From Escherichia phage vB_EcoM_VR7, in the sequence record NC_014792.1: 64,000 nucleotides of DNA. One strand, given 5' to 3'. The notes below the pieces were generated by a model. It was not told where the DNA came from. It was given only the letters and a program-made list of their open reading frames with translations, and did not search any database. The translations under genes were made by a program, and so were the position numbers. This document shows positions 1 through 64,000 of the stretch, piece after piece (positions within the stretch are counted from its first letter, which is position 1; each line of letters begins with the position of its first letter).

Positions 1-189
1 AGCCGGAGCGATTATCATAAAGAAACCCATCTCAATGGGCATCACTCCCTCGATTGCAGCCATAACCGTGGTCATTACCAGACCAACCAAGCCGCCAAGC
101 ATGGCGGTGACAATCCCTAATAATAAATTGGCACCAATATCATATTCAGCCAATTGATAAACATGTGATGCAAGACTAGGCCGTTCCAT
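1..189 (-). CDS. Hypothetical small hydrophobic (membrane) protein, partial (C-terminus beyond window edge)
   Basis: ATG at 189 on minus strand; translation MERPSLASHVYQLAEYDIGANLLLGIVTAMLGGLVGLVMTTVMAAIEG... is strongly hydrophobic; overlaps the stop of the upstream ORF; not in the ORF track because it is truncated. Confidence 0.35.
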   Translation of the reverse strand, partial: MERPSLASHVYQLAEYDIGANLLLGIVTAMLGGLVGLVMTTVMAAIEGVMPIEMGFFMIIAPA

Positions 190-466
190 TACGAATCTCC
201 TTAATAAATTCTTTGGCACATTTAATTTTGTGCTCTTCTTGCAGGGAAACACATTTTTGTTCCCACTCTTTAACTCGCCCACGATATCCTTTATTCATAT
301 GATTTTGATGCCACACATTTATCAATATCATACTCAGGACTGTAATAAAAGGAGCTGCGATTATTAGCGCCCAGGCAACTCCAACACTAATGATATCCAT
401 ATCTCCACAAACAACCATCATTATAACTCCAACGATGCACATGGACAGAGCTCCAAACGCAGGCAT
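176..466 (-). CDS. Hypothetical small membrane protein (start uncertain; alternative ATG at 442 has a GGAG RBS)
   Basis: ORF track 176..550; hydrophobic core CIVGVIMMVVCGDMDIISVGVAWALIIAAPFITVLSMILI; the N-terminal extension overlaps the preceding ORF so an internal start was chosen. Confidence 0.4.
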   Translation of the reverse strand: MPAFGALSMCIVGVIMMVVCGDMDIISVGVAWALIIAAPFITVLSMILINVWHQNHMNKGYRGRVKEWEQKCVSLQEEHKIKCAKEFIKEIRNGTA

Positions 467-476
467 AAGGTCTTTA

Positions 477-683
477 TCAATCTTGTCTGCATATACAAAT
501 TTTACCTGCCAGAGTTGCCAGTTTAGCAGCTTCGCCACGAGTGATACCAAATACTGCCGGGTTAAATGAAATACCTTCAGCTGTCAGACGTTTGAAGAAC
601 ATACGCGCTGCTGATTGCGCTTCAGCTTCAGAAGAGTTGTTTAATGCCAGTTTAACATACTTAACCAGTTTTGAAGTTTTCAT
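477..683 (-). CDS. Hypothetical small early protein (68 aa)
   Basis: ORF track; preceded on the minus strand by an early-promoter cassette (-35 GTGTAC, -10 CATAAT) at 726-755. Confidence 0.5.
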   Translation of the reverse strand: MKTSKLVKYVKLALNNSSEAEAQSAARMFFKRLTAEGISFNPAVFGITRGEAAKLATLAGKICICRQD

Positions 684-725
684 TTTATTATCCCGTTTGT
701 TTATTTGGTAACTCAGTATGGAATC

Positions 726-755
726 ATTATGCCTTAGTTAAATTCCAAAGTACAC
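726..755 (-). promoter_or_regulatory. T4 early-type promoter (-35 GTGTAC, 18-nt spacer, -10 CATAAT) inside a repeated cassette
   Basis: Minus strand reads GTGTAC-N18-CATAAT; cassette ggtaactcagtatggaatcattatg recurs at 1591-1620 and 39411-39440. Confidence 0.5.
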
Positions 756-756
756 A

Positions 757-1053
757 TTAATTTTCAGAAGTTGGGAAATAAACTTCAAAGTCATACATGT
801 TTACTACTGCAGATGCAATTGCTTGATACTGCATACCCAAGAAAGTTTTCTTGTTCTTGCGCCATAAGTTAACCATTTCTGTTTTGATGCATGCCAGAGA
901 ATAGTTGGATGCAGGATACTGTTTGATGATTGCAACAACTTCTTCAGAAGCAGTTTCGCACAATTCATTCAGTTGAGCTTCAATTTTAGCAGAAATGATT
1001 GCTTTGTTTTCTTCTTGAGCTTGGGTAGCGTGCCATGCAGGTGCGTTAAACAT
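757..1053 (-). CDS. Hypothetical small early protein (98 aa)
   Basis: ORF track; own upstream promoter cassette at 1095-1124. Confidence 0.5.
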   Translation of the reverse strand: MFNAPAWHATQAQEENKAIISAKIEAQLNELCETASEEVVAIIKQYPASNYSLACIKTEMVNLWRKNKKTFLGMQYQAIASAVVNMYDFEVYFPTSEN

Positions 1054-1094
1054 TTTATTCTCCAGTGTTTTATTTGGTAACTCAGTATGGGATA

Positions 1095-1124
1095 ATTATA
1101 CACTATCCCACCTGGAAGTAAAAC
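1095..1124 (-). promoter_or_regulatory. T4 early-type promoter (-35 GTTTTAC, -10 TATAAT) with the -10 in the loop of inverted repeat GGGATA/TATCCC
   Basis: Minus strand GTTTTAC-N17-TATAAT; inverted repeat gggata(1089-1094)/tatccc(1104-1109). Confidence 0.5.
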
Positions 1125-1135
1125 ACTTTTCTCAA

Positions 1136-1561
1136 TTATTTTTGAGCTTTGCGGAAGTTAGAAGCATAAGACTGAACAACAGTCTTTTTGATATCATGGG
1201 TAGTAACCAGGACATCAATCAGAGCGCGGCGAGCTGCATTATCATTCATATCAATTTCTGCAAATGCCTGGAAGCAAATGTCACGGGCGTTACCAGATTT
1301 GGACTGGATTTTTTCTTCTTTAACTTCTTCAATTGGGAATTCAATCATTTCAGCTTGGATTAATTCAATGATGGATTCTTTTGACTGTTTGGTGTTTACC
1401 TTCAGTTCAGAATTAAGGGACTTAGCGATGGCAACAATCTGGGTTGAAGTCAGATGGATAAGTGCATCTTCACGAATGCAGATTTCACATACTTCGTCAG
1501 CAACCATTTTGTTAGTGATGCGGGTAACAGAAAATGCAGAGGTCAGGGTCAGAAAGTTCAT
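1136..1561 (-). CDS. Hypothetical early protein (142 aa)
   Basis: ORF track 1136..1642 trimmed to the ATG at 1561 (GGAG RBS); the longer N-terminus would run through the promoter cassette at 1613-1642. Confidence 0.5.
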   Translation of the reverse strand: MNFLTLTSAFSVTRITNKMVADEVCEICIREDALIHLTSTQIVAIAKSLNSELKVNTKQSKESIIELIQAEMIEFPIEEVKEEKIQSKSGNARDICFQAFAEIDMNDNAARRALIDVLVTTHDIKKTVVQSYASNFRKAQK

Positions 1562-1612
1562 TTTATTTCTCCAAAGTTTTGTTTGATTCAGTGTGTAACT
1601 CAGTATGGAATC

Positions 1613-1642
1613 ATTATGCACCCGGTCAATCCGGATGTACAC
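1613..1642 (-). promoter_or_regulatory. T4 early-type promoter (-35 GTGTAC, -10 CATAAT)
   Basis: Minus strand GTGTAC-N18-CATAAT; same cassette family as 726-755. Confidence 0.5.
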
Positions 1643-1679
1643 TACTTTTTGAAGAAAATTTCAAATTTATTCGGGGTAT

Positions 1680-1708
1680 AAAAAAGCCCCAACCTTTCGG
1701 AAGGGGCT
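1680..1708 (-). terminator. Rho-independent terminator (minus strand)
   Basis: Minus strand AGCCCC-loop-GGGGCT followed by TTTTT. Confidence 0.6.
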
Positions 1709-1710
1709 AA

Positions 1711-1990
1711 GCCTTGCGGCAACCTTGTCGGGGTTCCACCTGCTAGGCAAGTGTTTGTACGAAACGCCGGGATTCGAACCAGGTTATTAAGTAGTTGACG
1801 CTACTAAATATTTTTAAAAGGCCATATCTCGACCATATCCGAACGTTCCGTCAAAAACGCTACTCGGCTTACGGCAAAGATATTTCCTCGAATCGTTAAT
1901 TAGGTGCGCCGTTTCAGCTGTGATATAAGGGGTCATTAACAAAACATAAAGATTTATTAATGCCGGTCCTTAAACAGGGAACATCAGTCC
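1711..1990 (-). ncRNA. Candidate small stable RNA region downstream of the tRNAs (possible counterpart of T4 species 1/2 RNAs)
   Basis: About 280 nt with no ORF between a protein gene and a terminator, in a tRNA operon; minus strand has a T-loop-like GGTTCGAATCC motif and a possible 7-bp acceptor-like pairing (CGGAACG/CGTTTCG), but no canonical cloverleaf could be folded by eye. Confidence 0.3.
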
Positions 1991-1996
1991 GACGAC

Positions 1997-2551
1997 TTAC
2001 CGGTAGCGACCCGGTTTCTTGTTTGGTATTTCAAATTGCGTAGATTTAGTATCTAATTTTTTAACTATGGAACTTATGTCATGAAAGAAAAACCATTCAC
2101 CATTTATATGGTCCTGATTATAAATGGTGTGCATATATTTTTCAAGTTCTACTGCATCCTGGGAATATCTAAATGATACTATTTTAAAACTTTTAAAAGG
2201 TGAAAATGTATTTGCTGCTATAGCTCTAACATCGGGTTCTATACTTCTTCCTATTTTATAATAATTAGGATTTGTAGTGTCTACCATTATGTATACAAAA
2301 GCTTGTCGATAACTTTTTTCTATATCGAATTCATCTTTAAATTTCAATAGATTTAGAGCAGCCGTTCTACAAAATATTCCCCATATCGACGAGCGTTTAG
2401 CTTCGGTCATCGAAAAGAATTTTTTCTTATCTATGATTTTAAGAAAAGCCACCTTTTCAATTAGTTCTTGTGTTATTTCAAAATTACCATGGTATATTAA
2501 TCCAGCTTTTATAGCCAAATTAATTTGGTCCCAGTCTACATCACTTCTCAT
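1997..2551 (-). CDS. T5orf172 / GIY-YIG-superfamily domain protein (184 aa) in the tRNA island; possible homing-endonuclease-like nuclease
   Basis: C-terminal half carries FVYIMV...NYYKIGRS...R...E...NGEWFFF, resembling the GIY-YIG/T5orf172 signature; occupies the position where T4 has segB in its tRNA cluster. Confidence 0.5.
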   Translation of the reverse strand: MRSDVDWDQINLAIKAGLIYHGNFEITQELIEKVAFLKIIDKKKFFSMTEAKRSSIWGIFCRTAALNLLKFKDEFDIEKSYRQAFVYIMVDTTNPNYYKIGRSIEPDVRAIAANTFSPFKSFKIVSFRYSQDAVELEKYMHTIYNQDHINGEWFFFHDISSIVKKLDTKSTQFEIPNKKPGRYR

Positions 2552-2570
2552 AATATTATTCTCATTAATT

Positions 2571-2647
2571 TGGTCGGGGTGAAAGGATTCTAACCTTTAA
2601 CCTGCGGTTTAGAGGACCGCTACTCTATACAATTGAGTTACACCCCG
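2571..2647 (-). tRNA. tRNA-Arg (anticodon UCU)
   Basis: Minus strand folds as a cloverleaf: acceptor CGGGGTG/CACCCCG, D-stem ACTC/GAGT, anticodon stem GCGGT/ACCGC with loop CCTCTAA (TCT), T-stem AAAGG/CCTTT, encoded 3' CCA. Confidence 0.8.
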
Positions 2648-2651
2648 TGTT

Positions 2652-2726
2652 TGGTGGCCCTTGCTGGTTTCGATCCAGCTACCTATCAGTTATGAGCTGA
2701 CAGCTCTCCCATTGAGCTAAAGGGCC
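2652..2726 (-). tRNA. tRNA with CAU anticodon (Met, or Ile if lysidine-modified)
   Basis: Minus strand cloverleaf: acceptor GGCCCTT/AAGGGCC, D-stem GCTC/GAGC, anticodon stem GTCAG/CTGAT with loop CTCATAA, T-stem GCTGG/CCAGC, encoded CCA. Confidence 0.85.
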
Positions 2727-2733
2727 TTAATTA

Positions 2734-3153
2734 TTAACTTGACCATCCCCAACCTTCGGAAGGACCATCGTAGTGTACACAAATATCAGGTGAAATATTA
2801 AAATTGGCTTCGTCCGAAGAAAAAACACCCAACTTTTTACCAAACTCACTGAAGCAGAATTGTTCGCCGCCCGGAGCCCAAACATCTTCAAATAAAACAG
2901 TGAATAGCCAGCCAGCAATTAAATCTGCATCAAATTCTGTTACACCTGAACACATTTCATATAACTCGTCATCACAGACTGTAGCCACGATATGGGCCAA
3001 ATGACTTTCAGATTTTAACCAGATGCGAATTAAATTACCATCAAAACAATTGTAGTTAATTTCGGATGGCTGGCAGTTATAAAATACTTCTGTAGCGATT
3101 TCTGGATTTTCCCAAGTTTCGTCGTTAAAATTGATAAGAATAGGAGTAATCAT
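2734..3153 (-). CDS. Hypothetical acidic protein (139 aa)
   Basis: ORF track; GAGGA RBS; D/E-rich with few K/R. Confidence 0.5.
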   Translation of the reverse strand: MITPILINFNDETWENPEIATEVFYNCQPSEINYNCFDGNLIRIWLKSESHLAHIVATVCDDELYEMCSGVTEFDADLIAGWLFTVLFEDVWAPGGEQFCFSEFGKKLGVFSSDEANFNISPDICVHYDGPSEGWGWSS

Positions 3154-3265
3154 ATTTTCCTCATTAGTTGATTATTCTATTATGAAAGGCTCTTTGAGGG
3201 AAGAACCTTTGGTAATAGAGGGTACTTATTAATAATAACACACAACTCTTAAAGCATATTACTTG

Positions 3266-3649
3266 TTAACCTTCATCAACAATAGTGTGGGTGTTGGCAT
3301 TAACAATCTGCCACCAGTCAAAACGGGTTAGAACCATAACATGGTTGTTTTCATTTTCTTTAATAATATCACGCAGTTCATCTTCAGTCGCAGCTTTTGC
3401 AATTAAATCTGCATAACCGCCCCGGGGATAATAGCTATCGCCAGCAAAGAGTAAAAAGTTTGTTTTGATATTCTTGAATTCTTCAAGAGTAATAACCGTT
3501 CCAGATGGTTGTTGAACAATATCTACGTAACTATATCCTAATTTCTGGGCATTATCTACCGCTTCAAGCAGGGTGTCATGTGCCCACCCAATTTGACATT
3601 CTGGTTTGTCAGATGGGTTTGCCTGATAATCCGCATACACTTTATACAT
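3266..3649 (-). CDS. Hypothetical protein (128 aa)
   Basis: ORF track 3266..3697 trimmed to the ATG at 3649 with RBS; start abuts the stop of the upstream small ORF. Confidence 0.45.
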   Translation of the reverse strand: MYKVYADYQANPSDKPECQIGWAHDTLLEAVDNAQKLGYSYVDIVQQPSGTVITLEEFKNIKTNFLLFAGDSYYPRGGYADLIAKAATEDELRDIIKENENNHVMVLTRFDWWQIVNANTHTIVDEG

Positions 3650-3650
3650 T

Positions 3651-3836
3651 TTACTCACCTTTAGACATTTTATCCATAACGAAAGAGATTGAACCAATTA
3701 AGAATGCAACTACTAAAGAGATTATATTCTCAGAAGTTGAAAGCATATTCAACATAAAGCCAGCAAACATGCTAAAACCAAAAGCGGTAACAGCAACAAG
3801 GGCAGTAACATTTCTAATTAATTCGCAACGTTTCAT
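3651..3836 (-). CDS. Hypothetical small membrane protein (61 aa)
   Basis: ORF track; hydrophobic segments; own promoter cassette upstream. Confidence 0.4.
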   Translation of the reverse strand: MKRCELIRNVTALVAVTAFGFSMFAGFMLNMLSTSENIISLVVAFLIGSISFVMDKMSKGE

Positions 3837-3864
3837 TTTATTCTCCTCATTAGTTGATGGGATA

Positions 3865-3895
3865 ATTATACACTATCCCATATCTAAAAGTACAC
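3865..3895 (-). promoter_or_regulatory. T4 early-type promoter with the GGGATA/TATCCC stem-loop
   Basis: Minus strand GTGTAC-N19-TATAAT; same cassette as at 1095-1124. Confidence 0.45.
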
Positions 3896-4129
3896 TTATT
3901 TTTTACGGAAAATTGATTTATACTGTTTAGCCCATTTCTCGATAACTTCTGCTGGACCCTGGATAACAAAATAGTCCCCAAACTCTTCACCGCCGAGCTG
4001 ACCGTAATTATCTAAGGCGTCGCGGAGAGTTCCATAAGGCATTTCGCCCATTTTATCTTTCTTGCCGGTGTAAATGAATTGCACTTTAACATCAGCAGTT
4101 TCATTAATAAATTCTTGATAAGTTTTCAT
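3896..4129 (-). CDS. Internal-protein-like protein with capsid-targeting N-terminus MKTYQEFINE (77 aa)
   Basis: N-terminus MKTYQEFINE matches the T4 internal-protein targeting sequence MKTYQEFIAE (gp21 cleavage after I/L-x-E); body is unique. Confidence 0.7.
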   Translation of the reverse strand: MKTYQEFINETADVKVQFIYTGKKDKMGEMPYGTLRDALDNYGQLGGEEFGDYFVIQGPAEVIEKWAKQYKSIFRKK

Positions 4130-4185
4130 GTTGTCTCCAGTAGTTGATGGGATAATTATACTGCAGTTATCCCATCACGTACACT
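4103..4185. repeat. Direct repeat copy A (~80 bp: promoter/stem-loop, RBS and first codons of an internal-protein gene)
   Basis: Near-identical to 4436..4518 by eye. Confidence 0.8.
4155..4184 (-). promoter_or_regulatory. T4 early-type promoter within the GGGATAA/TTATCCC stem-loop cassette
   Basis: Minus strand GTGTAC-N18-TATAAT; inverted repeat gggataa(4149-4155)/ttatccc(4167-4173). Confidence 0.5.
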
Positions 4186-4462
4186 AAATTTTTGTATATT
4201 GTCCAGCTTTAACTTTTTTCAGTTCACGAGGGCTTACCGCGTAAGTGAATGGAGCATTCCAGGAAGAACTGACTTTGTAACCTTTAGTCAACATCATTGC
4301 TGAAACTTTCTTGTTATCAGGACCGTTTTCGCCTTTAACAAGAAACAACTCAAATGCGCCACCATCAACCGGTTTGGCCTTAACCATCAGATGTCCTTTC
4401 AGGTCTTCCAGCATATCCGGGTGACTAATTGATTCGTTAATAAATTCTTGATAAGTTTTCAT
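4184..4462 (-). CDS. Internal-protein-like protein with capsid-targeting N-terminus MKTYQEFINE (92 aa)
   Basis: Same N-terminal decapeptide; unrelated body. Confidence 0.7.
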   Translation of the reverse strand: MKTYQEFINESISHPDMLEDLKGHLMVKAKPVDGGAFELFLVKGENGPDNKKVSAMMLTKGYKVSSSWNAPFTYAVSPRELKKVKAGQYTKI

Positions 4463-4518
4463 GTTGTCTCCAGTAGTTGATGGGATAATTATACTGCAGT
4501 TATCCCATCGTGTACATT
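4436..4518. repeat. Direct repeat copy B (~80 bp promoter/stem-loop/RBS/first-codons cassette)
   Basis: Near-identical to 4103..4185. Confidence 0.8.
4488..4517 (-). promoter_or_regulatory. T4 early-type promoter within the stem-loop cassette
   Basis: Minus strand -10 TATAAT with -35-like ATGTAC 18 nt upstream. Confidence 0.45.
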
Positions 4519-4816
4519 ACATTTTTGAACCGCGAATCACGCCATAAGCTGCGAAGTCGTCAGTGATGTTCTTAGGGGTGTTTTTACCAGTTTCAATATA
4601 TGCGATGCTGGATTTCTGACCAAATGAGGTAATTTTATTATAGTTAGAGTCAAGGAAAGTATAACCATTTTTACGCAGCTGGTCAAAGTCTTCAGCGTCG
4701 CCTTTACCTTTGAAGTCAACCCATTTGTATGTGTTTTTCTTCTGAAGGCCCAGAGGCCAGGTTTTTGCTTCTGCCAGGTAATTATTTTCTACCAAAAATT
4801 CGTGGAGCGTTTGCAT
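4517..4816 (-). CDS. Internal-protein-like protein with N-terminus MQTLHEFLVE (99 aa)
   Basis: Divergent version of the targeting motif ending in L-x-E; unique body. Confidence 0.6.
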   Translation of the reverse strand: MQTLHEFLVENNYLAEAKTWPLGLQKKNTYKWVDFKGKGDAEDFDQLRKNGYTFLDSNYNKITSFGQKSSIAYIETGKNTPKNITDDFAAYGVIRGSKM

Positions 4817-4824
4817 TTGAAATC

Positions 4825-5097
4825 CTATTTTAGATAAATTGCATATTTTTTATAACCAGCTGTCTCATGGCGGAGACCCTTGTCATTGGCAAAACGCTCA
4901 ATGTTATTAATTTGGTTCTGGTCAAGTTCAGAGATGTCAAACGCGAAAAAGTTGCGTTTGTTACCAATTGTTATATGGTCAGTCAAGTCAATGCTATACA
5001 AGTGATTGATATTGTCAATCATAGCTTTGACTGCTTTACTAATTTTTACTTCTTCATTCAGTTGGGACTCGTTGAAAAGTTCATTAAAAGTTTTCAT
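4825..5097 (-). CDS. Internal-protein-like protein with N-terminus MKTFNELFNE (90 aa)
   Basis: Targeting-like N-terminus; 8-bp spacing to the next gene suggests operon expression. Confidence 0.6.
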   Translation of the reverse strand: MKTFNELFNESQLNEEVKISKAVKAMIDNINHLYSIDLTDHITIGNKRNFFAFDISELDQNQINNIERFANDKGLRHETAGYKKYAIYLK

Positions 5098-5105
5098 AAG
5101 AAACC

Positions 5106-5438
5106 TTATTTATACAGTTTAGCCAGTTCTTTACGTCCGCGAGCAGACATAATGAATTGTTCATCACCAATTTTGAAATAAGCCATACCACCGTCAACAG
5201 CGATGCCAATTTCTTTAGTACCTTCTTTGCCTTTCCACTTGCCACCAGATTTTAGGACAGCTTCAACCGCAGCTTTGGAATATTTGGACGTTTGAAAACG
5301 TTCATTACCAATCTGAAAGAAAACACCATCTGCATTTTTGGATAAACCAAATTTCAGAGAGCCTTCACTATCATCAATTGATTTGGTCTCATTGATGGCG
5401 GATTCGGCTAAAAACTCGTTATAAGTCTTGATGTTCAT
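5106..5438 (-). CDS. Internal-protein-like protein with N-terminus MNIKTYNEFLAE (110 aa)
   Basis: ORF track 5106..5471 trimmed to the ATG at 5438 (GGAG RBS); the extension would overlap the promoter; body has two internal repeats (FFQIGNERF / YFKIGDEQF). Confidence 0.6.
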   Translation of the reverse strand: MNIKTYNEFLAESAINETKSIDDSEGSLKFGLSKNADGVFFQIGNERFQTSKYSKAAVEAVLKSGGKWKGKEGTKEIGIAVDGGMAYFKIGDEQFIMSARGRKELAKLYK

Positions 5439-5469
5439 TTTAACTCCGTTTGTTCGTTGGTGTAGGAAC

Positions 5470-5498
5470 ATAATACTGCACCTACACTCATTTGTACA

Positions 5499-5499
<1 letters not shown>
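5470..5499 (-). promoter_or_regulatory. T4 early-type promoter (-35 GTGTAC, -10 TATTAT) within hairpin GTAGG/CCTAC
   Basis: Minus strand GTGTAC-N18-TATTAT; inverted repeat 5462-5466/5481-5485. Confidence 0.45.
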
Positions 5500-6189
<690 letters not shown>

Positions 6190-6190
<1 letters not shown>

Positions 6191-6867
6191 TATATTACCT
6201 TATTAATTTTATCAAAAAGTTCTTCGAGTGTGCCATCGTTTTTAATAACAATGTCACTAGCTAGTGGTGGAAGTCCAGCTTCCGTAATGTGTGTATCAGT
6301 AGAATGATTTGCTTCATCGCGTTCTACAAAGATTATTGTAGCACCCATCGCCCGAAGCGAATCAAGTTCGTTCTTTTGGCGAACATCTGGGACAACGTAA
6401 TATTTATATCCAGAATAGAGGTTGTCAAGATAATCGCATGCAAAAGTTTTAATCCAAAACATGCTGTCGAACTCTGTACAAACGATATCAGTTCCAAGGG
6501 TCTGCATGAAACGTCTAACTGTCCAGGGCTCAACATTATTTAGTGTGTGAAATTCAATGATTTTACGAACCATATCTGGATTCGGAAGGTCAAGATTATA
6601 TTGTTGTTTCAACCATTCAAGAGCGTCAACCAGAAGAATATGAGCTTCAGTGTTGTTCATTATCAAGGTTTTTTCACGGTCATAACCTTGTCCATCAAAA
6701 TTTTCCAGGGTCAAATTGTGTGGCAGGTCTTGACGAACCCACGCTTTATAAAGCGCTTCTTTAATTGGACCAGCAAGTTGCCACTTTGTTCCGTTTTGAC
6801 TAATAACATAATCAGCGGTCGTATCTTTACCACTGCGTTTTTTACCCACAATCGCAATTAATTTCAT
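6190..6867 (-). CDS. 1: Deoxynucleoside monophosphate kinase (gene 1)
   Basis: P-loop GKKRSGKDT near the N-terminus; 225 aa; synteny with T4 gene 1. Confidence 0.85.
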
Positions 6868-7463
6868 ACGTTTCTCATAGATGGATGCATTGACTTAGAC
6901 CTGATTTCCTGTTGCATTGCTGCATTACTATCAATCTGTGGTCTACCTTCTATTATTATACCATCAATTTCTACAGCAAAAGACTTAAAGTTAAAAGTTG
7001 CTGTTGCATTGATAGCAGGGTCAGAATCTTCTTTATATGAATACTGAATCTCTGACAGGTCGGACGGCCATGCTCCATAGTAATGGATTGACATGACAAT
7101 TTTGTCCTTGTTGTTATCTAAGATATGAAGCGTGACCGCTTCGGGACGACCCTTTGGATGCCATGCTTTTGATTCGTGTGTGATGTAGTTATTAAGCGAG
7201 AGCATCCATTTATAGATATCAAGCCATGCCCTTAGGTCTTTGTCACACAGAAAGTTAACAATCAGCGGGTCGAATTCTATTGTACTACCAGGAAGACTGG
7301 AGCGATTTATACCTTGCGTTCCGCCGGGGACATCCGTCACAGGAATGTGAACCCCTGGGAGGGTAACGTCTTGAACGTTGAGTTTAAAAGTCTGTGTGAG
7401 GTTTGAATCGCTTACCTCTAATATAAAGTTAGTCGTGTTAGTTTGATTATATAAACCTGACAT
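6864..7463 (-). CDS. 3: gp3 tail completion / tail tube terminator protein
   Basis: Size and position between gene 1 and gene 2 as in T4. Confidence 0.75.
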   Translation of the reverse strand: MSGLYNQTNTTNFILEVSDSNLTQTFKLNVQDVTLPGVHIPVTDVPGGTQGINRSSLPGSTIEFDPLIVNFLCDKDLRAWLDIYKWMLSLNNYITHESKAWHPKGRPEAVTLHILDNNKDKIVMSIHYYGAWPSDLSEIQYSYKEDSDPAINATATFNFKSFAVEIDGIIIEGRPQIDSNAAMQQEIRSKSMHPSMRNV

Positions 7464-7475
7464 AGTGCACCTTGT

Positions 7476-7501
7476 TTGCTTAAACCAATCAGTGTTATAA
7501 T
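7476..7501 (+). promoter_or_regulatory. T4 middle-type promoter (MotA box TTGCTTA + 13 nt + TATAAT) on the plus strand, antisense to the HNH gene
   Basis: ttgctta 7476-7482, 13-nt spacer, tataat 7496-7501; inverted copy of the ggtctagaaccattata element at 43173 and 50473. Confidence 0.4.
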
Positions 7502-7547
7502 GGTTCTAGACCTTTTGTCCTTACCAATAACACTGACCGATAATAGA

Positions 7548-8219
7548 TTATTTTATTAATGTGTTAAGTCTTAGCTTAGTCATAAACGGATAACGTTCCA
7601 ACATTGGCTTTACCCAGTATCGAGGATGCAATTCCTTTTTATATGCTAGGACCAACTCTCGAGCTTGCTCGACGGTATCAACTCCGAAGTTTTTACACAT
7701 TTCTTGCCTATCTTTTTCCCACCGGCGCTTTGATAATTCTGCGTTGACTTTCGTAAATGTATCATTCTTTCGGTTGTGTTTTTTGCCCGTTGTTGGGCTG
7801 TAATGTCTTCCTTTAACGAATCCTTCTGGAACGTCTTCCCACGGAAATAATTTTATCGATTTGACACCATTATTAAAATAAACTTTTCCCGTTTGACTTT
7901 TCGAAATGTTGTTGGCATGTTTACGTCTTAACCAACCAAATAATTTATTGTTATGCCGTTTATGATTTTTTGAATTTTGTGCCATTGTTGTTGCGGCAAA
8001 ACTTAACCCAGGATGTGTGGGATATATTTTAACCAGTAATTGATGCGCGACATAATGTTCTTCGGGTGTTAAATTAACCAGATTATCTGGGTCATTGGAA
8101 CCGCCCATACATTTTGGAATGATGTGATGAGATTCTTTATATGAAATCAGGACCCTGTTACGGGCCCTTTCAATTAACGATGAATATATAAACTGATAAT
8201 TCAAAGTGAATTTCTCCAA
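7548..8219 (-). CDS. HNH homing endonuclease (freestanding), inserted between genes 3 and 2
   Basis: HNH core [30 protein letters not shown]; non-ATG (TTG) start with weak RBS; not present between T4 genes 2 and 3. Confidence 0.75.
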
Positions 8220-9037
8220 ACTTTTTGTGCAGAGAATTTTTTGCCTTTGCTGTAAAAAGCTTGCAATGGAAGCATAACAACGTTTGCCCAGTCGCTGGGC
8301 TTGATTTCAGTGATAGTACCTTTTATATTACCAGGTATATATGCTTTAATCATCTGGTCAGCCCCTTTAAATCCCTTCACCTTTGACCAATCAATCTTCA
8401 GATGAGTCTTGTTCGTAATCGTAGGAGTATTAGCATATTGCTTAAGCAGTTCCTCAAGGAACTCTTGACGTGCCTTCGGTGGAATATAGTGCAAGTTCAA
8501 ACCATACATCAAATTGTGCTTACCTAACCCAAGATAAATGATTAACGGATATTTGTCCCAGTACGGAAGAGTATCCTTATGCTTTGCATCATAGATATAA
8601 GCATAAATCTTACCTGGTTGAGGTTTAGCCGTTACGTGTCCTCTGACAGCTTTCTTAATTGTCTCTGCGAACCATCTGGCAGATTTGGTGTTGCTTGCAG
8701 CGCCTTCGTTAGCAATCTTATCTCTTATGCTCTTTCTAAAGCTATTCACCATTATTAGCTGGCGTTCAGCCTTCGTAAGTTTACCAGCAGGTTTCTTTTT
8801 GAGTTTGGATACTTTATAAGCAGTCTGAATTCTCGAATGATATCTTGACATGCTTTTGGTAAAGGTTGAATAGTTGATTCCTTTCTCTTCAGCAAACTTT
8901 TTCGAGGTCATTCCCTTTTCTTTTGCTGTATAAAATTCAACCCCTATCTCAACCCATTGTTGTTCGGATTTACTGGGTTTCGGACCCGGTTTATCTGCAG
9001 ATTCATTGATAAATGTAAAAATACTCATCCTTTCCAT
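8201..9037 (-). CDS. 2: gp2 DNA end-protector / head completion protein
   Basis: 278 aa; synteny between 3 and 4. Confidence 0.8.
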
Positions 9038-9474
9038 CCTAATTTTTTCAGTGAGTTTTCAGTGATTATCCTGAACGTTATACCCATTTTATCTGCCGTA
9101 GATTGTGCAGCTTTCCATTTGTCCGAGTTAACAGCCCAGGTATACATCTCGTTAATAAATCTCTTTTTGCTCGCAGCGGTATTATTAACAGGTTTGGTTG
9201 GTGGTCTTGTTTCTTTTAATGGCTTAACTTCGAAAAAGAACTGTTGTCCTGTATCAAACTTAACCCAGAAATCCATATAATACCTGCGCTTTTTACCATC
9301 GGCATTGCTAAAGTAAGGGATGATAACAGTCTCAGAACCCCATTGAACAACGTTCGGATGGTTGTCGAGCCATCTCATCAACCAAGCCTCCCAGCTCGAC
9401 CTGTATTGTATTTTCTTCCAGTCACCCTTATATTTTTCTATATTAGTGGGCTTAAATTTCCCGGAGTATGCCAT
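9025..9474 (-). CDS. 4: gp4 head completion protein
   Basis: 149 aa; MAYSGK... N-terminus and overall match to remembered T4 gp4. Confidence 0.9.
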
Positions 9475-9502
9475 ATAGCCTCCTAATAAATATTGATATA
9501 CT

Positions 9503-9510
9503 TATTTATA
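9503..9510 (-). promoter_or_regulatory. T4 late promoter TATAAATA (minus strand) for genes 4-2-3
   Basis: Plus tatttata is TATAAATA on the minus strand, ~29 nt upstream of the gp4 start; overlaps a near-consensus plus-strand TATAAATG for gene 53. Confidence 0.55.
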
Positions 9511-9522
9511 AATGGAGGCTTT

Positions 9523-10125
9523 ATGCTTTTTTCATTTTTTAACCCAATTGATTATGATGCTAAAACAATCAGAAAAAACCCTGCATCATTGACGAAAGAA
9601 GATGTCTTAAGCATTCCAATGACAGACATCTTCAGAAATTATCGTGCTTACTTTGATAAGGTCGCGGTCAATTATACACCAAAAACCTATTACATCGCCG
9701 GAGCTCCGCGTCCGGAAGAATTATCATATCAGCTTTACGGTAACACGCAGCTATATTGGGTTCTCCTTATGCTCAATGATATCTATGACCCTTATTATGG
9801 TTGGCTTTGTACCCAAGAAGCATCGTATCAAGCATCAATTCAGAAATATTCGAATGTCGGGGGTAATCAGGTCCTTTATCATGTGAATGAAGATGGTGAA
9901 AAGTTCTGGAACCTTGTTTCTTATCCTGATAATCCATACACATGGTACGATAAAGGTGACAAGAACAAATTATATCCACAATACGAAGGTCCATTAGCTG
10001 CAGTGGATATCTATGAAGATGCTATCCGTAAAAATGAATACAAACGCGAAATAAAAATAATCGACCCGGAAGATATTGAGTCATTTATTTCCGCACTTAT
10101 CCGTGAAATGGAGAAGGCGCTATGA
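9523..10125 (+). CDS. 53: gp53 baseplate wedge protein
   Basis: ORF track 9493..10125 trimmed to the ATG at 9523 (GGAGG RBS); MLFSFFNPIDY... matches T4 gp53. Confidence 0.9.
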   Translation: MLFSFFNPIDYDAKTIRKNPASLTKEDVLSIPMTDIFRNYRAYFDKVAVNYTPKTYYIAGAPRPEELSYQLYGNTQLYWVLLMLNDIYDPYYGWLCTQEASYQASIQKYSNVGGNQVLYHVNEDGEKFWNLVSYPDNPYTWYDKGDKNKLYPQYEGPLAAVDIYEDAIRKNEYKREIKIIDPEDIESFISALIREMEKAL

Positions 10126-11852
10126 TTAATATGTCAGATAGTGTAAGTTGGTTCGTCGGTGTAGTTGAAGACCGAATGGACCCGCTTCAGCAAGGCCGTG
10201 TGCGCGTTCGCGTGTGGGGTATGCATCCATATGAGAAAGCACAAGGTCCTGTGAAAGGTATCAGAACCGAAGACCTCCCTTGGATGTCTGTATTGATGCC
10301 AACATCATCTGCGTCGGTTTCTGGAATTCAAACCGCAATGACTGGTATGGTACCAGGGACTCAGGTATATGGTCACTTTTTGGACAAGTGGAAGCTCAAC
10401 GGTCTTGTCATTGGTACATATGGTTCAGCCTCAAGACAAAAAGCAAATCCTAACGAAGGCTTCTCTGACCCCACGGGACAATATCCACTTTATGTCGGTA
10501 ATGATGCTGCAGCGCTTAACCGTGGGGGTGAAGTTGGTTATGATGCTACTTCGAACGTAATCCAGGATGCAAACCTTGACCTTGGTATTAACCCTGATGG
10601 CCTTGATTTAAGCCAGGTTAAGCCAGATGATAATCCCAATTTCACAATTGAAAATATGCTTCACCGCGATGAAGGTCTTCGTTTGAAAGTATATTGGGAC
10701 TCCGAAGGATATCCGACTGTCGGGATTGGTCACCTTATTACCCCGCAAAAAATTCGTAATATGGAACAAATCAACTTGATATTATCAAAGCAAGTTGACC
10801 GTGAAGTTAAAGGAAACCCAGGCACAATATCCATGGATGAAGCTTCGAAGTTATTCCAGGAAGACCTTAAGAAAGTACAAAAAGATATTGGCAGTACAAA
10901 TGCGCTTTTATCCCAGGTTTATAACCAAGAAAACAGGTCAAGACAAATGGCCCTGGAAAACATGGCATTCCAAATGGGTGTAGGTGGACTGGCTAAGTTT
11001 CGTAGCATGCTAGGCAATATGCTTGTTAAAGATTATAAAGCCGCTTTCGATAACGCAAGGGATTCGGTTTGGTTCCAACAGACAAAAGGCCGGGCATCAA
11101 GGGTATCGATGATTATCTTGACTGGCAACATGGAGTCATATGGCATCATGGCTCCAAAAGAAGGTGGACGTGCTCGCATGGCTACTTTTGCCGAACCAAG
11201 AGAAGCCGTCCCGGCTGACCCGTGGACTCCAGAAGATACAAGGATTCTGTTTAAAGAACCAGAATCAAGTTACAAAGGCGAATATCCTTACATACAGACA
11301 ATGCAAACCGAAGGCGGTCACATTCAGGAATTCGATAACACTCCTGGACAAGAACGTTATCGACTGATTCACCCGACTGGCTCCTATGAGGAAGTTGCTC
11401 CGGATGGTCGTAAGACTTCAAAGACAGTAGCCGATGGTTATTATATGACCCAGGGCGATTCGAGCACTTATGTCGGCGGTAATAATAAAGTCAACGTCGG
11501 CGGCGATGAAACCTATTACAATATGGCTAACGTTCGCAGACAAACCGATGGAAACGAAAGCATTCATATCAGAGGGAATGAAACCAAAACTATCGAAGGT
11601 GACGGTACAATTATTGTCAAAGGTAATGTAAGTATTCTGGTCGAAGGTAATGCTGAAATAACTGTTAAAGGTGATGCAAAAACTCTTGTCGAAGGTAACC
11701 ATGATTATACAGTAAATGGTAATGTCAAATGGTCCGTTAATGGAAACGTTGATATGACTGTAGCTGGCAACTGGTCCGAGACTATGGCTTCAATGAGTTC
11801 TATTGCATCTGGACAATATACTATTGATGGTTCGAGGATTGACATTGGCTAA
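10122..11852 (+). CDS. 5: gp5 baseplate hub / cell-puncturing device with tail lysozyme domain
   Basis: 576 aa; OB-fold N-terminus, lysozyme domain, C-terminal VxGNxxV beta-helix repeats. Confidence 0.95.
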   Translation: MINMSDSVSWFVGVVEDRMDPLQQGRVRVRVWGMHPYEKAQGPVKGIRTEDLPWMSVLMPTSSASVSGIQTAMTGMVPGTQVYGHFLDKWKLNGLVIGTYGSASRQKANPNEGFSDPTGQYPLYVGNDAAALNRGGEVGYDATSNVIQDANLDLGINPDGLDLSQVKPDDNPNFTIENMLHRDEGLRLKVYWDSEGYPTVGIGHLITPQKIRNMEQINLILSKQVDREVKGNPGTISMDEASKLFQEDLKKVQKDIGSTNALLSQVYNQENRSRQMALENMAFQMGVGGLAKFRSMLGNMLVKDYKAAFDNARDSVWFQQTKGRASRVSMIILTGNMESYGIMAPKEGGRARMATFAEPREAVPADPWTPEDTRILFKEPESSYKGEYPYIQTMQTEGGHIQEFDNTPGQERYRLIHPTGSYEEVAPDGRKTSKTVADGYYMTQGDSSTYVGGNNKVNVGGDETYYNMANVRRQTDGNESIHIRGNETKTIEGDGTIIVKGNVSILVEGNAEITVKGDAKTLVEGNHDYTVNGNVKWSVNGNVDMTVAGNWSETMASMSSIASGQYTIDGSRIDIG

Positions 11853-11886
11853 TATCCTACCAATGAGCGCTGATTTAGGAGACTCC

Positions 11887-12384
11887 ATGGAAGGAGCCTC
11901 AATCGATGTTACGTTTACAGCTCAATTAGAAACAAACGAAACATTAGTCGAAATAAATATAACTGAATATGAGGCCACCCCTGGCGTTAATGTTGAGGGC
12001 AATCATCTTTATGGTGTTTATGAATCCGTGTTCGGATTTGCAGATGATGCGCTTAAATATCGGCTTAACGATGAATTTAAAACTGCTGGTTCATGGGAAG
12101 ACCTTCCTGCGGATAAGAGTACTCAATTGTATCTCTGGAGGGCCCCAGCGAGCCTCCAGAAGGTCTTTTCATACACAGTAACCCTAACCTATGACTTTCA
12201 AGAAGAGAGCTCTGGTGGAGACACAGGGAACTCTGGTGGCAGTAATAGTCGTGCAGGTAATGAGACTGACCCACCACCAGCTCCAGTAAGGAAGACAATG
12301 ACAAAAGTTTACACAAAAACTATCGTCGGTAACTGGTCAAGATGGGCAGATAAATTGCGTTCATACGTATACGCGAGGGATTAA
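11887..12384 (+). CDS. gp5.1-like hypothetical protein
   Basis: ORF between 5 and 5.4; start set at the ATG at 11887 with AGGAG RBS. Confidence 0.55.
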
Positions 12385-12677
12385 TGGCTGGATTAAGTTT
12401 TAATCAATGTGTTACAGCAGGTCACGAAGCATGGCCGCCGACTGTAATCAATGCAACTCAAGGTAAAGTATTCACCGGGGGAATTCCTGTGTTAGTTGCC
12501 GGGGACCCTATTACCGAGCATACCGAAATTAAAAAACCATATGAAACCCACGGTGGAGTAACACAACCAAGAACTCCGAAGGTATTTGTTACCGGTAAGA
12601 AAGCTGTTCAAATGGCGGACCCGATTTCATGTGGTGATACTGTGGCTCAAGCCTCATCAAAAGTCTTTATAAAATAG
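12384..12677 (+). CDS. 5.4: gp5.4 PAAR-repeat spike tip protein
   Basis: 97 aa, directly after 5/5.1 as in T4. Confidence 0.8.
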
Positions 12678-12685
12678 GAAATAAA

Positions 12686-14644
12686 ATGGCTACTCCTACG
12701 AATTACCAATTAACAAGAACCGTTAACGCTATCCCAAAAGTATTTGTGGGAGCTACGTTTGAAGAAATTAAAAAGAACATCATCGACTGGTTATCAAGCC
12801 AGGATGAATTTAAGGATTATGATTTCGTAGGTTCGCGAATGAACATCCTGATTGATATGCTTGCATATAATACATTGTATATGCAGCAATTTGCTAATAC
12901 AGCGGTTTATGAAACATTCATCGGAACTGCAAACTTAAGGTCTTCTGTTGTTCAGGCCGCACAGGATAATGGTTATCTTCCATCTTCACGTTCGGCTGCA
13001 AAGACTTCGGTTATGTTGACATGTTCTCACGCTCTGCAACCATCGAATATTGAAATCCCGCGCGGGACTAAGTTCCTGGCTTATGCTCGTGATACATCAG
13101 CTGACCCTTATATGTTTGTCACAACGGATAATGTAATCGCGGTAAAAGACATTAACAACCAATATCTGCCGATTGTGTCCCTTGCACAAGGTCGTATTAT
13201 TCGTACTGAACTTTTGTATGACCCGAAACAACCGATTCTTATTCGTGACCCAGATATTGACCGAAAAGAAGTTAAGCTTTTCGTGAACGGTATCGAGTGG
13301 ACCGACTGGACAAACAAATCAATGGTTCATGCTGGCTCAACGTCCACTATTTTCTATATGCGCGAAACTGTTGATGGTAATACCGAATTCTTCTTTGGTG
13401 AAGGTGAAGCATCGAAATCGGTTGCCGGGGGTGTCATGGAAGCCAACTATATTGGTGGTCTGAAACCTGTACAGGACTCGACCATTGTTATCGAATATCT
13501 TCGCACTTCAGGGGCCGATGCAAATGGCGCAGTTGATTTCAGCTATGCAGACTCCTTGACTTATATCACAGTTGACAAGATTACCGAAAACTACAATAAT
13601 GACCCAGATTATGTAGGCGCTGATGGCGGCGGTGACCCGGAAGATATTGAACGAATCCGTGAACTGGCTGTAGTTAAACGTGAAGCACAAATGCGTGCAG
13701 TCACCGGGACCGATTATGATACCTTCGTATCAGAAAGATTTGGCTCAATCGTGCAAGCCGTGCAGACGTTTACGGACGCGAATAAACCTGGATATGCGTT
13801 TATATCAGTTAAACCTAAATCGGGCTTGTATCTCACCGCAGTGCAGCGTGAGGACATCAAAAACTACCTTAGTGAGTTCAACGTATCGACAATTACACCA
13901 TCGGTAATTTCTCCCGATTATTTGTTCCTTAAACACAATATCAAAGTGTCTTATGCGCTGAATAAATTACAGGAATCTGAACAGTGGTTACAAGCACAAA
14001 TCATTAACCAGATTGACCGTTATTATATTGATGAAGTTGAATTGTTTAACCACAGCTTTGCCAAATCGAAAATGCTCACTTATGTGGATAATACTGACCA
14101 TAGTATTTTGGGTTCGTCTGCAACAGTGACAATGGTTCGTGAAGTCTTGAATTTCTTTAAGACTCCAGAATCCGGCATTAAATATTATAATCAATATACT
14201 AATAGGTCTGTGGAATCAAGCGAATTCGAATTTGTTCCAACTAACCAAAGTGATACCGTTACCTCCTATAATGTTCGTATTGTAGCGACTGACCGTAACT
14301 CATCTGGTGATGGTAAAATGGTCATTGGCCCATTCCGTGTGGGTGATGTGCAGCTTAATGCGAATATTCAACCTTATACAGGTACTGACTTTAATAAGAT
14401 GGCTGCTCCGGCTGACCAGACTCAATACTTTGTAATCGGTGAAATCGATTATTGGTCTGATTATATTTTCTGGGACATTGCTGCAATTGGTTTATCTTCT
14501 GAACGTTTTGAAGTGCAATCAATCGAATTGTATGCAGGCCCCGACCAGGACAACATCTATACAAAAGACGGTTCGCTTATCGTATTCGAAAATGACCTTC
14601 GTCCACAGTATACGACTATTAATTTAGAACCAATTACATTATAA
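12686..14644 (+). CDS. 6: gp6 baseplate wedge protein
   Basis: 652 aa; synteny and size. Confidence 0.9.
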   Translation: MATPTNYQLTRTVNAIPKVFVGATFEEIKKNIIDWLSSQDEFKDYDFVGSRMNILIDMLAYNTLYMQQFANTAVYETFIGTANLRSSVVQAAQDNGYLPSSRSAAKTSVMLTCSHALQPSNIEIPRGTKFLAYARDTSADPYMFVTTDNVIAVKDINNQYLPIVSLAQGRIIRTELLYDPKQPILIRDPDIDRKEVKLFVNGIEWTDWTNKSMVHAGSTSTIFYMRETVDGNTEFFFGEGEASKSVAGGVMEANYIGGLKPVQDSTIVIEYLRTSGADANGAVDFSYADSLTYITVDKITENYNNDPDYVGADGGGDPEDIERIRELAVVKREAQMRAVTGTDYDTFVSERFGSIVQAVQTFTDANKPGYAFISVKPKSGLYLTAVQREDIKNYLSEFNVSTITPSVISPDYLFLKHNIKVSYALNKLQESEQWLQAQIINQIDRYYIDEVELFNHSFAKSKMLTYVDNTDHSILGSSATVTMVREVLNFFKTPESGIKYYNQYTNRSVESSEFEFVPTNQSDTVTSYNVRIVATDRNSSGDGKMVIGPFRVGDVQLNANIQPYTGTDFNKMAAPADQTQYFVIGEIDYWSDYIFWDIAAIGLSSERFEVQSIELYAGPDQDNIYTKDGSLIVFENDLRPQYTTINLEPITL

Positions 14645-14672
14645 GCCTCTCCGGAGGCTTTAAGGAATCTTA

Positions 14673-17600
14673 ATGACCGTTAAAGCCCCTTCTGTTACTA
14701 GCTTGCGGATTGATAAACTATCTGCCAACCAGGTTAGTATTAAATGGGATGATGTAGGCTCCAACTTTTACTATTTTGTGGAGATTGCGCAAATCACAGA
14801 AAATGGAGTACACATCCCAACTAGAGATTTAATTTGGCGTGACCTTGGTTATACCGCAGACAATGAATGGTTCGAGCAGGAATATATTCGTCCGTTAACA
14901 AGTTATCAGATGCGTGTGTCTGTTGCGGCAATGGGCTTCGAACAGTCTGATTGGGAATACACCGAAGAATTTGAAACCTTTGCAACAAACGCATATACTT
15001 TTGAACATATGCGCGAATTTAGTTTGGCCAATAAATTCATTGAAGAAAAATTCACCAATAACAATCAGAGATATATCAACTTTAACAATGATGCTATTAT
15101 GGCCTCATTGATGTCCGAAGACTTTACATGGACCTCTGCATATTCTCATTTGTCTTCAATCTCGAACTATGTTTTACAAGAAGACCAATATCACGAAATC
15201 CAGGGACCGATTCAAGCAGTTTGTGTTGACCAAAACCGCACGATGCTTGCTGAACTCGGTGGAGTTCTTTATTTGTTCGAACGCTTCCAGCCGATGGTTA
15301 AAGTCTCCAATGACAAAGGTCAGAACTGGTATTACATAAGACTCTTTAACGAGCGTATCGGTAACCCTGTATCAAGAACTGTGTATTACCAGACTGATAC
15401 CACAACTTACGTTTTGGGGTATGACCGTATATTCTATGGTCGCCAATCAAGTGACATAAGATGGTCTGCAGATGATGTTCGATTCAGTTCCGAAGATATT
15501 ACATTTGCTAAAGTCGGTTCGGATATTAACCTTGGATTTGATATTGAAATCTTCGGTAACTATGCAAGACTTCCGGCCTATATTTCGCAAATAGCAGAAG
15601 CTATTACGGTTTCGGATGAGTTCATTTATGTCGCGGCTCGTGGTCGTGTATATAAAGCAAAAACCTCTGATGCGCCGATTGATACAACCCCAGGGTCTCC
15701 GACCTTTGGTGAAAAACTATTTGAAACTGGTTACAGTACAATTACGGCGAACCCTAAAGCAGTTTGCTATAAAATGGATTCAGTTCAAGGTCATACGTTT
15801 GCATTAATTACGGGTGAAGTTAAAGAAGAAAGACAAGACCCAACTAAACCTGAAAACGTTGTTGACTCTCTGGATAAAGGTGTTTATAAATTAGACCCGG
15901 ATACTGATACATGGACGAGAGTTTTCGGTAATACAGAAGAAGAACGACGCCGAATCGAACATGGTTATGCGAGCATGTCAACTGATGGCATCGAAGTGTT
16001 CTTTAGCTCCAGCAACTTCAAATATTCGGTTGAGCCTGATACTGAACTCCCTCTTAAATATCCTGATGAAGTTAACGAAGCAGTCAAATACGTTTACGAT
16101 GAACAATGGATACATGATAAGCATTACCTGATGATGAGCTTCAGAGCTGGTGAAGATTCTGGCTTCGAAGAGTTCAAACCTGGGCGTATGACTTACTATG
16201 CAGAGCCGTTCTTTAACTGGTCAAGACGTGACGATACTCGTTGTTGGATTACAACTTCTGACCGAGCAATGGTCGTATATAACGATGTCCTTTATCAGTA
16301 CATCATCGATACATTTGGTGGAACTTCCCCAGAACGTATTGTACATGAATACTGGAACAAAGGTCAAGTAACGATTACTGCACCTAACATCGAATTCAAT
16401 AGCTTTAAAAAATATGCCTCCGGGATTATGCTTCATAAAAATACCGGGGAATTAATTGGCTATTTTGAGTTTGACTATCGCGTGCGTGATGAAGTGCGTA
16501 TCATCTGGAAGCCAAAAGAAATTATGCTTATGGCTGAACTGCAAAACCAGGAACACGATATTCCATGGACTCCGGAAAATGAGAACAAGGAAAAAGACCC
16601 TGACTTGCAGCCACTGTTAACGAAGATGGTCCCGGATAGTTATCTTTTACAGGATAGCAAATTTGAAAAATTCTGTGAATACTATTTGCAGTTCATCAGT
16701 GATGGCTCCGGTACATACTATAACAACCTGTTGAATCTTATTCGCAACCAATATCCGCGAGAGGAAGATGCATGGGAATATCTCTGGAGCGAAATGTACA
16801 AACGCAACATTTATCTCTCCAAGGAAAAACGTGACGAAGCTGTTCGATTCTTCCAAGCCAGACAGTCTGATTTTTGGGCAACAAAAGGTACAGAAGCGTC
16901 TTATAAGTTCCTGTTCAAATTGTTATATAATGAAGATGTTGAAATTGACATCGAATCCAAAAACGGAACCGAGTATGATATTGTAGTTGAATCTGATAAT
17001 ATCAGTGAAGACATTGTAGGCCAAACCATTTATACCGCTACCGGGCGCAGTAATGTGACTTATATGGAGCGCGATTATAAAGATGGTAAATTAAGATGGC
17101 GCATCACGATTCATAATCTCCTGGGCCGTTTTATTGCTGGACAAGAAATTAAATCAGAAAGAACCTCATTCGAGGGGATGATTGTACAAGGTGTTCGTGG
17201 TAAAGAGTTGTTGAGTAACAACATCGATTATATTAACCGTAATCGCTCTTATTACGTAATGACAATTAAGTCAAACCTTCCGACCTCCCGTTATCGTAAT
17301 GACGTTTTAAGATTCGTTCACCCGGTTGGATTTGGATTCATCGGTATTACGTTGCTGACAATGTTTGTTAACGTTGGTTTGACTCTTAAACACACCGAGA
17401 CAATCATTAATAAATTAAGTAACTATAGATGGTCTTCTGGTATTCCGTCCGAATGGAATGACCGAGTTGCGGTGATTGGTGTTGATGGTACTATTGAGAA
17501 AAACCCTACCACAGGCGAAGCAATATATAACATCGCTCCTAATGCTGGTCAACCTTTCCCGTTACCTGCGGATTATGATGCCGAGAATGATTTCTCAATG

Positions 17601-17768
17601 TTCTATGGGTTGTTACCGTCACAACGTCGTGGAAAATATAGTCCACTGTTTGACCAGTCTGCTGTTACATTCTCGAATTGGAGAGCATTAGTTGACCAAC
17701 GTCTTAAAGATGATATTGGTAATCCAAGAGACCCGGTTAATCCTACACAGGTAAATGTAAATGAATAA
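14673..17768 (+). CDS. 7: gp7 baseplate wedge initiator
   Basis: 1031 aa; synteny and size. Confidence 0.9.
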   Translation: MTVKAPSVTSLRIDKLSANQVSIKWDDVGSNFYYFVEIAQITENGVHIPTRDLIWRDLGYTADNEWFEQEYIRPLTSYQMRVSVAAMGFEQSDWEYTEEFETFATNAYTFEHMREFSLANKFIEEKFTNNNQRYINFNNDAIMASLMSEDFTWTSAYSHLSSISNYVLQEDQYHEIQGPIQAVCVDQNRTMLAELGGVLYLFERFQPMVKVSNDKGQNWYYIRLFNERIGNPVSRTVYYQTDTTTYVLGYDRIFYGRQSSDIRWSADDVRFSSEDITFAKVGSDINLGFDIEIFGNYARLPAYISQIAEAITVSDEFIYVAARGRVYKAKTSDAPIDTTPGSPTFGEKLFETGYSTITANPKAVCYKMDSVQGHTFALITGEVKEERQDPTKPENVVDSLDKGVYKLDPDTDTWTRVFGNTEEERRRIEHGYASMSTDGIEVFFSSSNFKYSVEPDTELPLKYPDEVNEAVKYVYDEQWIHDKHYLMMSFRAGEDSGFEEFKPGRMTYYAEPFFNWSRRDDTRCWITTSDRAMVVYNDVLYQYIIDTFGGTSPERIVHEYWNKGQVTITAPNIEFNSFKKYASGIMLHKNTGELIGYFEFDYRVRDEVRIIWKPKEIMLMAELQNQEHDIPWTPENENKEKDPDLQPLLTKMVPDSYLLQDSKFEKFCEYYLQFISDGSGTYYNNLLNLIRNQYPREEDAWEYLWSEMYKRNIYLSKEKRDEAVRFFQARQSDFWATKGTEASYKFLFKLLYNEDVEIDIESKNGTEYDIVVESDNISEDIVGQTIYTATGRSNVTYMERDYKDGKLRWRITIHNLLGRFIAGQEIKSERTSFEGMIVQGVRGKELLSNNIDYINRNRSYYVMTIKSNLPTSRYRNDVLRFVHPVGFGFIGITLLTMFVNVGLTLKHTETIINKLSNYRWSSGIPSEWNDRVAVIGVDGTIEKNPTTGEAIYNIAPNAGQPFPLPADYDAENDFSMFYGLLPSQRRGKYSPLFDQSAVTFSNWRALVDQRLKDDIGNPRDPVNPTQVNVNE

Positions 17769-18765
17769 CTCTACCGTAGTTTACCGTTCGATTGTTACAT
17801 CAAAATTCAGAACGGAAAAAATGTATAACTTTTATGGCGCTATCGGGGATAGCGCCACTGAAAATACAATGTATGTCACGTTCGGTCGTGCAGAACCATG
17901 GGCTGCAAACGAGAACGACCCGGGGTTTGCTCCACCTTATCCGGTTGATGATGCTCAAGGCGTTGAAGATGTTTGGACTAATATGATGGGGGCAGTCAAG
18001 GTGTATAAATCTATGCTTGACTGTGTAGTTCCTCGTAAAGATTGGGGCGATGTTCGTTATCCTAACCCGTTGAACTTCCAGATTGGTGAAATTGTTGTAA
18101 GTAATACCGCGCCATATAACCGAACTGATGTTGGTAAAGGTTGGATGGTTTATCGTTGTGTGGATGTTCCTGAATCTGGTACATGTTCGATTTATTCCAT
18201 CACCAATAAGCAAGAATGTCTTAAGCTTGGTGGCAAATGGACATCAGACTATGCTTCCAGCCGTGCTCCATCTGGGACCGGTGACACCGAAGGTCGTGTT
18301 GATATGGGTGATGGCTATCTCTGGGAATATCTCTATGAGATTCCGCCTGACGTATCCATTAACCGCTGTACAAACGAATATATCGTTGTTCCATGGCCAG
18401 AAGAAATTGCAGAAGACCCAGAACGTTGGGGGTACAAAGATAACCTGACATGGCAGCAAGATGATTATGGTTTAATCTATCGTATCAAGGGTAATACAAT
18501 TCGATTCAAGGCTTTCATGGATTCGATTTATTTCCCTCAGTTCAGTCTTCCAGGTAACAAAGGATTTAGACAGATTTCAATTGTCGCCAACCCTCTGGAA
18601 ATTAAAGCTGCGCCTAATGACCCGAACATCAAAGCAACAAAAGAATATTACGATGCTATTGATTTGAGTCGACATTCTGGTGAAATGATTTACATGGAAA
18701 ACAGGCCACCTGTTTATCGTGCAATGGACCAAACCGAAGAAGTAAATATTATTTTTGAATTCTAA
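17761..18765 (+). CDS. 8: gp8 baseplate wedge protein
   Basis: 334 aa; synteny. Confidence 0.9.
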   Translation: MNNSTVVYRSIVTSKFRTEKMYNFYGAIGDSATENTMYVTFGRAEPWAANENDPGFAPPYPVDDAQGVEDVWTNMMGAVKVYKSMLDCVVPRKDWGDVRYPNPLNFQIGEIVVSNTAPYNRTDVGKGWMVYRCVDVPESGTCSIYSITNKQECLKLGGKWTSDYASSRAPSGTGDTEGRVDMGDGYLWEYLYEIPPDVSINRCTNEYIVVPWPEEIAEDPERWGYKDNLTWQQDDYGLIYRIKGNTIRFKAFMDSIYFPQFSLPGNKGFRQISIVANPLEIKAAPNDPNIKATKEYYDAIDLSRHSGEMIYMENRPPVYRAMDQTEEVNIIFEF

Positions 18766-18767
18766 CT

Positions 18768-18790
18768 AGGGACCTTCGGGTCCCTTTTTT
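18768..18790 (+). terminator. Rho-independent terminator after gene 8
   Basis: AGGGACC-ttcg-GGTCCCT followed by TTTTTT. Confidence 0.7.
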
Positions 18791-18794
18791 ATTT

Positions 18795-18802
18795 TATAAA
18801 TA
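18795..18802 (+). promoter_or_regulatory. T4 late promoter TATAAATA (gene 9)
   Basis: Exact TATAAATA ~28 nt upstream of the gp9 ATG. Confidence 0.7.
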
Positions 18803-18829
18803 TAGCTATATCAATAATGAGGCTTACCT

Positions 18830-19699
18830 ATGATTAATCAAACCCCAAAACTTTTAATAGATGTCGGCGAAATTGGTAACGCCAGCACCGGCGATATCTT
18901 ATATGATGGTGGTCGTAAAATTAACGAAGATTTTGATAACGTCTACAATACCTTCGGTGACCAACGTCTTTATTCAATCGATAACGGTCAGAACTCCCAA
19001 GTCTTGCATGCTACCGGTTATTATCAAAAAGCAACAAACATAATTGAATGGAACACTCCTGTTGCGCTTGGTTCTCTCCGTGACGTTGATACCTCCAAGG
19101 GTGTTGTTACTGCCAGGATTGCCCGCGGTAAAATGGGTGAAGGTATTATCTTCATTAACTCTAACGGGACTTTATCGCCGACTCAATCTCTGGAAATCGA
19201 ACTACAAGGCACAGATACTTTCGTTCGGCTCCGACCAAACAAAATTCGCTTCACTAGCCCTTATACAAAGATTACTCTTTGGTGTATCGATGATGCAAAC
19301 GGCGTCGGTACCTGGGATTATTCAATCGAAAATATGTTTGGTGTAAAACACATTCCGTTGGACCGAACTTATAATATTGGCCTGAACGCAAGAGATATTC
19401 CGATTGCATTGCGCGGTGATTTCAAAACAATGAAACTTTTGTTAACCGCTATATCTACTGATGAAACTAAATACAAAGCATCAGAGGTCATGCTCTTTGT
19501 AGACACTCAAGCTAACCAAGTGTATAGCACAGAATACGGTGTATTGCGTCGTGGTCACGTGAATGACGATGATGAGTTATATACCATTAACTTTAAAATA
19601 GGCGCTGACAACTTCGTTACGGCGACCGTAAGCGCACCAGTCTCCATGAAGCTCGCCTTTAAGGTAGCCGAGACACAAACCATTGGGGTAGCAATCTAA
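18830..19699 (+). CDS. 9: gp9 baseplate wedge / long tail fiber connector
   Basis: 289 aa; synteny. Confidence 0.85.
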   Translation: MINQTPKLLIDVGEIGNASTGDILYDGGRKINEDFDNVYNTFGDQRLYSIDNGQNSQVLHATGYYQKATNIIEWNTPVALGSLRDVDTSKGVVTARIARGKMGEGIIFINSNGTLSPTQSLEIELQGTDTFVRLRPNKIRFTSPYTKITLWCIDDANGVGTWDYSIENMFGVKHIPLDRTYNIGLNARDIPIALRGDFKTMKLLLTAISTDETKYKASEVMLFVDTQANQVYSTEYGVLRRGHVNDDDELYTINFKIGADNFVTATVSAPVSMKLAFKVAETQTIGVAI

Positions 19700-21510
19700 T
19701 GAAACAAAATTTAAAAATAGGCGTGATGGTCGATGATGGCACCGGCGATTATCTTCGTCTCGGCGGCCAAAAAATTAATAATAACTTTGATGACCTTTAC
19801 TACCAGCTCGGTGATGGGGAAAATCCTCATGCTGCTGGCGCATGGAAAACATGGTCAGTAGCTGATGGTACAACCCTGGAAGCTGTTATGGGTCGTAGCT
19901 ATGCAGTGAATACCTCAAATGGTATGATTACTGTTAAACTCCCTAAAGGAACTCCAGCCGAATATAATTACGTTATTCGTTTGCGTGATGTATTTGCAAC
20001 ATGGCAAGTCTCCCCGGTGACGATTGTTCCGGCTGTCGGTGACACAATGAAAGGTTCTCCTGACCCTGTTGTTATCCGTCGCAACCTGGCAGATATCGAA
20101 CTGGTTTACTGCTCTCCGGGTCGTTGGGAATATATTGACAACAAACAAATTGACAAGATTTCGAATAACGATGTAGCAACCGTTGAGACCCAGCAATTCA
20201 TTGCAACAGAAGGCCAAACGGACTTCCTGGATGTGTTTAATGGTCGCCCTTATAACATTGCTAGCCTCGAAGTTAAACATCGTGGTAACGACCTGTTTTA
20301 TGGTAAAGATGATATTTTCGACCCGGTTAATGCTGAATTCGGTTCCCCCGGGGCAGCACCTGGTGAAATTGTAACCCTTGATGGCCGCAATATTCGTCTG
20401 CGCATGCCTTGTGCTGCTGGTGATACAGTCATTGTTAGAACATTCAACGATGGTATTGCCCAGTATCGTAGTTCTTATAACCGTCGAGATGTTCAAATTC
20501 GTGATTCGAAATTTACTCTTGAAACCCCGGTTGAAGGTTCTTTGGTTGTAGCTGATTTATCTACTAAACATCTTTTTATGGTTACTGAACTGGCGGTATC
20601 TCCGAGCAGTCCGATTAACCCGAATGCATGCGAAGTTTATATCAACAGCATATTGCAACACGAAGCCGGGACTGCAAACTATCCAGCTTATACATGCGAA
20701 GGTGCTGATGGTGAAACTGCAGAAGAGTGTACAGATAATGGTGGTCAATGGTCTAAATCAAAAGAAGACTATATAACAGCCTTTGATGAAGACAACCGTA
20801 TTGAATCTTTTGAGTTTGCTCGCACATTTGAAGATGGTGATATTCTGTCTATCGTTTGGTATAATAACGATATCGGCACCACAATGACTCTTGATGAAAT
20901 TACAGATGAAACAAATAACATCTATGTTTCCCAGGGTCCAGAAGTTTCAATCACCGGCGATATAAGAATTACGGATTACGATAATCCATTTGCTCCTAAC
21001 CTGGAACCGGTTGACCCGAGCGAAATTAAACCATCTGCTGTTTCGATTCTCTTTAATATGTTCCATCCAATTGGCACAATTTACGAGAACACGACTAACC
21101 CAAATAACCCTGCAACATATATGGGTATGGGAACATGGAAGCGCCTTGAAGAGCGTGTTTTGATTGGTTGGTCTGCTGACCCTGCCTCGAACTTCCATAC
21201 GAACAATAACGACCTAGATTCTTCTGGTGTTCCACAGGCAACTGCAGGCGGAACTGGTGGTGATGTACAGATTCATATTAAACCGGTCAATATTCCTAAA
21301 ATTCAGACCGATGAAAAAGTATTGGTAGCTGATGCAACTGGCCCAATTATTGTTGGTGGTTGTCAGATTGACCCGGATGCGCAAGGTCCTGCGTATACAA
21401 ACTATCGTGAAGACAAAGCAACCATTAACGAAGCTCTTGACCCACTGGCCCAGCCAATAGCTACGCTTCCTCCATATTTGATTGTTTACCGTTGGGTAAG
21501 GATTGCATAA
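19699..21510 (+). CDS. 10: gp10 baseplate wedge / short tail fiber attachment
   Basis: 603 aa; synteny. Confidence 0.9.
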   Translation: MKQNLKIGVMVDDGTGDYLRLGGQKINNNFDDLYYQLGDGENPHAAGAWKTWSVADGTTLEAVMGRSYAVNTSNGMITVKLPKGTPAEYNYVIRLRDVFATWQVSPVTIVPAVGDTMKGSPDPVVIRRNLADIELVYCSPGRWEYIDNKQIDKISNNDVATVETQQFIATEGQTDFLDVFNGRPYNIASLEVKHRGNDLFYGKDDIFDPVNAEFGSPGAAPGEIVTLDGRNIRLRMPCAAGDTVIVRTFNDGIAQYRSSYNRRDVQIRDSKFTLETPVEGSLVVADLSTKHLFMVTELAVSPSSPINPNACEVYINSILQHEAGTANYPAYTCEGADGETAEECTDNGGQWSKSKEDYITAFDEDNRIESFEFARTFEDGDILSIVWYNNDIGTTMTLDEITDETNNIYVSQGPEVSITGDIRITDYDNPFAPNLEPVDPSEIKPSAVSILFNMFHPIGTIYENTTNPNNPATYMGMGTWKRLEERVLIGWSADPASNFHTNNNDLDSSGVPQATAGGTGGDVQIHIKPVNIPKIQTDEKVLVADATGPIIVGGCQIDPDAQGPAYTNYREDKATINEALDPLAQPIATLPPYLIVYRWVRIA

Positions 21511-22175
21511 TGACTACGTTGACAAATAAAAAGGCGAGTGTAATATCTCGCCATGCTGGTTACCTCCAGTTTGATTATACAACTACTGATTCCACTGCTG
21601 TAGCGGGTAACCGCTATATCGGTGGCCCGTCTGCTAACCAGACAAATGATGGTGTATTCTATCCAACAGTCCAAAGTGCAATTGATGATATTGCATTTCG
21701 TGCAGAACTTCCTGTTGGTTCGATAATTACTCGTCATGAGAATACCGCCCCTGGATTTATTAGTCAGTCTGATAAAATTAAGTTCACTGGGTCTATTTCC
21801 GGTGAAACTCTTGGCGCAACTGTGCTTATTAAAGTATTCGGTTTCCCAGTAGAAGTTATTGTTGGTGACTCAAGCGTGCTTGTTGCATCTAAGGTCAATG
21901 ATGTTCTTTTGACTGCAATTTCACAAGGTCTTATTCTTGCGGAAACAGCAATTGATGCACTGGACCAGTCTATATTAAATATTACATATAACGACTATCA
22001 GAATCATATCTTTGAATCCAAATCCCAATATGGCTGCGTTATGGAACAAACTATTGTTCAACAACCACGTGCCGGGTATGGACAATGGGAATATCTTGGT
22101 GCACAAGATGTAACCTTGCAAGGTGGTTCGGTTAATGGTCCAACATCTCTTTACTACTATAAGCGAGTCTACTAA
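21510..22175 (+). CDS. 11: gp11 baseplate wedge / short tail fiber connector
   Basis: ORF track 21492.. trimmed to the ATG at 21510 overlapping the gp10 stop; 221 aa. Confidence 0.85.
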   Translation: MTTLTNKKASVISRHAGYLQFDYTTTDSTAVAGNRYIGGPSANQTNDGVFYPTVQSAIDDIAFRAELPVGSIITRHENTAPGFISQSDKIKFTGSISGETLGATVLIKVFGFPVEVIVGDSSVLVASKVNDVLLTAISQGLILAETAIDALDQSILNITYNDYQNHIFESKSQYGCVMEQTIVQQPRAGYGQWEYLGAQDVTLQGGSVNGPTSLYYYKRVY

Positions 22176-23710
22176 TGACAACGACTAACACGCTAAAACA
22201 TATTAGCGATAAATCCGAATATAAAACATTTGACCCGACGGGAACTTCATTTCCTCCGTCAGTAACAAATGTTCAGGAAGCATTGGGGGCTTTGGCTCCT
22301 ATTGCTATTGATGGATTTATCCCAGAATCTACGGTTGCGGTACCAGGTATTATTCGCCTGGCGACTGAACAAGAAGTTATTGATGGCATAGGCAATAACA
22401 CAGCAGTAACCCCCGAAACTCTTAAAGCTCGTTTGAATATTCCAACCCAGGCCACAGAGACTGTTGTCGGAATTACCCGTTACGCAACCAATGCAGAAGC
22501 TATTGATGGCACAGTAGCCGATGCAGCTATTGTCCCATCAAGCCTTAAAGCTTCTATTGATAATACATTTAATACCCGCACTTCTACAGAAGACCGTAAT
22601 GGTGTAATTAAGATTTCGACCCAAGCCGCTGCTCTGGCAGGAACGGATGATACAACGGCCATGACTCCTTTGAAGGTTTCATTGGCCATCGGTGCAGCAA
22701 CTGCAGCTCTTCCAACTTATAGCACAGCAACAACCACTGTACAAGGGATTGTTAAAATTGCAACTCCAGCCGAGGTTCAAGCTGGTGCAATGAATAACGG
22801 TGTGGCAGTTTCTCCACTTGGGCTTATTTCATTGACTGCAAATGCCTCCCGCAGAGGGTTGGTCCAATTGGCTTCCAGTGCTGAAGCAATTACAGGTACG
22901 GATGCAACAAAAGCAATTACTCCACAAGCTCTACATGCAAAAACTGGTAATACCGGGCGACTCGGCATTGTCAAACTGACAACTACCGTTGGTTCAGGGG
23001 ATGGTAACACTGCTCTTGCATATAATGCAAACGTAATTTCAACCACTGGCGGTACAATTAATGGAACTCTTAACGTTAATGGAACTTTACGCAGAAATGG
23101 TCAGGATGTTGTAACCCGTAACGAACTAAAAGATAGTGTGCCAATCGGAACTATTATTATGTGGGGTGGTCAAACTGGTAATATTCCTTCTGGTTGGGAA
23201 ATTTGTGACGGCGGTAATGTCGGTGATGCTGGTTTCCGAAATGTCGTTGGTAGTAAATGGGGCGCAACTGGTAATAAGCCAGATTTTCGTGGATTGTTTC
23301 CTCGTGGTTCCAACAGCTCTAACGATGGTGCTATGAAGGAATGGGAAACAAACATTAATATAAGAAACGCCAAGGGAAATGATTCCAAACAAAAACCTAA
23401 ATTGGGTCAAGGTGTTGGTTCATATGGTCACGGTACAGTACAGGCACAACAACTCCGTTTCCACAAGCACGCCGGTGGTTTTGGTGAACATGATAATTCG
23501 GGTGCATTTGGTAACACAGTTCGTTCAAACTATGCAGGCACCCGTAAAGGTTTGGACTGGGATAACCGTTCTTATTTTACGAACGAAGGTTATGAAATCG
23601 ATGGCGCTGGTAGCCGTGATTCTCGAACTACATTAAACAGCGAAGGTCTGATAGGTAATGAAAGCCGCCCATGGTCCATGTCCATTCTTTTTATTATTAA
23701 GGTCAGATAA
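22175..23710 (+). CDS. 12: gp12 short tail fiber
   Basis: 511 aa; motifs LATEQEVIDG and HKHAGGFGEHDNSGAFGNT match remembered T4 gp12. Confidence 0.95.
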   Translation: MTTTNTLKHISDKSEYKTFDPTGTSFPPSVTNVQEALGALAPIAIDGFIPESTVAVPGIIRLATEQEVIDGIGNNTAVTPETLKARLNIPTQATETVVGITRYATNAEAIDGTVADAAIVPSSLKASIDNTFNTRTSTEDRNGVIKISTQAAALAGTDDTTAMTPLKVSLAIGAATAALPTYSTATTTVQGIVKIATPAEVQAGAMNNGVAVSPLGLISLTANASRRGLVQLASSAEAITGTDATKAITPQALHAKTGNTGRLGIVKLTTTVGSGDGNTALAYNANVISTTGGTINGTLNVNGTLRRNGQDVVTRNELKDSVPIGTIIMWGGQTGNIPSGWEICDGGNVGDAGFRNVVGSKWGATGNKPDFRGLFPRGSNSSNDGAMKEWETNINIRNAKGNDSKQKPKLGQGVGSYGHGTVQAQQLRFHKHAGGFGEHDNSGAFGNTVRSNYAGTRKGLDWDNRSYFTNEGYEIDGAGSRDSRTTLNSEGLIGNESRPWSMSILFIIKVR

Positions 23711-23719
23711 GGAATAAAA

Positions 23720-25306
23720 ATGATTAACAAATTAGAATTAGCGAATCTTCCGTTTGTCGATGGTGTACCAGAACCTGACCAGAAACGAATTGAATGGATT
23801 CGCAACGGTGATTGCTTAACTGCAGCCACTACCAAATACGGGCACGATGGTGCCCTTAATGCTGCAGCTTTGGGTGTGCAGACCAACGTTGAAACTCTGG
23901 AAAAGAATGACGCGACCACTAAAGACAAAGTAAACGAAATTGTCGATAGCGTTAACCAGATTAAAGAAGCTCTGGATATTTCTACAGATGCAAGCGTTAT
24001 TCAACAGATTGAAACCAACCGTATTAATATTGTAAGCCTCCAGACAGGATTAGCTGAAACTGATATTGCTTTACTTGATACCAGTACAAATCTCGGTGAA
24101 TTACAGGAAGATGTTGGTTATTATAACCCACTGGAAGATGGACCATATTTGACCGTACGCGCCAATATTAATCGCATTAAGCGCGAAATGGGCCATTATG
24201 CGAACCAAGATATCAACGGTGACCCATTGCCTGAAGGTGAAACTAATGATGCCACCGGGATGAAACGTATTATCATCGATAACAGTACAGCAATTGCAAC
24301 CACGCAACATCGTCTTACTGTTCTCGAAGATAATTATAATGATTCGGATGTTGGTGGCCTCACGATTAAATTAAATGAGATGCGCGAAGAACTTGGTCCT
24401 CGCACTGAAGGTATTGGTAAATCTCCTGTTTATACTCGTTTAACTGCAGTCGAAGCTAAAGCGGAAACTAATGAAACTGATGTAAGCAATATCAAAGCCG
24501 CAATTGGTTTTGACCAAGGACAAAGTATTGCAAACCGTGTTGGGACTCTGGAAACCAAGGCAACAAATTTAGAAAATACCACATCTGCTATGAATACAAG
24601 ATTGTCAACGGTTGAAACTGATATTGGCACTGATGCCGAACCTACTTCAATTAATGGTCGTCTAAAAACGTTGCGTGACGATATGACAGGTGTTCGTGTT
24701 GTTATCGGGGAAAATACAAGCAGTGGTTTGCAAGGACAAGTTGTTGCCCTTAACGTTGCAGTAGGTATTAGCGATAGCCCGGCGCCAACTTCCTTGATTC
24801 CGCGTATGCGTGAAGTCGAAACTTCTAGTCGCGCAAATGCCGCGGCTATTCAGGATATTCAGGCCGAAATTGGTAACAATCAGTCAGGCATCAAAGGTTC
24901 TATCCTGACGATTAAATCACAAATCGACGGGACCAACCCGAACGGTTCTACGGTTGTTGAAAAAGGTATTCTTCCGACTGTTGAAACTCTTAACAACGAA
25001 ATGCCTACCAAAATTAGTGATGCTCCATCTGATACGAAGATATATGGTCGCCGTGATGCAGCATGGGTAGAAATCGCTACAGGCGGTGATGTATCTGCTC
25101 TGACATTGCGTGTGGATGGTATCGAAACGCGCACCGGTGAAGCCGAGACGAAGATAACTGAACTAGAAGGTAAAGTATCAGCCCTAGAAACAGAGCTCTC
25201 CAAAAGGCCTCCTGTCGCTCCTGCGGCTGATGGTCTTCCTTATGTACTTGTTGATAATGCATGGGTTCTTTTGTCTACATTTGTGACATTAAATCCAGTG
25301 CCATAA
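23720..25306 (+). CDS. wac: Fibritin (whisker antigen control) with foldon-like C-terminus
   Basis: 528 aa coiled-coil-type sequence; C-terminus DGLPYVLVDNAWVLLSTF resembles the T4 fibritin foldon. Confidence 0.9.
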   Translation: MINKLELANLPFVDGVPEPDQKRIEWIRNGDCLTAATTKYGHDGALNAAALGVQTNVETLEKNDATTKDKVNEIVDSVNQIKEALDISTDASVIQQIETNRINIVSLQTGLAETDIALLDTSTNLGELQEDVGYYNPLEDGPYLTVRANINRIKREMGHYANQDINGDPLPEGETNDATGMKRIIIDNSTAIATTQHRLTVLEDNYNDSDVGGLTIKLNEMREELGPRTEGIGKSPVYTRLTAVEAKAETNETDVSNIKAAIGFDQGQSIANRVGTLETKATNLENTTSAMNTRLSTVETDIGTDAEPTSINGRLKTLRDDMTGVRVVIGENTSSGLQGQVVALNVAVGISDSPAPTSLIPRMREVETSSRANAAAIQDIQAEIGNNQSGIKGSILTIKSQIDGTNPNGSTVVEKGILPTVETLNNEMPTKISDAPSDTKIYGRRDAAWVEIATGGDVSALTLRVDGIETRTGEAETKITELEGKVSALETELSKRPPVAPAADGLPYVLVDNAWVLLSTFVTLNPVP

Positions 25307-25310
25307 CAAA

Positions 25311-25330
25311 AAGGGCTTCGGCCCTTTTTT
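25311..25330 (+). terminator. Rho-independent terminator after wac
   Basis: AAGGGC-ttcg-GCCCTT followed by TTTT. Confidence 0.7.
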
Positions 25331-25332
25331 CG

Positions 25333-25340
25333 TATAAATA
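25333..25340 (+). promoter_or_regulatory. T4 late promoter TATAAATA (gene 13)
   Basis: Exact TATAAATA 19 nt upstream of the gp13 ATG. Confidence 0.7.
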
Positions 25341-25358
25341 CAGTAAAGAGGAAAACAT

Positions 25359-26297
25359 ATGGCAACTGAATCATACAACCCGAAACAATTAAAAGATGCA
25401 ATCCTTCGTCGTCTTGGTGCACCAATCACGAATATCGAAGTTACGACCGAACAGGTTTATGATTGTATCCAGCGTGCATTAGAATTATATGGCGAATATC
25501 ATTATAATGGTTACAACAAAGGCTATCAGGCTTTTTATATTGGTCATGATGAAGTTTCACAACAGAAATTCCGTGATGGTGTTTTCGATTTAAAAGGTCG
25601 TAATATTTTTGCAGTAACACAAATTATTCGTACTAACGTCGGTTCATTAACTTCAATGGATGGCCAGGCAACATATCCATGGTTTACAGATTTCGTTCTG
25701 GGACTTGCCGGGATTAACGGTGGAATGGGAAGTTCTTGTAATAGCTTTGGTCCAAATGCCTTTGGCGCAGACCTTGGTTATTTTACACAGCTTATGCAAT
25801 ATCGTTCGATGATGCAAGACCTGATGGTTCCGCTTCCGGATTACTGGTATAATGACGATACTGAACAACTTAAAATTATGGGCAACTTCCGCCAGGGAGA
25901 TGTGATTGTAATTGAAGTTTACACCAAATCCTTTAATGGTGTTGATGCAATGGCCAGCAATACGGCAGGTAATGGTTATGCTTCTGGTGATTGTGATAAT
26001 CCGTGGAATGCCGGTGCACAGTGGGATAACCCGGCACGCAGAATAGGCGGCATGAGAGCTGGTGAGGACCTTGGACTTCAAGATGGTGCATACAACAACC
26101 GTTGGGTGAAAGACTATGCCACGGCGCTTGTTAAGGAAGTTAACGGCAACGTATTGGCAAAGCACCAGGGAATGATGATGCCGGGTGGTGTCACAGTTGA
26201 TGGTGTTCGTTTAATCGAAGAAGCTCGCATGGAAAAAGAACGTCTCCGCGAAGAACTTGACCTGCTGGATGCACCGACTCCTATATTGGTGGGCTAA
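25359..26297 (+). CDS. 13: gp13 neck protein
   Basis: 312 aa; synteny. Confidence 0.85.
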
Positions 26298-27082
26298 TGG
26301 CTACATATGACGCGAACTTATTCGCCCGGCTCGAAGACGGGACCGGGTATGACAATACCAATGCTACAGAGATATTGAACCCTTATGTAAACTTTATGCA
26401 TCATGAAAATACCCAGACTTTAGCCGATGCTATTGTTGCTGAAAGTATTCAGATGCGCGGAATGTCTCTCTATTACATCCCAAGACAATTCGTTAAACCA
26501 GATTTGTTATTCGGTGAAGACCTCCAGAGTAAATTTGATAAAGCATGGAAATTTGCTGGTTATCTGGATACGTTCGATGCATATCAGGGTGATGGTTCTA
26601 TCTTCAGTAAATTTGGCATGACTGTGAACGATGAAATCACAGTGTCGATTAACCCTAATCTGTTTAAACATCAATGCAACGGCACCGAACCTATTGCAGG
26701 GGATTTGATTTATTTCCCTCTCGATAACAGTCTGTTCGAAATAACCTGGGTACAGCCTTATGACCCGTTCTATCAGGTAGGTCAAAACGCCATCCGTAAA
26801 ATCACCGCGAGCAAATACATTTACTCCGGAGAAGAGCTTAAACCTGAATTGCAACGAAATGAAGGTATTAATATTCCAGAATTCAGTGAGCTCGATTTGC
26901 AACCAATCCACAATATCGATGGCCTTACAGATATCAGTGATATCCCTTATGCTGAATCCGATGAGATTAACGCAGAAGCAGCTGAATATGTTAAACCATA
27001 TTTTGTGCAGAATGGCCGTGGACTTGAGTCACCGCCTAAGGCAAAACAGGATAGCTTTGACGATAGTTTCTTTGATGAATAA
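26297..27082 (+). CDS. 14: gp14 neck protein
   Basis: 261 aa; synteny. Confidence 0.85.
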
Positions 27083-27125
27083 ATACATTTATTAATGCGC
27101 CCGAACTGGGCGCCTGGAGGTTACT

Positions 27126-27997
27126 TTGTTTGGGCATTTTTATAATTCGTCTCTGCGTCGCTATATCGTTTTAATGGGCGATTTATTTTCCCATGTACAA
27201 GTGGCCAGAACCAGAGAAGACACTGGACTTAAATATATTAAGGTCCCTATTTCTTATGCATCAAAAGAAAAATTCATGATGCAGCTTGGAAAATGGACAG
27301 CAATTCAGAATACACCGACTCCTGACATGTCACCACAAGAACGTGCTGCTCAGAAGGCTAAAATCGAGACCGTACTGCCCCGTATGAACTTACATCTTGT
27401 TGACTTGATGTATAACGGGCAATATAAAACGGCTCTCCAGAATCACACACAGGCGCGATTTGCTAATAACGACCCTCGCAAGCAGATATCTCAATATTCT
27501 CCGGTGCCGGTCAAAATGATTTTTGAGCTTGGAATATATACAAGGCATCAAGATGATATGTTCCAGATTATCGAACAAATCATGCCTTACTTCCAGCCAC
27601 ATTTTAATACAACTATCACCGAACTTTACACGAATGAAATTACATTCGAACGTGATATACGAATCGTGCTTCAGTCCATTGCTATGGATGAGCAAATTGA
27701 AGGTGATGCAATGACTCGTCGTAGACTTGAATGGTCCATTATGTTCGAAGTCAACGGTTGGTTATATCCACCGGTTAAAGAAGTGGCCGGAGAAATCCGT
27801 ACTATCTATCTTGACTTCTTTGCAAATTCCAGAGAGCTTGCGCCGGAAGGTAATTTCGAATCTGTTGACTCGGAAGCCGTTCCGCGAGATGTCGACCAAG
27901 AAGACTGGCAAGGTGAATCCATTCAAACATACTCGCAGGATATTCCTGTACCGGTCGACCCAGCACCTCCAGCACCAAGAAAAAATAGGGTACCATT

Positions 27998-28001
<4 letters not shown>
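27126..28001 (+). CDS. 15: gp15 tail sheath stabilizer / tail completion protein
   Basis: 291 aa; TTG start with GGAGG RBS; [10 protein letters not shown]-terminus T4-like. Confidence 0.8.
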
Positions 28002-30308
<2,307 letters not shown>

Positions 30309-30337
30309 AAGTAAAGCAAACTATTAGAGGACTCAAA

Positions 30338-32317
30338 ATGGCTTTATTATCCCCGGGCATTGAGCTCAAAGAAACAACGGTCCAAAGCACTGTTGTTCGT
30401 AACGCGACGGGTCGTGCGGCGCTGGTTGGTAAATTCCAGTGGGGCCCAGCTTTCCAGGTAACTCAGATTACAAACGAAGTGGAACTTGTTGATTTGTTTG
30501 GTGGTCCGAACAATATCACAGCTGACTACTTTATGAGTGGAATGAACTTCCTTCAATATGGTAATGACCTGCGCACAGTTCGTGTAGTTAACCGCGACCA
30601 CGCTAAAAACGCATCCCCGGTAGCAGGGAACATCGAAAGTACAATCGCTACTGCAGGTTCTAACTATGCAGTCGGTGACGTTATCCAGGTTAAACACAAC
30701 CAGACTGTTGTTGAAACTTCTGGCCGTATTACCAAGGTTGACGTTGACGGGAAAATCCTCGCGGTCTTCATTCCGTCTGACAAAATTATTGCCTTTGCAA
30801 AATCTGTAAACCAGTATCCGGACCTTGGTCCAGCGTGGACTGCTGAAATCCTGACCACTTCTTCAGGTGTGTCTGGTACGATTACCCTTGGGAAAATTGT
30901 CACCGATTCTGGTATCCTGTTGACCGAAGCAGAAAATAGCGAAGAAGCTATTACCTCTTTGGAATTCCAGGCTTCCCTGCAGAAATATGCAATGCCGGGT
31001 GTTGTTGCTCTTTATCCTGGTGAAATCGGCTCGACTCTCGAAGTTGAAATCGTTTCCAAAGCTGCATATGATGTTGGCGCTTCGAAGATGCTTGACATTT
31101 ATCCGAATGGTGGTTCCCGTGCTTCTGTTGCTCGTGCGGTGTTTAACTATGGTCCGCAGACTGACGACCAGTATGCAATCATCGTTCGTCGTGATGGTGC
31201 TATCGTTGAAAACGTTGTTCTGTCAACCAAAGAAGGCGATAAAGACGTTTACGGCAACAACATTTATCTGGACGACTACTTTGCAAAAGGTACTTCCAAT
31301 TACATCTATGCAACTTCTCTGAACTGGCCAAAAGGCTTTGCAGGCATCATCAATCTGATGGGCGGTATTTCTGCAAACGACCAGGTTACTGCTGGTGATT
31401 TGATGCAAGGTTGGGACCTGTTTGCTGACCGTGAAGCACTGCATATTAACCTGCTTATCGCTGGTGCAGTAGCTGGTGAAGGTGATGCAACCGCTTCAAC
31501 TGTTCAGAAGCACGTGGTTTCTATCGCTGACGAACGTCAGGATTGCCTGGCATTTATCTCTCCACCAAAAGGCCTTCTGGTTAACGTTCCTCTGACCCGT
31601 GCAGTGGATAACCTGATTGACTGGCGTACAGGTGGCGGCTCATTCGATACTGATAACATGAATATCAGCACGACTTATGCAGCGATTGATGGCAACTATA
31701 AATATCAGTATGATAAATATAACGACGTTAACCGTTGGGTTCCTCTGGCAGCTGATATGGCTGGTCTGTGTGCTCGTACTGATGATGTTTCTCAGCCTTG
31801 GATGTCTCCGCCCGGTTATAACCGTGGTCAGATTCTGAACGTACTGAAATTGGCTATCGAACCTCGTCAGACCCAACGTGACCGCATGTATCAAGAAGCT
31901 ATCAACCCGGTTGTTGGTTTCGCAGGTGGTGATGGTTTTGTTCTTTACGGTGATAAGACTGCAACTAAAGTTCCATCTCCGATGGACCATATCAACGTTC
32001 GTCGTCTTACGAATATGCTGAAGAAAAATATCGGTGACGCATCCAAATATAAACTGTTTGAGCTTAACGATAACTTCACTCGTGCATCATTCCGTATGGA
32101 AACTTCTCAATACTTGGATGGTATTCGTGCGCTCGGTGGCATTTATGAAGGTCGTGTAGTTTGTGATACTACCAACAACACCCCATCGGTTATTGACCGA
32201 AATGAATTTGTTGCTAGCATATATTATAAACCGGCAAGGTCGATAAATTATATCGTGCTTAATTTCGTAGCAACAAGTACGGGCGCTGATTTTGATGAGT
32301 TGATTGGGGTGCAATAA
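30338..32317 (+). CDS. 18: gp18 tail sheath protein
   Basis: 659 aa; synteny. Confidence 0.92.
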   Translation: MALLSPGIELKETTVQSTVVRNATGRAALVGKFQWGPAFQVTQITNEVELVDLFGGPNNITADYFMSGMNFLQYGNDLRTVRVVNRDHAKNASPVAGNIESTIATAGSNYAVGDVIQVKHNQTVVETSGRITKVDVDGKILAVFIPSDKIIAFAKSVNQYPDLGPAWTAEILTTSSGVSGTITLGKIVTDSGILLTEAENSEEAITSLEFQASLQKYAMPGVVALYPGEIGSTLEVEIVSKAAYDVGASKMLDIYPNGGSRASVARAVFNYGPQTDDQYAIIVRRDGAIVENVVLSTKEGDKDVYGNNIYLDDYFAKGTSNYIYATSLNWPKGFAGIINLMGGISANDQVTAGDLMQGWDLFADREALHINLLIAGAVAGEGDATASTVQKHVVSIADERQDCLAFISPPKGLLVNVPLTRAVDNLIDWRTGGGSFDTDNMNISTTYAAIDGNYKYQYDKYNDVNRWVPLAADMAGLCARTDDVSQPWMSPPGYNRGQILNVLKLAIEPRQTQRDRMYQEAINPVVGFAGGDGFVLYGDKTATKVPSPMDHINVRRLTNMLKKNIGDASKYKLFELNDNFTRASFRMETSQYLDGIRALGGIYEGRVVCDTTNNTPSVIDRNEFVASIYYKPARSINYIVLNFVATSTGADFDELIGVQ

Positions 32318-32359
32318 GACTTTACTTCTGATTTAACTTGGGTTATAATGCGCGTATGA

Positions 32360-32367
32360 TATAAATA
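32360..32367 (+). promoter_or_regulatory. T4 late promoter TATAAATA embedded in hairpin GCGCGTA/TACGCGC, upstream of the HNH gene
   Basis: Inverted repeat 32350-32356 / 32366-32372 with TATAAATA at 32360-32367. Confidence 0.55.
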
Positions 32368-32384
32368 CGCGCAAGGATTTACAA

Positions 32385-32990
32385 GTGATTATTTCTAAAT
32401 TTGTTGAAGTTCAAATACGAAATCATGCAAAGTGGTGGAGCGAATACTTAGGTAAACCTCTAACATACCATGATGTGATTTCTGTTCCAGTTGAACAAAT
32501 GCCAGATAATAGTAATAAAAAGATTGAGTGTTCCTGTGATGAATGTGGGATACATTTTGAGCGAGGGATTCAGTTGCTTCGTCGCGTTGATAAACATTTA
32601 TGTAAGGCATGTTCAAGAAAAGATATTGGACAAAAGAATGTTATTGCACAAGGCGGTGTGCCAAGACCATGGCAACGTGGTGAAAAACATCATAGCTGGA
32701 AAGGCAATAAGCGTGAATTCTATTTGTACGCTCAACGTGTTCATGCATTGACAAGAGCAAAACATCTAAAGAATATTTGGTCAACATGGGAAAATGCAGA
32801 TAAGATAGGAAAATGTGGGGAAGAAGGTGCATACCAACTTGACCATAAAGTTTCTATTGCGTATGGATTTTATAATCATATACCAGAGACTGTTATCGCT
32901 TCGCTCAACAATTTAGAAATAGTCACTTGGGAATCTAATAGGTCCAAAGGAAAATCAAATAGTATTGACTTATGGGATATATTATCCTGA
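32385..32990 (+). CDS. HNH homing endonuclease (freestanding) inserted between genes 18 and 19
   Basis: 201 aa; GTG start with AAGGA RBS; Cys pairs CSCDEC / CKAC and HNH core QLDHKVS...NLEIVTWESN; genes 18 and 19 are adjacent in T4. Confidence 0.85.
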   Translation: MIISKFVEVQIRNHAKWWSEYLGKPLTYHDVISVPVEQMPDNSNKKIECSCDECGIHFERGIQLLRRVDKHLCKACSRKDIGQKNVIAQGGVPRPWQRGEKHHSWKGNKREFYLYAQRVHALTRAKHLKNIWSTWENADKIGKCGEEGAYQLDHKVSIAYGFYNHIPETVIASLNNLEIVTWESNRSKGKSNSIDLWDILS

Positions 32991-33014
32991 CAGTAAATGT
33001 AATTAAGCAGTAAA

Positions 33015-33067
33015 CCGTAGAACCATTATACAATGCTATAAATAAAAGCATATCATCGGTTCTACGG
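33015..33067 (+). promoter_or_regulatory. Long hairpin (10-bp stem CCGTAGAACC/GGTTCTACGG, 33-nt loop) containing a TATAAATA motif
   Basis: Perfect inverted repeat 33015-33024 / 33058-33067; loop has tataaata at 33037-33044; lies just downstream of the HNH gene. Confidence 0.55.
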
Positions 33068-33125
33068 ACTCCTCAGAGCTTCCCCAGCGACCTAAATACA
33101 TTTATTGATGAATCATATTACCTAG

Positions 33126-33133
33126 TATAAATA
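33126..33133 (+). promoter_or_regulatory. T4 late promoter TATAAATA (gene 19)
   Basis: Exact TATAAATA upstream of the gp19 ATG at 33186. Confidence 0.65.
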
Positions 33134-33185
33134 CATGCATCAGGGACGCGTTCGCGCGACCTGTGTCTATAAAGAGGATTCCTTA

Positions 33186-33677
33186 ATGGAGTTGACCGAT
33201 ATCACACGCGCTTTCGAATCCGGTGACTTTGCTCGCCCTAACCTGTTCGAAGTCGAAATCCCATTCCTGGGTAAAAACTTTGCTTTCCATTGTAAAGCAG
33301 CCCCGATGCCAGCAGGCATTGTAGAAAAAGTACCAGTTGGTTACATGAACCGTAAAATCAACGTCGCGGGAGACCGTACATTTGATGACTGGACTATTAC
33401 GATTTATAACGACGATGCTCATAAAGTTCGTCAAGCAATTGTTGATTGGCAAAATATGTGTCACGGTATGACCAACGAAATTACCGGTGCAGCTCCTGCT
33501 GATTATAAGAAAACCGCTACTGTCCGCCAGTTCCATCGTGATGGCAAGACCATTACTAAAGAAGTTGTTATCACCGGTATGTGGCCAACTAACGTTGGGG
33601 AAGTCCAGATGGATTGGGATTCGAATAATGAGATTGAGACATTCGAAACTACGTTTGCAATTGACTGGTGGGAATAA
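33186..33677 (+). CDS. 19: gp19 tail tube protein
   Basis: ORF track 33135.. trimmed to the ATG at 33186 (AAAGAGGA RBS); MELTDITRAFESGDFARPNLFEVE matches the T4 gp19 N-terminus. Confidence 0.9.
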   Translation: MELTDITRAFESGDFARPNLFEVEIPFLGKNFAFHCKAAPMPAGIVEKVPVGYMNRKINVAGDRTFDDWTITIYNDDAHKVRQAIVDWQNMCHGMTNEITGAAPADYKKTATVRQFHRDGKTITKEVVITGMWPTNVGEVQMDWDSNNEIETFETTFAIDWWE

Positions 33678-33678
33678 G

Positions 33679-33686
33679 TATAAATA
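33679..33686 (+). promoter_or_regulatory. T4 late promoter TATAAATA (gene 20)
   Basis: Exact motif between 19 and 20. Confidence 0.65.
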
Positions 33687-33734
33687 AAGTTATTATGAGG
33701 CTTCGGCCTCATTTCCCAAACTTCGGAGACTCTA

Positions 33735-35309
33735 ATGGCAGGTTTTAATACAATACTAAATTTTCTTAAGCCTTGGGCTAAAGAAGATGAACAAGAATAT
33801 AAGCAACAAGAAAAAAATAATTTAGAGTCAATGACCGGGCCGAAGTTTGATGATGGGGCTCGCGAAATTGAGTCACAAGAACAAAACGTCCCGTATAATG
33901 CATTGATGCAACAGATGTTCGGGAGCAACGAACCTGAAGTAAAAAACACCAGGGAATTAATTGACACATACCGCAACCTACTAAATAATTATGAAGTTGA
34001 TAACGCGGTGCAAGAAATTGTGTCTGATGCTATCGTTTTTGAAGATGGTAAAGATGTCGTAGCTCTTAACCTTGATGCTACTGAATTTAGTCAGAAAATT
34101 AAAGACCGAATTCTCGAAGAATTCTCGGAAGTTAATAACCTCCTTAATTTCGAGCGTAAAGGTTCTGACCACTTTAAACGTTGGTATGTGGATTCTCGAA
34201 TTTTCTTCCACAAAATTATCAACCCTTCAAAACTTAAAGAAGGCGTTCAAGAACTTCGTCGCCTTGACCCAAGACAAATCCAGTTCATCCGTGAAATCGT
34301 TACACGCATGGAAAATGGTACGAAAATTGTTGACGGTTACAGAGAATATTTTGTATACGATACAGGTCATGAAAGTTATTGTGCCGATGGTCGTATATAT
34401 GAAGCGGGTACTAAAATAAAAATTCCTCGTGCGGCAATTGTATATGCACATTCCGGATTACTTGATTGTTGTGGTAAGAATATCATCGGATACCTGCAAC
34501 GAGCAATCAAACCTGCAAACCAATTAAAACTATTAGAAGATGCTTTAGTCATTTATCGTATAACTCGTGCGCCAGACCGCCGAGTCTTTTATATCGATAC
34601 TGGGAATATGCCGTCTCGCAAAGCAGCAGCACATATGCAACATATTATGAACACGATGAAAAACCGTGTCGTATATGATGCAACTACGGGTAAAATCAAA
34701 AACCAACAGCATAATATGTCAATGACAGAAGACTATTGGTTGCAACGTCGCGACGGTAAAGCAGTCACCGAAGTTGATACTCTCCCAGGTGCACAAGGCA
34801 TGTCGGATATGGATGATGTTCGCTGGTTTAAGAACAACCTATATCAGGCTCTCAGAATTCCATTATCTCGTATCCCTAATGACCAGAACAGTGGCGTTAT
34901 GTTTGATGCGGGGGCGACAATTACTCGCGATGAATTGAATTTCTCTAAATGGATTAGACAACTACAGAATAAATTTGAAGAAGTTTTCCTCGACCCGCTT
35001 AAAACCAACCTTATCCTGAAAAAAGTTATTTCAGAAGAGGAATGGGACAAGGAACTAAATAATATTAAAGTTACGTTCAACCGTGATAGCTATTTCACCG
35101 AAATGAAAGATGCAGAAATCATGGAACGCAGAATCAATATGCTAACGATGGCTGAACCGTTTATCGGTAAATATATTTCGCATCAAACTGCAATGAAGGA
35201 TTTCCTCCAGATGTCTGATGAAGAAATTAATCAAGAAGCTAAGCAAATTGAATTGGAGTCCAAAGAGGCTCGTTTCCAAAACCCTGAAGAAGAAGAAGAG
35301 GATTTCTAA
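33735..35309 (+). CDS. 20: gp20 portal vertex protein
   Basis: 524 aa; synteny. Confidence 0.92.
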
Positions 35310-35566
35310 TGGATGATTTATTTGAAGCCATTAAATCAAACGACCTCGTAGCCGTTCGCAAATATTTTGCTGAAAACATTGGCCCAGTATGCGGTAGTTT
35401 GATTCAAGAACGTAAGATTGAAATTGCACGTTCCATCATGATTGAAGGCGAAGAGCCTAAAGAAGATGATGAAGACAAGGACGACGACAAAGCAGAAAAG
35501 AAAGACAAAAAAGAATCTGACGACGCTGACGAAGGTGACGACGATGAAGATGAGGACGATGAATAA
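35309..35566 (+). CDS. 67: gp67 prohead core protein (acidic C-terminus)
   Basis: 85 aa with poly-D/E tail; position after portal. Confidence 0.75.
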
Positions 35567-35994
35567 TGTTTATTATCCCTGATGATTACGAATTAACTCT
35601 TGAAAACATCGAAAGTGTTTCCGAAGAAGCTCAGGGACAATTTGATTCATTATCCGAAGCCTTAGAAAAAGACGATATAAATATTATTGTAGAAAACATG
35701 TTTGCAGCCGGTGAATATGAAAAAGCAACGGTTATCGGCGCACTGAATGAAGGTGTTCAGCTTAACGAATTTATCGTTAAACATGTATCGTCTCGCGGTG
35801 AGTTAACCCGCACAAAAGACCGAGCTACTCGTAAGCGTAATGCTTTCCAAACAACTGGTCTTTCTAAAGCTAAACGTCGTCAAATTGCCCGACTGGCTAC
35901 TAAAACGAAAAGAGCAAACCCATCTACGCAAATCAGAGCAGAGCGCAAGCGCAAAAAAGCTCGAGCTAAGCGTAAAGCATTCGGACTTGATTAA
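35566..35994 (+). CDS. 68: gp68 prohead core protein
   Basis: 142 aa; synteny. Confidence 0.75.
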
Positions 35995-36632
35995 TGGAAC
36001 AGAAACCAGAGTTACTAATCGAACACTGGGGTCAACCGGGCGAAATTAAAGATGGTGTACCGATGTTGGAATCTCATGATGGTTCCAGCAGCGGTTTAAA
36101 GCCAGGACTTTATATTGAAGGTATTTTCCTACAAGCTGAAGTTGTTAACCGTAATAAACGACTTTATCCTAAACGTATTTTGGAAAAAGCCGTTGCGGAC
36201 TATATCGCCGAACAGGTTGAAACCAAGCAGTCTCTTGGAGAATTAAACCATCCACCTCGTGCAAACGTTGACCCTATGCAGGCAGCAATTATTATCGAGG
36301 AAATGTGGTGGAAAGGGAATGATGTATATGGCCGTGCGCGTATTATCGAAGGCGACCATGGTCCAGGTGATAAACTTGCTGCGAATATAAGAGCGGGTTG
36401 GATTCCTGGTGTATCTAGTCGTGGGCTCGGTTCCCTGACTAAATCAGCAAAAGGTTATAACATCGTCAATGAAGGTTTTAAATTGACGGTTGGAGTAGAT
36501 GCAGTATGGGGGCCAAGTGCTCCGGACGCTTGGGTCAAACCAAAGCAGATTACAGAATCACAAACGGCGGAAGCCGATACAAGTGCCGACGACGCCTTTA
36601 TGGCTCTCGCAGAGGCTTTAAAGACGTTATAA
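35994..36632 (+). CDS. 21: gp21 prohead core protease
   Basis: 212 aa; GLKPGLYIEGIF...AEVVNRNKRLYPKRILEKAV matches remembered T4 gp21. Confidence 0.92.
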   Translation: MEQKPELLIEHWGQPGEIKDGVPMLESHDGSSSGLKPGLYIEGIFLQAEVVNRNKRLYPKRILEKAVADYIAEQVETKQSLGELNHPPRANVDPMQAAIIIEEMWWKGNDVYGRARIIEGDHGPGDKLAANIRAGWIPGVSSRGLGSLTKSAKGYNIVNEGFKLTVGVDAVWGPSAPDAWVKPKQITESQTAEADTSADDAFMALAEALKTL

Positions 36633-36635
36633 ATA
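36628..36635 (+). promoter_or_regulatory. T4 late promoter TATAAATA (gene 22)
   Basis: Exact motif overlapping the gp21 stop. Confidence 0.6.
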
Positions 36636-36664
36636 AATGTATATCTTAACAACAGGACTACAAA

Positions 36665-37483
36665 ATGCTTAAAGAACAACTCATTTCTGAAGCTCAAAAC
36701 ATCGATGCTTCCGTTGCTCTCGATAGTATTTTCGAATCAGTTAATTTGTCCCCGGAAGCGAAAGCTACCTTCGGCACTGTATTCGAAGCTACCGTCAAGC
36801 AACACGCCATCAAACTGGCAGAATCTCACATTCACGCCATCGCTGAAAAAGCTGAAGAAGAAGTCGAAAAGAATAAAGAAGAATCCGACGAAAAAGCAGA
36901 GAAAAAACTGAAAGAATCTGCAGCTAAATTCCTGGACCACGTTGCTAAAGAATGGCTTGCTGAAAACAAACTGGCTGTCGACCGTGGCATTAAAGCTGAC
37001 CTGTTCGAATCCATGTTTACCGGCATGAAAGAACTGTTCGTTGAGCACAACGTTGTTGTTCCAGAAGAATCTGTTGATGTTGTTGCAGAAATGCAGGAAG
37101 AACTGGCTGAACAGAAAGAAGAAACCGCTAGTCTATTCGAAGAAGTTTCTAAGCGTGATGCTTATATCAATTATGTCCAACGTGAAGTTGCGTTGACTGA
37201 AGCGACCAAAGACCTGACCGAATCTCAGAAAGAAAAAGTTGGTTCTCTGGTAGAAGGTATGGATTATTCCGATGCGTTCGGTACCAAAATTGGCGCTATC
37301 GTTGAAATGGTTAAAGGTCAGGTAGACACCACCGAAAAACCTATCACCGAAGCAGCTATAAATAATTCTGTAGACGATGCTGCGGCACTGAATTACATTT
37401 CAGAAGCAGTTGAAGAAAAAGGCGCCAAGCCTACCCTGTCCTTCGCGGACTTGTCTGCTCTCGCAGCATCACGAATTTCTTAA
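36665..37483 (+). CDS. 22: gp22 prohead scaffold core protein
   Basis: 272 aa, E/K-rich; synteny. Confidence 0.85.
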   Translation: MLKEQLISEAQNIDASVALDSIFESVNLSPEAKATFGTVFEATVKQHAIKLAESHIHAIAEKAEEEVEKNKEESDEKAEKKLKESAAKFLDHVAKEWLAENKLAVDRGIKADLFESMFTGMKELFVEHNVVVPEESVDVVAEMQEELAEQKEETASLFEEVSKRDAYINYVQREVALTEATKDLTESQKEKVGSLVEGMDYSDAFGTKIGAIVEMVKGQVDTTEKPITEAAINNSVDDAAALNYISEAVEEKGAKPTLSFADLSALAASRIS

Positions 37484-37504
37484 TTTAATAAGGTTATACA
37501 ACAC

Positions 37505-39064
37505 ATGAAAAAGAATGCATTAGTTCAAAAATGGTCCGCTCTGCTGGAAAACGAAGCTCTTCCTGAAATCGTTGGTGCTTCTAAACAAGCTATCATCGCT
37601 AAAATCTTTGAAAACCAGGAACAAGATATCCTGACCGCTCCAGAATACCGTGACGAAAAAATCTCCGAAGCATTTGGTTCTTTCCTGACCGAAGCTGAAA
37701 TCGGTGGTGACCATGGTTATGATGCTACCAATATCGCCGCTGGCCAGACCTCTGGTGCAGTAACTCAGATTGGGCCGGCAGTTATGGGTATGGTTCGTCG
37801 TGCTATCCCGCATCTGATTGCGTTTGATATTTGTGGCGTACAGCCTCTGAACAACCCGACTGGCCAGGTATTTGCCCTGCGTGCAGTTTACGGTAAAGAC
37901 CCTGTAGCTGCTGGTGCTAAAGAAGCTTTCCACCCGATGTATGCTCCGAACGCTATGTTCTCCGGTCAGGGTGCTGCTGAAGCTTTCGAACCTCTGGCTG
38001 CAAGCAAAGTTCTTACCGTTGGTAAAATTTATTCTCACTTCTTCGAAGCAACCGGTTCCGCACACTACCAGGCCGTTGAAGCTGTAACCGTTGATGCCGC
38101 CGCTACTGATGCTGCTAAACTTGACGCTGAAGTTACCAAACTGCTCGAAGCTGGTAAACTGGCAGAAATCGCTGAAGGTATGGCTACCTCTATCGCCGAA
38201 CTGCAGGAAGGTTTCAACGGTTCTCAGGATAACCCGTGGAACGAAATGGGCTTCCGCATCGATAAACAAGTTATCGAAGCTAAATCCCGTCAGCTGAAAG
38301 CAAGCTACTCTATCGAACTGGCACAGGACCTGCGCGCTGTTCACGGTATGGACGCTGATGCCGAATTGAGTGGTATTCTGGCTACTGAAATTATGCTGGA
38401 AATCAACCGCGAAGTTATCGATTGGATTAACTACTCCGCACAGGTTGGTAAATCTGGTATGACCAACACCGTTGGCGCTAAAGCTGGTGTGTTCGACTTC
38501 CAGGACCCGATTGATATCCGTGGTGCTCGTTGGGCTGGTGAAAGCTTCAAAGCTTTACTGTTCCAGATTGATAAAGAAGCCGCTGAAATCGCTCGTCAGA
38601 CCGGTCGTGGTGCAGGTAACTTCATCATCGCTTCCCGTAACGTAGTTAACGTACTGGCTGCAGTTGATACCTCTGTATCTTATGCTGCTCAGGGTCTGGG
38701 TAAAGGTTTCAACGTTGACACCACTAAAGCCGTGTTCGCTGGTGTTCTGGGTGGCAAATACCGTGTCTACATCGACCAGTATGCTCGCGCAGATTACTTC
38801 ACCATCGGTTACAAAGGCGCTAACGAAATGGATGCTGGTATCTACTACGCACCATATGTTGCACTGACCCCGCTGCGTGGCTCTGACCCGAAAAACTTCC
38901 AGCCAGTTATGGGCTTCAAAACCCGTTACGGTATCGGTATTAACCCGTTCGCTGACCCGGCAGCTCAGGCTCCGACCAAGCGTATTCAAAACGGCATGCC
39001 GGACATCGTTAACAGCCTCGGCTTGAACGGTTACTTCCGTCGCGTATATGTTAAAGGAATTTAA
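37505..39064 (+). CDS. 23: gp23 major capsid protein
   Basis: 519 aa; synteny. Confidence 0.95.
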   Translation: MKKNALVQKWSALLENEALPEIVGASKQAIIAKIFENQEQDILTAPEYRDEKISEAFGSFLTEAEIGGDHGYDATNIAAGQTSGAVTQIGPAVMGMVRRAIPHLIAFDICGVQPLNNPTGQVFALRAVYGKDPVAAGAKEAFHPMYAPNAMFSGQGAAEAFEPLAASKVLTVGKIYSHFFEATGSAHYQAVEAVTVDAAATDAAKLDAEVTKLLEAGKLAEIAEGMATSIAELQEGFNGSQDNPWNEMGFRIDKQVIEAKSRQLKASYSIELAQDLRAVHGMDADAELSGILATEIMLEINREVIDWINYSAQVGKSGMTNTVGAKAGVFDFQDPIDIRGARWAGESFKALLFQIDKEAAEIARQTGRGAGNFIIASRNVVNVLAAVDTSVSYAAQGLGKGFNVDTTKAVFAGVLGGKYRVYIDQYARADYFTIGYKGANEMDAGIYYAPYVALTPLRGSDPKNFQPVMGFKTRYGIGINPFADPAAQAPTKRIQNGMPDIVNSLGLNGYFRRVYVKGI

Positions 39065-39087
39065 TCTTAGATTAAGTTAAATAAAAA

Positions 39088-39110
39088 GGGACCCTTGAGG
39101 TCCCTTTCTT
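39088..39110. terminator. Bidirectional rho-independent terminator between gene 23 and a convergent small ORF
   Basis: GGGACC-cttga-GGTCCC with T-runs on both strands. Confidence 0.7.
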
Positions 39111-39114
39111 GTTT

Positions 39115-39396
39115 TCATACCATACCATTTAAATGAACTTCTACCCGGCGCTTGATGAGGTCTCTGAAATTAACACTGTTCTCTTGAAGTTTCAACCAGT
39201 TACCTGATTTGTCTTTGGTGTGTGTAGAATAATTACCATTCCACCAAAAATCAGTATCATATGCTAAGTTTTCATATTTTTTAACTAGTTTGTTCAGAGC
39301 ATTACCATTAACACCATTTGGGTATTTGTTGACCAATGCAACAACTTCAATTTCCAGATTTTTAAAGGTATTCCGAAGGAAAGATACTTTGTTCAT
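39115..39396 (-). CDS. Hypothetical small protein (93 aa) on the opposite strand between genes 23 and 24
   Basis: ORF track 39115..39408; start placed at the second ATG (39396) with GGAG RBS; own early-type promoter cassette upstream. Confidence 0.45.
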   Translation of the reverse strand: MNKVSFLRNTFKNLEIEVVALVNKYPNGVNGNALNKLVKKYENLAYDTDFWWNGNYSTHTKDKSGNWLKLQENSVNFRDLIKRRVEVHLNGMV

Positions 39397-39432
39397 TTTA
39401 GACTCCATTGTTTGGTAACTCAGTATGAAATC

Positions 39433-39462
39433 ATTATGTCTTATCTTAATCGGGTTGTAAAC
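39433..39462 (-). promoter_or_regulatory. T4 early-type promoter (-35 GTTTAC, -10 CATAAT)
   Basis: Minus strand GTTTAC-N18-CATAAT; cassette ggtaactcagtatgaaatcattatg. Confidence 0.5.
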
Positions 39463-39468
39463 AACTTT

Positions 39469-39476
39469 TATAAATA
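39469..39476 (+). promoter_or_regulatory. T4 late promoter TATAAATA (gene 24)
   Basis: Exact motif 26 nt upstream of the gp24 ATG. Confidence 0.65.
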
Positions 39477-39501
39477 AAGTATATCACAAAAGGAAAGCGC
39501 A

Positions 39502-40782
39502 ATGGCAAAGATTAACGAACTGCTGCGCGAGTCAACTACTACATCCAGCAACTCATTAGGCCGCCCGAATCTTGTTGCTTTGACCCGCGCTACAACTAAA
39601 TTGATTTACCGCGATATCATCGCTGAACAACGTACTAACCAGCCTGTTGCTGCGCTGTACGGTGTTAAATATATTACTCCTGATAATGAATTCAGTTTCC
39701 AGACTGGTGCTACTTATGGTGGTGAAGTCGGTTCTAAAGACCGTACAACTATTCCAGAATTAGCCACAGCTACTCAGCCTGTTGCTAAAGGCGAATATGT
39801 AAAATATCAAAATATCGTTTACAAAGCTCTGGTGGATAATCCATTTGCAACGACTACAGAAACAGTATTATCTGATGTTCTACAGGAAGGTCTTATTGCA
39901 TCGACTATTCGTTTAGTTCCTGATGCAGCGCATACCGAGAAATTTGAAGCCGGTGATGTTGAAATTAGCAACGCCGTGTTCCAGGTTAATAAATGGAATG
40001 CTCCTGTTAAATCCCGTAAATTGAAAACTGCACTGACTGTTGAACTTGCTCAGGATATGGAAGCAAACGGTTTTAATGCTCCTGCTTTCCTGGAAGACCT
40101 GCTTGCAACTACCATGGCAGACGAAATTAACAAAGATGTTCTGCAGTCTCTGATTACCGTTTCCAAGCGTTATAAAGTCGCTGGCATTTCTGATAAAGGT
40201 TTCATCGATTTGACATATGATTCAGCTCCAGAAGGCGCACGTAAACTGTACGAACTGGTTTGCGAAATGAACTCTGAAATTCAGAAAACTACATCTTACT
40301 CTGGTACATTCGTTGTTGCCTCAAGTCGTGTGGCCGCGATGCTCGCCGGTTCCGGCTGGTTGAAACATAAACCTGAAGATGAACAATGGCTCCCGGAAAC
40401 CGCGTACGGCTATTTGATTAATGGTCTTCCTGTATTCTGTGATGTTAACAGTCCATTGGATTATGTAACCGTTGGCGTTAAAGAAAATTACGGTGGAAAC
40501 GAAGTCGTAGGCTCAATCTTCTATGCTCCTTATACCGAAGGCCTGGACTTAGATGATGAAGAACACGTAGGTGCGTTTAAGGTCATTGTGGACCCAGACA
40601 GCTTGCAGCCATCTATCTCCCTGATGGTTCGTTATGCACTTTCAGCCAACCCTTATACCGTTGCTAAAGACGACAAAGAAGCTCGTATTATCGATGCAAC
40701 TAATATGGATTTAATGGCCGGCCAGAGCAACATGTCTTATCTGCTCGGTGTTAAACTTCCACCAATCATTTATGAGGCGTAA
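39502..40782 (+). CDS. 24: gp24 capsid vertex protein
   Basis: 426 aa; MAKINELLRESTTT...GRPNLVALTRATTKLIY matches remembered T4 gp24. Confidence 0.95.
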   Translation: MAKINELLRESTTTSSNSLGRPNLVALTRATTKLIYRDIIAEQRTNQPVAALYGVKYITPDNEFSFQTGATYGGEVGSKDRTTIPELATATQPVAKGEYVKYQNIVYKALVDNPFATTTETVLSDVLQEGLIASTIRLVPDAAHTEKFEAGDVEISNAVFQVNKWNAPVKSRKLKTALTVELAQDMEANGFNAPAFLEDLLATTMADEINKDVLQSLITVSKRYKVAGISDKGFIDLTYDSAPEGARKLYELVCEMNSEIQKTTSYSGTFVVASSRVAAMLAGSGWLKHKPEDEQWLPETAYGYLINGLPVFCDVNSPLDYVTVGVKENYGGNEVVGSIFYAPYTEGLDLDDEEHVGAFKVIVDPDSLQPSISLMVRYALSANPYTVAKDDKEARIIDATNMDLMAGQSNMSYLLGVKLPPIIYEA

Positions 40783-42066
40783 ATGCAAAAGATTAACGCA
40801 CTAATTCACGAATCAACATTAACGGCGGCCAACCAGGTCGCCCGTCCTAATTTGCTTTCTTATACTCGGGCTACGAATAAACGAATTTTTAAAGCTCTTG
40901 TGGCCGAACAGAAAACTACTCAGCCAGTCGCAGCGCTGTATGGCGTTCGTGTTCTGAACCCAGATGATAAAATGACTTATCTTGGTGGAGCAACATTTGC
41001 AGGCCAGATTGGTATGTTCGAGCGTAAGAATATTCCAGAATTTACGAACAAAGACGAAGCTTATGCAGTCGGCGACATGTTCCAGTTTGAAAGCATTGTA
41101 TTCAAAGCTTTGGAAGCTTCTCCTTTTGCCGGGACCCTCGAAACTGATTTGGGTGAAGTTATTTCTGAAGCCATTGCGGCTGGCCATATAAGAATGATGT
41201 CAGATGCGGCTTTCACTGATAAATTTGAACAAGGACATCCTGAAATTGCTGAAGCCGGTTTCCGTATCGATAAATGGCAGACTGAAGTTAAATCTAGAAA
41301 ACTGAAAACCTCTTTAACTGTTGAGCTTGCGCAGGACCTGGAAGCAAATGGTTTCGATGCAACAGACTTCATTGATAATATCCTCGGTATTCAAATGGCA
41401 GAGGAAATTAATAAGGACGTACTGCAATCTTTAATTACCGTAAGTTCACGTTTTAAAGTCCAGGGTGTTTCCGAAAAAGGTGTACTTAATCTTACTGATG
41501 CCGCTTATGATAATGCTCAGGACCGTGCTCGAACTCTGTATTATTATATGTGCGAAATGAATTCCGCAGTTCAACGTCAGACTTCGTTCGCTGGTACATA
41601 TGCAGTCGCTTCTTCCCGTTGTGCAGCTATTTTAGCCGCTTCTGGCTGGGTTGAGAAAAAGGAAGACCAAGATGAATTGGCCTATGGTGTTCTGAAGAAC
41701 GGTTTGCCACTTTATGCAGATATGAATAGCCCGTGCGATTATGTTATTGTTGGTGTAAATGCTGATATGGGTGAAGGTCAGACGGTCGCATCTTTGTATT
41801 ATGCGCCTTATACGGAAGGTCTTAGTGAAGTTGATGATGAAGGTGACACCTCGGTTGGGGAATTCAAGGTTATTGTTGACCCTGAAAGTTTACAGCCTAC
41901 AGTTGCACTGTTAGCTCGTTATGCACTGACTGCGAACCCTTATACCGTTGCTAAAGACGATAAAGAAGCTCGCATTATTGATGGAGCTGATATGGATAAG
42001 ATGGCTAACCAAAGCCAATTGAGTTCTTATCTTGGTGTTAAACTTCCACCACTGGAAAAAGAATAA
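40783..42066 (+). CDS. gp24 paralog (second capsid vertex-like protein, tandem duplicate)
   Basis: 427 aa; collinear with the preceding gp24 but divergent (MQKINALIHESTLT..., shared QSLITVS and YALSANPYTVAKDDKEARIIDG blocks). Confidence 0.85.
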   Translation: MQKINALIHESTLTAANQVARPNLLSYTRATNKRIFKALVAEQKTTQPVAALYGVRVLNPDDKMTYLGGATFAGQIGMFERKNIPEFTNKDEAYAVGDMFQFESIVFKALEASPFAGTLETDLGEVISEAIAAGHIRMMSDAAFTDKFEQGHPEIAEAGFRIDKWQTEVKSRKLKTSLTVELAQDLEANGFDATDFIDNILGIQMAEEINKDVLQSLITVSSRFKVQGVSEKGVLNLTDAAYDNAQDRARTLYYYMCEMNSAVQRQTSFAGTYAVASSRCAAILAASGWVEKKEDQDELAYGVLKNGLPLYADMNSPCDYVIVGVNADMGEGQTVASLYYAPYTEGLSEVDDEGDTSVGEFKVIVDPESLQPTVALLARYALTANPYTVAKDDKEARIIDGADMDKMANQSQLSSYLGVKLPPLEKE

Positions 42067-42086
42067 GGGCCTTGCGGCCCTTTTTC
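42066..42086 (+). terminator. Rho-independent terminator after the gp24 paralog
   Basis: AGGGCC-ttgc-GGCCCT followed by TTTTCTT. Confidence 0.65.
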
Positions 42087-43091
42087 TTATGATACTAATT
42101 CAACCCATACTGGTCGCAATACTTCTTTGACCATTTCAATTAATTCTTTCTTAACTTCTGATGGGTTATCGGTTTGTTCTAGTGTAATTCCTTCACGAGC
42201 CGATTCTTCCAGAATATCCTGGACAGTCAAACCCATTACCTTACCAAAATCTTTAGTAGTTACTTTACCAATCTTACTGATAACGTTATTAACGCGATTT
42301 AATGTAACATAACAAGCCAGAATACTAAGCAAATTATTGTCGATTTCAGACAGTTCTACTTTAGCTTTAATAGGTTTATCAGACTTTTTCTTTTCACTGA
42401 ACTTAGAGTTCTTACATTTAATCGCTACGCGATTACCGTTTGGGGCCCATTTAGGATAACATGGCTTTAGAACATAACCTTCGGCGGTAAATGTCTCGCC
42501 TTTAGCTTCAGCTTTCCAAACATGGCTGTTGGCTTCAGTCAATCCGACATTATCAACCATGAAATTATAATCAGGAACAACTGAATCTAAGTCATTTGGC
42601 AATTGAATAAGGTCTTCAAATTTACCACGCCCTAATAACGGGGCAATTTTAAAACCGAATGATTTACAGAATGAATGCATCATGTAATCATCGACATAAG
42701 TCTCATCACCACTTTCGGTCGTAACGATAATATCGAACACATAAAAGTCTTTTGTGCCATAATCAACGCCTTTCTGGATTCCGCCGCCCGCAAACTCACC
42801 AAATACCTGATAAGATACGGCAGCCGCAGTTTCCATGATTTCTTGTACAGCTTTAATAGAATCAGCGTAATTCTTCAATACAATTTCATAACCATAAAAG
42901 TCTTCAGCTGGAAGAATGGGCCCGGTGCGCTTAGCGCACGTTACTGCATCACGTTCTATGATTAAACTAAAGTTGGTTCCATGAATCTTCTCACGTGCTA
43001 CCCATTCACCATCGGTCATACCATGGGTACGGAGTTTTTCAATGAACTTATTGTTGTAGTGGTTTTCAAGACTCGAATATTTCTTAAACAT
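42087..43091 (-). CDS. rnlB: RNA ligase 2
   Basis: 334 aa; [20 protein letters not shown] and nucleotidyltransferase motif I KIHGTN match remembered T4 Rnl2. Confidence 0.95.
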
Positions 43092-43182
43092 AATTAATTA
43101 ACCTTATAAATATCATTATAAATTATACCCTCTATACTTTCTTTCTCTGAAAGGAATTAATCGTATCGGAAGGTCTAGAACC

Positions 43183-43209
43183 ATTATACCACAATTTTAT
43201 TTGAAGCAA
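43183..43209 (-). promoter_or_regulatory. T4 middle-type promoter (MotA box TTGCTTCA + 13 nt + TATAAT) for rnlB
   Basis: Minus strand TTGCTTCA-N13-TATAAT; -10 lies in the ggtctagaaccattata element. Confidence 0.5.
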
Positions 43210-43214
43210 AAAGG

Positions 43215-43478
43215 TCAGAATTTTACATACAATGTTGGCTTGTTTTCTTGCCAATTATAATTCCAGGTAAATGATGTAAATTTTTCTGCCCGCAGAAAAT
43301 CAGATATCTTTGCGCGATTTCCTTCTTCATACTCTTTTTCAGAAACTGCCATATTAACAGCATCTTTGCCATTCTCGGCAGCGGCAATAGCCACTTTGCG
43401 AAATATAACAATAAAGTCATTTGCAACTTTATCTTGTGATTCTTTAGCCATTTGGCGTAGTTCTTCTGCGAATGTCAT
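43215..43478 (-). CDS. Hypothetical small protein (87 aa)
   Basis: ORF track; compact coding between rnlB and the collagen-like gene. Confidence 0.45.
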   Translation of the reverse strand: MTFAEELRQMAKESQDKVANDFIVIFRKVAIAAAENGKDAVNMAVSEKEYEEGNRAKISDFLRAEKFTSFTWNYNWQENKPTLYVKF

Positions 43479-43678
43479 TTCTTCACCTTTTTGTTAAACA
43501 ACCGCTTGCGGTATACGATTTTCTCTCGTGACTTGAACTTTTCTTTAGCTTGTTCAACATCAACCCAGGCCTTTGCCATTTCTTTAGCGGTCCCGCCTAA
43601 TACCTTGGCGATTTCAATAAATGTCATACCAGTTTCATGCAGGAAATGTACTTTAACCTTATCCATAATGATTCCCAT
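43475..43678 (-). CDS. Hypothetical small protein, possibly helix-turn-helix (67 aa; start may be the internal ATG at 43666)
   Basis: ORF track; segment MTFIEIAKVLGGTAKEMAKAW looks HTH-like; stop overlaps the downstream start. Confidence 0.4.
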   Translation of the reverse strand: MGIIMDKVKVHFLHETGMTFIEIAKVLGGTAKEMAKAWVDVEQAKEKFKSREKIVYRKRLFNKKVKK

Positions 43679-43815
43679 GGTGAGTTAGGGAAGCTATCTT
43701 AACATGGAATTTTTAACTTGTAAACAGGAGTTTTATGCCAGATATTCTTGAACGTAAAGATTTACTTTACAACCGCCACTACCTTAATAAATATTAAATT
43801 AATAACGGAGGATTT

Positions 43816-45099
<1,284 letters not shown>

Positions 45100-45226
45100 T
45101 GCTACTGGGACTACACAACACGCCCACGAAGTAAAATATTTTATAATAGGACGCGACGGTTATACGGAAAATACTTCTGTTGGTGCTACTGTTACTATTG
45201 AAAAACTCTATAACTAAGGACTACAA

Positions 45227-46045
45227 ATGGCTATTACATTAAGTCCATCTTCAATAGACGTAGAATACGGTGACTCTTATACAGTCACTGCTAATATTCC
45301 AGATATTAGCCCTGGTTCATCTATTGTGTATAACTGGACTAAGAATAAAAAATTTATTAGTTCCGGAACTAATGTATTCACTGAAATAGCATCATCGGTA
45401 GAAACATTCAGTATTGCGTGCCGAATTGAAATTATATCACCGGATAAAAACACTGAATATATTTTATCGGATTCTTGCTTGGTTAATGTTAGTAAAAACA
45501 CAAAAGCGGACGGTATAAATTCTCAGCTAGTTTATTCACCAGATGTTCATAAAATAGGTGACCAAGTTATTCTTTCTGTAGAATCCCATCATGTAGACCC
45601 TGGCTATATTAAAGGAGTTATTTGGAAAGATCCATCGGGTAATGTCGTGTCAATTGGTAAAGAATATACGCATAAGATTAAGACGACAGAAGATGTTGTA
45701 GATGTAAAAATAGATTTGGCTTCTGAAAATTATGCCTATTACAATAAAACACTTCAAATTGTTCTTAAAGCTGTTGAAGAAGATAATTCGGAGTGTAGTG
45801 TAAGATATATTCATCCTTTAGACCACAGGGATTCAGGATACATCTGGATGGGTTGGTGGGTTATGGACGAAATTGAAAGGGCGACGGTAGAAGGATTAAA
45901 TTGGAAAGCGCCGGACGGTACTGACCTGAAGTATAAGTGTGACTTGAAAACTCTTTCTATAATGCTTGACTTATATAATAATGTTGAAGTACAAGAATCA
46001 AGGAATGGTTATATTCTAAACAGGGCAGATTTACTTCCAAAATAA
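45227..46045 (+). CDS. Hoc-like paralog: Ig-like domain plus Hoc-type C-terminal capsid-binding domain
   Basis: 272 aa; C-terminus YIHPLDHRDSGYIWMGWWVMDEI...VEVQESRNGYILNRADL closely parallels the Hoc C-terminus encoded convergently at 46071-47174. Confidence 0.7.
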   Translation: MAITLSPSSIDVEYGDSYTVTANIPDISPGSSIVYNWTKNKKFISSGTNVFTEIASSVETFSIACRIEIISPDKNTEYILSDSCLVNVSKNTKADGINSQLVYSPDVHKIGDQVILSVESHHVDPGYIKGVIWKDPSGNVVSIGKEYTHKIKTTEDVVDVKIDLASENYAYYNKTLQIVLKAVEEDNSECSVRYIHPLDHRDSGYIWMGWWVMDEIERATVEGLNWKAPDGTDLKYKCDLKTLSIMLDLYNNVEVQESRNGYILNRADLLPK

Positions 46046-46066
46046 AAAAGGGCCGCAAGGCCCTTT
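46046..46066. terminator. Bidirectional terminator between the convergent hoc paralog and hoc
   Basis: GGGCC-gcaa-GGCCC with flanking A/T runs on both strands. Confidence 0.65.
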
Positions 46067-46070
46067 ATCA

Positions 46071-47174
46071 TTAATAGACGTAATCGTATATAATACCAGC
46101 TTCCAATGCCGAACGGTGGACGATACGACCGTTACGAGATTCCTGTACATCAACTTCCGGGTAATCACTAAGCATTTTGGCTAATACCGCCAGATGACAA
46201 TAATATGGTGTATCCTCTTTAGTGGCTTTTTTCCAATCTGTACTTTCAGATGTTAATTTCTGAATAGCGTCCATAACCCACCAGCCACACCAAATATACG
46301 CAGTATTACGGACAGGAAGTGGATGTACATAAATTAAAGGGCATTCTTCTGGAATAACAGGCTCTGCTTCTTCCACCGTAACAGACTTATTACCTGATTT
46401 AACTGAATTTGTAAAGCCTGTTTGCGATGCGGTAACTTCACAAGTATATGACTTCAAGCCTTCAGTGGATTCCGTTATTGCTCTTGTTGCTTCTGTTGAG
46501 TTGTCGTCCCATTTATATGCAAGAGTAGCACCAGGGATAGCAGGAGACACAGAAGCTGTCAAATTGAATGGAACATCAACCGTCGCAGTAGACGGGCCTG
46601 AAATCTCAACAGTGAACTCAGGAAATGTATTGTTTTCGACCGTAACAACTACTGCCTCAGGATTAATAACTTGATTGTCATAATCTGCAGCAGAAACGGT
46701 AATTTGACAAGTTAAAGAAACTGGTCCTGCGACAGTAGCAGTACGAGTAATATCTTTAGTAATTTCACCGGTAGACCACAAATATGCTATTGTAGCTCCA
46801 CCAGGTTCACCTGTTACGTCGGCCGAAGCGTTATATTCCTCGCCAACTTTAACGGTTGGAGTGGAAGTTGTTAATGTTGCAGTTGCAGACATAGTCTTGT
46901 TATTAACTGTAATAGTTGTTTGAGCCTCTGCCGTTTCAGGCTCTCCTTCTTCCGGCGTTGTGGTGGCAACAACTTTAATTACTTTTGAACCTGCTGGGCC
47001 AGCTGCAATATAATCCATAGTAGCAATAACAGAAGCTTGTGGAACATCATCAACGGTCCATACAAAAGATTCGGTACCAGCGACAGCGGCTCCAGCTCCA
47101 GTGGCAGTAAAATTAGTTGTTGCACCTATAACCGCTGTAGGTGTTAAAGGGGCAATTGATACAGTATAAGCCAT
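46071..47174 (-). CDS. hoc: Hoc (highly immunogenic outer capsid protein; Ig-like domains plus capsid-binding domain)
   Basis: ORF track 46071..47186 trimmed to the ATG at 47174 (GGAG RBS); collinear with remembered T4 Hoc, including KVVATTTPEEGEPETAEA and C-terminal YVHPLP...YIWCGWWVMD...YPEVDVQESRNG. Confidence 0.9.
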   Translation of the reverse strand: MAYTVSIAPLTPTAVIGATTNFTATGAGAAVAGTESFVWTVDDVPQASVIATMDYIAAGPAGSKVIKVVATTTPEEGEPETAEAQTTITVNNKTMSATATLTTSTPTVKVGEEYNASADVTGEPGGATIAYLWSTGEITKDITRTATVAGPVSLTCQITVSAADYDNQVINPEAVVVTVENNTFPEFTVEISGPSTATVDVPFNLTASVSPAIPGATLAYKWDDNSTEATRAITESTEGLKSYTCEVTASQTGFTNSVKSGNKSVTVEEAEPVIPEECPLIYVHPLPVRNTAYIWCGWWVMDAIQKLTSESTDWKKATKEDTPYYCHLAVLAKMLSDYPEVDVQESRNGRIVHRSALEAGIIYDYVY

Positions 47175-47201
47175 AAAAATCTCCAAAAGGCCATAGTGGC
47201 C

Positions 47202-47882
47202 TTAGTTTAAACGAATAAAAGATGAGTTACGTGTTTCACGAATAAGAATGGAACCGTCACGATTGATATAGTAAATCAAACTAAACAATGTTTGGTGTGC
47301 GCTTGCATGAGTAAAAGAAGTAGGGCGTTCTTTCCAGTCCGGGGTCTCTTTAATCCACTGGTAAATCCACCAAGGGAGAGTACAATATCCAGGAGCTTTG
47401 CCCAGCATAAGCAGATTGGGGCTAAAATTTTTAGGCAGTGTAAATTTAGGAGTTTCAGCTTCGATGATTTGAGCGACAGCTTCTTCAAAGTCTTCGGAAA
47501 CAAACGGCACTTCAATTTCAACGAGTTTAACTTCTGATTCAGGAACAACTGCCTGGGTAACTTCGACTACTTCAACGGGTGCTTCTGGAGCATCAAACAA
47601 AAGAACAGCTTCAGGTTTAGCTGATTCTTCACCTTCAAACTTACTACCTGATAATTCATCATCAGCATTAATAAGGTCGGTGATGCTTAAGCCTTCGTTA
47701 TCGTCCGGCATAGGCATGTCAGCAAATGCTTTAAGTCCTGCTTCCAGGTCAATCAACATATTATTGAAAGTTTTTGTTTTCTTAACATCAACACCAAGCG
47801 ATGATGCATATTCAGCTAATTTTTCTTTGGCTTCTTTTTTCTCGAGGACACGAATTTCCTCAATATAGTTCTTATCAATCAT
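47202..47882 (-). CDS. inh: Inh-like protein (prohead protease inhibitor family), with a Hoc-like C-terminal domain
   Basis: 226 aa at the T4 inh position between hoc and uvsW; C-terminus PWWIYQWIKETPDWK...RETRN resembles the Hoc capsid-binding domain. Confidence 0.65.
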   Translation of the reverse strand: MIDKNYIEEIRVLEKKEAKEKLAEYASSLGVDVKKTKTFNNMLIDLEAGLKAFADMPMPDDNEGLSITDLINADDELSGSKFEGEESAKPEAVLLFDAPEAPVEVVEVTQAVVPESEVKLVEIEVPFVSEDFEEAVAQIIEAETPKFTLPKNFSPNLLMLGKAPGYCTLPWWIYQWIKETPDWKERPTSFTHASAHQTLFSLIYYINRDGSILIRETRNSSFIRLN

Positions 47883-47900
47883 AATGAACCTCGGTTATTG

Positions 47901-47908
47901 TATAAATA
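47901..47908 (+). promoter_or_regulatory. T4 late promoter TATAAATA (uvsW)
   Basis: Exact motif 29 nt upstream of the uvsW ATG. Confidence 0.6.
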
Positions 47909-47936
47909 TAGATATATTTATTACCTTGGAATCATC

Positions 47937-49436
47937 ATGGATATCAAAATCAACTTTTTAAATTTTAGTCATGTACATGTTGAATGTGAAGATAGTATCT
48001 TCTATGAACTCCGTGACTATTTCAGTTTTGAAGCCGAAAACTATCGGTTTAACCCTAAATTCAAAGCGGGAGTTTGGGACGGACGTATCCGTCTCCTGGA
48101 TTATAACCGTAAATTACCATACGGCTTAGTTAACCAGATTAAAAAATTCGCTGACCAGTTTGGTTATTCATTTTGGATTGACCCTCAAATCACCGAGAAA
48201 GAGGAAATCTCTCGTGCGGATTTCGATAAATGGGTCGAGTCAAAAGAAATCTATTCAGGCCATACCAAGATTACTCCCCATTGGTACCAAACAGACGCCG
48301 TATACGACGGTCTGGTCAACAGAAGAAAGATATTGAACTTACCTACGTCTGCAGGTAAAAGCCTCATCCAGGCGCTTCTGGCGCGATATTATCTCGAGAA
48401 CTATGAAGGCAAGGTTCTTATCCTTGTACCTACAACCGCGCTTGTTGACCAGATGATTAACGATTTCGTCGATTACAGATTGTTCCCTCGAGAAGCTTGT
48501 CTCGGTATCCGTTCCGGAACTAAACGTGATTCAGATGCAATGATTTATGTGTCTACTTATCAGACGGCAGTAAAACAACCTAAAGAATGGTTTTCACAGT
48601 TCGGTCAGTTTATGAATGATGAATGCCATATGGCTACTGGTAAATCCATTTCGACTGTTATCGAAGGCCTGACTAATTGTATGTTTAAATTTGGTCTCTC
48701 TGGTTCTCTCCGTGACGGCAAAGCAAACCTTATGCAATATATGGGTCTGTTTGGTGATATCTTTAAACCAGTATCCACATCCCAATTAATGGATGAAGGC
48801 CAAGTTACTGACCTTAAGATAAATAGTATTTTCCTTCGTTACCCTGATGAATTCACCGTTAAAATGAAAGGCAAATCTTATCAAGATGAAATCAAGGTAA
48901 TTACAAAAGCTACACGTAGAAATAAATGGGTAACAAACCTCGCACTCAAGCTTGCTAAAAAAGATGAAAACGTCTTTTTGATGTTTAAGAATATCGAGCA
49001 TGGTAAATCGATGTTTGAAATGCTTAAGGAAGCAGGTCATGAGAACGTGTATTATGTTTCTGGGGAAGTTGATACAGAAACACGTAACGCATTAAAGGTC
49101 ATGGCAGAGAATGGAAAGGGAATTATCGTTGTAGCTTCATATGGTGTATTCTCGACGGGGATTTCCGTTAAAAACCTCCATCATATTATTTTCGCTCACC
49201 CGGTCAAGTCAAAGGTAATTGTACTCCAGACAATTGGTCGTGTACTTCGAAAACATGAATCCAAATCGCAAGCAAACGTTTTTGATATCGTGGATGATAT
49301 GGGTGTTAAACCTAAATCGGCAAATGCTAAAAAGAAATATGTTCATTTGAACTTCGCCCTAAAACATGGCCTTGAACGTATACAACGATATGCTGATGAA
49401 CGTTTTAACTATGTAATTAAACAGGTGGAAATATAA
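47937..49436 (+). CDS. uvsW: UvsW DNA/RNA helicase (SF2)
   Basis: ORF track 47898.. trimmed to MDIKINF; Walker A LPTSAGKS, DECH box; about 500 aa. Confidence 0.9.
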   Translation: MDIKINFLNFSHVHVECEDSIFYELRDYFSFEAENYRFNPKFKAGVWDGRIRLLDYNRKLPYGLVNQIKKFADQFGYSFWIDPQITEKEEISRADFDKWVESKEIYSGHTKITPHWYQTDAVYDGLVNRRKILNLPTSAGKSLIQALLARYYLENYEGKVLILVPTTALVDQMINDFVDYRLFPREACLGIRSGTKRDSDAMIYVSTYQTAVKQPKEWFSQFGQFMNDECHMATGKSISTVIEGLTNCMFKFGLSGSLRDGKANLMQYMGLFGDIFKPVSTSQLMDEGQVTDLKINSIFLRYPDEFTVKMKGKSYQDEIKVITKATRRNKWVTNLALKLAKKDENVFLMFKNIEHGKSMFEMLKEAGHENVYYVSGEVDTETRNALKVMAENGKGIIVVASYGVFSTGISVKNLHHIIFAHPVKSKVIVLQTIGRVLRKHESKSQANVFDIVDDMGVKPKSANAKKKYVHLNFALKHGLERIQRYADERFNYVIKQVEI

Positions 49437-49663
49437 TGAAGTCATTTGAAGAAATTATGTATGAAGCGGCAATTGAAAGCTTCATGTCTAAGATAGGTTC
49501 TTGTCAGACCATGGACGGTCTGAAGGAGCTGGAAGGTTATTATAAAAAGCGCAGCAAAGAAGCTGAATTGAAAGATTCCGATGATATCAGTGTTCGCGAT
49601 GCTCTAGCAGGTAAACGTGCCGAGCTTGAGGATATGGACGACGAAGAAGACGAAGATTTCTAA
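49436..49663 (+). CDS. uvsW.1: UvsW.1-like small acidic protein
   Basis: 75 aa directly after uvsW with overlapping stop/start; acidic C-terminus. Confidence 0.65.
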   Translation: MKSFEEIMYEAAIESFMSKIGSCQTMDGLKELEGYYKKRSKEAELKDSDDISVRDALAGKRAELEDMDDEEDEDF

Positions 49664-49665
49664 AT

Positions 49666-49694
49666 AAAAAGGCCCCAACCAAAAAGGAAGGGGC
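49666..49694 (-). terminator. Putative terminator (minus strand)
   Basis: GCCCC / GGGGC stem with a T-run on the minus strand. Confidence 0.4.
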
Positions 49695-49720
49695 AAAACC
49701 AAAATGGTTAACAACACTAG

Positions 49721-49888
49721 CTAAATTAAAAGTTGGGTCTCGTTCAGTTGCTCTTGAGTATTTTCCGTAACTGGCAAACTCTGAACATAATTATAACAGG
49801 CGCCCGGATGCACCGGACCTTGGTCTGTATCCACAACCAATGCAGAATCGATTGGAGTTTTACAGACAACACAAATCTTATCTGACAT
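49721..49888 (-). CDS. Hypothetical small protein (55 aa, Cys-containing)
   Basis: Not in the ORF track (below cutoff); ATG at 49888 with strong GAGGAG RBS; MSDKICVVCKTPID... Confidence 0.4.
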   Translation of the reverse strand: MSDKICVVCKTPIDSALVVDTDQGPVHPGACYNYVQSLPVTENTQEQLNETQLLI

Positions 49889-49917
49889 GATTGTCTCCTC
49901 AGTTAAACTTACATATC

Positions 49918-50022
49918 TATTTAGTGCTTCTTTAATGCGGCATTAATAAACTGTTGAAATTCACGCATCTTCTCTTCAGAAGGTTTTAATGGTTTTCTAA
50001 TATTTGCTTTACGACAACCCAT
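49918..50022 (-). CDS. Hypothetical very small basic protein (34 aa) translationally coupled to uvsY
   Basis: ATG overlaps the uvsY stop (TGATG); MGCRKANIRKPLKPSEEK... Confidence 0.3.
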
Positions 50023-50456
50023 CATTTACCTGCCTCAAATTGTCTTATTTCTAACATATGTTTAAGTGCGAAACTTCGTGACTTAACACCATCTAATGCA
50101 GCGCTACAGAAGTCCTGGAGCAGTGCCCAATATTGAATTGAAGTATCAATCTTAAGCACGCTTGAATCTGCAGCCATGACTGTTTTCAATTCTGACTTCT
50201 CGTACACATCCATGCATACTTCTTCCCCTGGGTCACCCCTTCCTGTATAATGGTCTAGTCGTTTTTTCAGTGCAGTCTTCTTCTGAATCTCAAGACGCAT
50301 TATTTCTTTCTTGCAGTTAGTATACAATCTCAACCATTTGCTATGCAACAAAACGTTGTTTTGTGTTTCATATTGAATTTGTGTACCATCAATTTTTAAA
50401 TCTGCATCCAACTCATCCTGAAATACTTCCAACTTATATTCAATCTCTGTTTTCAT
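50022..50456 (-). CDS. uvsY: UvsY recombination mediator protein
   Basis: ORF track 50022..50486 trimmed to the ATG at 50456 because the extension lies in the promoter; LHSKWLRL...EIMRLEIQKK...DFCSAALD...FEAGK collinear with remembered T4 UvsY. Confidence 0.9.
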   Translation of the reverse strand: MKTEIEYKLEVFQDELDADLKIDGTQIQYETQNNVLLHSKWLRLYTNCKKEIMRLEIQKKTALKKRLDHYTGRGDPGEEVCMDVYEKSELKTVMAADSSVLKIDTSIQYWALLQDFCSAALDGVKSRSFALKHMLEIRQFEAGK

Positions 50457-50484
50457 AATGTATCCAATGTAAGGGTCTAGAACC

Positions 50485-50510
50485 ATTATACAGCCATAAA
50501 ATTAAAGCAT
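50485..50510 (-). promoter_or_regulatory. T4 middle-type promoter (MotA box ATGCTTTA + 12 nt + TATAAT) for uvsY
   Basis: Minus strand TGCTTTA-N12-TATAAT within the ggtctagaaccattata element. Confidence 0.5.
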
Positions 50511-50899
50511 TAACCGTTTTGACTTAACTGAATCCTGATTTGTTCGAGGGTGTCAGGGTCATCAACAATGCTGAACTGAACCGTTACGATGATGGAGTTA
50601 TCATCATACATAGGGACAACCGCAACCTGTAGATTGCTTATCCTTGGTTCGAAGTTCCGCACCGCGGAGACGATGTTGCGTTTAATAGTATCTGTGATTA
50701 ATGGAGTGATATTCTCAAAAAGCTGATTACTTATATCACATCCAAATTCAGGCATAAAAGGCCTTGACCCTTTTCTTGTGGTGATTATTCCCAGAAGACT
50801 GTTCTTAACAGACCTTGCACCAGTTACTTTAGCAACGTCTTTATCCCAACTCATTGACAAGTCGGGAGGCACATCGCTATACATTTTGTTTATATTCAT
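50510..50899 (-). CDS. 25: gp25 baseplate wedge protein
   Basis: 129 aa; NSLLGIITTRKGSRPF..PEFGCD matches remembered T4 gp25. Confidence 0.92.
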   Translation of the reverse strand: MNINKMYSDVPPDLSMSWDKDVAKVTGARSVKNSLLGIITTRKGSRPFMPEFGCDISNQLFENITPLITDTIKRNIVSAVRNFEPRISNLQVAVVPMYDDNSIIVTVQFSIVDDPDTLEQIRIQLSQNG

Positions 50900-51529
50900 T
50901 TACATAAACTTAAACTTAAAGAATTCTTTAAGCCCCTTAATTACATGGACAGAATGCGCTCCACACTCACAAGAGATAGGAATAGCCATTTGGACCTGTG
51001 GCTTGAGAAGTTCTTCCGTTAGTGCATTGATATCATCGAGGGTAATTGCATTGTACAGGTCCTCGATTTCGGCCTCATTTAAGTCATCAACAACGATGCG
51101 CTCGCCGCCTTCGGTGATAATATATTCAATGCAACAAGCAATCATTTTTCCTTTATCACCGTCTTCAAACAGTCCAGGATAACGGAATTTGATTTTAAAC
51201 GACCCAAAATCACGAATAACTTCAGACTCGTCCACGATGCTCGCACGGCTAATCGTTACCGGAATATCTTGTTCCTTTCCACACTCACATACCCATGTAT
51301 GCTCGACGTTGACAGCTCCGAGACTATTTGCCCAGAGATTAATAAGAAGCAGCTCGGCTTCCTGTTTGTTTAACCCTTTAGCATCAGTGCATTTATTAAG
51401 CAGTTCAATTATTGCAGGTTCCATACGCTTTTCTAATTTTGCCTGAAGCAAATCTTTATATTCGCGCAAGGTAAAAGCCCTACAATTTATAGTTTTATTT
51501 TTAATTTGGACAATAAATTCATAAGTCAT
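50900..51529 (-). CDS. 26: gp26 baseplate hub protein
   Basis: ORF track 50900..51562 trimmed to the ATG at 51529 with AAGGAG RBS; synteny. Confidence 0.8.
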   Translation of the reverse strand: MTYEFIVQIKNKTINCRAFTLREYKDLLQAKLEKRMEPAIIELLNKCTDAKGLNKQEAELLLINLWANSLGAVNVEHTWVCECGKEQDIPVTISRASIVDESEVIRDFGSFKIKFRYPGLFEDGDKGKMIACCIEYIITEGGERIVVDDLNEAEIEDLYNAITLDDINALTEELLKPQVQMAIPISCECGAHSVHVIKGLKEFFKFKFM

Positions 51530-51546
51530 AATTTGCTCCTTTACTG

Positions 51547-51558
51547 TATTTATAAATA
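51547..51558. promoter_or_regulatory. Overlapping divergent T4 late promoters (TATTTATAAATA): minus for 26-25, plus for 51-27
   Basis: Plus tataaata 51551-51558; minus TATAAATA 51554..51547. Confidence 0.6.
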
Positions 51559-51582
51559 TCAATAAAGATAAAAGGGGATTCT

Positions 51583-52335
51583 ATGGCCAATATCGTAAGA
51601 TGTGAAATGCCAGACGGAGTTCATCGTTTCAAACCGTTTACAGTCGCTGATTACCGTGATTTACTGCTTGTGCGAAACGACATGAACAACAAACCCGTCG
51701 AAGAACAAAAACAATTATTAGACGAACTGTTAGAAGATTATTTTGGAGAGTATCCGAAAGCATGGAGACCTTACATATTCCTGAAGGTATTCACTTCCTC
51801 TATCGGCAAGACGAAAGTCCCGGTAGCGTTCGAATGTCAAAAATGTAAAAAGACAAAGCAGACTTTGTTTAACATGAGCCAAGGTCCATTGATAAATCCA
51901 ACGATGGAAACCGCAGGGATAAAAATACAATTTAAGTTCCCTGAAGTGGAATATAAAGATAAGTCGGAGCTTGTTCTAAACACCATCCAGACTGTCGAAG
52001 ACTCGGAACAAAAGTACAATTGGGAAGACCTTCCTGAAGAAACGAAGATGCAGGTTATTGATGCCATTGATATAGAGAGCCTCGAAGAGCTCCTTAAGAA
52101 AATGCACTCGATTTATCTTCCATTTACATATGGTTGTTGCGAAAAGCACAAAACCGAATACACTGACCTGCTTGATGTCTTTAAGCTCATCCTTAACCCG
52201 GATGAAGTCTTTGTATTTTATCAAATTAACCACTTGCTGGTAAAGAATCAATATTCGCTGGATAGCATCATGCAAATGATTCCTATCGAACGAGGTATCG
52301 CTTTATCGTTAGTTGAGAAGGACTTGAAGAAATGA
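51583..52335 (+). CDS. 51: gp51 baseplate hub assembly catalyst
   Basis: 250 aa; synteny between 26 and 27. Confidence 0.8.
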
Positions 52336-53501
52336 CAGCTAAATCTATGCAGCGCGAAGGCTTTCCTAATATCAGCATACGCCTTTATGAAGATTATGAT
52401 GCCTGGCTTGAACACCGTTTTGTAGAACTGGCTGCAACATTTACAACGTTAACCATGCGTGATTCCCTTTATGGAAGAAACGAGGGGCTGTTGCAATTCT
52501 ATGACACAAAGAACTTACATACAAAAATGAATGGCGAACAAATTATTCAGGTCTCCGTTAAGAATGCCAACTCAGACCGAACCCAATCCAGGATATATGG
52601 AAGCAAGCACTTTGCTGTTTCTGTGGATGCAAAGGGTGATAACATAATTACAATTCAACTGGCGCCCATTCACGAAATTGAAGACCTGAAATTTAGTCGT
52701 ATGTTTTACCCGAGTGTACAAGAAACATTAGTCGAAATGACCGGGGTAATTTATCAGGACCGACCATTACTTGCTCCTCCGATAAACGGCATAAACGTTT
52801 ATGCTCCTAATGTTCCATGGTGTGATTCGATGAACCAATATATGGAATTCATAAGGGAAGTAGGTCTTGCAGTTGAGTCTGATAAATTTGTATTTGTATG
52901 GGAAGATATCGATGGCATAAGTATTCAGGATTATGAATGGTTAACTACACAAGAGCCGATTAATTTTGTGGTGGGTGAACCTCGATTGGTTGGTCAGTTT
53001 GTACAAAACCTCGAGACTCCGTTAGCCTTCGATTTTGAATGGTTAACAAAGGCAAACCAACATACAAGAAAACCATATGAAAACGCAACCGTGTACGCAC
53101 ATTCATTCCTTGACAAGAATGCAACCAGAATAACTTTTGGGGAAGGACAAAACAGCATTCTGGTATCTCGTTCCGGGGGATATTCGGATTACACATACCG
53201 AAATGGTTTCGAGGAAGCACAACGATTAATAACCATGTCTCAATATGATGGTTACGCGCACTGCAAAACATACGGGAACTTTGAATTAACCCCGGGTGAT
53301 AAGATTAACTTCTATGACCCGAAGAACCAATTCAAATATGATTTTTACGTAGACGAAGTTATTCATGAAGTGAGTAACAATACATCAATTACAAACCTCT
53401 ATATGTTTACCAATGGTAAGCCTATCGAAGTTGAAGAACCACCGAAGGTTAAAAATGAACTTAAAACTGATTCTGCCGACGAAGAAAATACAGCTGGGTG
53501 A
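52332..53501 (+). CDS. 27: gp27 baseplate hub protein
   Basis: 389 aa; synteny. Confidence 0.9.
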
Positions 53502-53973
53502 TAAAGAGATTCATGTACCTAAGCTTGGACTTAAGCATCACAATCTGATTAAAAACGAACCTAATCCTTATGCTGCATTAAGAAAGATTATGCAATCGGT
53601 ATTCCCTAATCTTACAGCAGCCGAATCCGACTTTGTATCTTTACATCTTCTGGAATTCAATGGTAAGCTAAAAGACAAACGCGAGATTAATGGATTTACA
53701 TATAAGCTGGATGATGTTTATATCTGTCAGCGCCTTGAATTCTCTTATCAAGGAAAGACATTTAAATTCCGCTCTAATAAACCGTATGAAGAATTCGGAC
53801 CAGTTGACAATCTCCTGGAGACCCTTTATCTCGGGGAAGATGTTCCAGACTTTCTGGATATGCCTGCTTTTGTTGCTAAGTGGGCAGACGATATCACAAG
53901 CACATTAGCAATCCCGGGTCCAAATGGTCCTGTTAAGGGGTTACTGAAAATAATGGAACTCCTAAATGAATAA
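53455..53973 (+). CDS. 28: gp28 baseplate hub distal protein
   Basis: ORF track 53413.. trimmed to the ATG at 53455 (RBS); overlaps the gp27 end. Confidence 0.75.
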
Positions 53974-55711
53974 GAACTCCGAACAAACGAGCTTCAGACG
54001 CGGTGGACCTAATAAAAAGCTTATCGAAGAATTAGCACCACAAAGGAGGGCGGAAGCCCTCTCTGCTGAACAGAATGATGAATTATCGAATCTGAATACA
54101 ACTCTTACAAATACTCAGGCTGCAACCGAACTTGTATCGGAAGCTATTGAGGATAAGGGTAATCAGATTATTGAGAATATCCAGACCAACAATGGAGTCC
54201 TCCAGGACATCAGTGCTGGGGTTGAACTGACGGCCGAAGCCACCGAGAAGACTCAACAAGGGATTAAAAACCTCACGGATATTCTCTCGGATAAGCTCGA
54301 CAAACTCAGTGCAATGATAAGCGGTAAAATAGGCGTCACGTCTCCTGTGGCTGGTTCTGAAAGCCTTAAACCTGTGGAGGACGCACTACCAGAGCCTGAA
54401 GAGAATAAGCCCACAGCGAGCGTTCCAGCGCTCATACCGCCAGAAGAACAAAAGCCCGACGCTGACTTCATTCCGGAACCAGAGCAACCAAAAACCGATG
54501 CAGAAGGTAAAGAGACTAATACCTGGTCACTTGGCGATAAGCTTGACACACTTTCGAAGATAACCGAAAAAGGATTTAAGGCATCGATTTCTGTTGCCGA
54601 CCGAATCTCCGGGATGCTGTTCAAATATACAATTACGGCAGCAGCCGAAGCGGCCAAGCTTATTGGTGGATTATTGTTGTTGGTATTCGGTATCGATGCA
54701 ATACGAGTTTACTTCCAATATTTCATGAAGCAATTCGAAAAAGGATGGGCCGAATTTAATGACAAGTTCAAAGAATGGGGACCGTTGCTCGAAGGACTAA
54801 TGACTTGGGCTAAGAATGCTGAAGCAATGTTTAGTGAAAGAAATTGGCTTGGGCTGGCAGAAGCTATTATCCGTGGAATGGTTAACTTAACGAAGAATAT
54901 GGCTCAACTTCTTATGCTTGGCATTTCAAAATTAATCTCGGCTATCTTAAGTAAAATCCCCGGGATGGGTGATTTGGCAGATAATGTGGAAGCCTCTGCG
55001 TTGATGTCTTATCAGCAAAACACGGGCGCAACCCTTGATGATGAAGACCAAACGAAGATAGCTAAGTATCACGATAAACGTTCGGCCGAAGCAATGAAAA
55101 CTGCGGAGAAGATGAATAAGAAGTATAAGGATAAACCTGAACTGATTAATCAAGCCGAAAAATATGGCAACCTTACCAAGGAACAAGCTGACCAGCTTCG
55201 TGCGGGTGGTATTGACACAAGCTTCAGAGACCTTCCAGAAGAAGAACGTCTGGACTATTTCAAGAAGCGTGATAAAACCCAAGCCGATATTATTCGTTTA
55301 ACCCAGACTGCAGATAACTTAATGAAGCCAGATGCAACCGATAAAAAGAATGCTGAAGCCTCATATAAAGCAATCCAGGAACAGTTGGCTGACCCTGTTA
55401 TGGCAAAAGGTGGAGCCCCGAAAGACCTTAATATGCATGCCCTCCTGGAAAAACTCGATAAGTCTCTTGAGAAGTTCAAAGACGAACCGAAAGTTAAACC
55501 ACCTGATGTTAAGGCTTCTCCGGATGCACAACAAGCTGCGAAGGTTGACGAAGGCATGAAGGCCAAAGAAAATAAATACAAGGATGCACCAGCTAATGCG
55601 CAAATTAACACGGTCAATAATATTCAGAAGACTTCCAGGACGCAATACAATATGCCTCCTCAAAGTTCAACCCCTGCCCCTGGTATGAGACAAGCCACGA
55701 GAATTAACTAA
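53966..55711 (+). CDS. 29: gp29 tail length tape-measure / baseplate hub protein
   Basis: 581 aa; synteny. Confidence 0.85.
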   Translation: MNKNSEQTSFRRGGPNKKLIEELAPQRRAEALSAEQNDELSNLNTTLTNTQAATELVSEAIEDKGNQIIENIQTNNGVLQDISAGVELTAEATEKTQQGIKNLTDILSDKLDKLSAMISGKIGVTSPVAGSESLKPVEDALPEPEENKPTASVPALIPPEEQKPDADFIPEPEQPKTDAEGKETNTWSLGDKLDTLSKITEKGFKASISVADRISGMLFKYTITAAAEAAKLIGGLLLLVFGIDAIRVYFQYFMKQFEKGWAEFNDKFKEWGPLLEGLMTWAKNAEAMFSERNWLGLAEAIIRGMVNLTKNMAQLLMLGISKLISAILSKIPGMGDLADNVEASALMSYQQNTGATLDDEDQTKIAKYHDKRSAEAMKTAEKMNKKYKDKPELINQAEKYGNLTKEQADQLRAGGIDTSFRDLPEEERLDYFKKRDKTQADIIRLTQTADNLMKPDATDKKNAEASYKAIQEQLADPVMAKGGAPKDLNMHALLEKLDKSLEKFKDEPKVKPPDVKASPDAQQAAKVDEGMKAKENKYKDAPANAQINTVNNIQKTSRTQYNMPPQSSTPAPGMRQATRIN

Positions 55712-55719
55712 GGAATAAC

Positions 55720-56826
55720 ATGAAAGTAAAAGAACTCGATTTCGATTTCGATATTGCGGGTTTATTTAACGGAGGTTCTAAGACCTCCGCTGGGCAGTCA
55801 AAAGCTGCCCAGACTCAAGCTACTATTGTGGCGCAATATCCAGCAGAACGAGCTTCCGGTAATGATTCTTCAGATGATATGCGAGTTAATGACCTTTATA
55901 AAAATGGTCTGTTATTCACGGCATACAATTTCAGTTCAAGAACATCTCCGGAATTACGCTCAGACAGGTCAAGCCAATTGACTTCATTAAAGAAAGTTTC
56001 CAATGGTGCTTCATTTAACCCGGTTAAAAGTTTAACATCTTTTGCTAAATCAAAATTAACCGGCTCCGGTTCAACAGGTAAAAGTTTTGATTCAAACGCT
56101 GTTGCAAATATCCTGTTGCCTCGTTCGAAGTCTGATGTAGAATCCGTATCGCATCGATTCAACGATGTTGGCGAATCTCTTATTACGAAAGGTGGCGGCT
56201 CAGCTACTGGTATTCTTAGTAACATCGCATCGACTGCAGTTTTTGGCGCGCTCGAATCAGTTACAAACGGTGTAATGGCCGACCATGGTGAACAGATTTA
56301 CACAACGGCAAGAAGCATGTATGCTGGTCCGGATAACAGGACAAAAGTTTACACATGGGAAATGACTCCACGTAGCGCGCAAGACTTAATCCAGATAGTG
56401 AAGATATACGAGATTTTCAACTATTATTCTTATGGTGAAACTGGTAAAAGCTCCTTTGCTTCCGAGCTGAAAGATAAAATCGATACGTGGTATAAATCCA
56501 CCTTCCCTTCAAAAAGGAAAGCAATCGATAACTTTGACGGTAAGTTGCTCGGTGAAGAGATAACAAGCTTCTTAACGAACGTTCTGGTGGTCTCTAACCC
56601 TACTATCTGGTATATCCGCAACTTCGGTGATACAAGCTCATACGATGGCCGTGGGGAGCTATTTGGGCCATGTCAGATTCAGAGCATAAGATTCGATAAA
56701 TCTCCGGATGGTCATTTCGGTGGATTAGCTATTGCTCCTAACCTGCCATCGACTTTTGTACTTGAAATCACTTTCCGTGAAATCATTACGCTTAACCGTG
56801 GCTCACTATATGCGGAAGGTTTCTAA
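55720..56826 (+). CDS. 48: gp48 baseplate tail tube cap
   Basis: 368 aa; synteny. Confidence 0.88.
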   Translation: MKVKELDFDFDIAGLFNGGSKTSAGQSKAAQTQATIVAQYPAERASGNDSSDDMRVNDLYKNGLLFTAYNFSSRTSPELRSDRSSQLTSLKKVSNGASFNPVKSLTSFAKSKLTGSGSTGKSFDSNAVANILLPRSKSDVESVSHRFNDVGESLITKGGGSATGILSNIASTAVFGALESVTNGVMADHGEQIYTTARSMYAGPDNRTKVYTWEMTPRSAQDLIQIVKIYEIFNYYSYGETGKSSFASELKDKIDTWYKSTFPSKRKAIDNFDGKLLGEEITSFLTNVLVVSNPTIWYIRNFGDTSSYDGRGELFGPCQIQSIRFDKSPDGHFGGLAIAPNLPSTFVLEITFREIITLNRGSLYAEGF

Positions 56827-57785
56827 TGTTTACTTTACAAGAATTTCAAACACAAGCGATTAATATCGACTTGCAGAGGAATAACCTTTTTAGCGTGGTC
56901 TTCGCGACCGCGCCTTCCTCTAAATCTCAGAATCTTCTGGACCAGTTCGGTGGTGCGTTATTCAGCAACCTTCCTGTTAACTCGGATTGGTTTGGTTTAA
57001 CGCAAGGCGACTTAACCCAGGGAATAACAACTCTTGTTACTGCAGGAACTCAAAAGCTTATTCGTAAATCAGGGATAAGCAAATATCTTATCGGGGCAAT
57101 GAGTAACCGTGTTGTGCAATCATTATTAGGGGAATTTGAGGTTGGTACTTACCTGCTTGATTTCTTTAATATGGCTTATCCAACGGCCGGGCTATTAGTT
57201 CACTCCGTTAAGCTTCCGGACAACACATTGAACTACGAAATGGACCTTAACCATAACGCGCCAAATATCAAGATAACAGGGAGAGAATATTCTCCGTTGG
57301 TATTAAGCTTTAGAATGGATTCAGAGGCAGGGAACTTCAGAGCATTTAACGATTGGGTCAACTCTGTACAGGACCCAGTTACCCAGCTAAGGGCTTTGCC
57401 TGAAGATGTTGAAGCAGATATTCAGGTTAACCTTCACTCACGTAATGGATTGCCACACACGGTTGTTATGTTAACTGGTTGTGTTCCTGTAAGTGTATCT
57501 GCACCTGAATTGAGTTATGAAGGGGATAATCAGATAGCTACATTTGATGTGACTTTTGCTTATCGCGTTATGTCAACTGGGGCGGTGGGAAGAAATGCTG
57601 CATTAGAATGGTTGGAAGATAAGGTTATTAAGGGTGTATCTGGTATTAGTTCAGATAACAACTTGAACGCAGAAGTTGCCAAATTGAGTCGCTTGTCTGG
57701 TGCCCAATCTGGATTAACAAGTCTGTACAATACGTTCACTGGTTCTGGAAGAGCCGTCTCTGGTGGAAGTCAACGTATATTATAA
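56826..57785 (+). CDS. 54: gp54 baseplate tail tube initiator
   Basis: 319 aa; synteny. Confidence 0.88.
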   Translation: MFTLQEFQTQAINIDLQRNNLFSVVFATAPSSKSQNLLDQFGGALFSNLPVNSDWFGLTQGDLTQGITTLVTAGTQKLIRKSGISKYLIGAMSNRVVQSLLGEFEVGTYLLDFFNMAYPTAGLLVHSVKLPDNTLNYEMDLNHNAPNIKITGREYSPLVLSFRMDSEAGNFRAFNDWVNSVQDPVTQLRALPEDVEADIQVNLHSRNGLPHTVVMLTGCVPVSVSAPELSYEGDNQIATFDVTFAYRVMSTGAVGRNAALEWLEDKVIKGVSGISSDNNLNAEVAKLSRLSGAQSGLTSLYNTFTGSGRAVSGGSQRIL

Positions 57786-57791
57786 AAAGAA

Positions 57792-57815
57792 AGGGACCCG
57801 AAGGTCCCTTTTTTA
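57792..57815. terminator. Bidirectional rho-independent terminator after gene 54
   Basis: AGGGACC-cgaa-GGTCCCT followed by TTTTTT. Confidence 0.75.
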
Positions 57816-58103
57816 TTTGCGGAATGAAATGAAACCTGCTACAGTCATTACAGCTTCTTTCTTAACAAAGACTGTAATCGCAATTGGTGCTTCAGATTCA
57901 AGCTGTCCAGTTACTATACCATTAAAAATATTTTCTGTTTGTTCAGAATTTACAAAGTTTTCAACAGGGCGAAGGTCGAATTTCTTATCTTCACCAAATA
58001 CACGTCGTAATTCATTACCCACTGCGCTGTCAAACTCTTCTGAAGCTGGGATAACATTCTCAACTACCAGTTCCTGACCATTAAAGCGAAAAGATGATTT
58101 CAT
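57813..58103 (-). CDS. Hypothetical protein downstream of alt (96 aa)
   Basis: ORF track 57813..58226 trimmed to the ATG at 58103 with GAGGA RBS. Confidence 0.45.
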   Translation of the reverse strand: MKSSFRFNGQELVVENVIPASEEFDSAVGNELRRVFGEDKKFDLRPVENFVNSEQTENIFNGIVTGQLESEAPIAITVFVKKEAVMTVAGFISFRK

Positions 58104-58167
58104 TTTGTTTTCCTCATGTGCAATTGATATGAACATTGTATCGCACTTCCTTGTGCTTGTAAACCCC

Positions 58168-60219
58168 CTATGAAAGGAATTTAGGAGGAATACTTTCCAA
58201 ATTAATACAACTAGCAAGAATACCAAGGCCTTGGTTGACTTTCTTCGTCACCCTGGAGGATGCAAACGATGCGAAGTCAACAGATTCTTCTGGTTCCTCG
58301 CCTTTATAAACGACAAGCTCGCCAGTTTCCATCAACACATCACCATCATAGATAACTGCATTTTCATCCAGTTGGTCAGTGGTCTGAATGTCAGGTTCCA
58401 GCATTTTGACGTTCGCATTTCCTTGATACGACGCATCCGTAATTTTTGTAATCTTAACTATAGTTCCACGAGGAAGAATAACTTCTTGCTCGGTCGGGTT
58501 TCCTGACAATTCACCAGGAACAATTACGTTAATTAAGTCCGCTCCAGAAATTTTCCAACCGACATGCATCATTACGTGGTCGCGGCGGGCATCCGGCATA
58601 TCTGGTAAAACAATTTCGTCATCAGCCTGGAAAGATGTCCCATCACGATAGTCCTGATGAACTGCGGCCATAGCAACGTTCGCCACCCAGCCACCAAAGA
58701 TAATCGGTTTAAACGACGTTGATACATAGTTCCTGAAATAAAATAATTTAGATTTCTTAATTTTATCAAATGTAGGAACGTTTAAATATTGACCACGCCA
58801 AAGAGTTGTATTAGGCGGCAACTTATGTCCAATTTCAAAGGCCGAATCCAATTCCTTAATTGTTTCGACAACTCTGTCTAGATTTAGGAATTCAGCTTCT
58901 TCTTCATAATATTTGCCCATCAAATAATTATTAATATCGGCATAGTTTGCTCCACAATAATCTGCAATTGCTTCTCGCTGGCCATAATGGAAACGGTTGT
59001 CAGTATACCCTGCTGTGAAATTAAGAGTATTTTCTGATGCTTCTTCGGCAAAGTCTTTAACTGCAACACGAATGGCGCTTGTGTATTCTTTTTCCCAGAG
59101 CGAGGCTGCATAAGTGGCTGCATCTAGGTTAGGAGGAGCATCATTCATTTTTCTTTCGATAAATGCGGCTTTGCGAAGGTTAAGAATCTCTGCGCATGAT
59201 TCGGCAAAAATCTGCATCTGCTTCATGCTACCAACTGGGGCACGTTTAAGTTCACGATGCATACGGTTAAAAATTGGGTCAGAGTCTTCAACACGAATTT
59301 CTTCTTTCCAAACACCATTTGCGCGCATAGCCGTATCCGCGGCGCGCATACGAGCCATAGTATTCGTTTCGGAAGGTCGAACAAAAATTTCCAGTTCTTC
59401 GGCATCATCAATTAATTCAGCAGTTGCAGGTCGACTAAACTTAGCAGCTTCTGCATCAATTTCGTCCCAACCTTCTGGCACGGAATCACTTGGTGCGTAC
59501 TGGGCTTGTGCAATAGCTCGGCGACTGATTTTAGTTTTCTGGGCAACAGCAGCGTCGGTCTTTTTGTTTGCTGCGTCAATCAGAACTTCGGCTGCGATTT
59601 CTTGTTTGGAGACTTGCGCACCGTTATCTTTATTAGTGAATACGTCGCCAACTTTTGTTGTGACTTTTTGATATTTCTCAGGGACAGGTGGCATACCATC
59701 AACCGACAGCAGGTCAACGCCCTTTTTGTACATAATTACATAAGCGTTCTTTTTACCGAGACCAGAAGCATTCGGAAGAACATGATAACGCCCGGAAGTT
59801 TTCATTTGAATCAGTCGATTCATAATACGAATAACAGCTTGCTCTTGACCTTTCATCTTTTTGGAAGGGAAACGGAACAAGACTACATCAGGTTTGCCTA
59901 GTTTGATACTTTCCCAGACTGTGGTAAAAATCAGGTTAATCGCATCAAGAGGTTTTTCACCTAGGCCACCCTTCAGAGGAACAGCATGGCCGTGTGAAGT
60001 CCCAGAGAGCAGGAATACCTCGGCAATTGCATCACCACGTTTATATTGTTTAACAGTTTCTTTGCCCGTGAATTGCATTAAACGGGCCATAAGAGAATTG
60101 GTCCCAGGAACACCGAATTGCCAAACCTGCGGGACCTTGTATTTTGGATTCATATTAATGACAGGATAACCGAAGGCTTCGATATATTTGTCAAAGAGTT
60201 CATTTAATTGTTCAGACAT
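58168..60219 (-). CDS. alt: Alt-like ADP-ribosyltransferase (head-packaged)
   Basis: 683 aa at the T4 alt position between 54 and DNA ligase. Confidence 0.8.
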   Translation of the reverse strand: MSEQLNELFDKYIEAFGYPVINMNPKYKVPQVWQFGVPGTNSLMARLMQFTGKETVKQYKRGDAIAEVFLLSGTSHGHAVPLKGGLGEKPLDAINLIFTTVWESIKLGKPDVVLFRFPSKKMKGQEQAVIRIMNRLIQMKTSGRYHVLPNASGLGKKNAYVIMYKKGVDLLSVDGMPPVPEKYQKVTTKVGDVFTNKDNGAQVSKQEIAAEVLIDAANKKTDAAVAQKTKISRRAIAQAQYAPSDSVPEGWDEIDAEAAKFSRPATAELIDDAEELEIFVRPSETNTMARMRAADTAMRANGVWKEEIRVEDSDPIFNRMHRELKRAPVGSMKQMQIFAESCAEILNLRKAAFIERKMNDAPPNLDAATYAASLWEKEYTSAIRVAVKDFAEEASENTLNFTAGYTDNRFHYGQREAIADYCGANYADINNYLMGKYYEEEAEFLNLDRVVETIKELDSAFEIGHKLPPNTTLWRGQYLNVPTFDKIKKSKLFYFRNYVSTSFKPIIFGGWVANVAMAAVHQDYRDGTSFQADDEIVLPDMPDARRDHVMMHVGWKISGADLINVIVPGELSGNPTEQEVILPRGTIVKITKITDASYQGNANVKMLEPDIQTTDQLDENAVIYDGDVLMETGELVVYKGEEPEESVDFASFASSRVTKKVNQGLGILASCINLESIPPKFLS

Positions 60220-60247
60220 AATAGGTTCCTTATAAAATATGATGTAT

Positions 60248-60270
60248 TTATACTAAAAAAGGGCCGAAGC
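60248..60270. terminator. Bidirectional terminator between DNA ligase and alt
   Basis: AAGGGC-cgaa-GCCCTT with T-runs. Confidence 0.65.
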
Positions 60271-60277
60271 CCTTTTG

Positions 60278-61810
60278 TTATTTTAACCCCGTCTGTGACC
60301 AGTCGCCAAATACTTCTTCGAAAGTATCTGCCTTATCTTTATCGAATCTGAACCCTTTGATAATCGGAAGGAACAGTTTAACAGTATTATCTTTACGAGT
60401 TTCAGAAGTCAACCAACCATTACATTCACAGTCAGCAATCATTCCAACCAATTCACCTTTACGAGCCTTAATCATAAGAGCTTCGCGGTCCATTTCATGA
60501 CGCTCATCAATTGGGATAATAGCCCATTTCTTAGTCTTCGGGTCTTTGACTTGTGTTGTATCTTTGAAGCCTGACCCACAATTGGTAACAATTTTACCGC
60601 AAGAAGATTGAAGCACAACACCACCAATTTTATTTGGGTCTTTCTCGTGCTCATAGAATCCGATAATTTCCAAAGCGATGTCAATAACTTCTTTGAACTT
60701 GTACATATTCTTAGAACGCTTGTTTTCCCAAGGAGCTGCAGTGTTTTTAAGAATAATACCTTCGAGCTTTAAAGCAATATATTTCTTATAGATGGCTTTG
60801 GCTTCTTCGAGGTTATTAACCACGTGGTTTTCAATCAGAATCATGCGGTCGTAGCCATGAAGCACCACGTTATCTGCAATCATCTTCTCTAATACCGCGA
60901 ACCGCACATCATATTTCAGAGGGTTAAGAATTTTAACATCTGAATACACTTCAATCAACGGAACATAATCCCAGACCTGGAATTTCATGCCAGCTGCTTC
61001 AACCGCAGTGATAGTTCCTTTTAATGATTTGTTCGCTAGACCGTTTGACTTAGTACGAGATTCCGCAGATTCAATTTGAGTCTCGGCTTGCTCTGTATCA
61101 TCAAAAAGGAAGGCCAACCCATCATCCTGGACAACTGTTTTCTGTTCATGGTATACTAACTCACCATCAATCAAAACGCCCTCAGGATGTCTCTCACGCG
61201 CTTCACGGGTGGCTTCAATCAATTCCTTTTTAAGAAGGTCAAGCTTAAGATACTCATTTCCAGCGCGGGATAACAATCGAACATCATCCAACTCATCGCC
61301 ACGAACTTCTGCAAAACACCGGGCGCCATCGGCTTTCAATTGTGCAAAGGCCGGGAACTTAATGTTTTTAGCAATACCTGCTTCATCGTAAGAAGAAGCA
61401 AGCATCTGTGGCTGTTCAGGAATTAAACCTTTCCAAACTTTATTCGCAATCGATACGGATGCCCCACATTCCAGGTCACGCATCATCACACGACGCAGGA
61501 CTTCAACATCATCTTTTTTACCATCAGCAATATAGCCAGATAATTCCTCGATTGCCGCATTACCTGTTAATTTACGAGGGGCTAATGTAAATTCGATAAA
61601 GTCAAGCATATCACTTATATTCAACATGCCAAAGCTTTGAGTCGTTGTCCCAGGTTTTGGCCATTTCTTGATATAGAACTGAATGCCTTTGGAATATGTC
61701 AAACGATACACACGTTTAAGCGTTTCATTTTCAGAATACGATTCCAGGATAGCTTGTTTCTCTTTCGTAGAATCGGTTGCAGCAATTTCATTTAAAATAT
61801 CTAAAATCAT
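60278..61810 (-). CDS. 30: ATP-dependent DNA ligase (gene 30)
   Basis: 510 aa; adenylation motif QLKADGARCF (KxDG); synteny. Confidence 0.92.
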   Translation of the reverse strand: MILDILNEIAATDSTKEKQAILESYSENETLKRVYRLTYSKGIQFYIKKWPKPGTTTQSFGMLNISDMLDFIEFTLAPRKLTGNAAIEELSGYIADGKKDDVEVLRRVMMRDLECGASVSIANKVWKGLIPEQPQMLASSYDEAGIAKNIKFPAFAQLKADGARCFAEVRGDELDDVRLLSRAGNEYLKLDLLKKELIEATREARERHPEGVLIDGELVYHEQKTVVQDDGLAFLFDDTEQAETQIESAESRTKSNGLANKSLKGTITAVEAAGMKFQVWDYVPLIEVYSDVKILNPLKYDVRFAVLEKMIADNVVLHGYDRMILIENHVVNNLEEAKAIYKKYIALKLEGIILKNTAAPWENKRSKNMYKFKEVIDIALEIIGFYEHEKDPNKIGGVVLQSSCGKIVTNCGSGFKDTTQVKDPKTKKWAIIPIDERHEMDREALMIKARKGELVGMIADCECNGWLTSETRKDNTVKLFLPIIKGFRFDKDKADTFEEVFGDWSQTGLK

Positions 61811-61820
61811 TAATCACCTC

Positions 61821-62099
61821 TTAGTCGTTGGCTCTATTATATGCCACGTCTTCCAAAAGCAAATCCAGACGCTTATGATAAGTGAACACAAATTTCGTGG
61901 CACCGTCTGGTTTCATTTTAGTCATGAAGTGAACATAAATGAATCCTTGCTCAACACATTCACGCCAAACGGGATTATCTTTAGCCGGATTAATATCAAA
62001 CGAGTAATCATGATTCACATGACGAATAAACTGGTTAACATGACCATAATCCATCGTGGTGGTTGGACCACGGTCAGAAATAGTATGAACGACAAACAT
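61821..62099 (-). CDS. Hypothetical protein (92 aa)
   Basis: ORF track 61821..62141 trimmed to the ATG at 62099, 2 nt after the upstream stop. Confidence 0.4.
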   Translation of the reverse strand: MFVVHTISDRGPTTTMDYGHVNQFIRHVNHDYSFDINPAKDNPVWRECVEQGFIYVHFMTKMKPDGATKFVFTYHKRLDLLLEDVAYNRAND

Positions 62100-62100
62100 A

Positions 62101-62913
62101 TTAACCCCTTCCACAGGTCGGTTGATTATACCAGTATTCAATACCAGTACCTACGCCATATTGGTATGGATATGCTGGATTATATCCAGGAGTCCATGGC
62201 TGACCTGGCTGCCAGCCTTGTTGCATTTGTTGCTGAAGACGTCGAGTTTCACGAAACAGTTCTTCCAGTTTACGGAGTTCATCTGGTGTGAATTCTGGTT
62301 TGGTCGGTTCATCTTTGTGTTTCAGTTTAAGCTGTCCAGCAACATCGTCCCAATTAAAAACTTTGGAAGCTGTTTTAGGAATAGCATCACGTTCACCACG
62401 AGCCATCCAATAAACCGGAACTGCAAGGATTTCACTCGCATGGTCGCAATGGTGAGCAAGGTCATCAATATAACAAATGACATTATATTTGTCTTTTGCC
62501 TTCTGGAACAACTCCTCTTTAGAGGCTGTATGACCACACATCATAACTTCTTTAAACGCACCAGGGAACAAAGCATTCAGGTTGAATTGACGATTCAGGC
62601 GGGCGTCAATGGAATCACCCAGGGCTGTAACGGCCACAAAATCATATTGTTCTTTGAGGTTATTAATAACCCTTAACGCATCTGCATAAGGAGACAAATA
62701 ACGAATAAAATCCGAACAGTTATATTTCTCAATCAACTGTGCGCCCAACTCTTCATCACAATTGAACAGTTTGCCCGGGGTCACAAATTTTTCATCCTGA
62801 ATCATCTTAAGGATATGTTCCAGGGGTAAATTGTATTTTTGAGCGAAATAAGGCAAGCCAGATTGCCATGACAAACATACGCCATCAATGTCTGTTAAAA
62901 TAACGGGTTTCAT
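62101..62913 (-). CDS. HAD-superfamily hydrolase-like protein with Q/P-rich C-terminal tail
   Basis: N-terminal MKPVILTDIDGV (DxDG HAD motif I); 270 aa. Confidence 0.55.
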   Translation of the reverse strand: MKPVILTDIDGVCLSWQSGLPYFAQKYNLPLEHILKMIQDEKFVTPGKLFNCDEELGAQLIEKYNCSDFIRYLSPYADALRVINNLKEQYDFVAVTALGDSIDARLNRQFNLNALFPGAFKEVMMCGHTASKEELFQKAKDKYNVICYIDDLAHHCDHASEILAVPVYWMARGERDAIPKTASKVFNWDDVAGQLKLKHKDEPTKPEFTPDELRKLEELFRETRRLQQQMQQGWQPGQPWTPGYNPAYPYQYGVGTGIEYWYNQPTCGRG

Positions 62914-63377
62914 AATGCATCTCTCAATTGGTTAAGTATGTCAATAAATTCTTGTTCAGTCAATATTGTATCATGAACAGTAAGGTGGCTCGCCATCGAA
63001 TGCTTTAAAACTTTGCCCTTTGTAGCTTGTAATGCGTCGCGGAATCCTTTGTTTTGGAGAGCTGCTTCAAAATATGCACTTGTATACAACTCTTTCCATG
63101 CTGCAGAGTATCTTGAAAAGGGAATTCCAAGCCAGAAAAGCGTCCCACGGTCCGCAGCTCTTGCATAAGCTCTTCCAGTTTGTTGTGCGACCAGCCCGGA
63201 CATCCCAAATATACGTTTTTGTTGTTCATAATTTCTCACCTTGCACCCTTGTAGGAAGCCTTCAAGACCTCCAAACTGGATACCATCCATAACAAAAGGC
63301 CATTTGGCAAAGTTACTTAATGCGCATGATGGCCACGGGAAATTGCTTCTGATTTCTAACTCAGACATCTTTGACAC
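62910..63377 (-). CDS. NADAR (YbiA-like, DUF1768) domain protein
   Basis: 155 aa; LSNFAKWPFVMDGIQFGGLEGFLQ resembles the YbiA/NADAR core (SNFA.WP...DG.....EH.FQ). Confidence 0.55.
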   Translation of the reverse strand: MSKMSELEIRSNFPWPSCALSNFAKWPFVMDGIQFGGLEGFLQGCKVRNYEQQKRIFGMSGLVAQQTGRAYARAADRGTLFWLGIPFSRYSAAWKELYTSAYFEAALQNKGFRDALQATKGKVLKHSMASHLTVHDTILTEQEFIDILNQLRDAL

Positions 63378-63573
63378 TTATAATTTCGACATCAGCCCAA
63401 TGGCCATAACCCGGTAGACGGTCCGCAATGGATAATCCGCCGTCAGTTTTGAGCATTTTAATTGTCTTAGTATATGGTTCAATATTTCGGGCCCATGGAC
63501 TTACGTCAGTCACGCGATAAGTCACTTCAACCATTTCTGTGCCCAAAATTTTCTGAATCAATTTCTTAAACAT
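63361..63573 (-). CDS. Hypothetical small protein (70 aa)
   Basis: ORF track; overlaps neighbouring genes by a few nt. Confidence 0.4.
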   Translation of the reverse strand: MFKKLIQKILGTEMVEVTYRVTDVSPWARNIEPYTKTIKMLKTDGGLSIADRLPGYGHWADVEIISVKDV

Positions 63574-63574
63574 A

Positions 63575-63769
63575 TTATCCTCGCTTTAAACATTTGATTA
63601 CAGACAATTCTTGCCCCATGCGGACGTCTTCAGTTCCATCAACCCACAGGACTGCATAGGCTTCTTTAATGGAAATATTACTCAATTTGAAAGCAGGCAG
63701 GACCTTGGAAATCATTCCAGGAATACCCACACCTTTTAACTGAACAGTTTGTGATAAGAATAGTTGCAT
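63575..63769 (-). CDS. Hypothetical small protein (64 aa)
   Basis: ORF track; start overlaps the upstream stop (TAATG). Confidence 0.4.
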   Translation of the reverse strand: MQLFLSQTVQLKGVGIPGMISKVLPAFKLSNISIKEAYAVLWVDGTEDVRMGQELSVIKCLKRG

Positions 63770-64000
63770 TAGAACCTCATCTGGAAACCATGTGATTTGA
63801 CATTCTTGCCATTAATATCAGATGAATTAATTTCACGTGCCGCGATTGGGTCAATATCAATGTCACGACTAAGCTTGGTGATTGCCAGAGTATCGCGCCC
63901 ATTAACAGTCCTGAATTCAACTGGGCAAACTATATCCACATAGTTTTTAATGGATTCTTTAGTTGGTTGCTTATCAGCAGGTACACCTGGACCAGCTTTG
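63770..64000 (-). CDS. Hypothetical protein, partial (N-terminus beyond window edge)
   Basis: Open minus-strand frame to the window edge ending ...NGKNVKSHGFQMRF. Confidence 0.35.

Follow-up and report, generated by a model that had tools for sequence, protein, structure and literature searches.

Expression-and-targeting cassettes of a T-even internal-protein locus as probable crossover substrates for gene shuffling

Results

A five-gene array carries a near-identical pair of cassettes

The window (the whole 64-kb stretch of DNA that was analysed) comes from a Gaprivervirus with 98.8% identity to VR20. Here we consider its ipI-type internal-protein (IP) locus, in which the order 57B - IP genes - trna.4 is that of T4, all array genes lie on the minus strand and five of them are of IP type:

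5499..5954, minus strand: 57B homologue (2H phosphoesterase; annotated RNA ligase or Acb1), conserved, opens the array
5450..5498, minus strand: cassette upstream of module A, TGTACA-N17-TATTAT, stem GTGTAGG/CCTACAC, z -2.44
5106..5438, minus strand: module A, 110-aa leader-bearing protein (MNIKTYNEFLAE)
5107..5114, minus strand: late-promoter motif TATAAATA, immediately upstream of ip9
4825..5097, minus strand: module B, ip9 internal head protein, 90 aa (MKTFNELFNE)
4517..4816, minus strand: module E, 99-aa internal head protein (MQTLHEFLVE)
4433..4527, minus strand: R2, cassette upstream of the 92-aa gene (module G)
4184..4462, minus strand: module G, 92-aa putative internal protein (MKTYQEFINE, then S), VR7_gp153-like, between the repeats
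4100..4194, minus strand: R1, cassette upstream of the ip6-type gene (module D)
3896..4129, minus strand: module D, ip6-type internal virion protein, 77 aa (MKTYQEFINE, then T)
3842..3895, minus strand: cassette upstream of trna.4, GTGTAC...TATAAT, stem ATGGGATA/TATCCCAT, z -2.79
3651..3836, minus strand: trna.4 homologue, conserved, closes the array

No cassette is found upstream of the IP genes at 4825-5097 and 4517-4816, the latter (module E) having an 8-nt upstream spacer. The ip6, ip9 and 99-aa proteins have hits to PHROGs whose annotation is internal head or virion protein, and a Pfam search returned 0 matches for the five array proteins and trna.4. The gene at 4184-4462 had been called an internal-protein gene in a first-pass annotation of this DNA. 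Its product does carry the leader motif, and because its only match is a PHROG of unknown function, we keep it as a putative internal protein. We infer that the array proteins are packaged and cleaved.

R1 and R2 were delimited by a repeat search of the 64-kb window and an ungapped comparison. They are direct repeats of 95 nt with a period of 333 nt and 94.7% identity, and they share a perfect core of 73 nt (4104-4176 = 4437-4509), while flank identity outside them falls to 20% and 32%, the random level. Both of the intervals first described as near-identical, 4103-4185 and 4436-4518, sit within this pair. The likeness is not confined to the coding N-termini: it reaches 65 nt 5' of the ATG, and the perfect core takes in synonymous sites and spacer bases. 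MKTYQEFINE is encoded at the 5' end of both the module G and the module D genes. The two copies contain the following elements:

4184-4179, minus strand: R1 -35, GTGTAC, overlapping the stop codon of the upstream gene
4160-4155, minus strand: R1 -10, TATAAT
4146..4176, minus strand: R1 hairpin (5' arm 4176-4167, GATGGGATAA; loop 4166-4156, CTGCAGTATAA; 3' arm 4155-4146, TTATCCCATC)
4138-4135, minus strand: R1 GGAG, with the ATG at 4129 and leader codons at 4129-4100
4516-4511, minus strand: R2 -35, TGTACA
4493-4488, minus strand: R2 -10, TATAAT
4479..4509, minus strand: R2 hairpin, same sequence as the R1 hairpin
4471-4468, minus strand: R2 GGAG, with the ATG at 4462 and leader codons at 4462-4433

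Read along the minus strand, the order in both is an A-rich tract (CAAAAATTTA or CAAAAATGTAA), the -35, a 17-nt spacer (counted from the hexamer TGTACN), TATAAT, AACTACT, GGAG, ACAAC, ATG and MKTYQEFINE, so that every component first described there (promoter-like hexamers, inverted repeat, RBS and ten leader codons) could be located in each copy. The arrangement TGTACG/TGTACA-N17-TATAAT has the look of a sigma-70-type early promoter, and at the 3' end stand a Shine-Dalgarno (SD) sequence and start codon, GGAG-N5-ATG. This anatomy agrees with the T4 early consensus, given as GTTTAC at -36..-31 (PMC1524935) and as TTTACW-N17-TAYWAT (PMC4122927), except that the -35 is GTGTAC/TGTACA, not GTTTAC; a TGn extended -10 is absent. 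The T4-early-type -35/-10 pattern has 7 matches in the window against 0.74 expected. From the consensus and from orthology with the T4 ipI and trna.4 upstream regions, R1 and R2 are presumed to act as early promoters, and late read-through transcripts that run across R2 and R1 probably start at the motif at 5107-5114.

Six further stretches of the window had been described as related cassettes. All six hold a T4-early-type -35/-10 pair, but a hairpin whose stability clearly exceeds that of shuffles is present in only three (1071-1124, z -2.5; 3851-3895, z -2.8; 5461-5499, z -2.4); the hairpin at 1591-1642 is marginal (z -1.2), and none beyond shuffle level is found at 705-755 (z -0.3) or 39411-39462 (z +0.9). 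The cassette upstream of trna.4 forms the right-hand edge of the array and belongs to repeat families D3 and I5.

Relatives gain, lose and swap genes at the cassettes

We compared 12 Gaprivervirus loci, with module scoring covering the 11 that passed the trna.4 anchor (all but SP18). Modules A and B are present in all 11 scored loci; among the 12 genomes, many different combinations of modules E, F, G, D and H occur. Module G is missing from VR25, VR26, RZ, EAWsc9, UPEC07 and MN01, and module D (ip6) from SP18 and P896, where the junction falls within a cassette. In VR26, RZ, UPEC07 and MN01, module E is replaced by module F (ip5-type), a swap beside ip9 that happens where the cassette is absent.

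The simplest case is VR25, which equals the window less exactly one 333-bp repeat unit. Its alignments to 3500-4194 and 4433-5955 overlap on the subject by one 95-nt repeat, and its sole remaining cassette is of R2 type at the upstream end and of R1 type at the downstream end; comparison with VR20 puts the crossover between ...ATGCAG and GGAG/ACAAC. Chimeric cassettes stand at every module junction of the 12 loci, with 5' ends of E-, G- or F-tail type joined to 3' ends of D-, G- or trna.4 type. In the cassette upstream of trna.4 in P896, for example, the G-tail is fused to the trna.4 SD and the junction lies 3' of the hairpin; other chimeras (L012_IPup and L024_IPup1/2) change type at or near the -10/loop. 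Because the 5' part of every cassette tracks the upstream gene and the 3' part tracks the downstream gene, crossovers fall in the shared core. The cassette-bounded gene swaps that the first-pass annotation had proposed to look for in related genomes are therefore found, and its view of the repeats as recombination substrates holds for the VR25 one-unit deletion, the SP18 and P896 junctions and the chimeric cassettes. Two points weigh against this view: under any mechanism, the junctions visible in genomes that survived will tend to lie between genes, and exchanges between co-infecting relatives require only flanking homology, so that the cassette is dispensable for them.

The sequence of the pair itself points the same way. 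Where the window G cassette reads GGAGACAAC and ...AACTGCAG, as does the window D cassette, the VR20 G cassette reads GGAGCTACTA and ...AAATGCAG. Since the window G cassette matches its D cassette at positions where that of VR20 differs, R1 is closer to R2 (94.7%) than to the VR20 G cassette (89.7%), and by this comparison the 73-nt perfect core appears to be the product of recent gene conversion. A cassette of R1/R2 type is also found upstream of ip7, at the second IP locus of VR20.

Taken together, we consider it highly probable that R1 and R2 are portable expression-and-targeting cassettes of the T-even IP locus that serve as crossover substrates for gene shuffling. Such a cassette would unite a T4-type early promoter, a palindrome at the -10, a Shine-Dalgarno site and a ten-codon capsid-targeting leader that would be cleaved by the prohead protease after I/L-x-E. 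Since about 70-95 nt of common sequence heads otherwise unrelated gene bodies, the very active homologous recombination of the phage could cross over inside it; T4 recombines even at 6-10 bp microhomologies (PMC9391042). Within one genome, an R1 x R2 crossover would delete, re-insert or duplicate the 333-bp unit, made up of gene G and one cassette, and between co-infecting relatives a crossover could join any upstream module to any downstream module. Each recombinant would retain promoter, ribosome site and in-frame leader, so that payloads could be shuffled without losing expression or packaging. The direction and rate of these events we infer.

Arm covariation points to compensatory maintenance of the -10 hairpin

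In both R1 and R2 a 10-bp stem with an 11-nt loop surrounds the -10. The fold of the R1 hairpin is -18.1 kcal/mol (z -3.55 against shuffles) and that of the R2 hairpin -13.4 kcal/mol (z -2.78), and the stem arms separated by N11 occur exactly twice in the 64 kb, with 0 expected (100 shuffles). In the GGGATAA/TTATCCC inverted repeat, first described with TATAAT in its loop, five bases of TATAAT lie in the loop, and the final T is the first base of the 3' arm. An exact-core search of IMG/VR returned the GGGATA-type cassette in four genomes only, which makes it a lineage-specific variant rather than a widespread mobile sequence.

How general is the structure when its sequence is so restricted? 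In a MAFFT alignment of 32 distinct T-even cassettes, the 5' arm stands at varying distance from the -35, which renders column-wise covariation counts meaningless, and we instead folded each cassette from its own 5' and 3' halves and from swapped halves. Own halves fold at a mean of -11.3 kcal/mol and swapped halves at -6.6 +/- 0.5 kcal/mol, with the observed value reached in 0/400 permutations. Hairpins of -10 kcal/mol or below are present in 23 of the 32 (the alignment including those of T4), and complementary arm variants across T-even phages include GGGATA/TATCCC, GAGGTA/TACCTC, GGGCTAT/ATAGCCC and GGGTC/GACCC as well as GGTCTATAG/CTATAGACC and GTGTAGGGATA/TATCCCTACAC. Arm sequences thus vary across T-even phages while complementarity is kept, which is quantitative evidence that the hairpin is under selection and maintained by compensatory change.

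What the hairpin is selected for bears on the strongest alternative to cassette shuffling as the main account, namely that it works chiefly as RNA, in read-through transcripts such as those from 5107-5114, and that recombination is a by-product of repetition. It would then be an attenuator, a processing site, a 3'-end stabiliser or a means of separating read-through from own-promoter RNA. The predicted transcription start lies within the 3' arm, so the hairpin is possible in read-through RNA only, and a reporter assay showed transcription termination at the stem-loops of RB49 promoter-early stem-loop (PeSL) elements (PMC2839356). In 21/32 cassettes the sense strand gives the more stable fold (Wilcoxon p = 0.036, a weak test given that the sequences are mutually related), but for R1 and R2 themselves the antisense folds slightly better. 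Another cassette type, found in four relatives (L010, L016, L019 and L033), does sequester its SD, with an unpaired probability of 0.00 in read-through RNA versus 0.63 in own-promoter RNA; in the window that probability is 0.38 to 0.77 in read-through RNA, so that the SD stays largely accessible. We regard this alternative as possible though doubtful, and it is compatible with cassette shuffling rather than a replacement for it.

Two specific roles were considered. An intrinsic terminator at R1 or R2 is at most a possibility: a terminator consensus scan flags neither hairpin, and there is no U-run 3' of either stem. A translational switch through SD sequestration is rejected for this phage, in which the SD is mostly unpaired in both read-through and own-promoter RNA.

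Covarying arms, a -10 that is always enclosed and the lack of a terminator tail mean that the hairpin could be a dedicated element, either at the DNA level, as a hairpin or cruciform at which crossovers would concentrate, or at the RNA level, as a switch acting in late read-through transcripts only; we think this unlikely. A stronger form, in which the palindrome is a DNA-level site and the array is integron-like with site-specific exchange, is more improbable still. A structure-specific nuclease might cut it as a cruciform or hairpin, the fork might switch templates there, or a dedicated recombinase might target it. Arm covariation that preserves complementarity and the chimeras that switch type at or near the -10/loop would fit it, but there is no recombinase gene within or beside the array, the VR25 crossover interval need not lie in the loop, the P896 junction is outside the hairpin on its 3' side, and 73 nt of identity suffices for general recombination in a T4-type phage (PMC9391042).

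It is also conceivable that R1 and R2 are alike solely through purifying selection on promoter, RBS and leader, with recombination irrelevant. A plausible function can be named for each segment of the repeat, and the leader is constrained at residues 4, 7, 8 and 10 (PMC9026906); MKTYQEFINE fits the capsid-targeting sequence (CTS) motif, with targeting residues 4 and 7 and I/L-x-E at 8-10. However, the perfect run spans synonymous and spacer positions, and the other functional leaders and cassettes of the same array differ freely: MKTFNELFNE, MQTLHEFLVE and the module A leader use different codons and residues, so identity between R1 and R2 is not demanded by function. The orthologous G cassette of VR20 departs at several core positions, VR25 has lost exactly one unit and chimeric cassettes are common, all of which makes selection as the sole cause very improbable. 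Finally, a tandem gene duplication with later-diverged bodies would account for the head-to-tail arrangement, the 333-bp period and the similarly small genes, but it is barely credible when the gene bodies are at random-level nucleotide identity (20-32%) against 95-100% for the cassette, the G and D proteins fall in separate families and the two modules occur independently among relatives.

Discussion

The gene shuffling proposed here has well-described precedents. The PeSL concept, with minicircles and crossovers inside the element, is set out in Arbiol 2010 (PMC2839356), and PeSLs are also treated in Comeau 2014 (PMC4122927), both in line with the first-pass description of PeSLs as shuffling elements of T4-type genomes. 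R1 and R2 share with the PeSLs of RB49/phi1, PST/T4 and nt-1/KVP40 the order AT-rich tract, -35, -10, SD and start codon, a stable stem-loop overlapping the -10, conservation over ~100 nt, a position in a hyperplastic region (here the variable region 57B-trna.4) and a tight link with indels or replacements among close relatives whose crossovers fall within the element. There is no sequence homology with the RB49-type PeSL (near-perfect TTGACA/TATAAT, Gn-loop-Cn stems), and T-even IP elements are described as analogues, not homologues, of the RB49/phi1 PeSLs (PMC2839356). Unlike PeSLs, R1 and R2 have a conserved block that runs 30 nt into coding sequence (the targeting leader) and a hairpin without a U-run.

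Closer still are the PeSL-like elements of T-even IP loci, as far as the later papers describe them (PMC2839356, PMC4122927). According to the first of these, Repoila 1994 (EMBO J 13:4181) had already seen such elements at two T-even IP loci. By these descriptions they occupy the same site as T4 ipI, between 57B and trna.4, have a common layout of a T4-type early promoter and an AT-rich hairpin of variable sequence, and likewise flank leader-bearing IP genes that vary between close relatives. In T4 itself, two cassettes of R1/R2 layout stand on either side of ipI; they read GTTTAC-N-GATACTAT and have the stems GATGAGGTA/TACCTCATC and ATAGGGT/ACCCTAT. Compared through the same descriptions, the window differs in its GGGATAA/TTATCCC type of stem (the four-genome type), in a -35 of GTGTAC, in a -10 of TATAAT rather than TACTAT and in how unusually alike its copies are over the 73-nt perfect run; its array holds five IP genes versus one in T4.

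The leader resembles the T4 CTS (Mullaney and Black 1996, as presented in PMC9026906), a ten-residue N-terminal sequence that suffices for packaging (PMC9026906). In that account the shared features are its length, aromatic residues at 4 and 7 and I-x-E at 8-10, the prohead-protease cleavage motif, all found in the window's MKTYQEFI-x-E. T4 CTS proteins are packaged and cleaved, whereas the window leaders are known from sequence and the 92-aa G protein is without functional annotation. With integron arrays, the locus shares a one-directional set of small, unrelated, probably adaptive genes split by imperfect-palindrome repeats, and combinatorial presence and absence between relatives. Unlike them it has no integrase and no attI/attC organisation, and each cassette supplies its own promoter and N-terminal leader; the likeness is best taken as analogy, and general homologous recombination most simply accounts for exchange.

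The mechanism is a real one, and its principle was already published in 1994 and 2010. The window contributes a natural case of unusual clarity, with five genes in one array, a 73-nt perfect pair and, in VR25, the exact predicted deletion, together with quantitative evidence for compensatory maintenance of the -10 hairpin. Were the hairpin a dedicated element, the IP array would be self-contained and integron-like, generating diversity among injected anti-defence proteins.

Internal proteins are injected together with the DNA, and those that have been studied act as anti-defence proteins: IPI counters the GmrSD system and IPIII an unknown one (PMC9391042); the payload genes of this array probably encode injected anti-defence proteins as well. 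With promoter, RBS and packaging leader in one cassette, a single step could exchange a payload, which is relevant to host range and to the engineering of therapeutic phages.

An array of putative internal-protein genes between 57B and trna.4

The window comes from a T4-like phage of the genus Gaprivervirus; over its segment 3600-5600 it shares 98.8% identity with Escherichia phage vB_EcoM_VR20, and parts of that segment match 134 phage records. In the first 8 kb every gene is on the minus strand; from the VR20 annotation and comparison with T4, the order is gp3, gp1, 57A, 57B, five small genes, trna.4, trna.3 and tRNA genes. The region from 57B to trna.4 is the ipI-type internal-protein (IP) locus; T4 has only one gene, ipI, at the corresponding place. 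The outer two genes below follow the VR20 annotation and T4 comparison, and the module letters (A to H over all genomes) were assigned in this analysis.

5499-5954, minus strand, 57B homologue
5106-5438, minus strand, module A, first in transcription order, 110 aa, N-terminus MNIKTYNEFLAE
4825-5097, minus strand, module B (ip9), second, 90 aa, N-terminus MKTFNELFNE
4517-4816, minus strand, module E, third, 99 aa, N-terminus MQTLHEFLVE
4184-4462, minus strand, module G, fourth, 92 aa, N-terminus MKTYQEFINE
3896-4129, minus strand, module D (ip6), fifth, 77 aa, N-terminus MKTYQEFINE
3651-3836, minus strand, trna.4

For modules B, E and D the matching PHROGs carry an internal head or virion protein annotation, and for A and G their function is unknown; no Pfam domain was found in any of the five proteins. 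Their N-termini fit the capsid targeting sequence, ten residues with positions 4 and 7 for targeting and 8 and 10 for processing (PMC9026906). In phage EAWsc9 the 57B homologue bears the annotation anti-CBASS protein Acb1, elsewhere RNA ligase/2H phosphodiesterase, so that the array adjoins another probable anti-defence gene.

Anatomy of the repeat pair

A repeat search of the window finds a 95-nt direct repeat (95% identity, spacing 333) at 4100-4194 (R1, upstream of D) and 4433-4527 (R2, upstream of G), bearing out the near-identical repeats that the first-pass annotation had placed inside these limits at 4103-4185 and 4436-4518. Aligned without gaps, the copies are 94.7% identical with a perfect run of 73 nt (4104-4176 = 4437-4509), while the 60 nt on each side fall to 20% and 32%, the random level. 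On the minus strand R1 reads CAAAAATTTA-GTGTAC-GT-GATGGGATAA-CTGCAGTATAA-TTATCCCATC-AACTACT-GGAG-ACAAC-ATG, and the leader codons from this start are ATG AAA ACT TAT CAA GAA TTT ATT AAT GAA; we call this assembly of promoter motif, hairpin around the -10, SD and leader a cassette. The -35-like hexamer of R1 overlaps the upstream gene's stop codon, and of the six bases of TATAAT the loop supplies five and the hairpin 3' arm, with its first base, the last. The 64 kb contain the palindrome with its 11-nt loop at exactly two places, 100 shuffles never produce it, and RNA folding gives hairpins of -18.1 kcal/mol (z -3.55) for R1 and -13.4 kcal/mol (z -2.78) for R2. The SD of both repeats is GGAG (4135-4138 and 4468-4471, minus strand), the motif at which the RegB endoribonuclease cuts early mRNAs of T4; a gene for a RegB homologue is present in VR20.

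Promoter motifs and related cassettes

A simple sigma-70 scan detects R2 and three other cassettes. The T4-early-type pattern TKTAC-N18-YATWAT has seven matches in the window where 0.74 are expected, and six of them lie on the minus strand at or close to sites listed in the first-pass annotation. In the T4 early consensus, GTTTAC occupies -36 to -31 and is accompanied by an A/T-rich UP region and a sigma-70 -10 (PMC1524935; PMC2988021), and the consensus of the T4/PST promoter-early stem-loops (PeSLs) is TTTACW-N17-TAYWAT (Comeau et al., 2014, PMC4122927); the R1/R2 motif, TGTACG/TGTACA-N17-TATAAT, fits this T4 early/PeSL consensus apart from one or two deviations. T4 repeats the layout of R1 and R2 upstream of both ipI and trna.4, with GTTTAC, GATACTAT and the stems GATGAGGTA/TACCTCATC and ATAGGGT/ACCCTAT, and because these orthologous regions share it, the predicted promoter activity of the window cassettes is a reasonable inference.

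Six further sites had been proposed as related cassettes, and the proposal holds in part: hairpins stand well above shuffles at 3851-3895 (z -2.8), 1071-1124 (z -2.5) and 5461-5499 (z -2.4), the one at 1591-1642 is marginal (z -1.2), and none rises above shuffles at 705-755 and 39411-39462 (z -0.3 and +0.9). The last two are early-type promoters with a different downstream box in common, CATAATGATTCCATACTGAGTTACC. This box, distinct from the IP-cassette box ATCAACTACT, directly follows the -10 at 706-755, 1593-1642, 39413-39462 and, partly, 1071-1124 (minus strand), is found in VR20 at 30350, 1716 and 29761, and may be a conserved initial transcribed leader. A 97-aa ORF (39115-39408, minus strand), lying on the opposite strand between the major capsid gene (37505-39064) and the vertex gene (39502-40782), has its own early-type promoter-like site without a hairpin (39433-39461), and together they would form a small early module within the late structural block.

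Module shuffling among relatives

We compared window 3500-6000 with four relatives by pairwise blastn. VR25 aligns to 3500-4194 and 4433-5955, and the two alignments overlap on VR25 by exactly one 95-nt repeat; VR25 therefore corresponds to the window with one 333-bp unit taken out. In SP18 ip6 is absent and the junction falls within a cassette; in VR26 and RZ, other genes fill the space between a cassette and the ip9 end. The array was then rebuilt in 12 Gaprivervirus genomes, 11 scored by script and SP18, whose trna.4 start is not recognisable, judged from a separate comparison that included blastn. Module order is constant, 57B-A-B-[E]-[F]-[G]-[D]-[H]-trna.4.

Module content of the Gaprivervirus arrays
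Window, VR20: ABEGD
UPEC01: ABEGD
VR25: ABED
VR26, UPEC07: ABFD
P896: ABEG
TH44: ABEFGD
EAWsc9: ABEFD
RZ, MN01: ABFDH

With the cassettes printed in register, the stretch from stop codon to -35 tracks the upstream gene (E-, G-, F- and D-tail types), the stretch from the SD into the leader tracks the downstream gene (its head), and through the common core GATGGGATAA...TATAATTATCCCATCAACTACT tails and heads can combine freely. The sole VR25 cassette combines E-tail and D-head, the P896 trna.4 cassette G-tail and trna.4 head, and the TH44 G cassette F-tail and G-head, all of them combinations that homologous crossovers within the cassette would be expected to yield. Cassette-bounded swaps in related genomes, which the first-pass annotation had named as a check, are thus found in the VR25 333-bp deletion, the SP18 junction and the tail/head chimeras among the 12 genomes; its reading of the repeats as recombination substrates gains support from that deletion and the cassette-internal tail/head junctions.

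Upstream of the ip5-type module F in EAWsc9 and TH44 the promoter cassette is replaced by AAGGGGATAATTATCCCCTTTTTAT, a hairpin and T-run without -35 or -10 whose arms resemble the GGGATAA/TTATCCC stem of the window cassettes; it could represent a cassette that has collapsed, or a terminator related to one. At a second IP locus in VR20 (57.3-59.2 kb of its record), the cassette upstream of ip7 shares the stem TTGATGGGATA/TATCCCATCAA and the MKTYQEFI leader with the window repeats, and ip5 is 50% identical to module F, found in the first locus of other phages, so exchange between the two loci looks possible. The tRNA region too varies among close relatives: tRNA-Arg (2571-2647) and tRNA-Met (2652-2726, minus strand) are followed by a 184-aa ORF (1997-2551) that is missing at the corresponding place in VR20 and longer in VR26.

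Why R1 and R2 are so alike

The VR20 G cassette reads ...GATAAATGCAG...GGAGCTACTA, whereas that of the window reads ...GATAACTGCAG...GGAGACAAC, the same as its D cassette, and R1 is 89.7% identical to the VR20 G cassette against 94.7% to its own R2. In the window's lineage, R2 has therefore been homogenised with R1 by a conversion tract some 45 nt or more in length. Function does not require the identity, because other leaders in the array differ in codons and residues.

Conservation of the hairpin

We collected 28 loci from IMG/VR by way of 57B, with one to several IP genes each, and extracted 32 distinct cassettes, T4's included. The hairpin 3' arm always starts at the end of the -10 and the distance of the 5' arm varies, which makes a column-wise consensus structure unusable. 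In a replacement test, each cassette's own halves fold at a mean of -11.3 kcal/mol against -6.6 +/- 0.5 kcal/mol for swapped halves; none of 400 permutations is as low as the observed mean, a count that is not a probability since the cassettes are interrelated. Folding reaches -10 kcal/mol or lower in 23 of the 32. From cassette to cassette the arms change in sequence yet keep their complementarity: GGGATA/TATCCC, GAGGTA/TACCTC, GGTCTATAG/CTATAGACC, GGGCTAT/ATAGCCC, GGGTC/GACCC and GTGTAGGGATA/TATCCCTACAC. Such different but matching arms are nonetheless direct evidence for selection on pairing, and this covariation adds weight to the view that selection maintains the hairpin within the cassette. 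Three visibly chimeric cassettes (L012_IPup, L024_IPup1 and L024_IPup2) switch type near the -10 and have weakened stems.

What the hairpin could do

No U-run follows the R1/R2 stem, and a terminator scan of the window makes no call there. The predicted transcription start falls within the 3' arm, so the hairpin could form only in read-through RNA or single-stranded DNA. A late-promoter motif, TATAAATA (21 copies in the window against 4.4 expected), lies at 5107-5114 (minus strand), where it overlaps the end of gene A and precedes the ip9 start by 9 nt, and late transcripts probably cross R2 and R1. With this motif ahead of ip9, and with ip9 and E having only 8-nt upstream spacers and no early cassette, the array seems to mix late-driven with early-driven genes. 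RNA folding shows no occlusion of the SD by the hairpin in the window cassettes, and sense versus antisense folding leans weakly to an RNA-level role (21 of 32 cassettes, p = 0.036), with the opposite for R1 and R2 themselves.

The cassette upstream of trna.4 in four collected loci (L010, L016, L019 and L033) has another design, in which CATCTCCATTT directly after the -35 pairs perfectly with AAATGGAGATG covering the SD. The modelled unpaired probability of its SD is 0.00 in read-through RNA against 0.63 in RNA from its own promoter, a pattern reminiscent of the translational switches of T4 lysozyme and soc.

Relation to known PeSLs

PeSLs were defined in RB49/phi1 as composites of about 100 bp in which an AT-rich tract and a sigma-70 promoter are combined with a stem-loop, as a rule placed over the -10 or between it and the -35, and with an SD and start codon; they cluster in hyperplastic regions and mediate insertion, deletion and replacement, and minicircles and crossover points within the PeSL have been demonstrated (Arbiol et al., 2010, PMC2839356). 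The same paper credits PeSL-like elements at T-even IP loci to Repoila et al. (1994) and describes them as built on T4 early promoters, with stem-loops that are AT-rich and weaker, and as analogous but not homologous to PeSLs (PMC2839356), a view restated by Comeau et al. (2014), who extend PeSLs to T4/PST and KVP40/nt-1 (PMC4122927). The PeSL background given in the first-pass annotation agrees with both papers. In their structural and comparative features (promoter by sequence, stem-loop over the -10, SD with start codon, hyperplastic position, and indels between relatives with junctions inside the element) the window elements agree with PeSLs, but they show no sequence homology to those of RB49 type; they are best placed in the family of T-even IP-locus cassettes, as its Gaprivervirus members. 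The literature already knows the phenomenon; the window offers a clean instance of it, with a five-gene array, a 73-nt repeat pair sharpened by conversion, and a sister genome carrying exactly the predicted deletion.

Follow-up and report, generated by a model that had tools for sequence, protein, structure and literature searches.

The gene 2-gene 3 region

The 64-kb stretch of DNA analysed here, called the window, comes from a T4-type coliphage of the genus Gaprivervirus (the SP18/VR20/VR25/VR26 group). Between positions 6800 and 9100 the window is 94.6% identical to phage VR25 over the full length, and it is 96-99% identical to about 25 other members of the genus apart from a gap of about 0.66 kb. 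Gene 4 (9025-9474), gene 2 (8201-9037), which encodes the DNA end protector, gene 3 (6864-7463), which encodes the tail tube terminator, and gene 1 (6190-6867), which encodes a dNMP kinase, are all read from the minus strand. Genes 53 and 5 diverge from them on the plus strand. Gene 3 is the downstream cistron of a late operon and has the ribosome binding site AAGGTG at about 7469-7474.

Genes 2 and 3 are separated by a minus-strand gene for a free-standing homing endonuclease of the HNH (Mob) type (7548-8204) and by the ancestral gene 2-gene 3 spacer of 84 bp (7464-7547). The spacer holds a promoter-like element in antisense orientation and a stem-loop on the sense strand. The first-pass annotation had described an HNH reading frame between genes 3 and 2 that overlaps the gp2 stop. 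This description was confirmed, and the HNH motif that it quoted is present. It had also counted the protein as the second HNH endonuclease. The window contains no paralogue of this protein, but it does contain an HNH-like open reading frame of a different family at 32385-32990. This frame lies between genes 18 and 19; its motif was recognized by eye, and it has no Pfam match.

The endonuclease and its start codon

The endonuclease reading frame is matched by the Pfam HNH family with an E-value of 2.8e-4, exactly at the cut-off of 21.4 bits, and by PHROG 655, 'homing endonuclease', with an E-value of 2e-57. The HH...N...H residues are kept in an alignment of all its orthologues. The orthologue in VR25, gp162, is annotated as a 'putative mobile endonuclease, similar to T4 MobB'. 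The enzyme is of a known kind, and it is found at a locus that is already annotated in GenBank.

The longest form of the reading frame (7548-8219) comprises 223 codons and begins with the TTG at 8219, which had been taken as the start codon. The codon at this position is ATG in VR26, VR25 and UPEC07, and TTG in SP18 and in the window. The upstream sequence 'TTG GAG AAA TTC A' belongs to gene 2 and is found in endonuclease-free phages as well. In Dhakavirus E33 and Winklervirus Gravdalen, which have an orthologue at the same gene 2 junction, the protein opens with MNYQ or MNYK encoded from an ATG that overlaps the gene 2 stop codon (TAATG, ATGA). Because this ATG aligns with the second in-frame TTG of the window, at 8204-8202, the true start is most likely TTG 8204 and the predicted product, ending at the TAA at 7550-7548, has 218 amino acids. 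The earlier proposal of a non-ATG start is thereby retained as a TTG start, whereas its position at 8219 and the length of 223 amino acids are not.

Translation signals are better than had been claimed. A clear ribosome binding site was said to be lacking, but TTG 8204 is preceded at a distance of 9 nt by GGAG (8217-8214, minus strand), read as a Shine-Dalgarno sequence. It is made of the last codons of gene 2 and, according to the alignment, is present in the endonuclease-free phages too. TTG 8204 overlaps the new stop codon of gene 2 (TGA, 8203-8201) as TTGA. An overlap of this type, together with the GGAG, is a layout that suits translational coupling between gene 2 and the endonuclease gene.

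Insertion of the cassette

The junctions of the insert were fixed by aligning the window, VR25 and UPEC07, which have the endonuclease gene, with VR26 and SP18, which do not. In the endonuclease-free genomes ...GAGAAATTCA is followed directly by TAATCTATTATCGG. Here 656 bp (7551-8206) stand between the two; the junctions are exact, with a boundary that is ambiguous by 1 nt. The insertion point is directly before the stop codon of gene 2. The insert adds one Leu codon and a new TGA stop to gene 2, and the original gene 2 stop codon is now the TAA that ends the endonuclease reading frame.

The cassette is present in seven phage records of the database and absent from about 25 close relatives that are 96-99% identical. 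A tblastn search found full-length relatives of the protein in 98 phage records. Among the full-length matches listed, all adjoin a 'DNA end protector' gene (Gaprivervirus, Dhakavirus, Tequatrovirus and an Acinetobacter phage). The two halves of the protein have different relatives. Only the N-terminal part of about 100 amino acids resembles Mob genes of other loci, T4 MobB (49% identity) among them. The C-terminal half was matched, among the tblastn matches listed, only in copies adjoining gene 2.

The gene is intergenic, residing in neither an intron nor an intein, and its presence is patchy among close relatives. Its sequence is 85.6% identical to the alleles of VR25 and UPEC07, whereas the identity of gene 3 is 97-99%. 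Within the genus the final 120 nt of gene 2 are hypervariable, with 27 variable columns compared to five in the initial 120 nt of gene 3. The window's copy of this gene 2 end is 98.3% identical to that of the endonuclease-free SP18 and 81.7% identical to that of VR25. Such a mosaic of flank and allele is the pattern expected of a mobile gene that spreads by homing with co-conversion; cleavage by the enzyme is putative.

Expression of the endonuclease

A matrix and motif scan of the sense strand between 7548 and 9500 found neither a MotA-type site nor the late promoter sequence TATAAATA. Upstream of the endonuclease gene, the sole promoter candidate found on the sense strand is a late promoter, TATAAATA at 9510-9503, located upstream of gene 4. 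Since no promoter of its own was found, the endonuclease gene is probably carried by the late 4-2-3 operon as a promoter-less cassette. Seven free-standing endonucleases of T4 have been described as 'promoter-less cassettes' in the review by Edgell (PMC2988022). The same review states that the T4 free-standing endonuclease genes start with AUG, except for mobA, which starts with GUG.

The antisense promoter-like element

The motif TTGCTTA-N13-TATAAT, reported earlier as a match to the architecture of a middle promoter, is found exactly at 7476-7501 of the plus strand. The MotA box of T4 middle promoters has the consensus (a/t)(a/t)(a/t)TGCTTtA, is centred near -30 and is separated from the -10 region by 12 +/- 1 bp (PMC2988021). 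Read in these terms, the element is composed of the MotA-box-like sequence TTTGCTTAA (7475-7483), a 12-nt spacer, the TGn of an extended -10 region (7493-7495) and TATAAT (7496-7501). The complete extended -10 region, TGT-TATAAT (7493-7501), is followed by GGTTCTAGACC, which recurs at the analogue of the uvsY promoter (-10 region at 50490) and at the site 43188. The element thus agrees with T4 middle promoters in its MotA box, in the 12-nt spacing and in the combination of TGn with a perfect sigma-70 -10 sequence.

A two-block weight matrix was derived from 58 experimentally mapped T4 middle promoters, using the start sites in Table 1 of PMC2988021 and the T4 genome. The site at 7496 scores 19.8 bits and is the best on the plus strand of the window, the runner-up scoring 14.3 bits. 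Sites of at least 16 bits number one on the plus strand and seven on the minus strand. In block shuffles, 0.005 sites per strand reach the score of the window site. The assignment to the T4 MotA-type architecture is borne out by these values.

By likeness to the T4 promoter PuvsY, transcription is predicted to start at 7508/7509. The predicted start near 7508 is 40 nt beyond the stop codon of the endonuclease gene and heads into it. As had been proposed, a transcript, if initiated, would run antisense over the endonuclease gene and gene 2. T4 middle promoters drive prereplicative genes on the early/middle strand; this element is on the opposite strand and has no open reading frame downstream. 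Neither an open reading frame nor an intrinsic terminator common to the genera was found beyond the predicted start; a weak hairpin located at +122 is limited to the endonuclease-free members of Gaprivervirus and to Karamvirus. A generic sigma-70 scan did not list the plus-strand site. This is expected, since a promoter of this type has no -35 element. The terminator-like matches of the scan show no excess over the shuffle expectation. A comparison of 6800-9700 with Rfam gave no match.

The closest endonuclease-carrying relative, VR25, encodes both AsiA (VR25_268) and MotA (VR25_276), whose genes are outside the window; their presence is taken from the VR25 annotation, and a query of viral contigs with T4 MotA gave no Gaprivervirus match. 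Stoskiene et al. are said to have found in 2007 that some good matches to the middle-promoter consensus yield no transcript.

Conservation of the element

Among five Gapriverviruses, some with and some without the endonuclease, only three columns of the 84-bp spacer vary. In the relatives the MotA box reads TTTGCTTTAA, and a 1-nt deletion in the window makes the spacer between box and -10 region 12 nt long instead of 13. The orthologous site scores 20.6 bits in VR25, VR26, SP18 and UPEC07. The T4 counterpart, at 75988 on the plus strand, scores 21.6 bits, more than 98% of the 58 mapped promoters do, and is the third-best site in the genome. Antisense elements upstream of gene 3 score 16.7-21.6 bits in Gaprivervirus, Dhakavirus, Winklervirus, Karamvirus, Mosigvirus and Tequatrovirus, and several further lineages of viral contigs fall into the same range. 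Two more are recognizable, at 13.5 and 6.0 bits. A separate candidate, that an antisense site at 33030 is as old as the gene 2/3 site, was rejected, the best score in the gene 18/19 spacer of T4 being 7.1 bits.

Across the Tevenvirinae lineages TATAATG and the GCTT box are kept at a spacing of mostly 12-13 nt, while the sequence of the spacer between them changes completely. TATAATG is found in 17 of 17 aligned lineages; the alignment was anchored on TATAATG and so demonstrates presence at this site, not invariance. The motif is conserved although gp3 of the compared genera is only about 47-55% identical to that of the window. In the phages examined outside the Tevenvirinae the element is not kept. 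At the gene 2/3 position Krischvirus has an antisense open reading frame of 84 amino acids, and in Slopekvirus the gene order differs.

Endonuclease-free phages, including T4 and RB69, carry the motif. The comparison of the 3-2 junction in relatives, which the first-pass annotation had suggested as a check on its proposal that the motif might control the endonuclease, spoke against that proposal: the spacer is near-identical in genomes with and without the endonuclease. The motif is an ancestral part of the Tevenvirinae gene 2-gene 3 spacer and is not an endonuclease-specific control element. As it predates the endonuclease, it was not built to control it.

The RB69 copy of the element corresponds to the predicted middle promoter Pm:79256 (Nolan et al. 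2006, Additional file 4). No mention of the antisense orientation of Pm:79256, of its conservation or of its relation to PuvsY was found in that paper. The T4 site is missing from the 58 mapped middle promoters (PMC2988021, Table 1); those closest to it are P1 (75393) and P57A (74877). Nothing on the gene 2/3 site was found in the literature on antisense RNA, transcription start sites and replication origins of T4, and a review of T4 replication states that oriE has 'no middle-mode promoters' in its vicinity (PMC3016281). With the antisense element the MotA class gains a new, so far unlisted member; as far as this literature shows, the conservation of the element and its kinship with PuvsY are undescribed.

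Relation to the uvsY promoter

A block that extends from the -10 region to about +10 is common to the gene 2/3 element and the uvsY (oriF) promoter of the same genome, and the block differs between genera. In T4 it reads TATAATG..TCTAAGTCC and is found at PuvsY, at 75988 (plus strand) and at 11885 (plus strand); the 9-mer is found nowhere else. The block of the window, TATAATGGTTCTAGACC, is present at 7496 (plus strand), at the uvsY promoter (-10 region at 50490) and at 43188, and nowhere else. RB69 has TATAATGGTTTTAGGTC at PuvsY and at the gene 2/3 site. A near-identical block, TATAATGGTTCTAAGCCC, is found at T4 PnrdC.7.

Sharing of the -10/+1 block speaks for a function of the element as a promoter of the strong PuvsY type. 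The block may mark origin-type promoters (oriF and, more loosely, P34i/oriG), or it may merely mark strong middle promoters. The A+T content from +1 to +50 is 0.70, compared to 0.59 for the window; at the T4 site it is 0.66, compared to 0.65 for the genome.

The stem-loop in the spacer

The late mRNA can form a stem-loop at 7484-7541 of the minus strand, between the endonuclease stop codon and the ribosome binding site of gene 3. It has a predicted energy of -26 kcal/mol and a z-score of -3.4, and its 3' arm overlaps the complement of the -10 region. An inverted repeat of differing sequence is present in the gene 2-gene 3 spacer of every genus examined. RNAalifold returned no structure for the sense strand of the spacer, because the arms are not in register from genus to genus. 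Their covariation was judged by eye, and G-T wobbles occur on both strands, so that either strand may fold.

As the complement of the -10 region is part of the stem-loop in Gaprivervirus, some of the conservation of the motif in this genus could serve the sense strand. In T4, RB69 and Karamvirus the hairpin is clear of the -10 region, yet the -10 region is still invariant. For this reason the hairpin cannot explain the conservation of the promoter-like blocks.

Interpretation

The explanation that accounts best for these observations, with a probability of about 0.7, is that the endonuclease gene and the plus-strand motif are two independent neighbours, namely a promoter-less cassette of the Mob type at the stop codon of gene 2 and an ancestral antisense promoter-like element of the MotA/AsiA class. 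In a Gaprivervirus the cassette was inserted exactly before the stop codon of gene 2, supplying a new TGA and re-using the old TAA. The endonuclease would be transcribed within the late message of genes 4, 2 and 3. Ribosomes terminating on gene 2 may restart at the overlapping TTG, aided by the GGAG, and would produce the endonuclease at a low level. To judge from its family, the enzyme would cut endonuclease-free relatives near the gene 2/3 junction, into which the gene would then be copied by repair.

The plus-strand element points away from gene 3 and would initiate an untranslated RNA at about 7508/7509 that is antisense to gene 2 but that, in this phage, would reach gene 2 only after crossing the inserted endonuclease gene. 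If the endonuclease is damped in this way, the effect would be a by-product of the element and not its purpose; the cassette landed between gene 2 and an element that was already there. The activity of MotA promoters falls in the middle period (PMC2988021). If the endonuclease is expressed from a late operon, the antisense RNA would accordingly encounter chiefly read-through transcripts from the early or middle period and not late mRNA; a side effect on such read-through transcripts is possible. Candidate roles of the element are the silencing of premature gene 2 expression by read-through and the R-loop priming of replication.

On a bolder reading the spacer would hold an unrecognized, deeply conserved and non-coding middle promoter, a sequence twin of the uvsY/oriF promoter, that either primes rightward replication through an R-loop, as the 'missing' middle promoter of the oriE region, or makes an anti-late RNA that silences premature gp2. 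The neighbouring cassettes would come under the same control. This is a tentative proposal, for which the odds are clearly unfavourable.

Its replicative half can be considered separately. If the element were an origin-type promoter, its non-coding middle transcript would form an R-loop that primes rightward replication in the oriE region in the manner of oriF and oriG. There is a precedent in oriG of T4, which uses a non-coding middle promoter (P34i) antisense to late gene 34. In three genera the -10/+1 block is common to the element and the oriF/uvsY promoter, and the T4 9-mer TCTAAGTCC is confined to PuvsY, the gene 2/3 site and 11885; but the block is also present at promoters that are not origins, at 43188 of the window and, in near-identical form, at T4 PnrdC.7. 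The element is 3.4 kb from the annotated oriE, in a region said to have no middle-mode promoters nearby (PMC3016281), but oriE reportedly fires leftward, with an early promoter as its source, and among the mapped origins of T4 none is at 76.0 kb. The 50 nt downstream of the predicted start are rich in A+T in the window (70% against 59%), but those of T4 (66%) match the genome average (65%). On this balance an origin function is unlikely.

It is similarly unlikely that the motif is not an active promoter and has been kept for the sake of the sense strand, as part of a stem-loop, an RNA-processing site or the translation signals of gene 3. This idea would fit the strong sense-strand hairpin that overlaps the complement of the -10 region in Gaprivervirus, the inverted repeats in the spacer of every genus, with arms that covary by eye, and the position of the MotA-box complement next to the ribosome binding site of gene 3. 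The absence of the T4 site from the list of mapped promoters points the same way. However, TATAATGG is invariant in T4, RB69 and Karamvirus, where the hairpin misses the -10 region, and two conserved blocks mostly 12-13 nt apart with a free spacer between them are the signature of a promoter. Moreover, the same -10/+1 block is found at the genuine uvsY promoter, which has no such mRNA context.

A dedicated brake on the endonuclease, which either arrived with the gene or was selected because of it, is improbable to a still greater degree. The geometry is suggestive, with a predicted start 40 nt past the endonuclease stop codon and pointing into the gene. The HNH-like reading frame at 32385-32990 also has a MotA-type site just downstream that faces back into it, and endonuclease insertions can give rise to antisense transcripts (Edgell review, PMC2988022). 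Against this, the spacer and its motif are alike in relatives with and without the endonuclease, the motif is kept in T4, RB69 and other endonuclease-free genera, the site at 33030 is likewise present in relatives that lack the reading frame 32385-32990, and the timing of a middle-period promoter is mismatched to an endonuclease in a late operon.

A functionless chance match, named at the outset as the outcome that would overturn the promoter assignment, is barely conceivable: a rough base-composition estimate predicts about two matches to the loose pattern TGCTTNA-N11-13-TANNNT on each strand of 64 kb, and one plus-strand match was seen, but the score of 19.8 bits with 0.005 such sites expected per strand and the conservation across genera with strongly diverged gp3 rule it out.

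Comparison with known systems

The endonuclease is an ordinary member of its class. It adds to the T4-type catalogue one more locus and a clean stop-codon insertion in which a TTG start overlaps the stop. Like MobB among the T4 proteins MobA-E, it combines an N-terminal HNH domain (49% identity over about 100 amino acids) with a C-terminal region that is probably distinct. With the T4 Mob family it shares the intergenic location, the lack of a promoter, the placement within a polycistronic unit and the patchy distribution among close relatives. It differs in its locus, the gene 2/3 junction of a late operon, where T4 has no endonuclease. The free-standing endonuclease genes of T4 use AUG or GUG start codons, whereas the gene in the window uses a TTG that overlaps the upstream stop codon. 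Its C-terminal half was matched, among the matches listed, only in copies that adjoin gene 2.

The neighbouring element is the more useful result. The T4 promoter set is among the best mapped of any virus, and the site is unlisted in it. The element runs in the 'wrong' direction, is conserved in many Tevenvirinae lineages and shows co-variation with the uvsY/oriF promoter. The until now vague idea that late operons contain antisense or origin-type middle transcription becomes testable at a single T4 coordinate, about 76,001 on the plus strand. If the site is silent, it becomes an incisive test of what a middle promoter needs in addition to the consensus.

The element resembles the MotA/AsiA middle promoters of T4, and PuvsY in particular, in its box with a GCTT core, its 12-nt spacer, its TGn and its perfect TATAAT. 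With PuvsY it further shares the discriminator and the +1 block, each genome having its own version at both places, and its score is in the top tier of the mapped promoters. Unlike typical T4 middle promoters it has no downstream gene and is not among the 58 that have been mapped. The mapped T4 middle promoters that were recovered are all on the minus strand, and the gene 2/3 element is on the opposite one. The RB69 prediction Pm:79256, made with a hidden Markov model of middle promoters, is the orthologous site, on the plus strand of the spacer between gene 3 and gene 2; it is known only as a coordinate in a supplementary table.

The T4 promoter P34i, associated with oriG(34), is likewise of the MotA type, is located within a block of late genes and is directed against them with no coding target. 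It differs in being placed within a coding sequence and in belonging to an experimentally defined origin; the gene 2/3 element, recognized from its sequence, is intergenic and on the other strand.

Gene 2 3' end and cassette junctions

Among members of the genus, the 3' end of gene 2, where the Mob-type HNH homing-endonuclease cassette is inserted, stands out as a hot spot of divergence. In the last 120 nt of the gene (8207-8326), 27 of the 120 columns are variable; the first 120 columns of gene 3 include 5. Either repeated homing or co-conversion, or the selection of variants that resist cleavage, would fit this variability. The initial codons of the cassette, TGAATTATCAG (8190-8200), are similar to the flanking sequence TCTATTATCGG (7535-7547), which lies just beyond the opposite end of the cassette; the resemblance could reflect a short microhomology at both junctions, or coincidence.

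Other nuclease-like ORFs and a collagen-repeat ORF

The second HNH-like ORF of the window (32385-32990, plus strand; 201 aa, GTG start) is unrelated to the gene 2/3 endonuclease and is flanked by genes 18 (30338-32317) and 19 (33135-33677). It has CxxC pairs and the motif QLDHKVS...NNLEIVTWESNRSKG, which was read by eye, and matches PHROG 5104; a Pfam search matched no family. The ORF is found in only 4-5 database phages. Directly 3' of it, and oriented back into it, is a MotA-type site, TATAATGGTTCTA (33025-33050, minus strand), which scores 18.6 bits with the T4 middle-promoter matrix and whose spacer contains a plus-strand late promoter, TATAAATA (33037-33044). Relatives that do not carry the ORF also have this MotA-type site, and T4 has no counterpart of it.

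In the early region, a 199-aa ORF (2000-2596, minus strand) is a candidate for a further mobile nuclease gene: it contains a T5orf172/MUG113 domain, and PHROG gives weak matches to endonucleases. The head completion gene 4 (9025-9474, minus strand) has a match to the N-terminal domain of TnsA-like endonucleases (PF08722, E 1e-21). A 433-aa protein (43798-45096, plus strand), encoded between the gene for RNA ligase 2 and the stretch leading to uvsY, has five matches to the collagen triple-helix repeat (PF01391, E 1e-41).

Comparison with other T4-type phages

The gene 18/19 spacer of Dhakavirus IMGVR_UViG_2706795356 (about 9800-9960 of the locus compared) has the same layout as the gene 2/3 spacer: the stop codon is followed by TAATCTATTATCCC, an inverted repeat and an antisense TGGTATAATGGTTTTAGGTCC promoter-like block. 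This repetition suggests an intergenic module recurring in late operons. RB49-type phages have, in the gap between genes 2 and 3, an 84-aa coiled-coil-like antisense ORF (57-311 in the Krischvirus KFS-EC locus, L091), followed by a bidirectional terminator; in Aeromonas phage 31 the gap contains an annotated 'repeatA' copy.

In T4, the gene 2/3 site is not the only consensus middle promoter on the 'wrong' strand: one more lies in the srd/modA spacer (AF158101 11860-11896, plus strand). At 23.2 bits this is the top plus-strand site, and it exceeds all mapped T4 promoters (maximum 21.9). It is absent from the table of 58 mapped T4 middle promoters, and it has TATAATGAATCTAAGTCC in common with PuvsY, the uvsY promoter at oriF.

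Follow-up and report, generated by a model that had tools for sequence, protein, structure and literature searches.

Mobile endonuclease genes standing free between two conserved essential genes are exemplified by the mob genes, such as those of MobE in T4 and Aeh1, which lie between nrdA and nrdB. These genes are sporadic among close relatives and keep their address in distant phages. In Aeh1 mobE, a hairpin in the leader RNA occludes the ribosome site, and late promoters lie inside hairpins of this kind in I-TevI, I-TevII, I-TevIII, segB and Aeh1 mobE (PMC2988022). The design of I-TevI and segB makes the structure possible on read-through RNA and not on promoter-proximal RNA. In seg43(25) of Aeromonas phage 25, the hairpin is placed just 5' of the ribosome-binding site (PMC2988022). 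With respect to the protein described here, the closest solved systems are small HNH nicking endonucleases, the Geobacter Gme HNH protein (4h9d) and the HNH protein of phage GVE2 (5h0o).

We analyzed a stretch of 64,000 nucleotides of Escherichia phage vB_EcoM_VR7 (NC_014792.1), hereafter the window, which harbors an ORF between gene 18 and gene 19. All features described below are on the + strand. The ORF belongs to the same family as T6 ORF19.1 (T6/ECML-134 type), with ~59% identity, the same gene 18/19 address and the same GTG start. T6 ORF19.1 is the first record of the family and is annotated with that start codon. No function is assigned to the family in those records or in PHROGs. In the literature on ORF19.1/gp19.1, on homing endonucleases at genes 18/19 and on the VR phages, we found nothing on this gene, and no demonstrated cleavage, target site or homing for any family member.

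We propose, with a probability of about 0.7, that the region is a free-standing homing-endonuclease-like cassette of ~681 bp (32318-32998) located directly after the stop codon of the sheath gene, and that its expression is shielded by its leader. Like the mob genes, the ORF stands between two conserved essential genes, is found sporadically in close relatives and occupies the same address in distant phages. The homing-endonuclease-like reading follows from this sporadic presence at a fixed address, from a similarity between copies that is decoupled from that of the flanks, and from a block of sequence shared with phage TH57.

RESULTS

Gene 18 (positions 30338-32317) codes for the tail sheath and was recognized by Pfam sheath domains with E values of 1e-38 to 1e-9, and gene 19 (33186-33677) codes for the tail tube (PF06841). 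In T4 the two genes are adjacent, as stated in the initial annotation of this DNA, with 116 nt between them and no ORF. That annotation considered the ORF of the window to be inserted and called for a comparison with relatives lacking it. This comparison supports the claim, as ~665 bp are absent from most close relatives, among them VR25, TH15, SP18 and VR20 (~25 empty-site records in all). It also set the boundaries of the insert. The left junction is immediately 3' of the gp18 TAA in all carriers, and homology with the empty sites picks up again at TAATTA(A)GCAGTAAACCG, at about position 32999, with both junctions clean in the alignment of carriers with empty sites. The cassette thus delimited, 32318-32998, comprises a leader, the ORF and an 8-nt tail. 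All of the coordinates and motifs of the initial annotation were found in the sequence. The gp19 protein is 100% identical between the window and VR25. We found no paralogue of the ORF elsewhere in the 64-kb window, and no Rfam family in 32200-33300, even at E <= 1. The sequence ACAGTAA 3' of the ORF stop might derive from the gp18 end (ACAATAA), but we rejected this idea, as a 6/7 match is too weak.

The leader of the cassette begins with a sigma-70-type (-35/-10) promoter-like site, TTTACT-17 nt-TATAAT (32321-32349), which agrees with the consensus at 10 of 12 positions and would act as a promoter. It had been overlooked in the initial annotation and is conserved: in an alignment of six leaders with differing spacers, neither the two hexamers nor the 17-nt distance between them varies. 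Motifs of this kind occur only three times in the 64 kb, both strands included. A MotA box must be located ~12 nt from the -10 element. The -35-like element is 19 nt away, and we discarded it as a MotA box of a middle promoter.

The leader also contains a hairpin (32349-32373) with a 9-bp stem, UGCGCGUAU/AUACGCGCA (arms 32349-32357 and 32365-32373, 9/9 complementary), and a 7-nt loop. Its folding energy is -14.1 kcal/mol (z = -4.84), and none of 200 shuffled sequences folded as well. The late-promoter motif TATAAATA at 32360-32367 occupies the loop and part of the 3' arm. Its location within an inverted repeat, claimed previously, is real, the repeat GCGCGTA/TACGCGC reported then being the 7-nt core of the 9/9 repeat. 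A second, outer stem (32336-32386) is formed by ACUUG (32336-32340) and CAAGU (32382-32386) in both the MFE and the centroid structures. On gene 18 read-through RNA, the first two bases (GU) of the GUG start codon are base-paired in this stem; the fold of region 32330-32395 that includes it has a z score of -4.72.

Both stems are conserved in the alignment of six leaders. The hairpin stem is 100% paired, with three pairs altered on both sides, and the outer stem is 83% paired, with one double change from G-C to A-U. Together, 94% of the cells are paired with four both-side pair changes, compared with 26-66% paired in slid controls. Moreover, a hairpin is present at the leader position, ahead of the ribosome site, in every homologue examined. 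Judged from these alignments, the upstream hairpin is a part of the cassette, and compensatory changes have maintained it.

The late-promoter motif of the loop has a narrower distribution, limited to the lineage of the window, TH57, DK-13 and RZ. At the equivalent position we found AATAAATA in DCP80, ACACA in the Dhakavirus carriers and CTAAATA in L023. Thus, the loop promoter is not conserved in the sister cassettes and the sigma-70-type promoter is, which differs from the situation in I-TevI and segB. The leader also differs from that of the RB3/ECML-134 type, in which a promoter-less GGGGCTTCGGCCCC hairpin takes the place of the GCGCG hairpin with its sigma-70-type and late motifs.

The Shine-Dalgarno sequence AAGGA (32373-32377) is directly 3' of the leader hairpin. 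The inner stem covers only its first A and leaves the rest unpaired, unlike the occluding structures of I-TevI and segB, and contact with the start codon is made by the 5-bp outer stem alone. As a consequence, the predicted occlusion is small and translational repression may be weak. In this respect the leader is nearer to that of seg43(25). The TATAAT hexamer ends at 32349 and the leader TATAAATA ends at 32367. The transcription starts predicted from these positions, ~32355-32358 and ~32373-32375, are inside or past the stem at 32349-32373, and transcripts from the cassette's own promoters would therefore lack an intact 5' arm of the hairpin. RNA from position 32373 onward is unstructured (z = +0.36).

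Another hairpin is found downstream of the ORF, at 33015-33067. As described in the initial annotation, it consists of a perfect 10-bp inverted repeat (arms 33015-33024 and 33058-33067, 10/10) with a 33-nt loop that contains TATAAATA (33037-33044). It folds with -19.2 kcal/mol (z = -6.35), and 0/200 shuffles fold as well. The same hairpin is found in the empty-site relatives VR25, TH15, SP18 and VR20, and L027 retains the stem with AATAAATA as its loop motif. The gene 19 late promoter motif, TATAAATA at 33126-33133, is present where it had been reported, 52 nt 5' of the gp19 ATG (33186), and is the same in carriers and in empty-site relatives. T4, which lacks the ORF, has a similar layout of hairpin plus late promoter, with an analogous TATAAATA 5' of gene 19. 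Relatives that lack the insert thus have the downstream hairpin and the two downstream copies of TATAAATA as well. These elements are therefore resident, which rules out this hairpin as a part of the cassette; the hairpin and the gene 19 promoter are at most co-transferred flank. The earlier proposal that the cassette brought structured elements containing late promoters thus holds in part. The leader with its hairpin and promoter travels with the cassette, but the TATAAATA of its loop is lineage specific and the downstream structure was already in place. In the whole window, TATAAATA occurs 21 times, compared with 4.4 +/- 2.1 times in shuffled sequences (0/100 shuffles reach 21).

It may be that both hairpins are mainly transcript-end elements, i.e., terminators or 3' stabilizers of the gene 18 and ORF messages, that they exert no specific control over the nuclease gene and that TATAAATA is incidental in AT-rich loops. 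T4 and its relatives indeed have a hairpin right after gene 18, followed by TATAAATA, and phiM7 has a canonical terminator 3' of its sheath gene. The leaders of the RB3 and L025 types resemble weak terminators, with a GC stem and then a U-rich tract, and the lack of conservation of the leader-loop motif in sister leaders fits this idea as well. However, there is no U-run 3' of either hairpin of the window, and a terminator scan of its + strand returned none. In addition, the outer stem that pairs with the start codon is maintained by compensatory change, and the promoter hexamers that surround the stem do not vary. A transcript-end role as the main function of these hairpins is possible, although on balance we do not favor it, and it is compatible with a leader-shielded homing-endonuclease-like cassette, not exclusive of it.

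Between the downstream hairpin and the gene 19 promoter, a patch of ~40 nt (33069-33107) differs almost totally between carrier and empty alleles, whereas the two elements that border it hardly differ. The patch moves with the cassette, as it is contained in the block 32301-33139 common to the window and TH57. It is a candidate target region or immunity region, or it may be mere donor flank. As candidate targets of the nuclease we consider both this patch and the junction between the gp18 stop and the intergenic region of empty alleles (CAATAA/TTATCATCGC...). Among the Gaprivervirus carriers, no gp18 substitution, including recoding of the 3' end, was consistently linked to the insert; immunity of carriers would therefore need the insertion itself or the patch at 33069-33107.

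We examined the distribution of the cassette and its relationship with the flanking genes. Full-length matches were found only in TH57 (99.9% identity to the window) and in DK-13 and RZ (96.0% each), making four carrier records including the window, and DCP80 and VR26 bear variant alleles. Over positions 32301-33139, only 2 of 839 nt distinguish the window from TH57 (99.8% identity), but 24 of the 170 nt just upstream do (86%). The last 68 nt of gp18 in the window are identical to the VR26 haplotype, with many differences from TH57. Similar incongruence was found in other pairs of phages: gp18 is 99% and the ORF 57% identical between RB3 and ECML-134, the values are 99% and 40% between PSD9 and Bp7, and they are 97% and 61% between the window and DCP80, whose ORF is a chimera of two ORF types. 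The claim that the cassette is mobile is thereby supported with regard to lateral transfer as a unit, by the discordance between ORF and flanks together with the TH57 block next to a divergent stretch.

Homologues are present in 238 phage records, compared with 2009 that have gp19 (~12%). In every locus examined, the homologue lies between the sheath and tube genes; these loci are those of RB3, ECML-134, T6, Klebsiella phage Roth19, Acinetobacter phage Acj61, Bp7, vB_EcoM_005, Sinorhizobium phage phiM7 and five metagenome contigs. Carriage of this nuclease gene is an ordinary feature of T4-type genomes. In the Dhakavirus carriers, gp18 ends in recoded codons, and 9 nt of its former end survive as a remnant 3' of the cassette. 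VR26 has a paralogue at a second position, with at least 10 synonymous changes within the first 40 nt of gp19.

The conservation of the address might also indicate that the sheath/tube junction has long had a resident accessory gene that is not now mobile. Such a gene would have descended vertically, with repeated loss (T4, VR25, SP18) and ordinary homologous recombination, and its activity would serve the phage, e.g., in DNA processing or competition. The address is identical in every genus examined and is held out to phiM7, where gp18 is 41% and the ORF 36% identical, which fits an often-lost old gene as well. Strong purifying selection acts on the zinc ligands as well as on the residues that look catalytic, and T4-type genomes are mosaic throughout; gp18 identity ranges from 73% to 100%, so that breakpoints near the cassette are not unique. 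However, the divergence of the ORF is uncoupled from that of its flanks within genera, the ORF is found in a small fraction of the gp19-bearing records, and the nearly identical block is shared by phages whose adjoining DNA is divergent. Recoded flanks and the gp18-end remnant at insertion sites are also usual signatures of homing elements. We therefore find the resident gene quite unlikely. An ancestral conserved gene at this position was the outcome that the initial annotation had set against its own reading. The address is indeed retained throughout the T4 superfamily, but its occupants have not been inherited with their flanks.

The ORF (32385-32990) codes for a protein of 201 aa that falls in phrog_5104, of unknown function (E 6e-77). 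An AlphaFold model of the protein had a pLDDT of 96.1. In an alignment of 21 homologues, the N-terminal MIISKxV is conserved, and the cysteine pairs noted initially, C51/C54 and C73/C76, are invariant and form a CxxC...CxxC zinc-binding module (32535-32612). The Pfam DUF4379 "treble clef zinc finger" matches 6/21 members (best E 8e-4), and profile searches gave weak matches between the zinc module and those of mS66. The module is presumed to take part in DNA binding.

The C-terminal half contains a beta-beta-alpha-metal (HNH-like) nuclease core (32832-32948). Strand 150-154 ends in D153-H154, N176 precedes strand 177-181, and N185 is in helix 182-188, nine residues after N176. These four residues are the sole invariant columns in 90 sequences of 25-64% identity; the cysteines are not among them. 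They match the HNH pattern, in which a general-base His closes strand 1, an Asn has a structural role and an Asn or His of the helix binds the metal, and I-HmuI of phage SPO1 has a D-H...N...N motif too. In the predicted model, the core fold, a beta-hairpin and an alpha-helix, resembles solved HNH nucleases. The best structural matches were active HNH nucleases. A Foldseek search of the PDB gave no significant match.

Sequence libraries gave a different picture. The window protein has no Pfam match at E <= 1, be it to PF01844, PF13391, PF13395, PF14279 or related HNH models, and none in NCBIfam, and neither sequence searches of the PDB nor profile searches (profiles of 21 and 90 sequences) retrieved an HNH entry. 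Pfam searches with the 21 members detected HNH only as one HNH_4 (E 0.078) and one HNH_5 (E 6.8). In ten multi-domain relatives, Pfam detected only DUF7487 and zinc modules, with no known nuclease domain that would link the family. A profile search collected 3,882 cluster representatives (50% identity) at E <= 0.001, and the C-terminal domain has no Pfam model. The earlier label of HNH endonuclease is thus upheld by the predicted fold and the D-H...N...N motif but not by any sequence library. On the basis of that fold and the conserved motif, the 201-aa protein has a nuclease-like beta-beta-alpha-metal domain. In comparison with the mob HNH genes, it has no detectable similarity to Pfam HNH models, and its nuclease domain is C-terminal, preceded by a treble-clef-like zinc module.

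A zinc-finger nucleic-acid-binding regulator devoid of nuclease activity, e.g., one that binds the leader palindrome or the resident hairpin to tune the sheath:tube ratio and whose HNH likeness is a structural relic, would account for the failure of HNH models in Pfam, NCBIfam and PDB sequences, for sequence-level matches confined to the zinc module (DUF4379, mS66) and for the palindromic elements that overlap promoters on either side of the gene, and it has a precedent in I-TevI, which combines homing with repression of its own late promoter (PMC2988022), but it is most improbable given that the invariant residues are those of the D-H...N...N core and not the cysteines, that the top structural matches are active HNH nucleases, and that expression of genes 18 and 19 does not require the ORF protein in T4 and most relatives.

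DISCUSSION

Our preferred reading of the region as a homing-endonuclease-like cassette suggests the following mechanism. The zinc-binding N-terminal half of the protein would presumably recognize DNA, and the C-terminal half would act as an HNH-type (beta-beta-alpha-metal) nuclease through D153-H154...N176...N185. When a carrier and a related phage without the gene infect the same cell, the enzyme would nick or cut the DNA of the latter at the sheath/tube junction. Repair by recombination would then transfer the cassette, along with part of the DNA beside it, to the cleaved genome.

The cassette has expression signals of its own, namely the putative sigma-70-type promoter, the GC-rich hairpin, the start-codon stem, AAGGA and a weak GTG start, to which the lineage of the window adds the late-promoter motif in the loop of the leader hairpin. 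Both stems are expected to form only on read-through RNA from the heavily transcribed gene 18, whereas transcripts from the cassette's own promoters would begin within the hairpin or 3' of it and would keep the ribosome site accessible. If the stems are confined in this manner, the leader would shield the nuclease gene from gene 18 read-through and allow low expression of its own. This prediction follows the design of I-TevI, segB and Aeh1 mobE. I-TevI, I-TevII, I-TevIII and segB likewise have a late-promoter motif within a stable hairpin just 5' of the endonuclease ORF. In contrast with I-TevI and segB, the read-through RNA is itself late, as it comes from gene 18, so that there is no early/late contrast in the window.

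A broader proposal is that the ORF19.1 family is an undescribed branch of His-Me-finger nucleases, whose members in the T4 superfamily would form a site-faithful homing lineage that has stayed at the first nucleotides 3' of the sheath stop codon and extends from coliphages to a Sinorhizobium phage. The cassettes might then be kept partly because they contribute the hairpin and promoter by which sheath expression is set apart from tube expression, making their loss costly, with swaps of the N-terminal recognition half (DCP80) and a second site at the start of gp19 (VR26/Bp7 type). We regard this wider scheme as unlikely in its entirety.

The gene type, its sporadic distribution and its control by hairpins and promoters are established T4 themes, and current concepts are unchanged by our analysis. 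Hundreds of T4-type genomes list the gene under the name "hypothetical protein," and stray labels also occur, among them "holin," "head morphogenesis protein" and "type II restriction endonuclease"; an improved annotation would be putative HNH-type homing endonuclease. The family would offer a small nuclease that combines a zinc finger with an HNH domain and whose presumed recognition half varies naturally between alleles. Our analysis marks the sheath/tube junction as a hotspot of mobile nuclease genes, with at least two insertion positions and several alleles, and such genes can skew marker inheritance in mixed infections and phage cocktails.

The insert between the tail sheath and tail tube genes

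The phage is of T4 type and belongs to the Gaprivervirus group, its nearest records being TH57 (97.4% over 31800-33700), DK-13 and RZ. The gp17 terminase (28473-30305) and gp18 tail sheath (30338-32317) genes are followed by an ORF of 201 aa with a GTG start (32385-32990), the gp19 tail tube gene (33186-33677) and the gp20 portal gene (33735-35309). The motifs listed in the initial annotation were all found where it placed them. The window contains 21 copies of the T4 late-promoter motif, TATAAATA, versus 4.4 expected, and the hairpins upstream (leader, z = -4.84) and downstream (z = -6.35) of the ORF both fold far better than shuffled sequences. Elsewhere in the window, two opposite-strand copies of the motif overlap (51547-51554, minus; 51551-51558, plus), an arrangement that suggests divergent late promoters.

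Approximately 665 bp are missing at this site in about 25 close relatives (VR25, TH15, SP18 and VR20 among them). In all carriers the left junction falls immediately past the gp18 stop codon, and homology to the empty sites restarts about 8 nt past the ORF stop, near 32999, which delimits a cassette of approximately 32318-32998. Homologues of the ORF were found in 238 phage records, compared with 2,009 records containing gp19. They lay between sheath and tube in every locus examined, namely those of RB3, ECML-134, T6, Bp7, vB_EcoM_005, Klebsiella phage Roth19, Acinetobacter phage Acj61, Sinorhizobium phage phiM7 and five metagenome contigs.

Evidence for mobility of the cassette

Divergence of the ORF among homologues is decoupled from that of the flanking genes. 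gp18 and the ORF are 99% and 57% identical, respectively, between RB3 and ECML-134, 99% and 40% between PSD9 and Bp7, and 97% and 61% between the window and DCP80. The window ORF is as near to the ECML-134 type, from another genus (60%), as to that of DCP80 from its own. The DCP80 ORF (locus L018, 2057-2707) is itself chimeric. Its N-terminal half differs from that of the window, being of a long type that resembles Dhakavirus and Klebsiella alleles; the C-terminal half, like the 3' flank, is of window type, with identical nucleotides over the aligned stretch. The DCP80 record contains a run of N within gp19.

The sharpest evidence for mobility comes from TH57, which differs from the window at 2 positions in 839 nt (32301-33139) but at 24 in the 170 nt just before, where the window has the VR26 haplotype, pointing to a recombination breakpoint at the left edge of the cassette. 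In the Dhakavirus carriers UGJNEcP3 (L003) and PSD9 (L019), synonymous recoding has altered the final codons of the functional gp18 (CCT TTA GTA to CCA CTA GTT), and 9 nt of the ancestral gp18 end (TTAGTATAA) persist on the downstream side of the cassette (L003 1507-1535; L019 3707-3735), so that the insertion point in this genus would lie inside those codons. The recoding and the remnant are classic insertion-site signatures, as are the gp19 changes that go with the second-position paralogue described below.

Taken together, the distribution of the insert, its incongruence with the flanks, the TH57 breakpoint and the signatures in the sister cases support a free-standing homing-endonuclease-like element, for which we infer cleavage and homing. 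In proposing a mobile cassette for an endonuclease, equipped with a structured leader that bears promoters, the initial annotation is supported.

A putative nuclease with a predicted zinc-finger half

Searches with the window protein gave no match in Pfam at E <= 1 and none in NCBIfam, and a PDB sequence search returned chance or zinc-finger matches only. In PHROGs it matched phrog_5104 (E 6e-77), labelled 'unknown function'. At E <= 0.001, a profile search with its family retrieved 3,882 cluster representatives; many of them match over the C-terminal ~100 residues alone and have other N-termini, and a Pfam scan of ten such multi-domain relatives found no known nuclease domain. The C-terminal domain has no Pfam model, though its cluster representatives number thousands, and in the longer relatives P0104, P0119, P0155 and P0164 it accompanies Pfam DUF7487, of unknown function. 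GenBank labels within the ORF family (H70, H116, H123, H137) include 'type II restriction endonuclease', 'putative head morphogenesis protein' and 'holin', and look like annotation-transfer errors.

When 90 diverse members, 25-64% identical to the window protein, were aligned, exactly four columns were invariant: D153, H154, N176 and N185. In the AlphaFold model built from this alignment (pLDDT 96.1), these residues map to a unit of two strands (150-154 and 177-181) and a helix (182-188). In the N-terminal half, C51, C54, C73 and C76 are invariant, and this half weakly matches a treble-clef zinc-finger model. In our reading, the protein combines a zinc-finger recognition half with a putative HNH-type nuclease half, which agrees with HNH enzymes in fold and motif but matches no sequence model. 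In the Klebsiella jumbo phage phiKp_21 (L022), a 323-aa ORF immediately 3' of nrdA (2323-3294) has a different N-terminus and a C-terminal region 37% identical to window residues 108-200, placing the nuclease-like module also at the classic nrdA-side homing-endonuclease location.

The leader belongs to the cassette, the downstream hairpin does not

The leader contains a 9-bp stem (32349-32357/32365-32373), part of the cassette, and a 5-bp outer stem (32336-32340/32382-32386) that takes in the initial G and U of the GUG start codon. In an alignment of six leaders (window, DK-13, DCP80, one Dhakavirus and two metagenome contigs), 94% of cells were paired, against 26-66% in slid controls, and four pairs were altered on both sides. 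A strong hairpin directly precedes the ribosome site in every homologue examined, often with unrelated sequence: GGGGCTTCGGCCCC in RB3, its compensated variant GGGACTTCGGTCCC in L025, an 11-bp stem with embedded TATAAATA in Acj61 and a canonical terminator in phiM7.

We also found a sigma-70-type promoter-like site, TTTACT-17-TATAAT (32321-32349), absent from the initial annotation; its hexamers and spacing are invariant in 6/6 leaders, whereas the spacers differ. The leader-loop TATAAATA is restricted to the lineage of the window, TH57, DK-13 and RZ, and DCP80 keeps the stem with AATAAATA in its place. The initial annotation over-read this motif: it is a lineage-specific addition, the conserved parts being the stems and the sigma-70-type promoter. 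The predicted starts of both promoters fall inside or after the hairpin, so the stems would form only on RNA reading through from gene 18. RNA from 32373 on is unstructured, and predicted leader occlusion is modest. Such a hairpin/promoter design has been published for I-TevI, I-TevII, I-TevIII, segB and Aeh1 mobE (PMC2988022); the window leader resembles it, although its starts are predicted only, and its hairpin position relative to the ribosome site matches seg43(25) (PMC2988022).

A cassette origin had also been proposed for the downstream hairpin (33015-33067; 10-bp stem, TATAAATA in the loop). This is ruled out, as empty-site relatives have the hairpin in nearly identical sequence, together with the gene 19 promoter (33126-33133). 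T4, which lacks the ORF, has two hairpins between genes 18 and 19 with TATAAATA after each, and the L025 lineage repeats this layout with stems of unrelated sequence; both elements are thus resident intergenic signals. In L027, the downstream stem is kept and the loop motif is degenerate. Since both elements lie inside the block common to the window and TH57, they would be at most co-carried flank. Between them, a patch of ~40 nt (33069-33107) is almost wholly different in carriers and empty alleles, while both its sides are nearly identical; a 2-nt indel in the hairpin loop also separates the two groups. The patch may be donor flank or a target/immunity region. The 5' UTR predicted for the late transcript of gene 19 contains a GC-rich imperfect palindrome, CAGGGACGCGTTCGCGCGACCTG (33137-33166), kept in all Gapriverviruses compared; it does not fold significantly better than shuffles (z = -1.27).

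Other inserts in the region

In VR26 (L002 1025-1708), Bp7 (L010 2501-3172) and vB_EcoM_005 (L021 3001-3684), a second position in the same intergenic region is taken by a distant paralogue of 223-227 aa, with 27-32% tblastn identity to the window ORF; it lies downstream of the resident hairpin element and ends 3-37 nt before the gp19 ATG. VR26, a carrier of this paralogue, and SP18, which has no insert, have in common 10 or more synonymous differences from the window and other relatives within the first 40 nt of gp19 (window 33186-33226). These look like the trace of the second element, as an immunity or co-conversion tract.

Several relatives have extra small ORFs in the interval from gp19 to gp20 (L010, Bp7, 3769-4350; L021 4247-4828; L025 1615-2211; L026 1332-1928; L027 1908-2480), one annotated as an HNH endonuclease and one with a faint NUMOD3 match; in the window, gp20 directly follows gp19. 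The 18-19-20 stretch is apparently a hotspot for inserts like these, and the cassette is a kind of element already well known in T4-type phages.

Follow-up and report, generated by a model that had tools for sequence, protein, structure and literature searches.

The window analyzed here, a 64,000-nt stretch of Escherichia phage vB_EcoM_VR7 (NC_014792.1), contains genes in the order 20-67-68-21-22-23-(orf97)-24a-24b-rnlB, as in T4, VR25, and JS98. Gene 23 (37505..39064, + strand) encodes the major capsid protein of 519 amino acids (Pfam PF07068, E = 1.6e-122), which is 99.6% identical to gp23 of VR25. Within the head-gene cluster, gene 23 is directly followed by two late genes for gp24-type vertex proteins, both on the + strand. 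The first, 24a (39502..40782; 426 amino acids), is identified by its open reading frame, homology, and tree position as the ortholog of T4 gene 24, and the second, 24b (40783..42066; 427 amino acids), is identified in the same way as an ancient paralog absent from T4. An earlier interpretation made from the DNA letters alone (hereafter the sequence-only reading) had described two adjacent, collinear gp24-type reading frames, and its coordinates proved to be exact.

Transcription and translation signals

Terminator patterns were scanned on both strands. A terminator-like hairpin 3' of gene 23 (39085..39107; RNA fold -15.9 kcal/mol, z = -2.9) keeps the gene 23 transcript apart from the 24a-24b unit, and a bidirectional terminator hairpin (42065..42082; RNA fold -15.6 kcal/mol, z = -4.5) ends both this unit and the convergent rnlB. 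A GC-rich hairpin is present 3' of 24b in all loci compared. By direct reading, the sole T4-type late promoter motif upstream of the pair is TATAAATA (39469..39476, + strand), which occurs only once on the + strand between 37358 and 43104 (at 39469) and precedes 24a at a constant distance in each of the 15 different tandem loci that were compared. It is followed by the Shine-Dalgarno region of 24a, AAGGAAAG (39490..39497, + strand; AAGGAAA or GAGGAAA in other loci).

The Shine-Dalgarno sequence of 24b, GAGG (40774..40777, + strand), lies within the final codons of 24a, and the 24b ATG abuts the 24a TAA with zero spacer (..GAGGCG TAA ATG..). The same position is taken by this ribosome site in all tandem loci (GAGG, or GAG in Marfavirus-type loci), and the stop and start codons of all of them abut or overlap by 1-4 nt. 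Such an arrangement suggests that the two genes may be translationally coupled, and RNA folding returned no stable structure at the junction. Together, these elements show a predicted single late transcription unit that comprises the late promoter, 24a, the 24b ribosome site inside the 24a end, 24b, and the terminator. Besides, a scan for sigma-70 promoters gave matches no more common than in shuffled sequence, which is irrelevant for a late gene.

Similarity between the copies and to T4 gp24 and gp23

The two proteins are 56% identical over their full length (75% positives, E = 4e-176, BLASTP), a similarity far beyond chance. As the sequence-only reading had recognized, the first copy is close to T4 gp24 (70.8% identity) and the second is diverged (55.7%). 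With respect to the conserved blocks that it named, QSLITVS is indeed found in both copies, while "VAASSR" was slightly mistranscribed and correctly reads VVASSRVAAMLAGSGW / AVASSRCAAILAASGW; the last conserved block appears as YALSANPYTVAKDDKEARIID in the first copy and as YALTANPYTVAKDDKEARIID in the second. Both copies match PF07068 over its full length (E = 7e-99 for 24a and 2e-98 for 24b; PHROG 138), both are placed inside the gp24 tree, and 75 columns are invariant over 47 gp24s, among them members of both paralog clades. A complete gp24 fold was shown for both copies. Against the PDB, 24b matched gp24 (1YUE/7VS5) with E = 8e-149 and gp23 with E = 1e-11, and its AlphaFold model (pLDDT 74.6) gave Foldseek TM scores of 0.78-0.83 to gp24 chains and 0.57-0.61 to gp23 chains, so that 24b is closer to gp24 than to gp23 by sequence and by predicted structure. 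The gp23 protein is 28-29% identical to each gp24 copy across approximately 250-280 residues, and gene 23 is the older paralog of both vertex genes.

At the DNA level, 24a and 24b have 62% nucleotide identity, and the same codon is used at just 121 of the 238 residues that are identical between them. The two copies bear no sign of recent identity or gene conversion; the latter was considered for a C-terminal block with 79-81% DNA identity, yet it was rejected, as the longest exact run in common is only 26 nt.

Distribution of the tandem pair and selection on both genes

The tandem pair is already known and is not a discovery of the current study; the window adds another member. Its annotation is 24a/24b in JS98 (EF469154), whose relatives VR5, VR20, VR25, and VR26 list the two products under the name capsid vertex protein I/II. 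The genome announcement of Salmonella phage Melville/S16 mentions the pair in one sentence as a tandem duplication. Two gp24 copies are present in approximately 116-117 of the 1416 gp24-bearing phage records. The 24b-like genes that were found, the most distant at 65% identity, all follow 24a in a gp23-24a-24b array. Such arrays were seen in Gaprivervirus, Dhakavirus, Gelderlandvirus, Marfavirus, Kanagawavirus CIP9 and Kosakonia phage 305, Roskildevirus Cronus, Erwinia FBB1, and metagenomic contigs, which shows that the two genes were passed on together in at least seven genus-level lineages. A literature search for JS98, VR7, S16, Dhakavirus, Gaprivervirus, Gelderlandvirus, and Marfavirus, covering sources other than the JS98 genome paper and the VR7 papers, returned no proteomics or cryo-EM of any pair-bearing phage and no direct evidence for the synthesis, cleavage, or virion incorporation of 24b; apart from the sentence on Melville, it yielded T4 work unrelated to the pair.

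The window pair has 98.3% DNA identity to that of VR25. Its 24a protein is 99.1% identical to capsid vertex protein I of VR25 and differs from that of VR26 at 20 residues, while its 24b protein is 100% identical to capsid vertex protein II of VR26, with 21 nucleotide differences that are all synonymous. Judged from these comparisons, the pair is slightly mosaic, with 24a nearest to VR25 and a 24b protein equal to that of VR26.

Both genes were shown to be under strong purifying selection. In unsaturated comparisons, dN/dS was 0.013-0.079 for 24b and 0.033-0.078 for 24a, and the change since the deepest split among pair-bearing phages amounts to approximately 0.18 substitutions per site in 24b and 0.29 in 24a. 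The 24b reading frame is intact in every one of the distinct loci examined, which number at least 20. Both genes look functional, and the degeneration of the second copy in related phages, which the sequence-only reading had named as an outcome that would speak against it, was encountered in none of the related loci examined. Codon adaptation values (0.63 vs 0.59) do not separate the two genes and thus give no hint of stoichiometry.

Age and origin of the pair

The sequence-only reading had described a tandem duplication with a clearly diverged second copy; in the sense of a local duplication that made the second gene from the first, this was not supported by the phylogenetic analysis. The paralogs are not mutual closest relatives, as those of a recent in-situ tandem duplication would be: 24a groups with the gp24s of T4, Moon, Karam, and PEi20 without 24b at a bootstrap of 100 under four distance corrections (including p-distance, Poisson, and gamma), the 24b clade lies outside the whole group holding 24a and T4 (bootstrap 100), and a grouping of 24a with 24b to the exclusion of single-copy gp24s received 0% bootstrap. 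The T4 protein is the ortholog of 24a and is 24a-type over its entire length. Since the gp24s of T4 and other single-copy phages cluster with copy 1 and not with copy 2, the split predates the T4 lineage; the pair is ancient and not a recent local copy. T4-type, Moon-type, and Karam-type phages carry the 24a ortholog only, and because two deep pair-bearing lineages bracket these single-copy viruses, 24b would have been lost in them. T4 thus seems to be one of the phages that lost 24b.

The stem branch of 24b (0.173) is about three times as long as that of 24a (0.053), and the distance from the split to the tips is similar for both copies (approximately 0.34 vs 0.35 substitutions per site). At the nine sites with a derived state common to 24a and the T4 group, 24b is ancestral at six and derived at two. 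An artefact of accelerated evolution was considered for the long 24b stem in the first tree and rejected, as the key groupings were stable after the addition of FBB1/Cronus-type pairs and under varying distance correction. The gp24 of Jiaodavirus (JD18) is equidistant from both paralogs (64% identity to 24a and 63% to 24b), and its DNA matches both query halves. It was rejected as a deletion chimera of 24a and 24b, given its ancestral state at all fixed-difference sites without a switch from N- to C-terminus.

An alternative origin is that 24b came laterally from a distant T4-like phage, was inserted beside gene 24, and spread as a cassette by homologous recombination, with the same present-day function as in a duplication. 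Where the 24b clade is placed with respect to the gp24s of Jiaodavirus and Tegunavirus changes with the distance correction, which leaves room for such a transfer, as does the gp23 tree, in which pair-bearing and single-copy genera are interspersed with weak support; most of its bootstraps are below 60, and gp23 proved too conserved to serve as a species-tree proxy. The mosaicism at the window pair and the differing copy number within one ICTV genus (two in Kanagawavirus CIP9, one in PEi20) would also fit. On the other hand, no single-copy donor lineage nearer to 24b than approximately 63% identity was found among 5.8 billion proteins, and all proteins at least 65% identical to 24b sit in pairs. 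The 24a and 24b trees, moreover, have a common deep split and the same order within the main group, and the equal split-to-tip distances are what a duplication at that node predicts. We therefore regard a lateral origin as rather unlikely.

Protease motif and paralog-specific changes

The prohead protease gp21 of T4 cleaves after the E of (L/I)-x-E. This N-terminal motif is kept in all copies, as LRE followed by S in every 24a and I-x-E followed by S in every 24b. In T4, the prohead protease takes 10 residues off gp24 (PMC9546572); processed 24b would begin at Ser11. The paralogs differ by 41 fixed differences, of which 9 fall in the 38 sites of residues 22-59, 3 in the 22 sites of residues 60-81, and 11 in the 70 sites of residues 231-300. 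In T4 numbering, they include L27Y, L34R, Y57V, T68G, K289E, H290K, and L415Y. Besides, 16 changes specific to 24b affect sites at which all other gp24s compared are invariant; 10 of these changes lie between residues 27 and 72. The surface-exposed I-domain is the most divergent region (identity of 0.60 and 0.68 within the clades and 0.36 between them), and the paralogs are most alike in the segments 161-230 and 360-427 (71-72% identity).

Two regions with fixed differences can be related to published descriptions of the T4 head. Residues 26-29 of T4 gp24 pair with an I-domain linker of the adjacent subunit in the same pentamer, and the "bypass-24" residues of gp23 lie at the intracapsomer interface (PMC9546572). 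The latter align near gp24 residues 279-287.

Proposed role of the two vertex proteins

We propose that this T4-like (Gaprivervirus-type) phage has two functional vertex (penton) proteins, 24a and 24b, each forming its own homopentamers, and we consider this reading reasonably probable. Both proteins would enter the prohead shell and undergo cleavage within it. Each would form homopentamers docked in the common gp23 lattice, and the 11 non-portal vertices of the prolate head, one apical and 5 + 5 shoulder vertices, might be divided between the two kinds of pentamers. We infer homopentamers because a pentamer cannot regularly alternate two subunit types and because the fixed differences cluster in the N-terminal segment plus I-domain linker 1 and in residues 231-300. 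This interface argument is made at the level of sequence regions, based on the T4 literature, with the first region making intra-pentamer contacts in T4 and the second aligned to the pentamer-deciding residues of gp23. The sequence-only reading had suggested that the second copy may form alternative or mixed vertices; no observation speaks against this, and the pattern of fixed differences is compatible with separate pentamers.

A more far-reaching proposal concerns the ancestor of T4-related phages of enterobacteria (Tevenvirinae), which may have had two penton proteins with their own pentamers at different vertex classes (e.g., apical vs the ten shoulder vertices), a state that would persist in phages such as this one, so that the T4 head with a single gp24 would be a secondary simplification after the loss of 24b. 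We put this forward tentatively, as a possibility about which we have more doubt than confidence. A single gp24 occupies all 11 vertices in T4, and its 55 copies are without significant conformational differences (PMC9546572); the vertex classes therefore need no different proteins, which counts against our main proposal.

The capacity of the single T4 protein to serve every vertex also suits a second interpretation, in which 24a and 24b are interchangeable, fill all 11 vertices jointly, either in random mixtures or as heteropentamers, and are kept for dosage, robustness, or antigenic/surface diversity. Since the genes are co-transcribed and probably translationally coupled, both proteins would be present at the same time and place, and the strong divergence of the I-domain fits surface diversification. 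However, pure redundancy predicts neither strong purifying selection on both genes in lineages whose 24b differs by as much as 35% nor a concentration of fixed paralog-specific changes in intracapsomer contact segments, and a regular pattern of two subunits is impossible in five-fold pentons. We consider interchangeable subunits unlikely.

Even less probable, in our view, is that 24b has left the vertex role and acts as an assembly factor or as a decoy for a host defense that senses the vertex protein. Triggering of type IV Thoeris requires the vertex protein, and T6 escapes via gp24 A380V (PMC13243611); the vertex protein is thus under selective pressure from a defense system, and the roughly threefold longer stem of 24b would agree with an early change of function. 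Yet 24b has lost none of the 75 family-invariant residues and still has the protease motif, the gp24-type fold, and the length of a complete gp24; the alanine at the aligned T6 escape position has not changed in either copy, and a decoy or chaperone would not need its high identity to 24a in segments 161-230 and 360-427. Finally, a decaying or unexpressed 24b, for which we found no supporting point beyond the absence of its own promoter, is effectively refuted by the sequence data, i.e., the intact frames, a dN/dS of 0.01-0.08, 21 synonymous and 0 non-synonymous differences to VR26, and the conserved ribosome site and stop-start junction.

Implications

The T4 head is the reference model of prolate capsid assembly and is usually given one vertex protein. 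A sizeable branch of close T4 relatives has two vertex proteins under strong selection, and the question of where each of them is positioned appears never to have been asked. If the two proteins do occupy different vertices, these phages would offer a natural system for the specification of non-equivalent five-fold positions in an elongated shell, and T4 would be recast as a reduced form. Several pair-bearing relatives have been isolated as phage-therapy or biocontrol candidates. The involvement of the vertex protein in triggering at least one bacterial defense system (type IV Thoeris) gives the pair practical relevance, and capsid engineering or display on pair-bearing phages has to reckon with both vertex proteins.

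Comparison with known systems

The pair resembles T4 gp24 (PDB 1YUE, 5VF3, 7VRT, 7VS5) in family, fold, length, late promoter, and N-terminal protease motif, and T4 gene 24 occupies the same place, after gene 23 and convergent with rnlB. T4 has one gene 24 with just approximately 30 nt to rnlB, whereas the window contains an additional, anciently diverged paralog, and 24b differs from T4 gp24 by its 16 substitutions at otherwise invariant gp24 positions. The pairs of JS98 (24a/24b), VR5/VR20/VR25/VR26 (I/II), S16 (gp108/gp109), Melville, Klebsiella PWKp16, Enterobacter CIP9, and Erwinia Cronus consist of the same orthologs with the same order, junction, and flanks, and there is no essential difference between these annotated tandem pairs and the one in the window. 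The older gp23/gp24 duplication produced capsid-shell paralogs of one fold that share out lattice positions, as 24a and 24b may do. While gp23 and gp24 have approximately 21-29% identity and form hexamers and pentamers, respectively, 24a and 24b have 56% identity and are both of the penton type. In that older pair, bypass mutants indicate that small changes at the intracapsomer interface set which oligomer a subunit forms (PMC9546572; PMC10580926).

The tandem pair and its distribution

Two adjacent + strand ORFs, 24a (39502-40782, 426 aa) and 24b (40783-42066, 427 aa), encode gp24-type capsid vertex proteins. In the window sequence the ATG of 24b abuts the TAA of 24a with zero spacer, and the two products align over their full length at 56% identity (E = 4e-176). 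The sequence-only reading had described them as collinear homologs, which proved correct with exact coordinates, and the conserved blocks that it quoted are present, with small slips in the transcription of letters. Its description of the first copy as near to T4 gp24 and of the second as diverged agrees with identities to T4 gp24 of 70.8% and 55.7%, respectively. The gp23 gene (37505-39064) lies directly upstream, and its product is 28-29% identical to each copy.

The pair is already known, since the same genes are annotated in GenBank at 98-100% protein identity and have been mentioned in print. Over the 4.2-kb region around the pair, DNA identity to Escherichia phage vB_EcoM_VR25 (Gaprivervirus) is 91%, and it rises to 98.3% for 24a and 24b alone. 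GenBank labels the products 'capsid vertex protein I' and 'II' in VR5, VR20, VR25 and VR26, and the genes '24a' and '24b' in JS98. Two 'head vertex proteins' are annotated in Salmonella phage S16 and Bp7, and two 'capsid vertex proteins' in Klebsiella PWKp16, Enterobacter CIP9 and Erwinia Cronus. In the phage collection, tblastn with 24b gave 1533 places in 1416 records, and the Erwinia FBB1 homolog as query gave 1204 places in 1088 records, so that about 116-117 records carry two copies. Our literature searches turned up no work on the second protein, whether proteomic, genetic or structural.

Conservation of both copies

The Pfam PF07068 match spans the full length of both proteins. The second is closer to solved T4 gp24 structures (E = 8e-149) than to gp23 (1e-11), and its AlphaFold model (pLDDT 74.6) has TM scores of 0.78-0.83 to T4 gp24 chains versus 0.57-0.61 to gp23 chains. 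An alignment of 47 gp24s, including both paralog clades, retains 75 invariant columns. Besides, residues 8-11 carry a prohead protease motif, with the predicted cut before the serine, in the form I-x-E-S in every 24b and L-R-E-S in every 24a; the T4 prohead protease cuts at that motif, removing 10 residues from gp24 (PMC9546572). Values of dN/dS (Nei-Gojobori, unsaturated comparisons) are 0.033-0.078 for 24a and 0.013-0.079 for 24b, and the 21 nucleotide differences between the window 24b and that of VR26, 20 of them at third codon positions, change no amino acid. Degeneracy of the second copy in related phages, which the sequence-only reading had named as a possible refutation, is contradicted by these signs of function and by the intact copies: none was degenerate among more than 20 distinct loci. 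The low dN/dS and this intactness effectively exclude that 24b is a decaying or unexpressed duplicate.

Origin of the pair

The two genes share 62% nucleotide identity and no exact run longer than 26 nt, and thus have undergone no recent gene conversion with each other. The tandem gp24 paralogs proposed from sequence are real, but a recent local duplication is contradicted by the distance-based gp24 trees. In a neighbour-joining tree of 51 gp24s, all 24a proteins fall in one clade with T4, Karamvirus, Moonvirus and PEi20 (bootstrap 100), and all 24b proteins form a separate clade outside it (bootstrap 100), the branching order being congruent within the two. When 5.8 billion proteins were searched, the most distant 24b-like matches had 65% identity. 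For four of the more divergent matches (65-69% identity) the contig was looked up, and in each case the gene comes second in a gp23-24a-24b array. One of these arrays is that of Erwinia phage FBB1; two copies are likewise present in Erwinia phages Cronus and IT22. With these Erwinia-type pairs added (57 sequences), four distance corrections gave the same groupings: 24b remains monophyletic (100%), and the Erwinia-type 24a genes form the sister group (100%) of a clade, supported at 84-87%, of T4, a Mosigvirus, Karamvirus, Moonvirus, PEi20 and the 24a of the Marfa/Kanagawa-CIP9/Gelderland/Dhaka/Gapriver group. A grouping of 24a with 24b to the exclusion of single-copy phages received 0% support under all four corrections. 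Of nine sites with a derived state common to 24a and the T4 group, 24b is ancestral at six and derived at two. Split-to-tip distances are about equal (0.35 for 24b, 0.34 for 24a), with a stem three times longer in 24b (0.173 versus 0.053) and slower evolution after it (0.18 versus 0.29).

In our reading of these trees, the 24a/24b split is older than the radiation containing T4, and 24a has its ortholog in T4 gene 24; phages of the T4, Moon and Karam types have lost 24b, as PEi20 probably did. The phylogeny suggests that T4, with its single vertex gene, retains one member of an ancient pair. An early lateral acquisition of 24b, followed by its spread as a cassette, appears less likely to us; it would be compatible with the placement of 24b, which shifts with the distance correction when compared with Jiaodavirus and Tegunavirus, with a gp23 tree that is uninformative, with the different copy numbers of two Kanagawavirus species and with the mosaic structure of the locus in closely related phages. 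The window 24a differs from that of VR26 at 97 nucleotides and 20 amino acids, and from that of VR25 at only 25 and 4. Since 24b matches the VR26 protein while 24a is nearer to VR25, the sequences suggest that recombination among Gapriverviruses has had a boundary at the 24a/24b junction or close to it.

Transcription unit and neighbouring genes

A terminator-like hairpin (39085-39107) follows gene 23, and 24a is preceded by a T4-type late promoter motif, TATAAATA (39469-39476), after which come AAGGAAAG and the start codon. The window holds no other late promoter motif from there to 43105. GAGG (40774-40777) lies inside the last 24a codons, five bases 5' of the 24b ATG; neither a terminator nor a stable RNA structure was found at the junction, and a strong bidirectional hairpin (42065-42082) ends the unit, facing the convergent rnlB gene. 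All 15-16 distinct tandem loci in the comparison have the promoter, ribosome site, stop/start junction (abutting, or overlapping by 1-4 nt), internal GAGG or GAG and terminal hairpin. By this recurrent layout in the sequence, 24a and 24b form one late operon in which translation is probably coupled, and we infer that it is expressed.

A third TATAAATA motif (43105-43112, +) lies between rnlB and the 24.2-like genes, all on the - strand, about 700 nt 5' of a collagen-like ORF and with no + strand start codon close by. This 427-aa ORF (43816-45099, +) consists largely of G-X-Y repeats. In VR25 (1581 nt), VR26 and VR5 (1302 nt) the homologs bear the annotation of collagen triple-helix repeat proteins, and the differing lengths suggest that repeat number varies among relatives. 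Two convergent Hoc-like ORFs (45227-46045, +; 46071-47186, -), annotated in VR25 as 'similar to Hoc' and 'hoc', have the C-terminal motif YIHPL..GYIWMGWWVMD in common and constitute a second capsid-protein paralog pair at a distance of only 3 kb from 24a and 24b. Since JS98 and S16 combine the vertex pair with a single hoc, one duplication is not tied to the other. Erwinia FBB1/Cronus-type and metagenomic loci (L043-L048) have extra same-strand genes immediately 3' of 24b, absent from the window and L046. One encodes a 332-352-aa protein, which bears the label 'tail fiber protein' in Cronus and gives a faint collagen match in the FBB1-type contig, and another a 'putative structural protein' of about 165 aa (279 aa in the FBB1-type contig L043).

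Proposed divergence at subunit contacts and comparison with T4

Fixed differences, constant within each paralog in ten matched genomes and unlike between paralogs, occupy 41 positions and are concentrated at T4 residues 22-59 (9 of 38 sites), 60-81 (3/22) and 231-300 (11/70). This last segment is unusually conserved in 24b (mean pairwise identity 0.94, versus 0.82 in 24a). Sixteen changes specific to 24b fall at sites invariant in all other gp24s, ten of them within residues 27-72. The paralogs are most similar in segments 161-230 and 360-427 (0.71-0.72), and the surface I-domain is the most variable region both within and between them. In T4 heads, residues 26-29 of gp24* make a parallel beta interaction with an I-domain linker of the adjacent subunit in the same pentamer, residues 60-81 are part of I-domain linker 1, and the 'bypass-24' substitutions that enable gp23 pentamers are located at the A domain intracapsomer interface (PMC9546572); in our gp23-gp24 alignment the 'bypass-24' positions correspond to gp24 residues around 279-287.

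Based on these region-level statistics, we propose that both proteins would fit one gp23 lattice, having diverged at subunit-subunit contacts. With such divergence, each would probably form its own homopentamers, a five-membered ring being in addition unable to hold a regular two-subunit pattern, and the two kinds of homopentamer would then be placed at different subsets of the eleven vertices. In T4, a single gp24 serves all vertices, its 55 copies showing no conformational differences (PMC9546572). Between genes 23 and 24, where the window has a 97-aa ORF on the - strand (39115-39408; PHROG 6003, no Pfam match), T4 carries instead the homing endonuclease gene segD.
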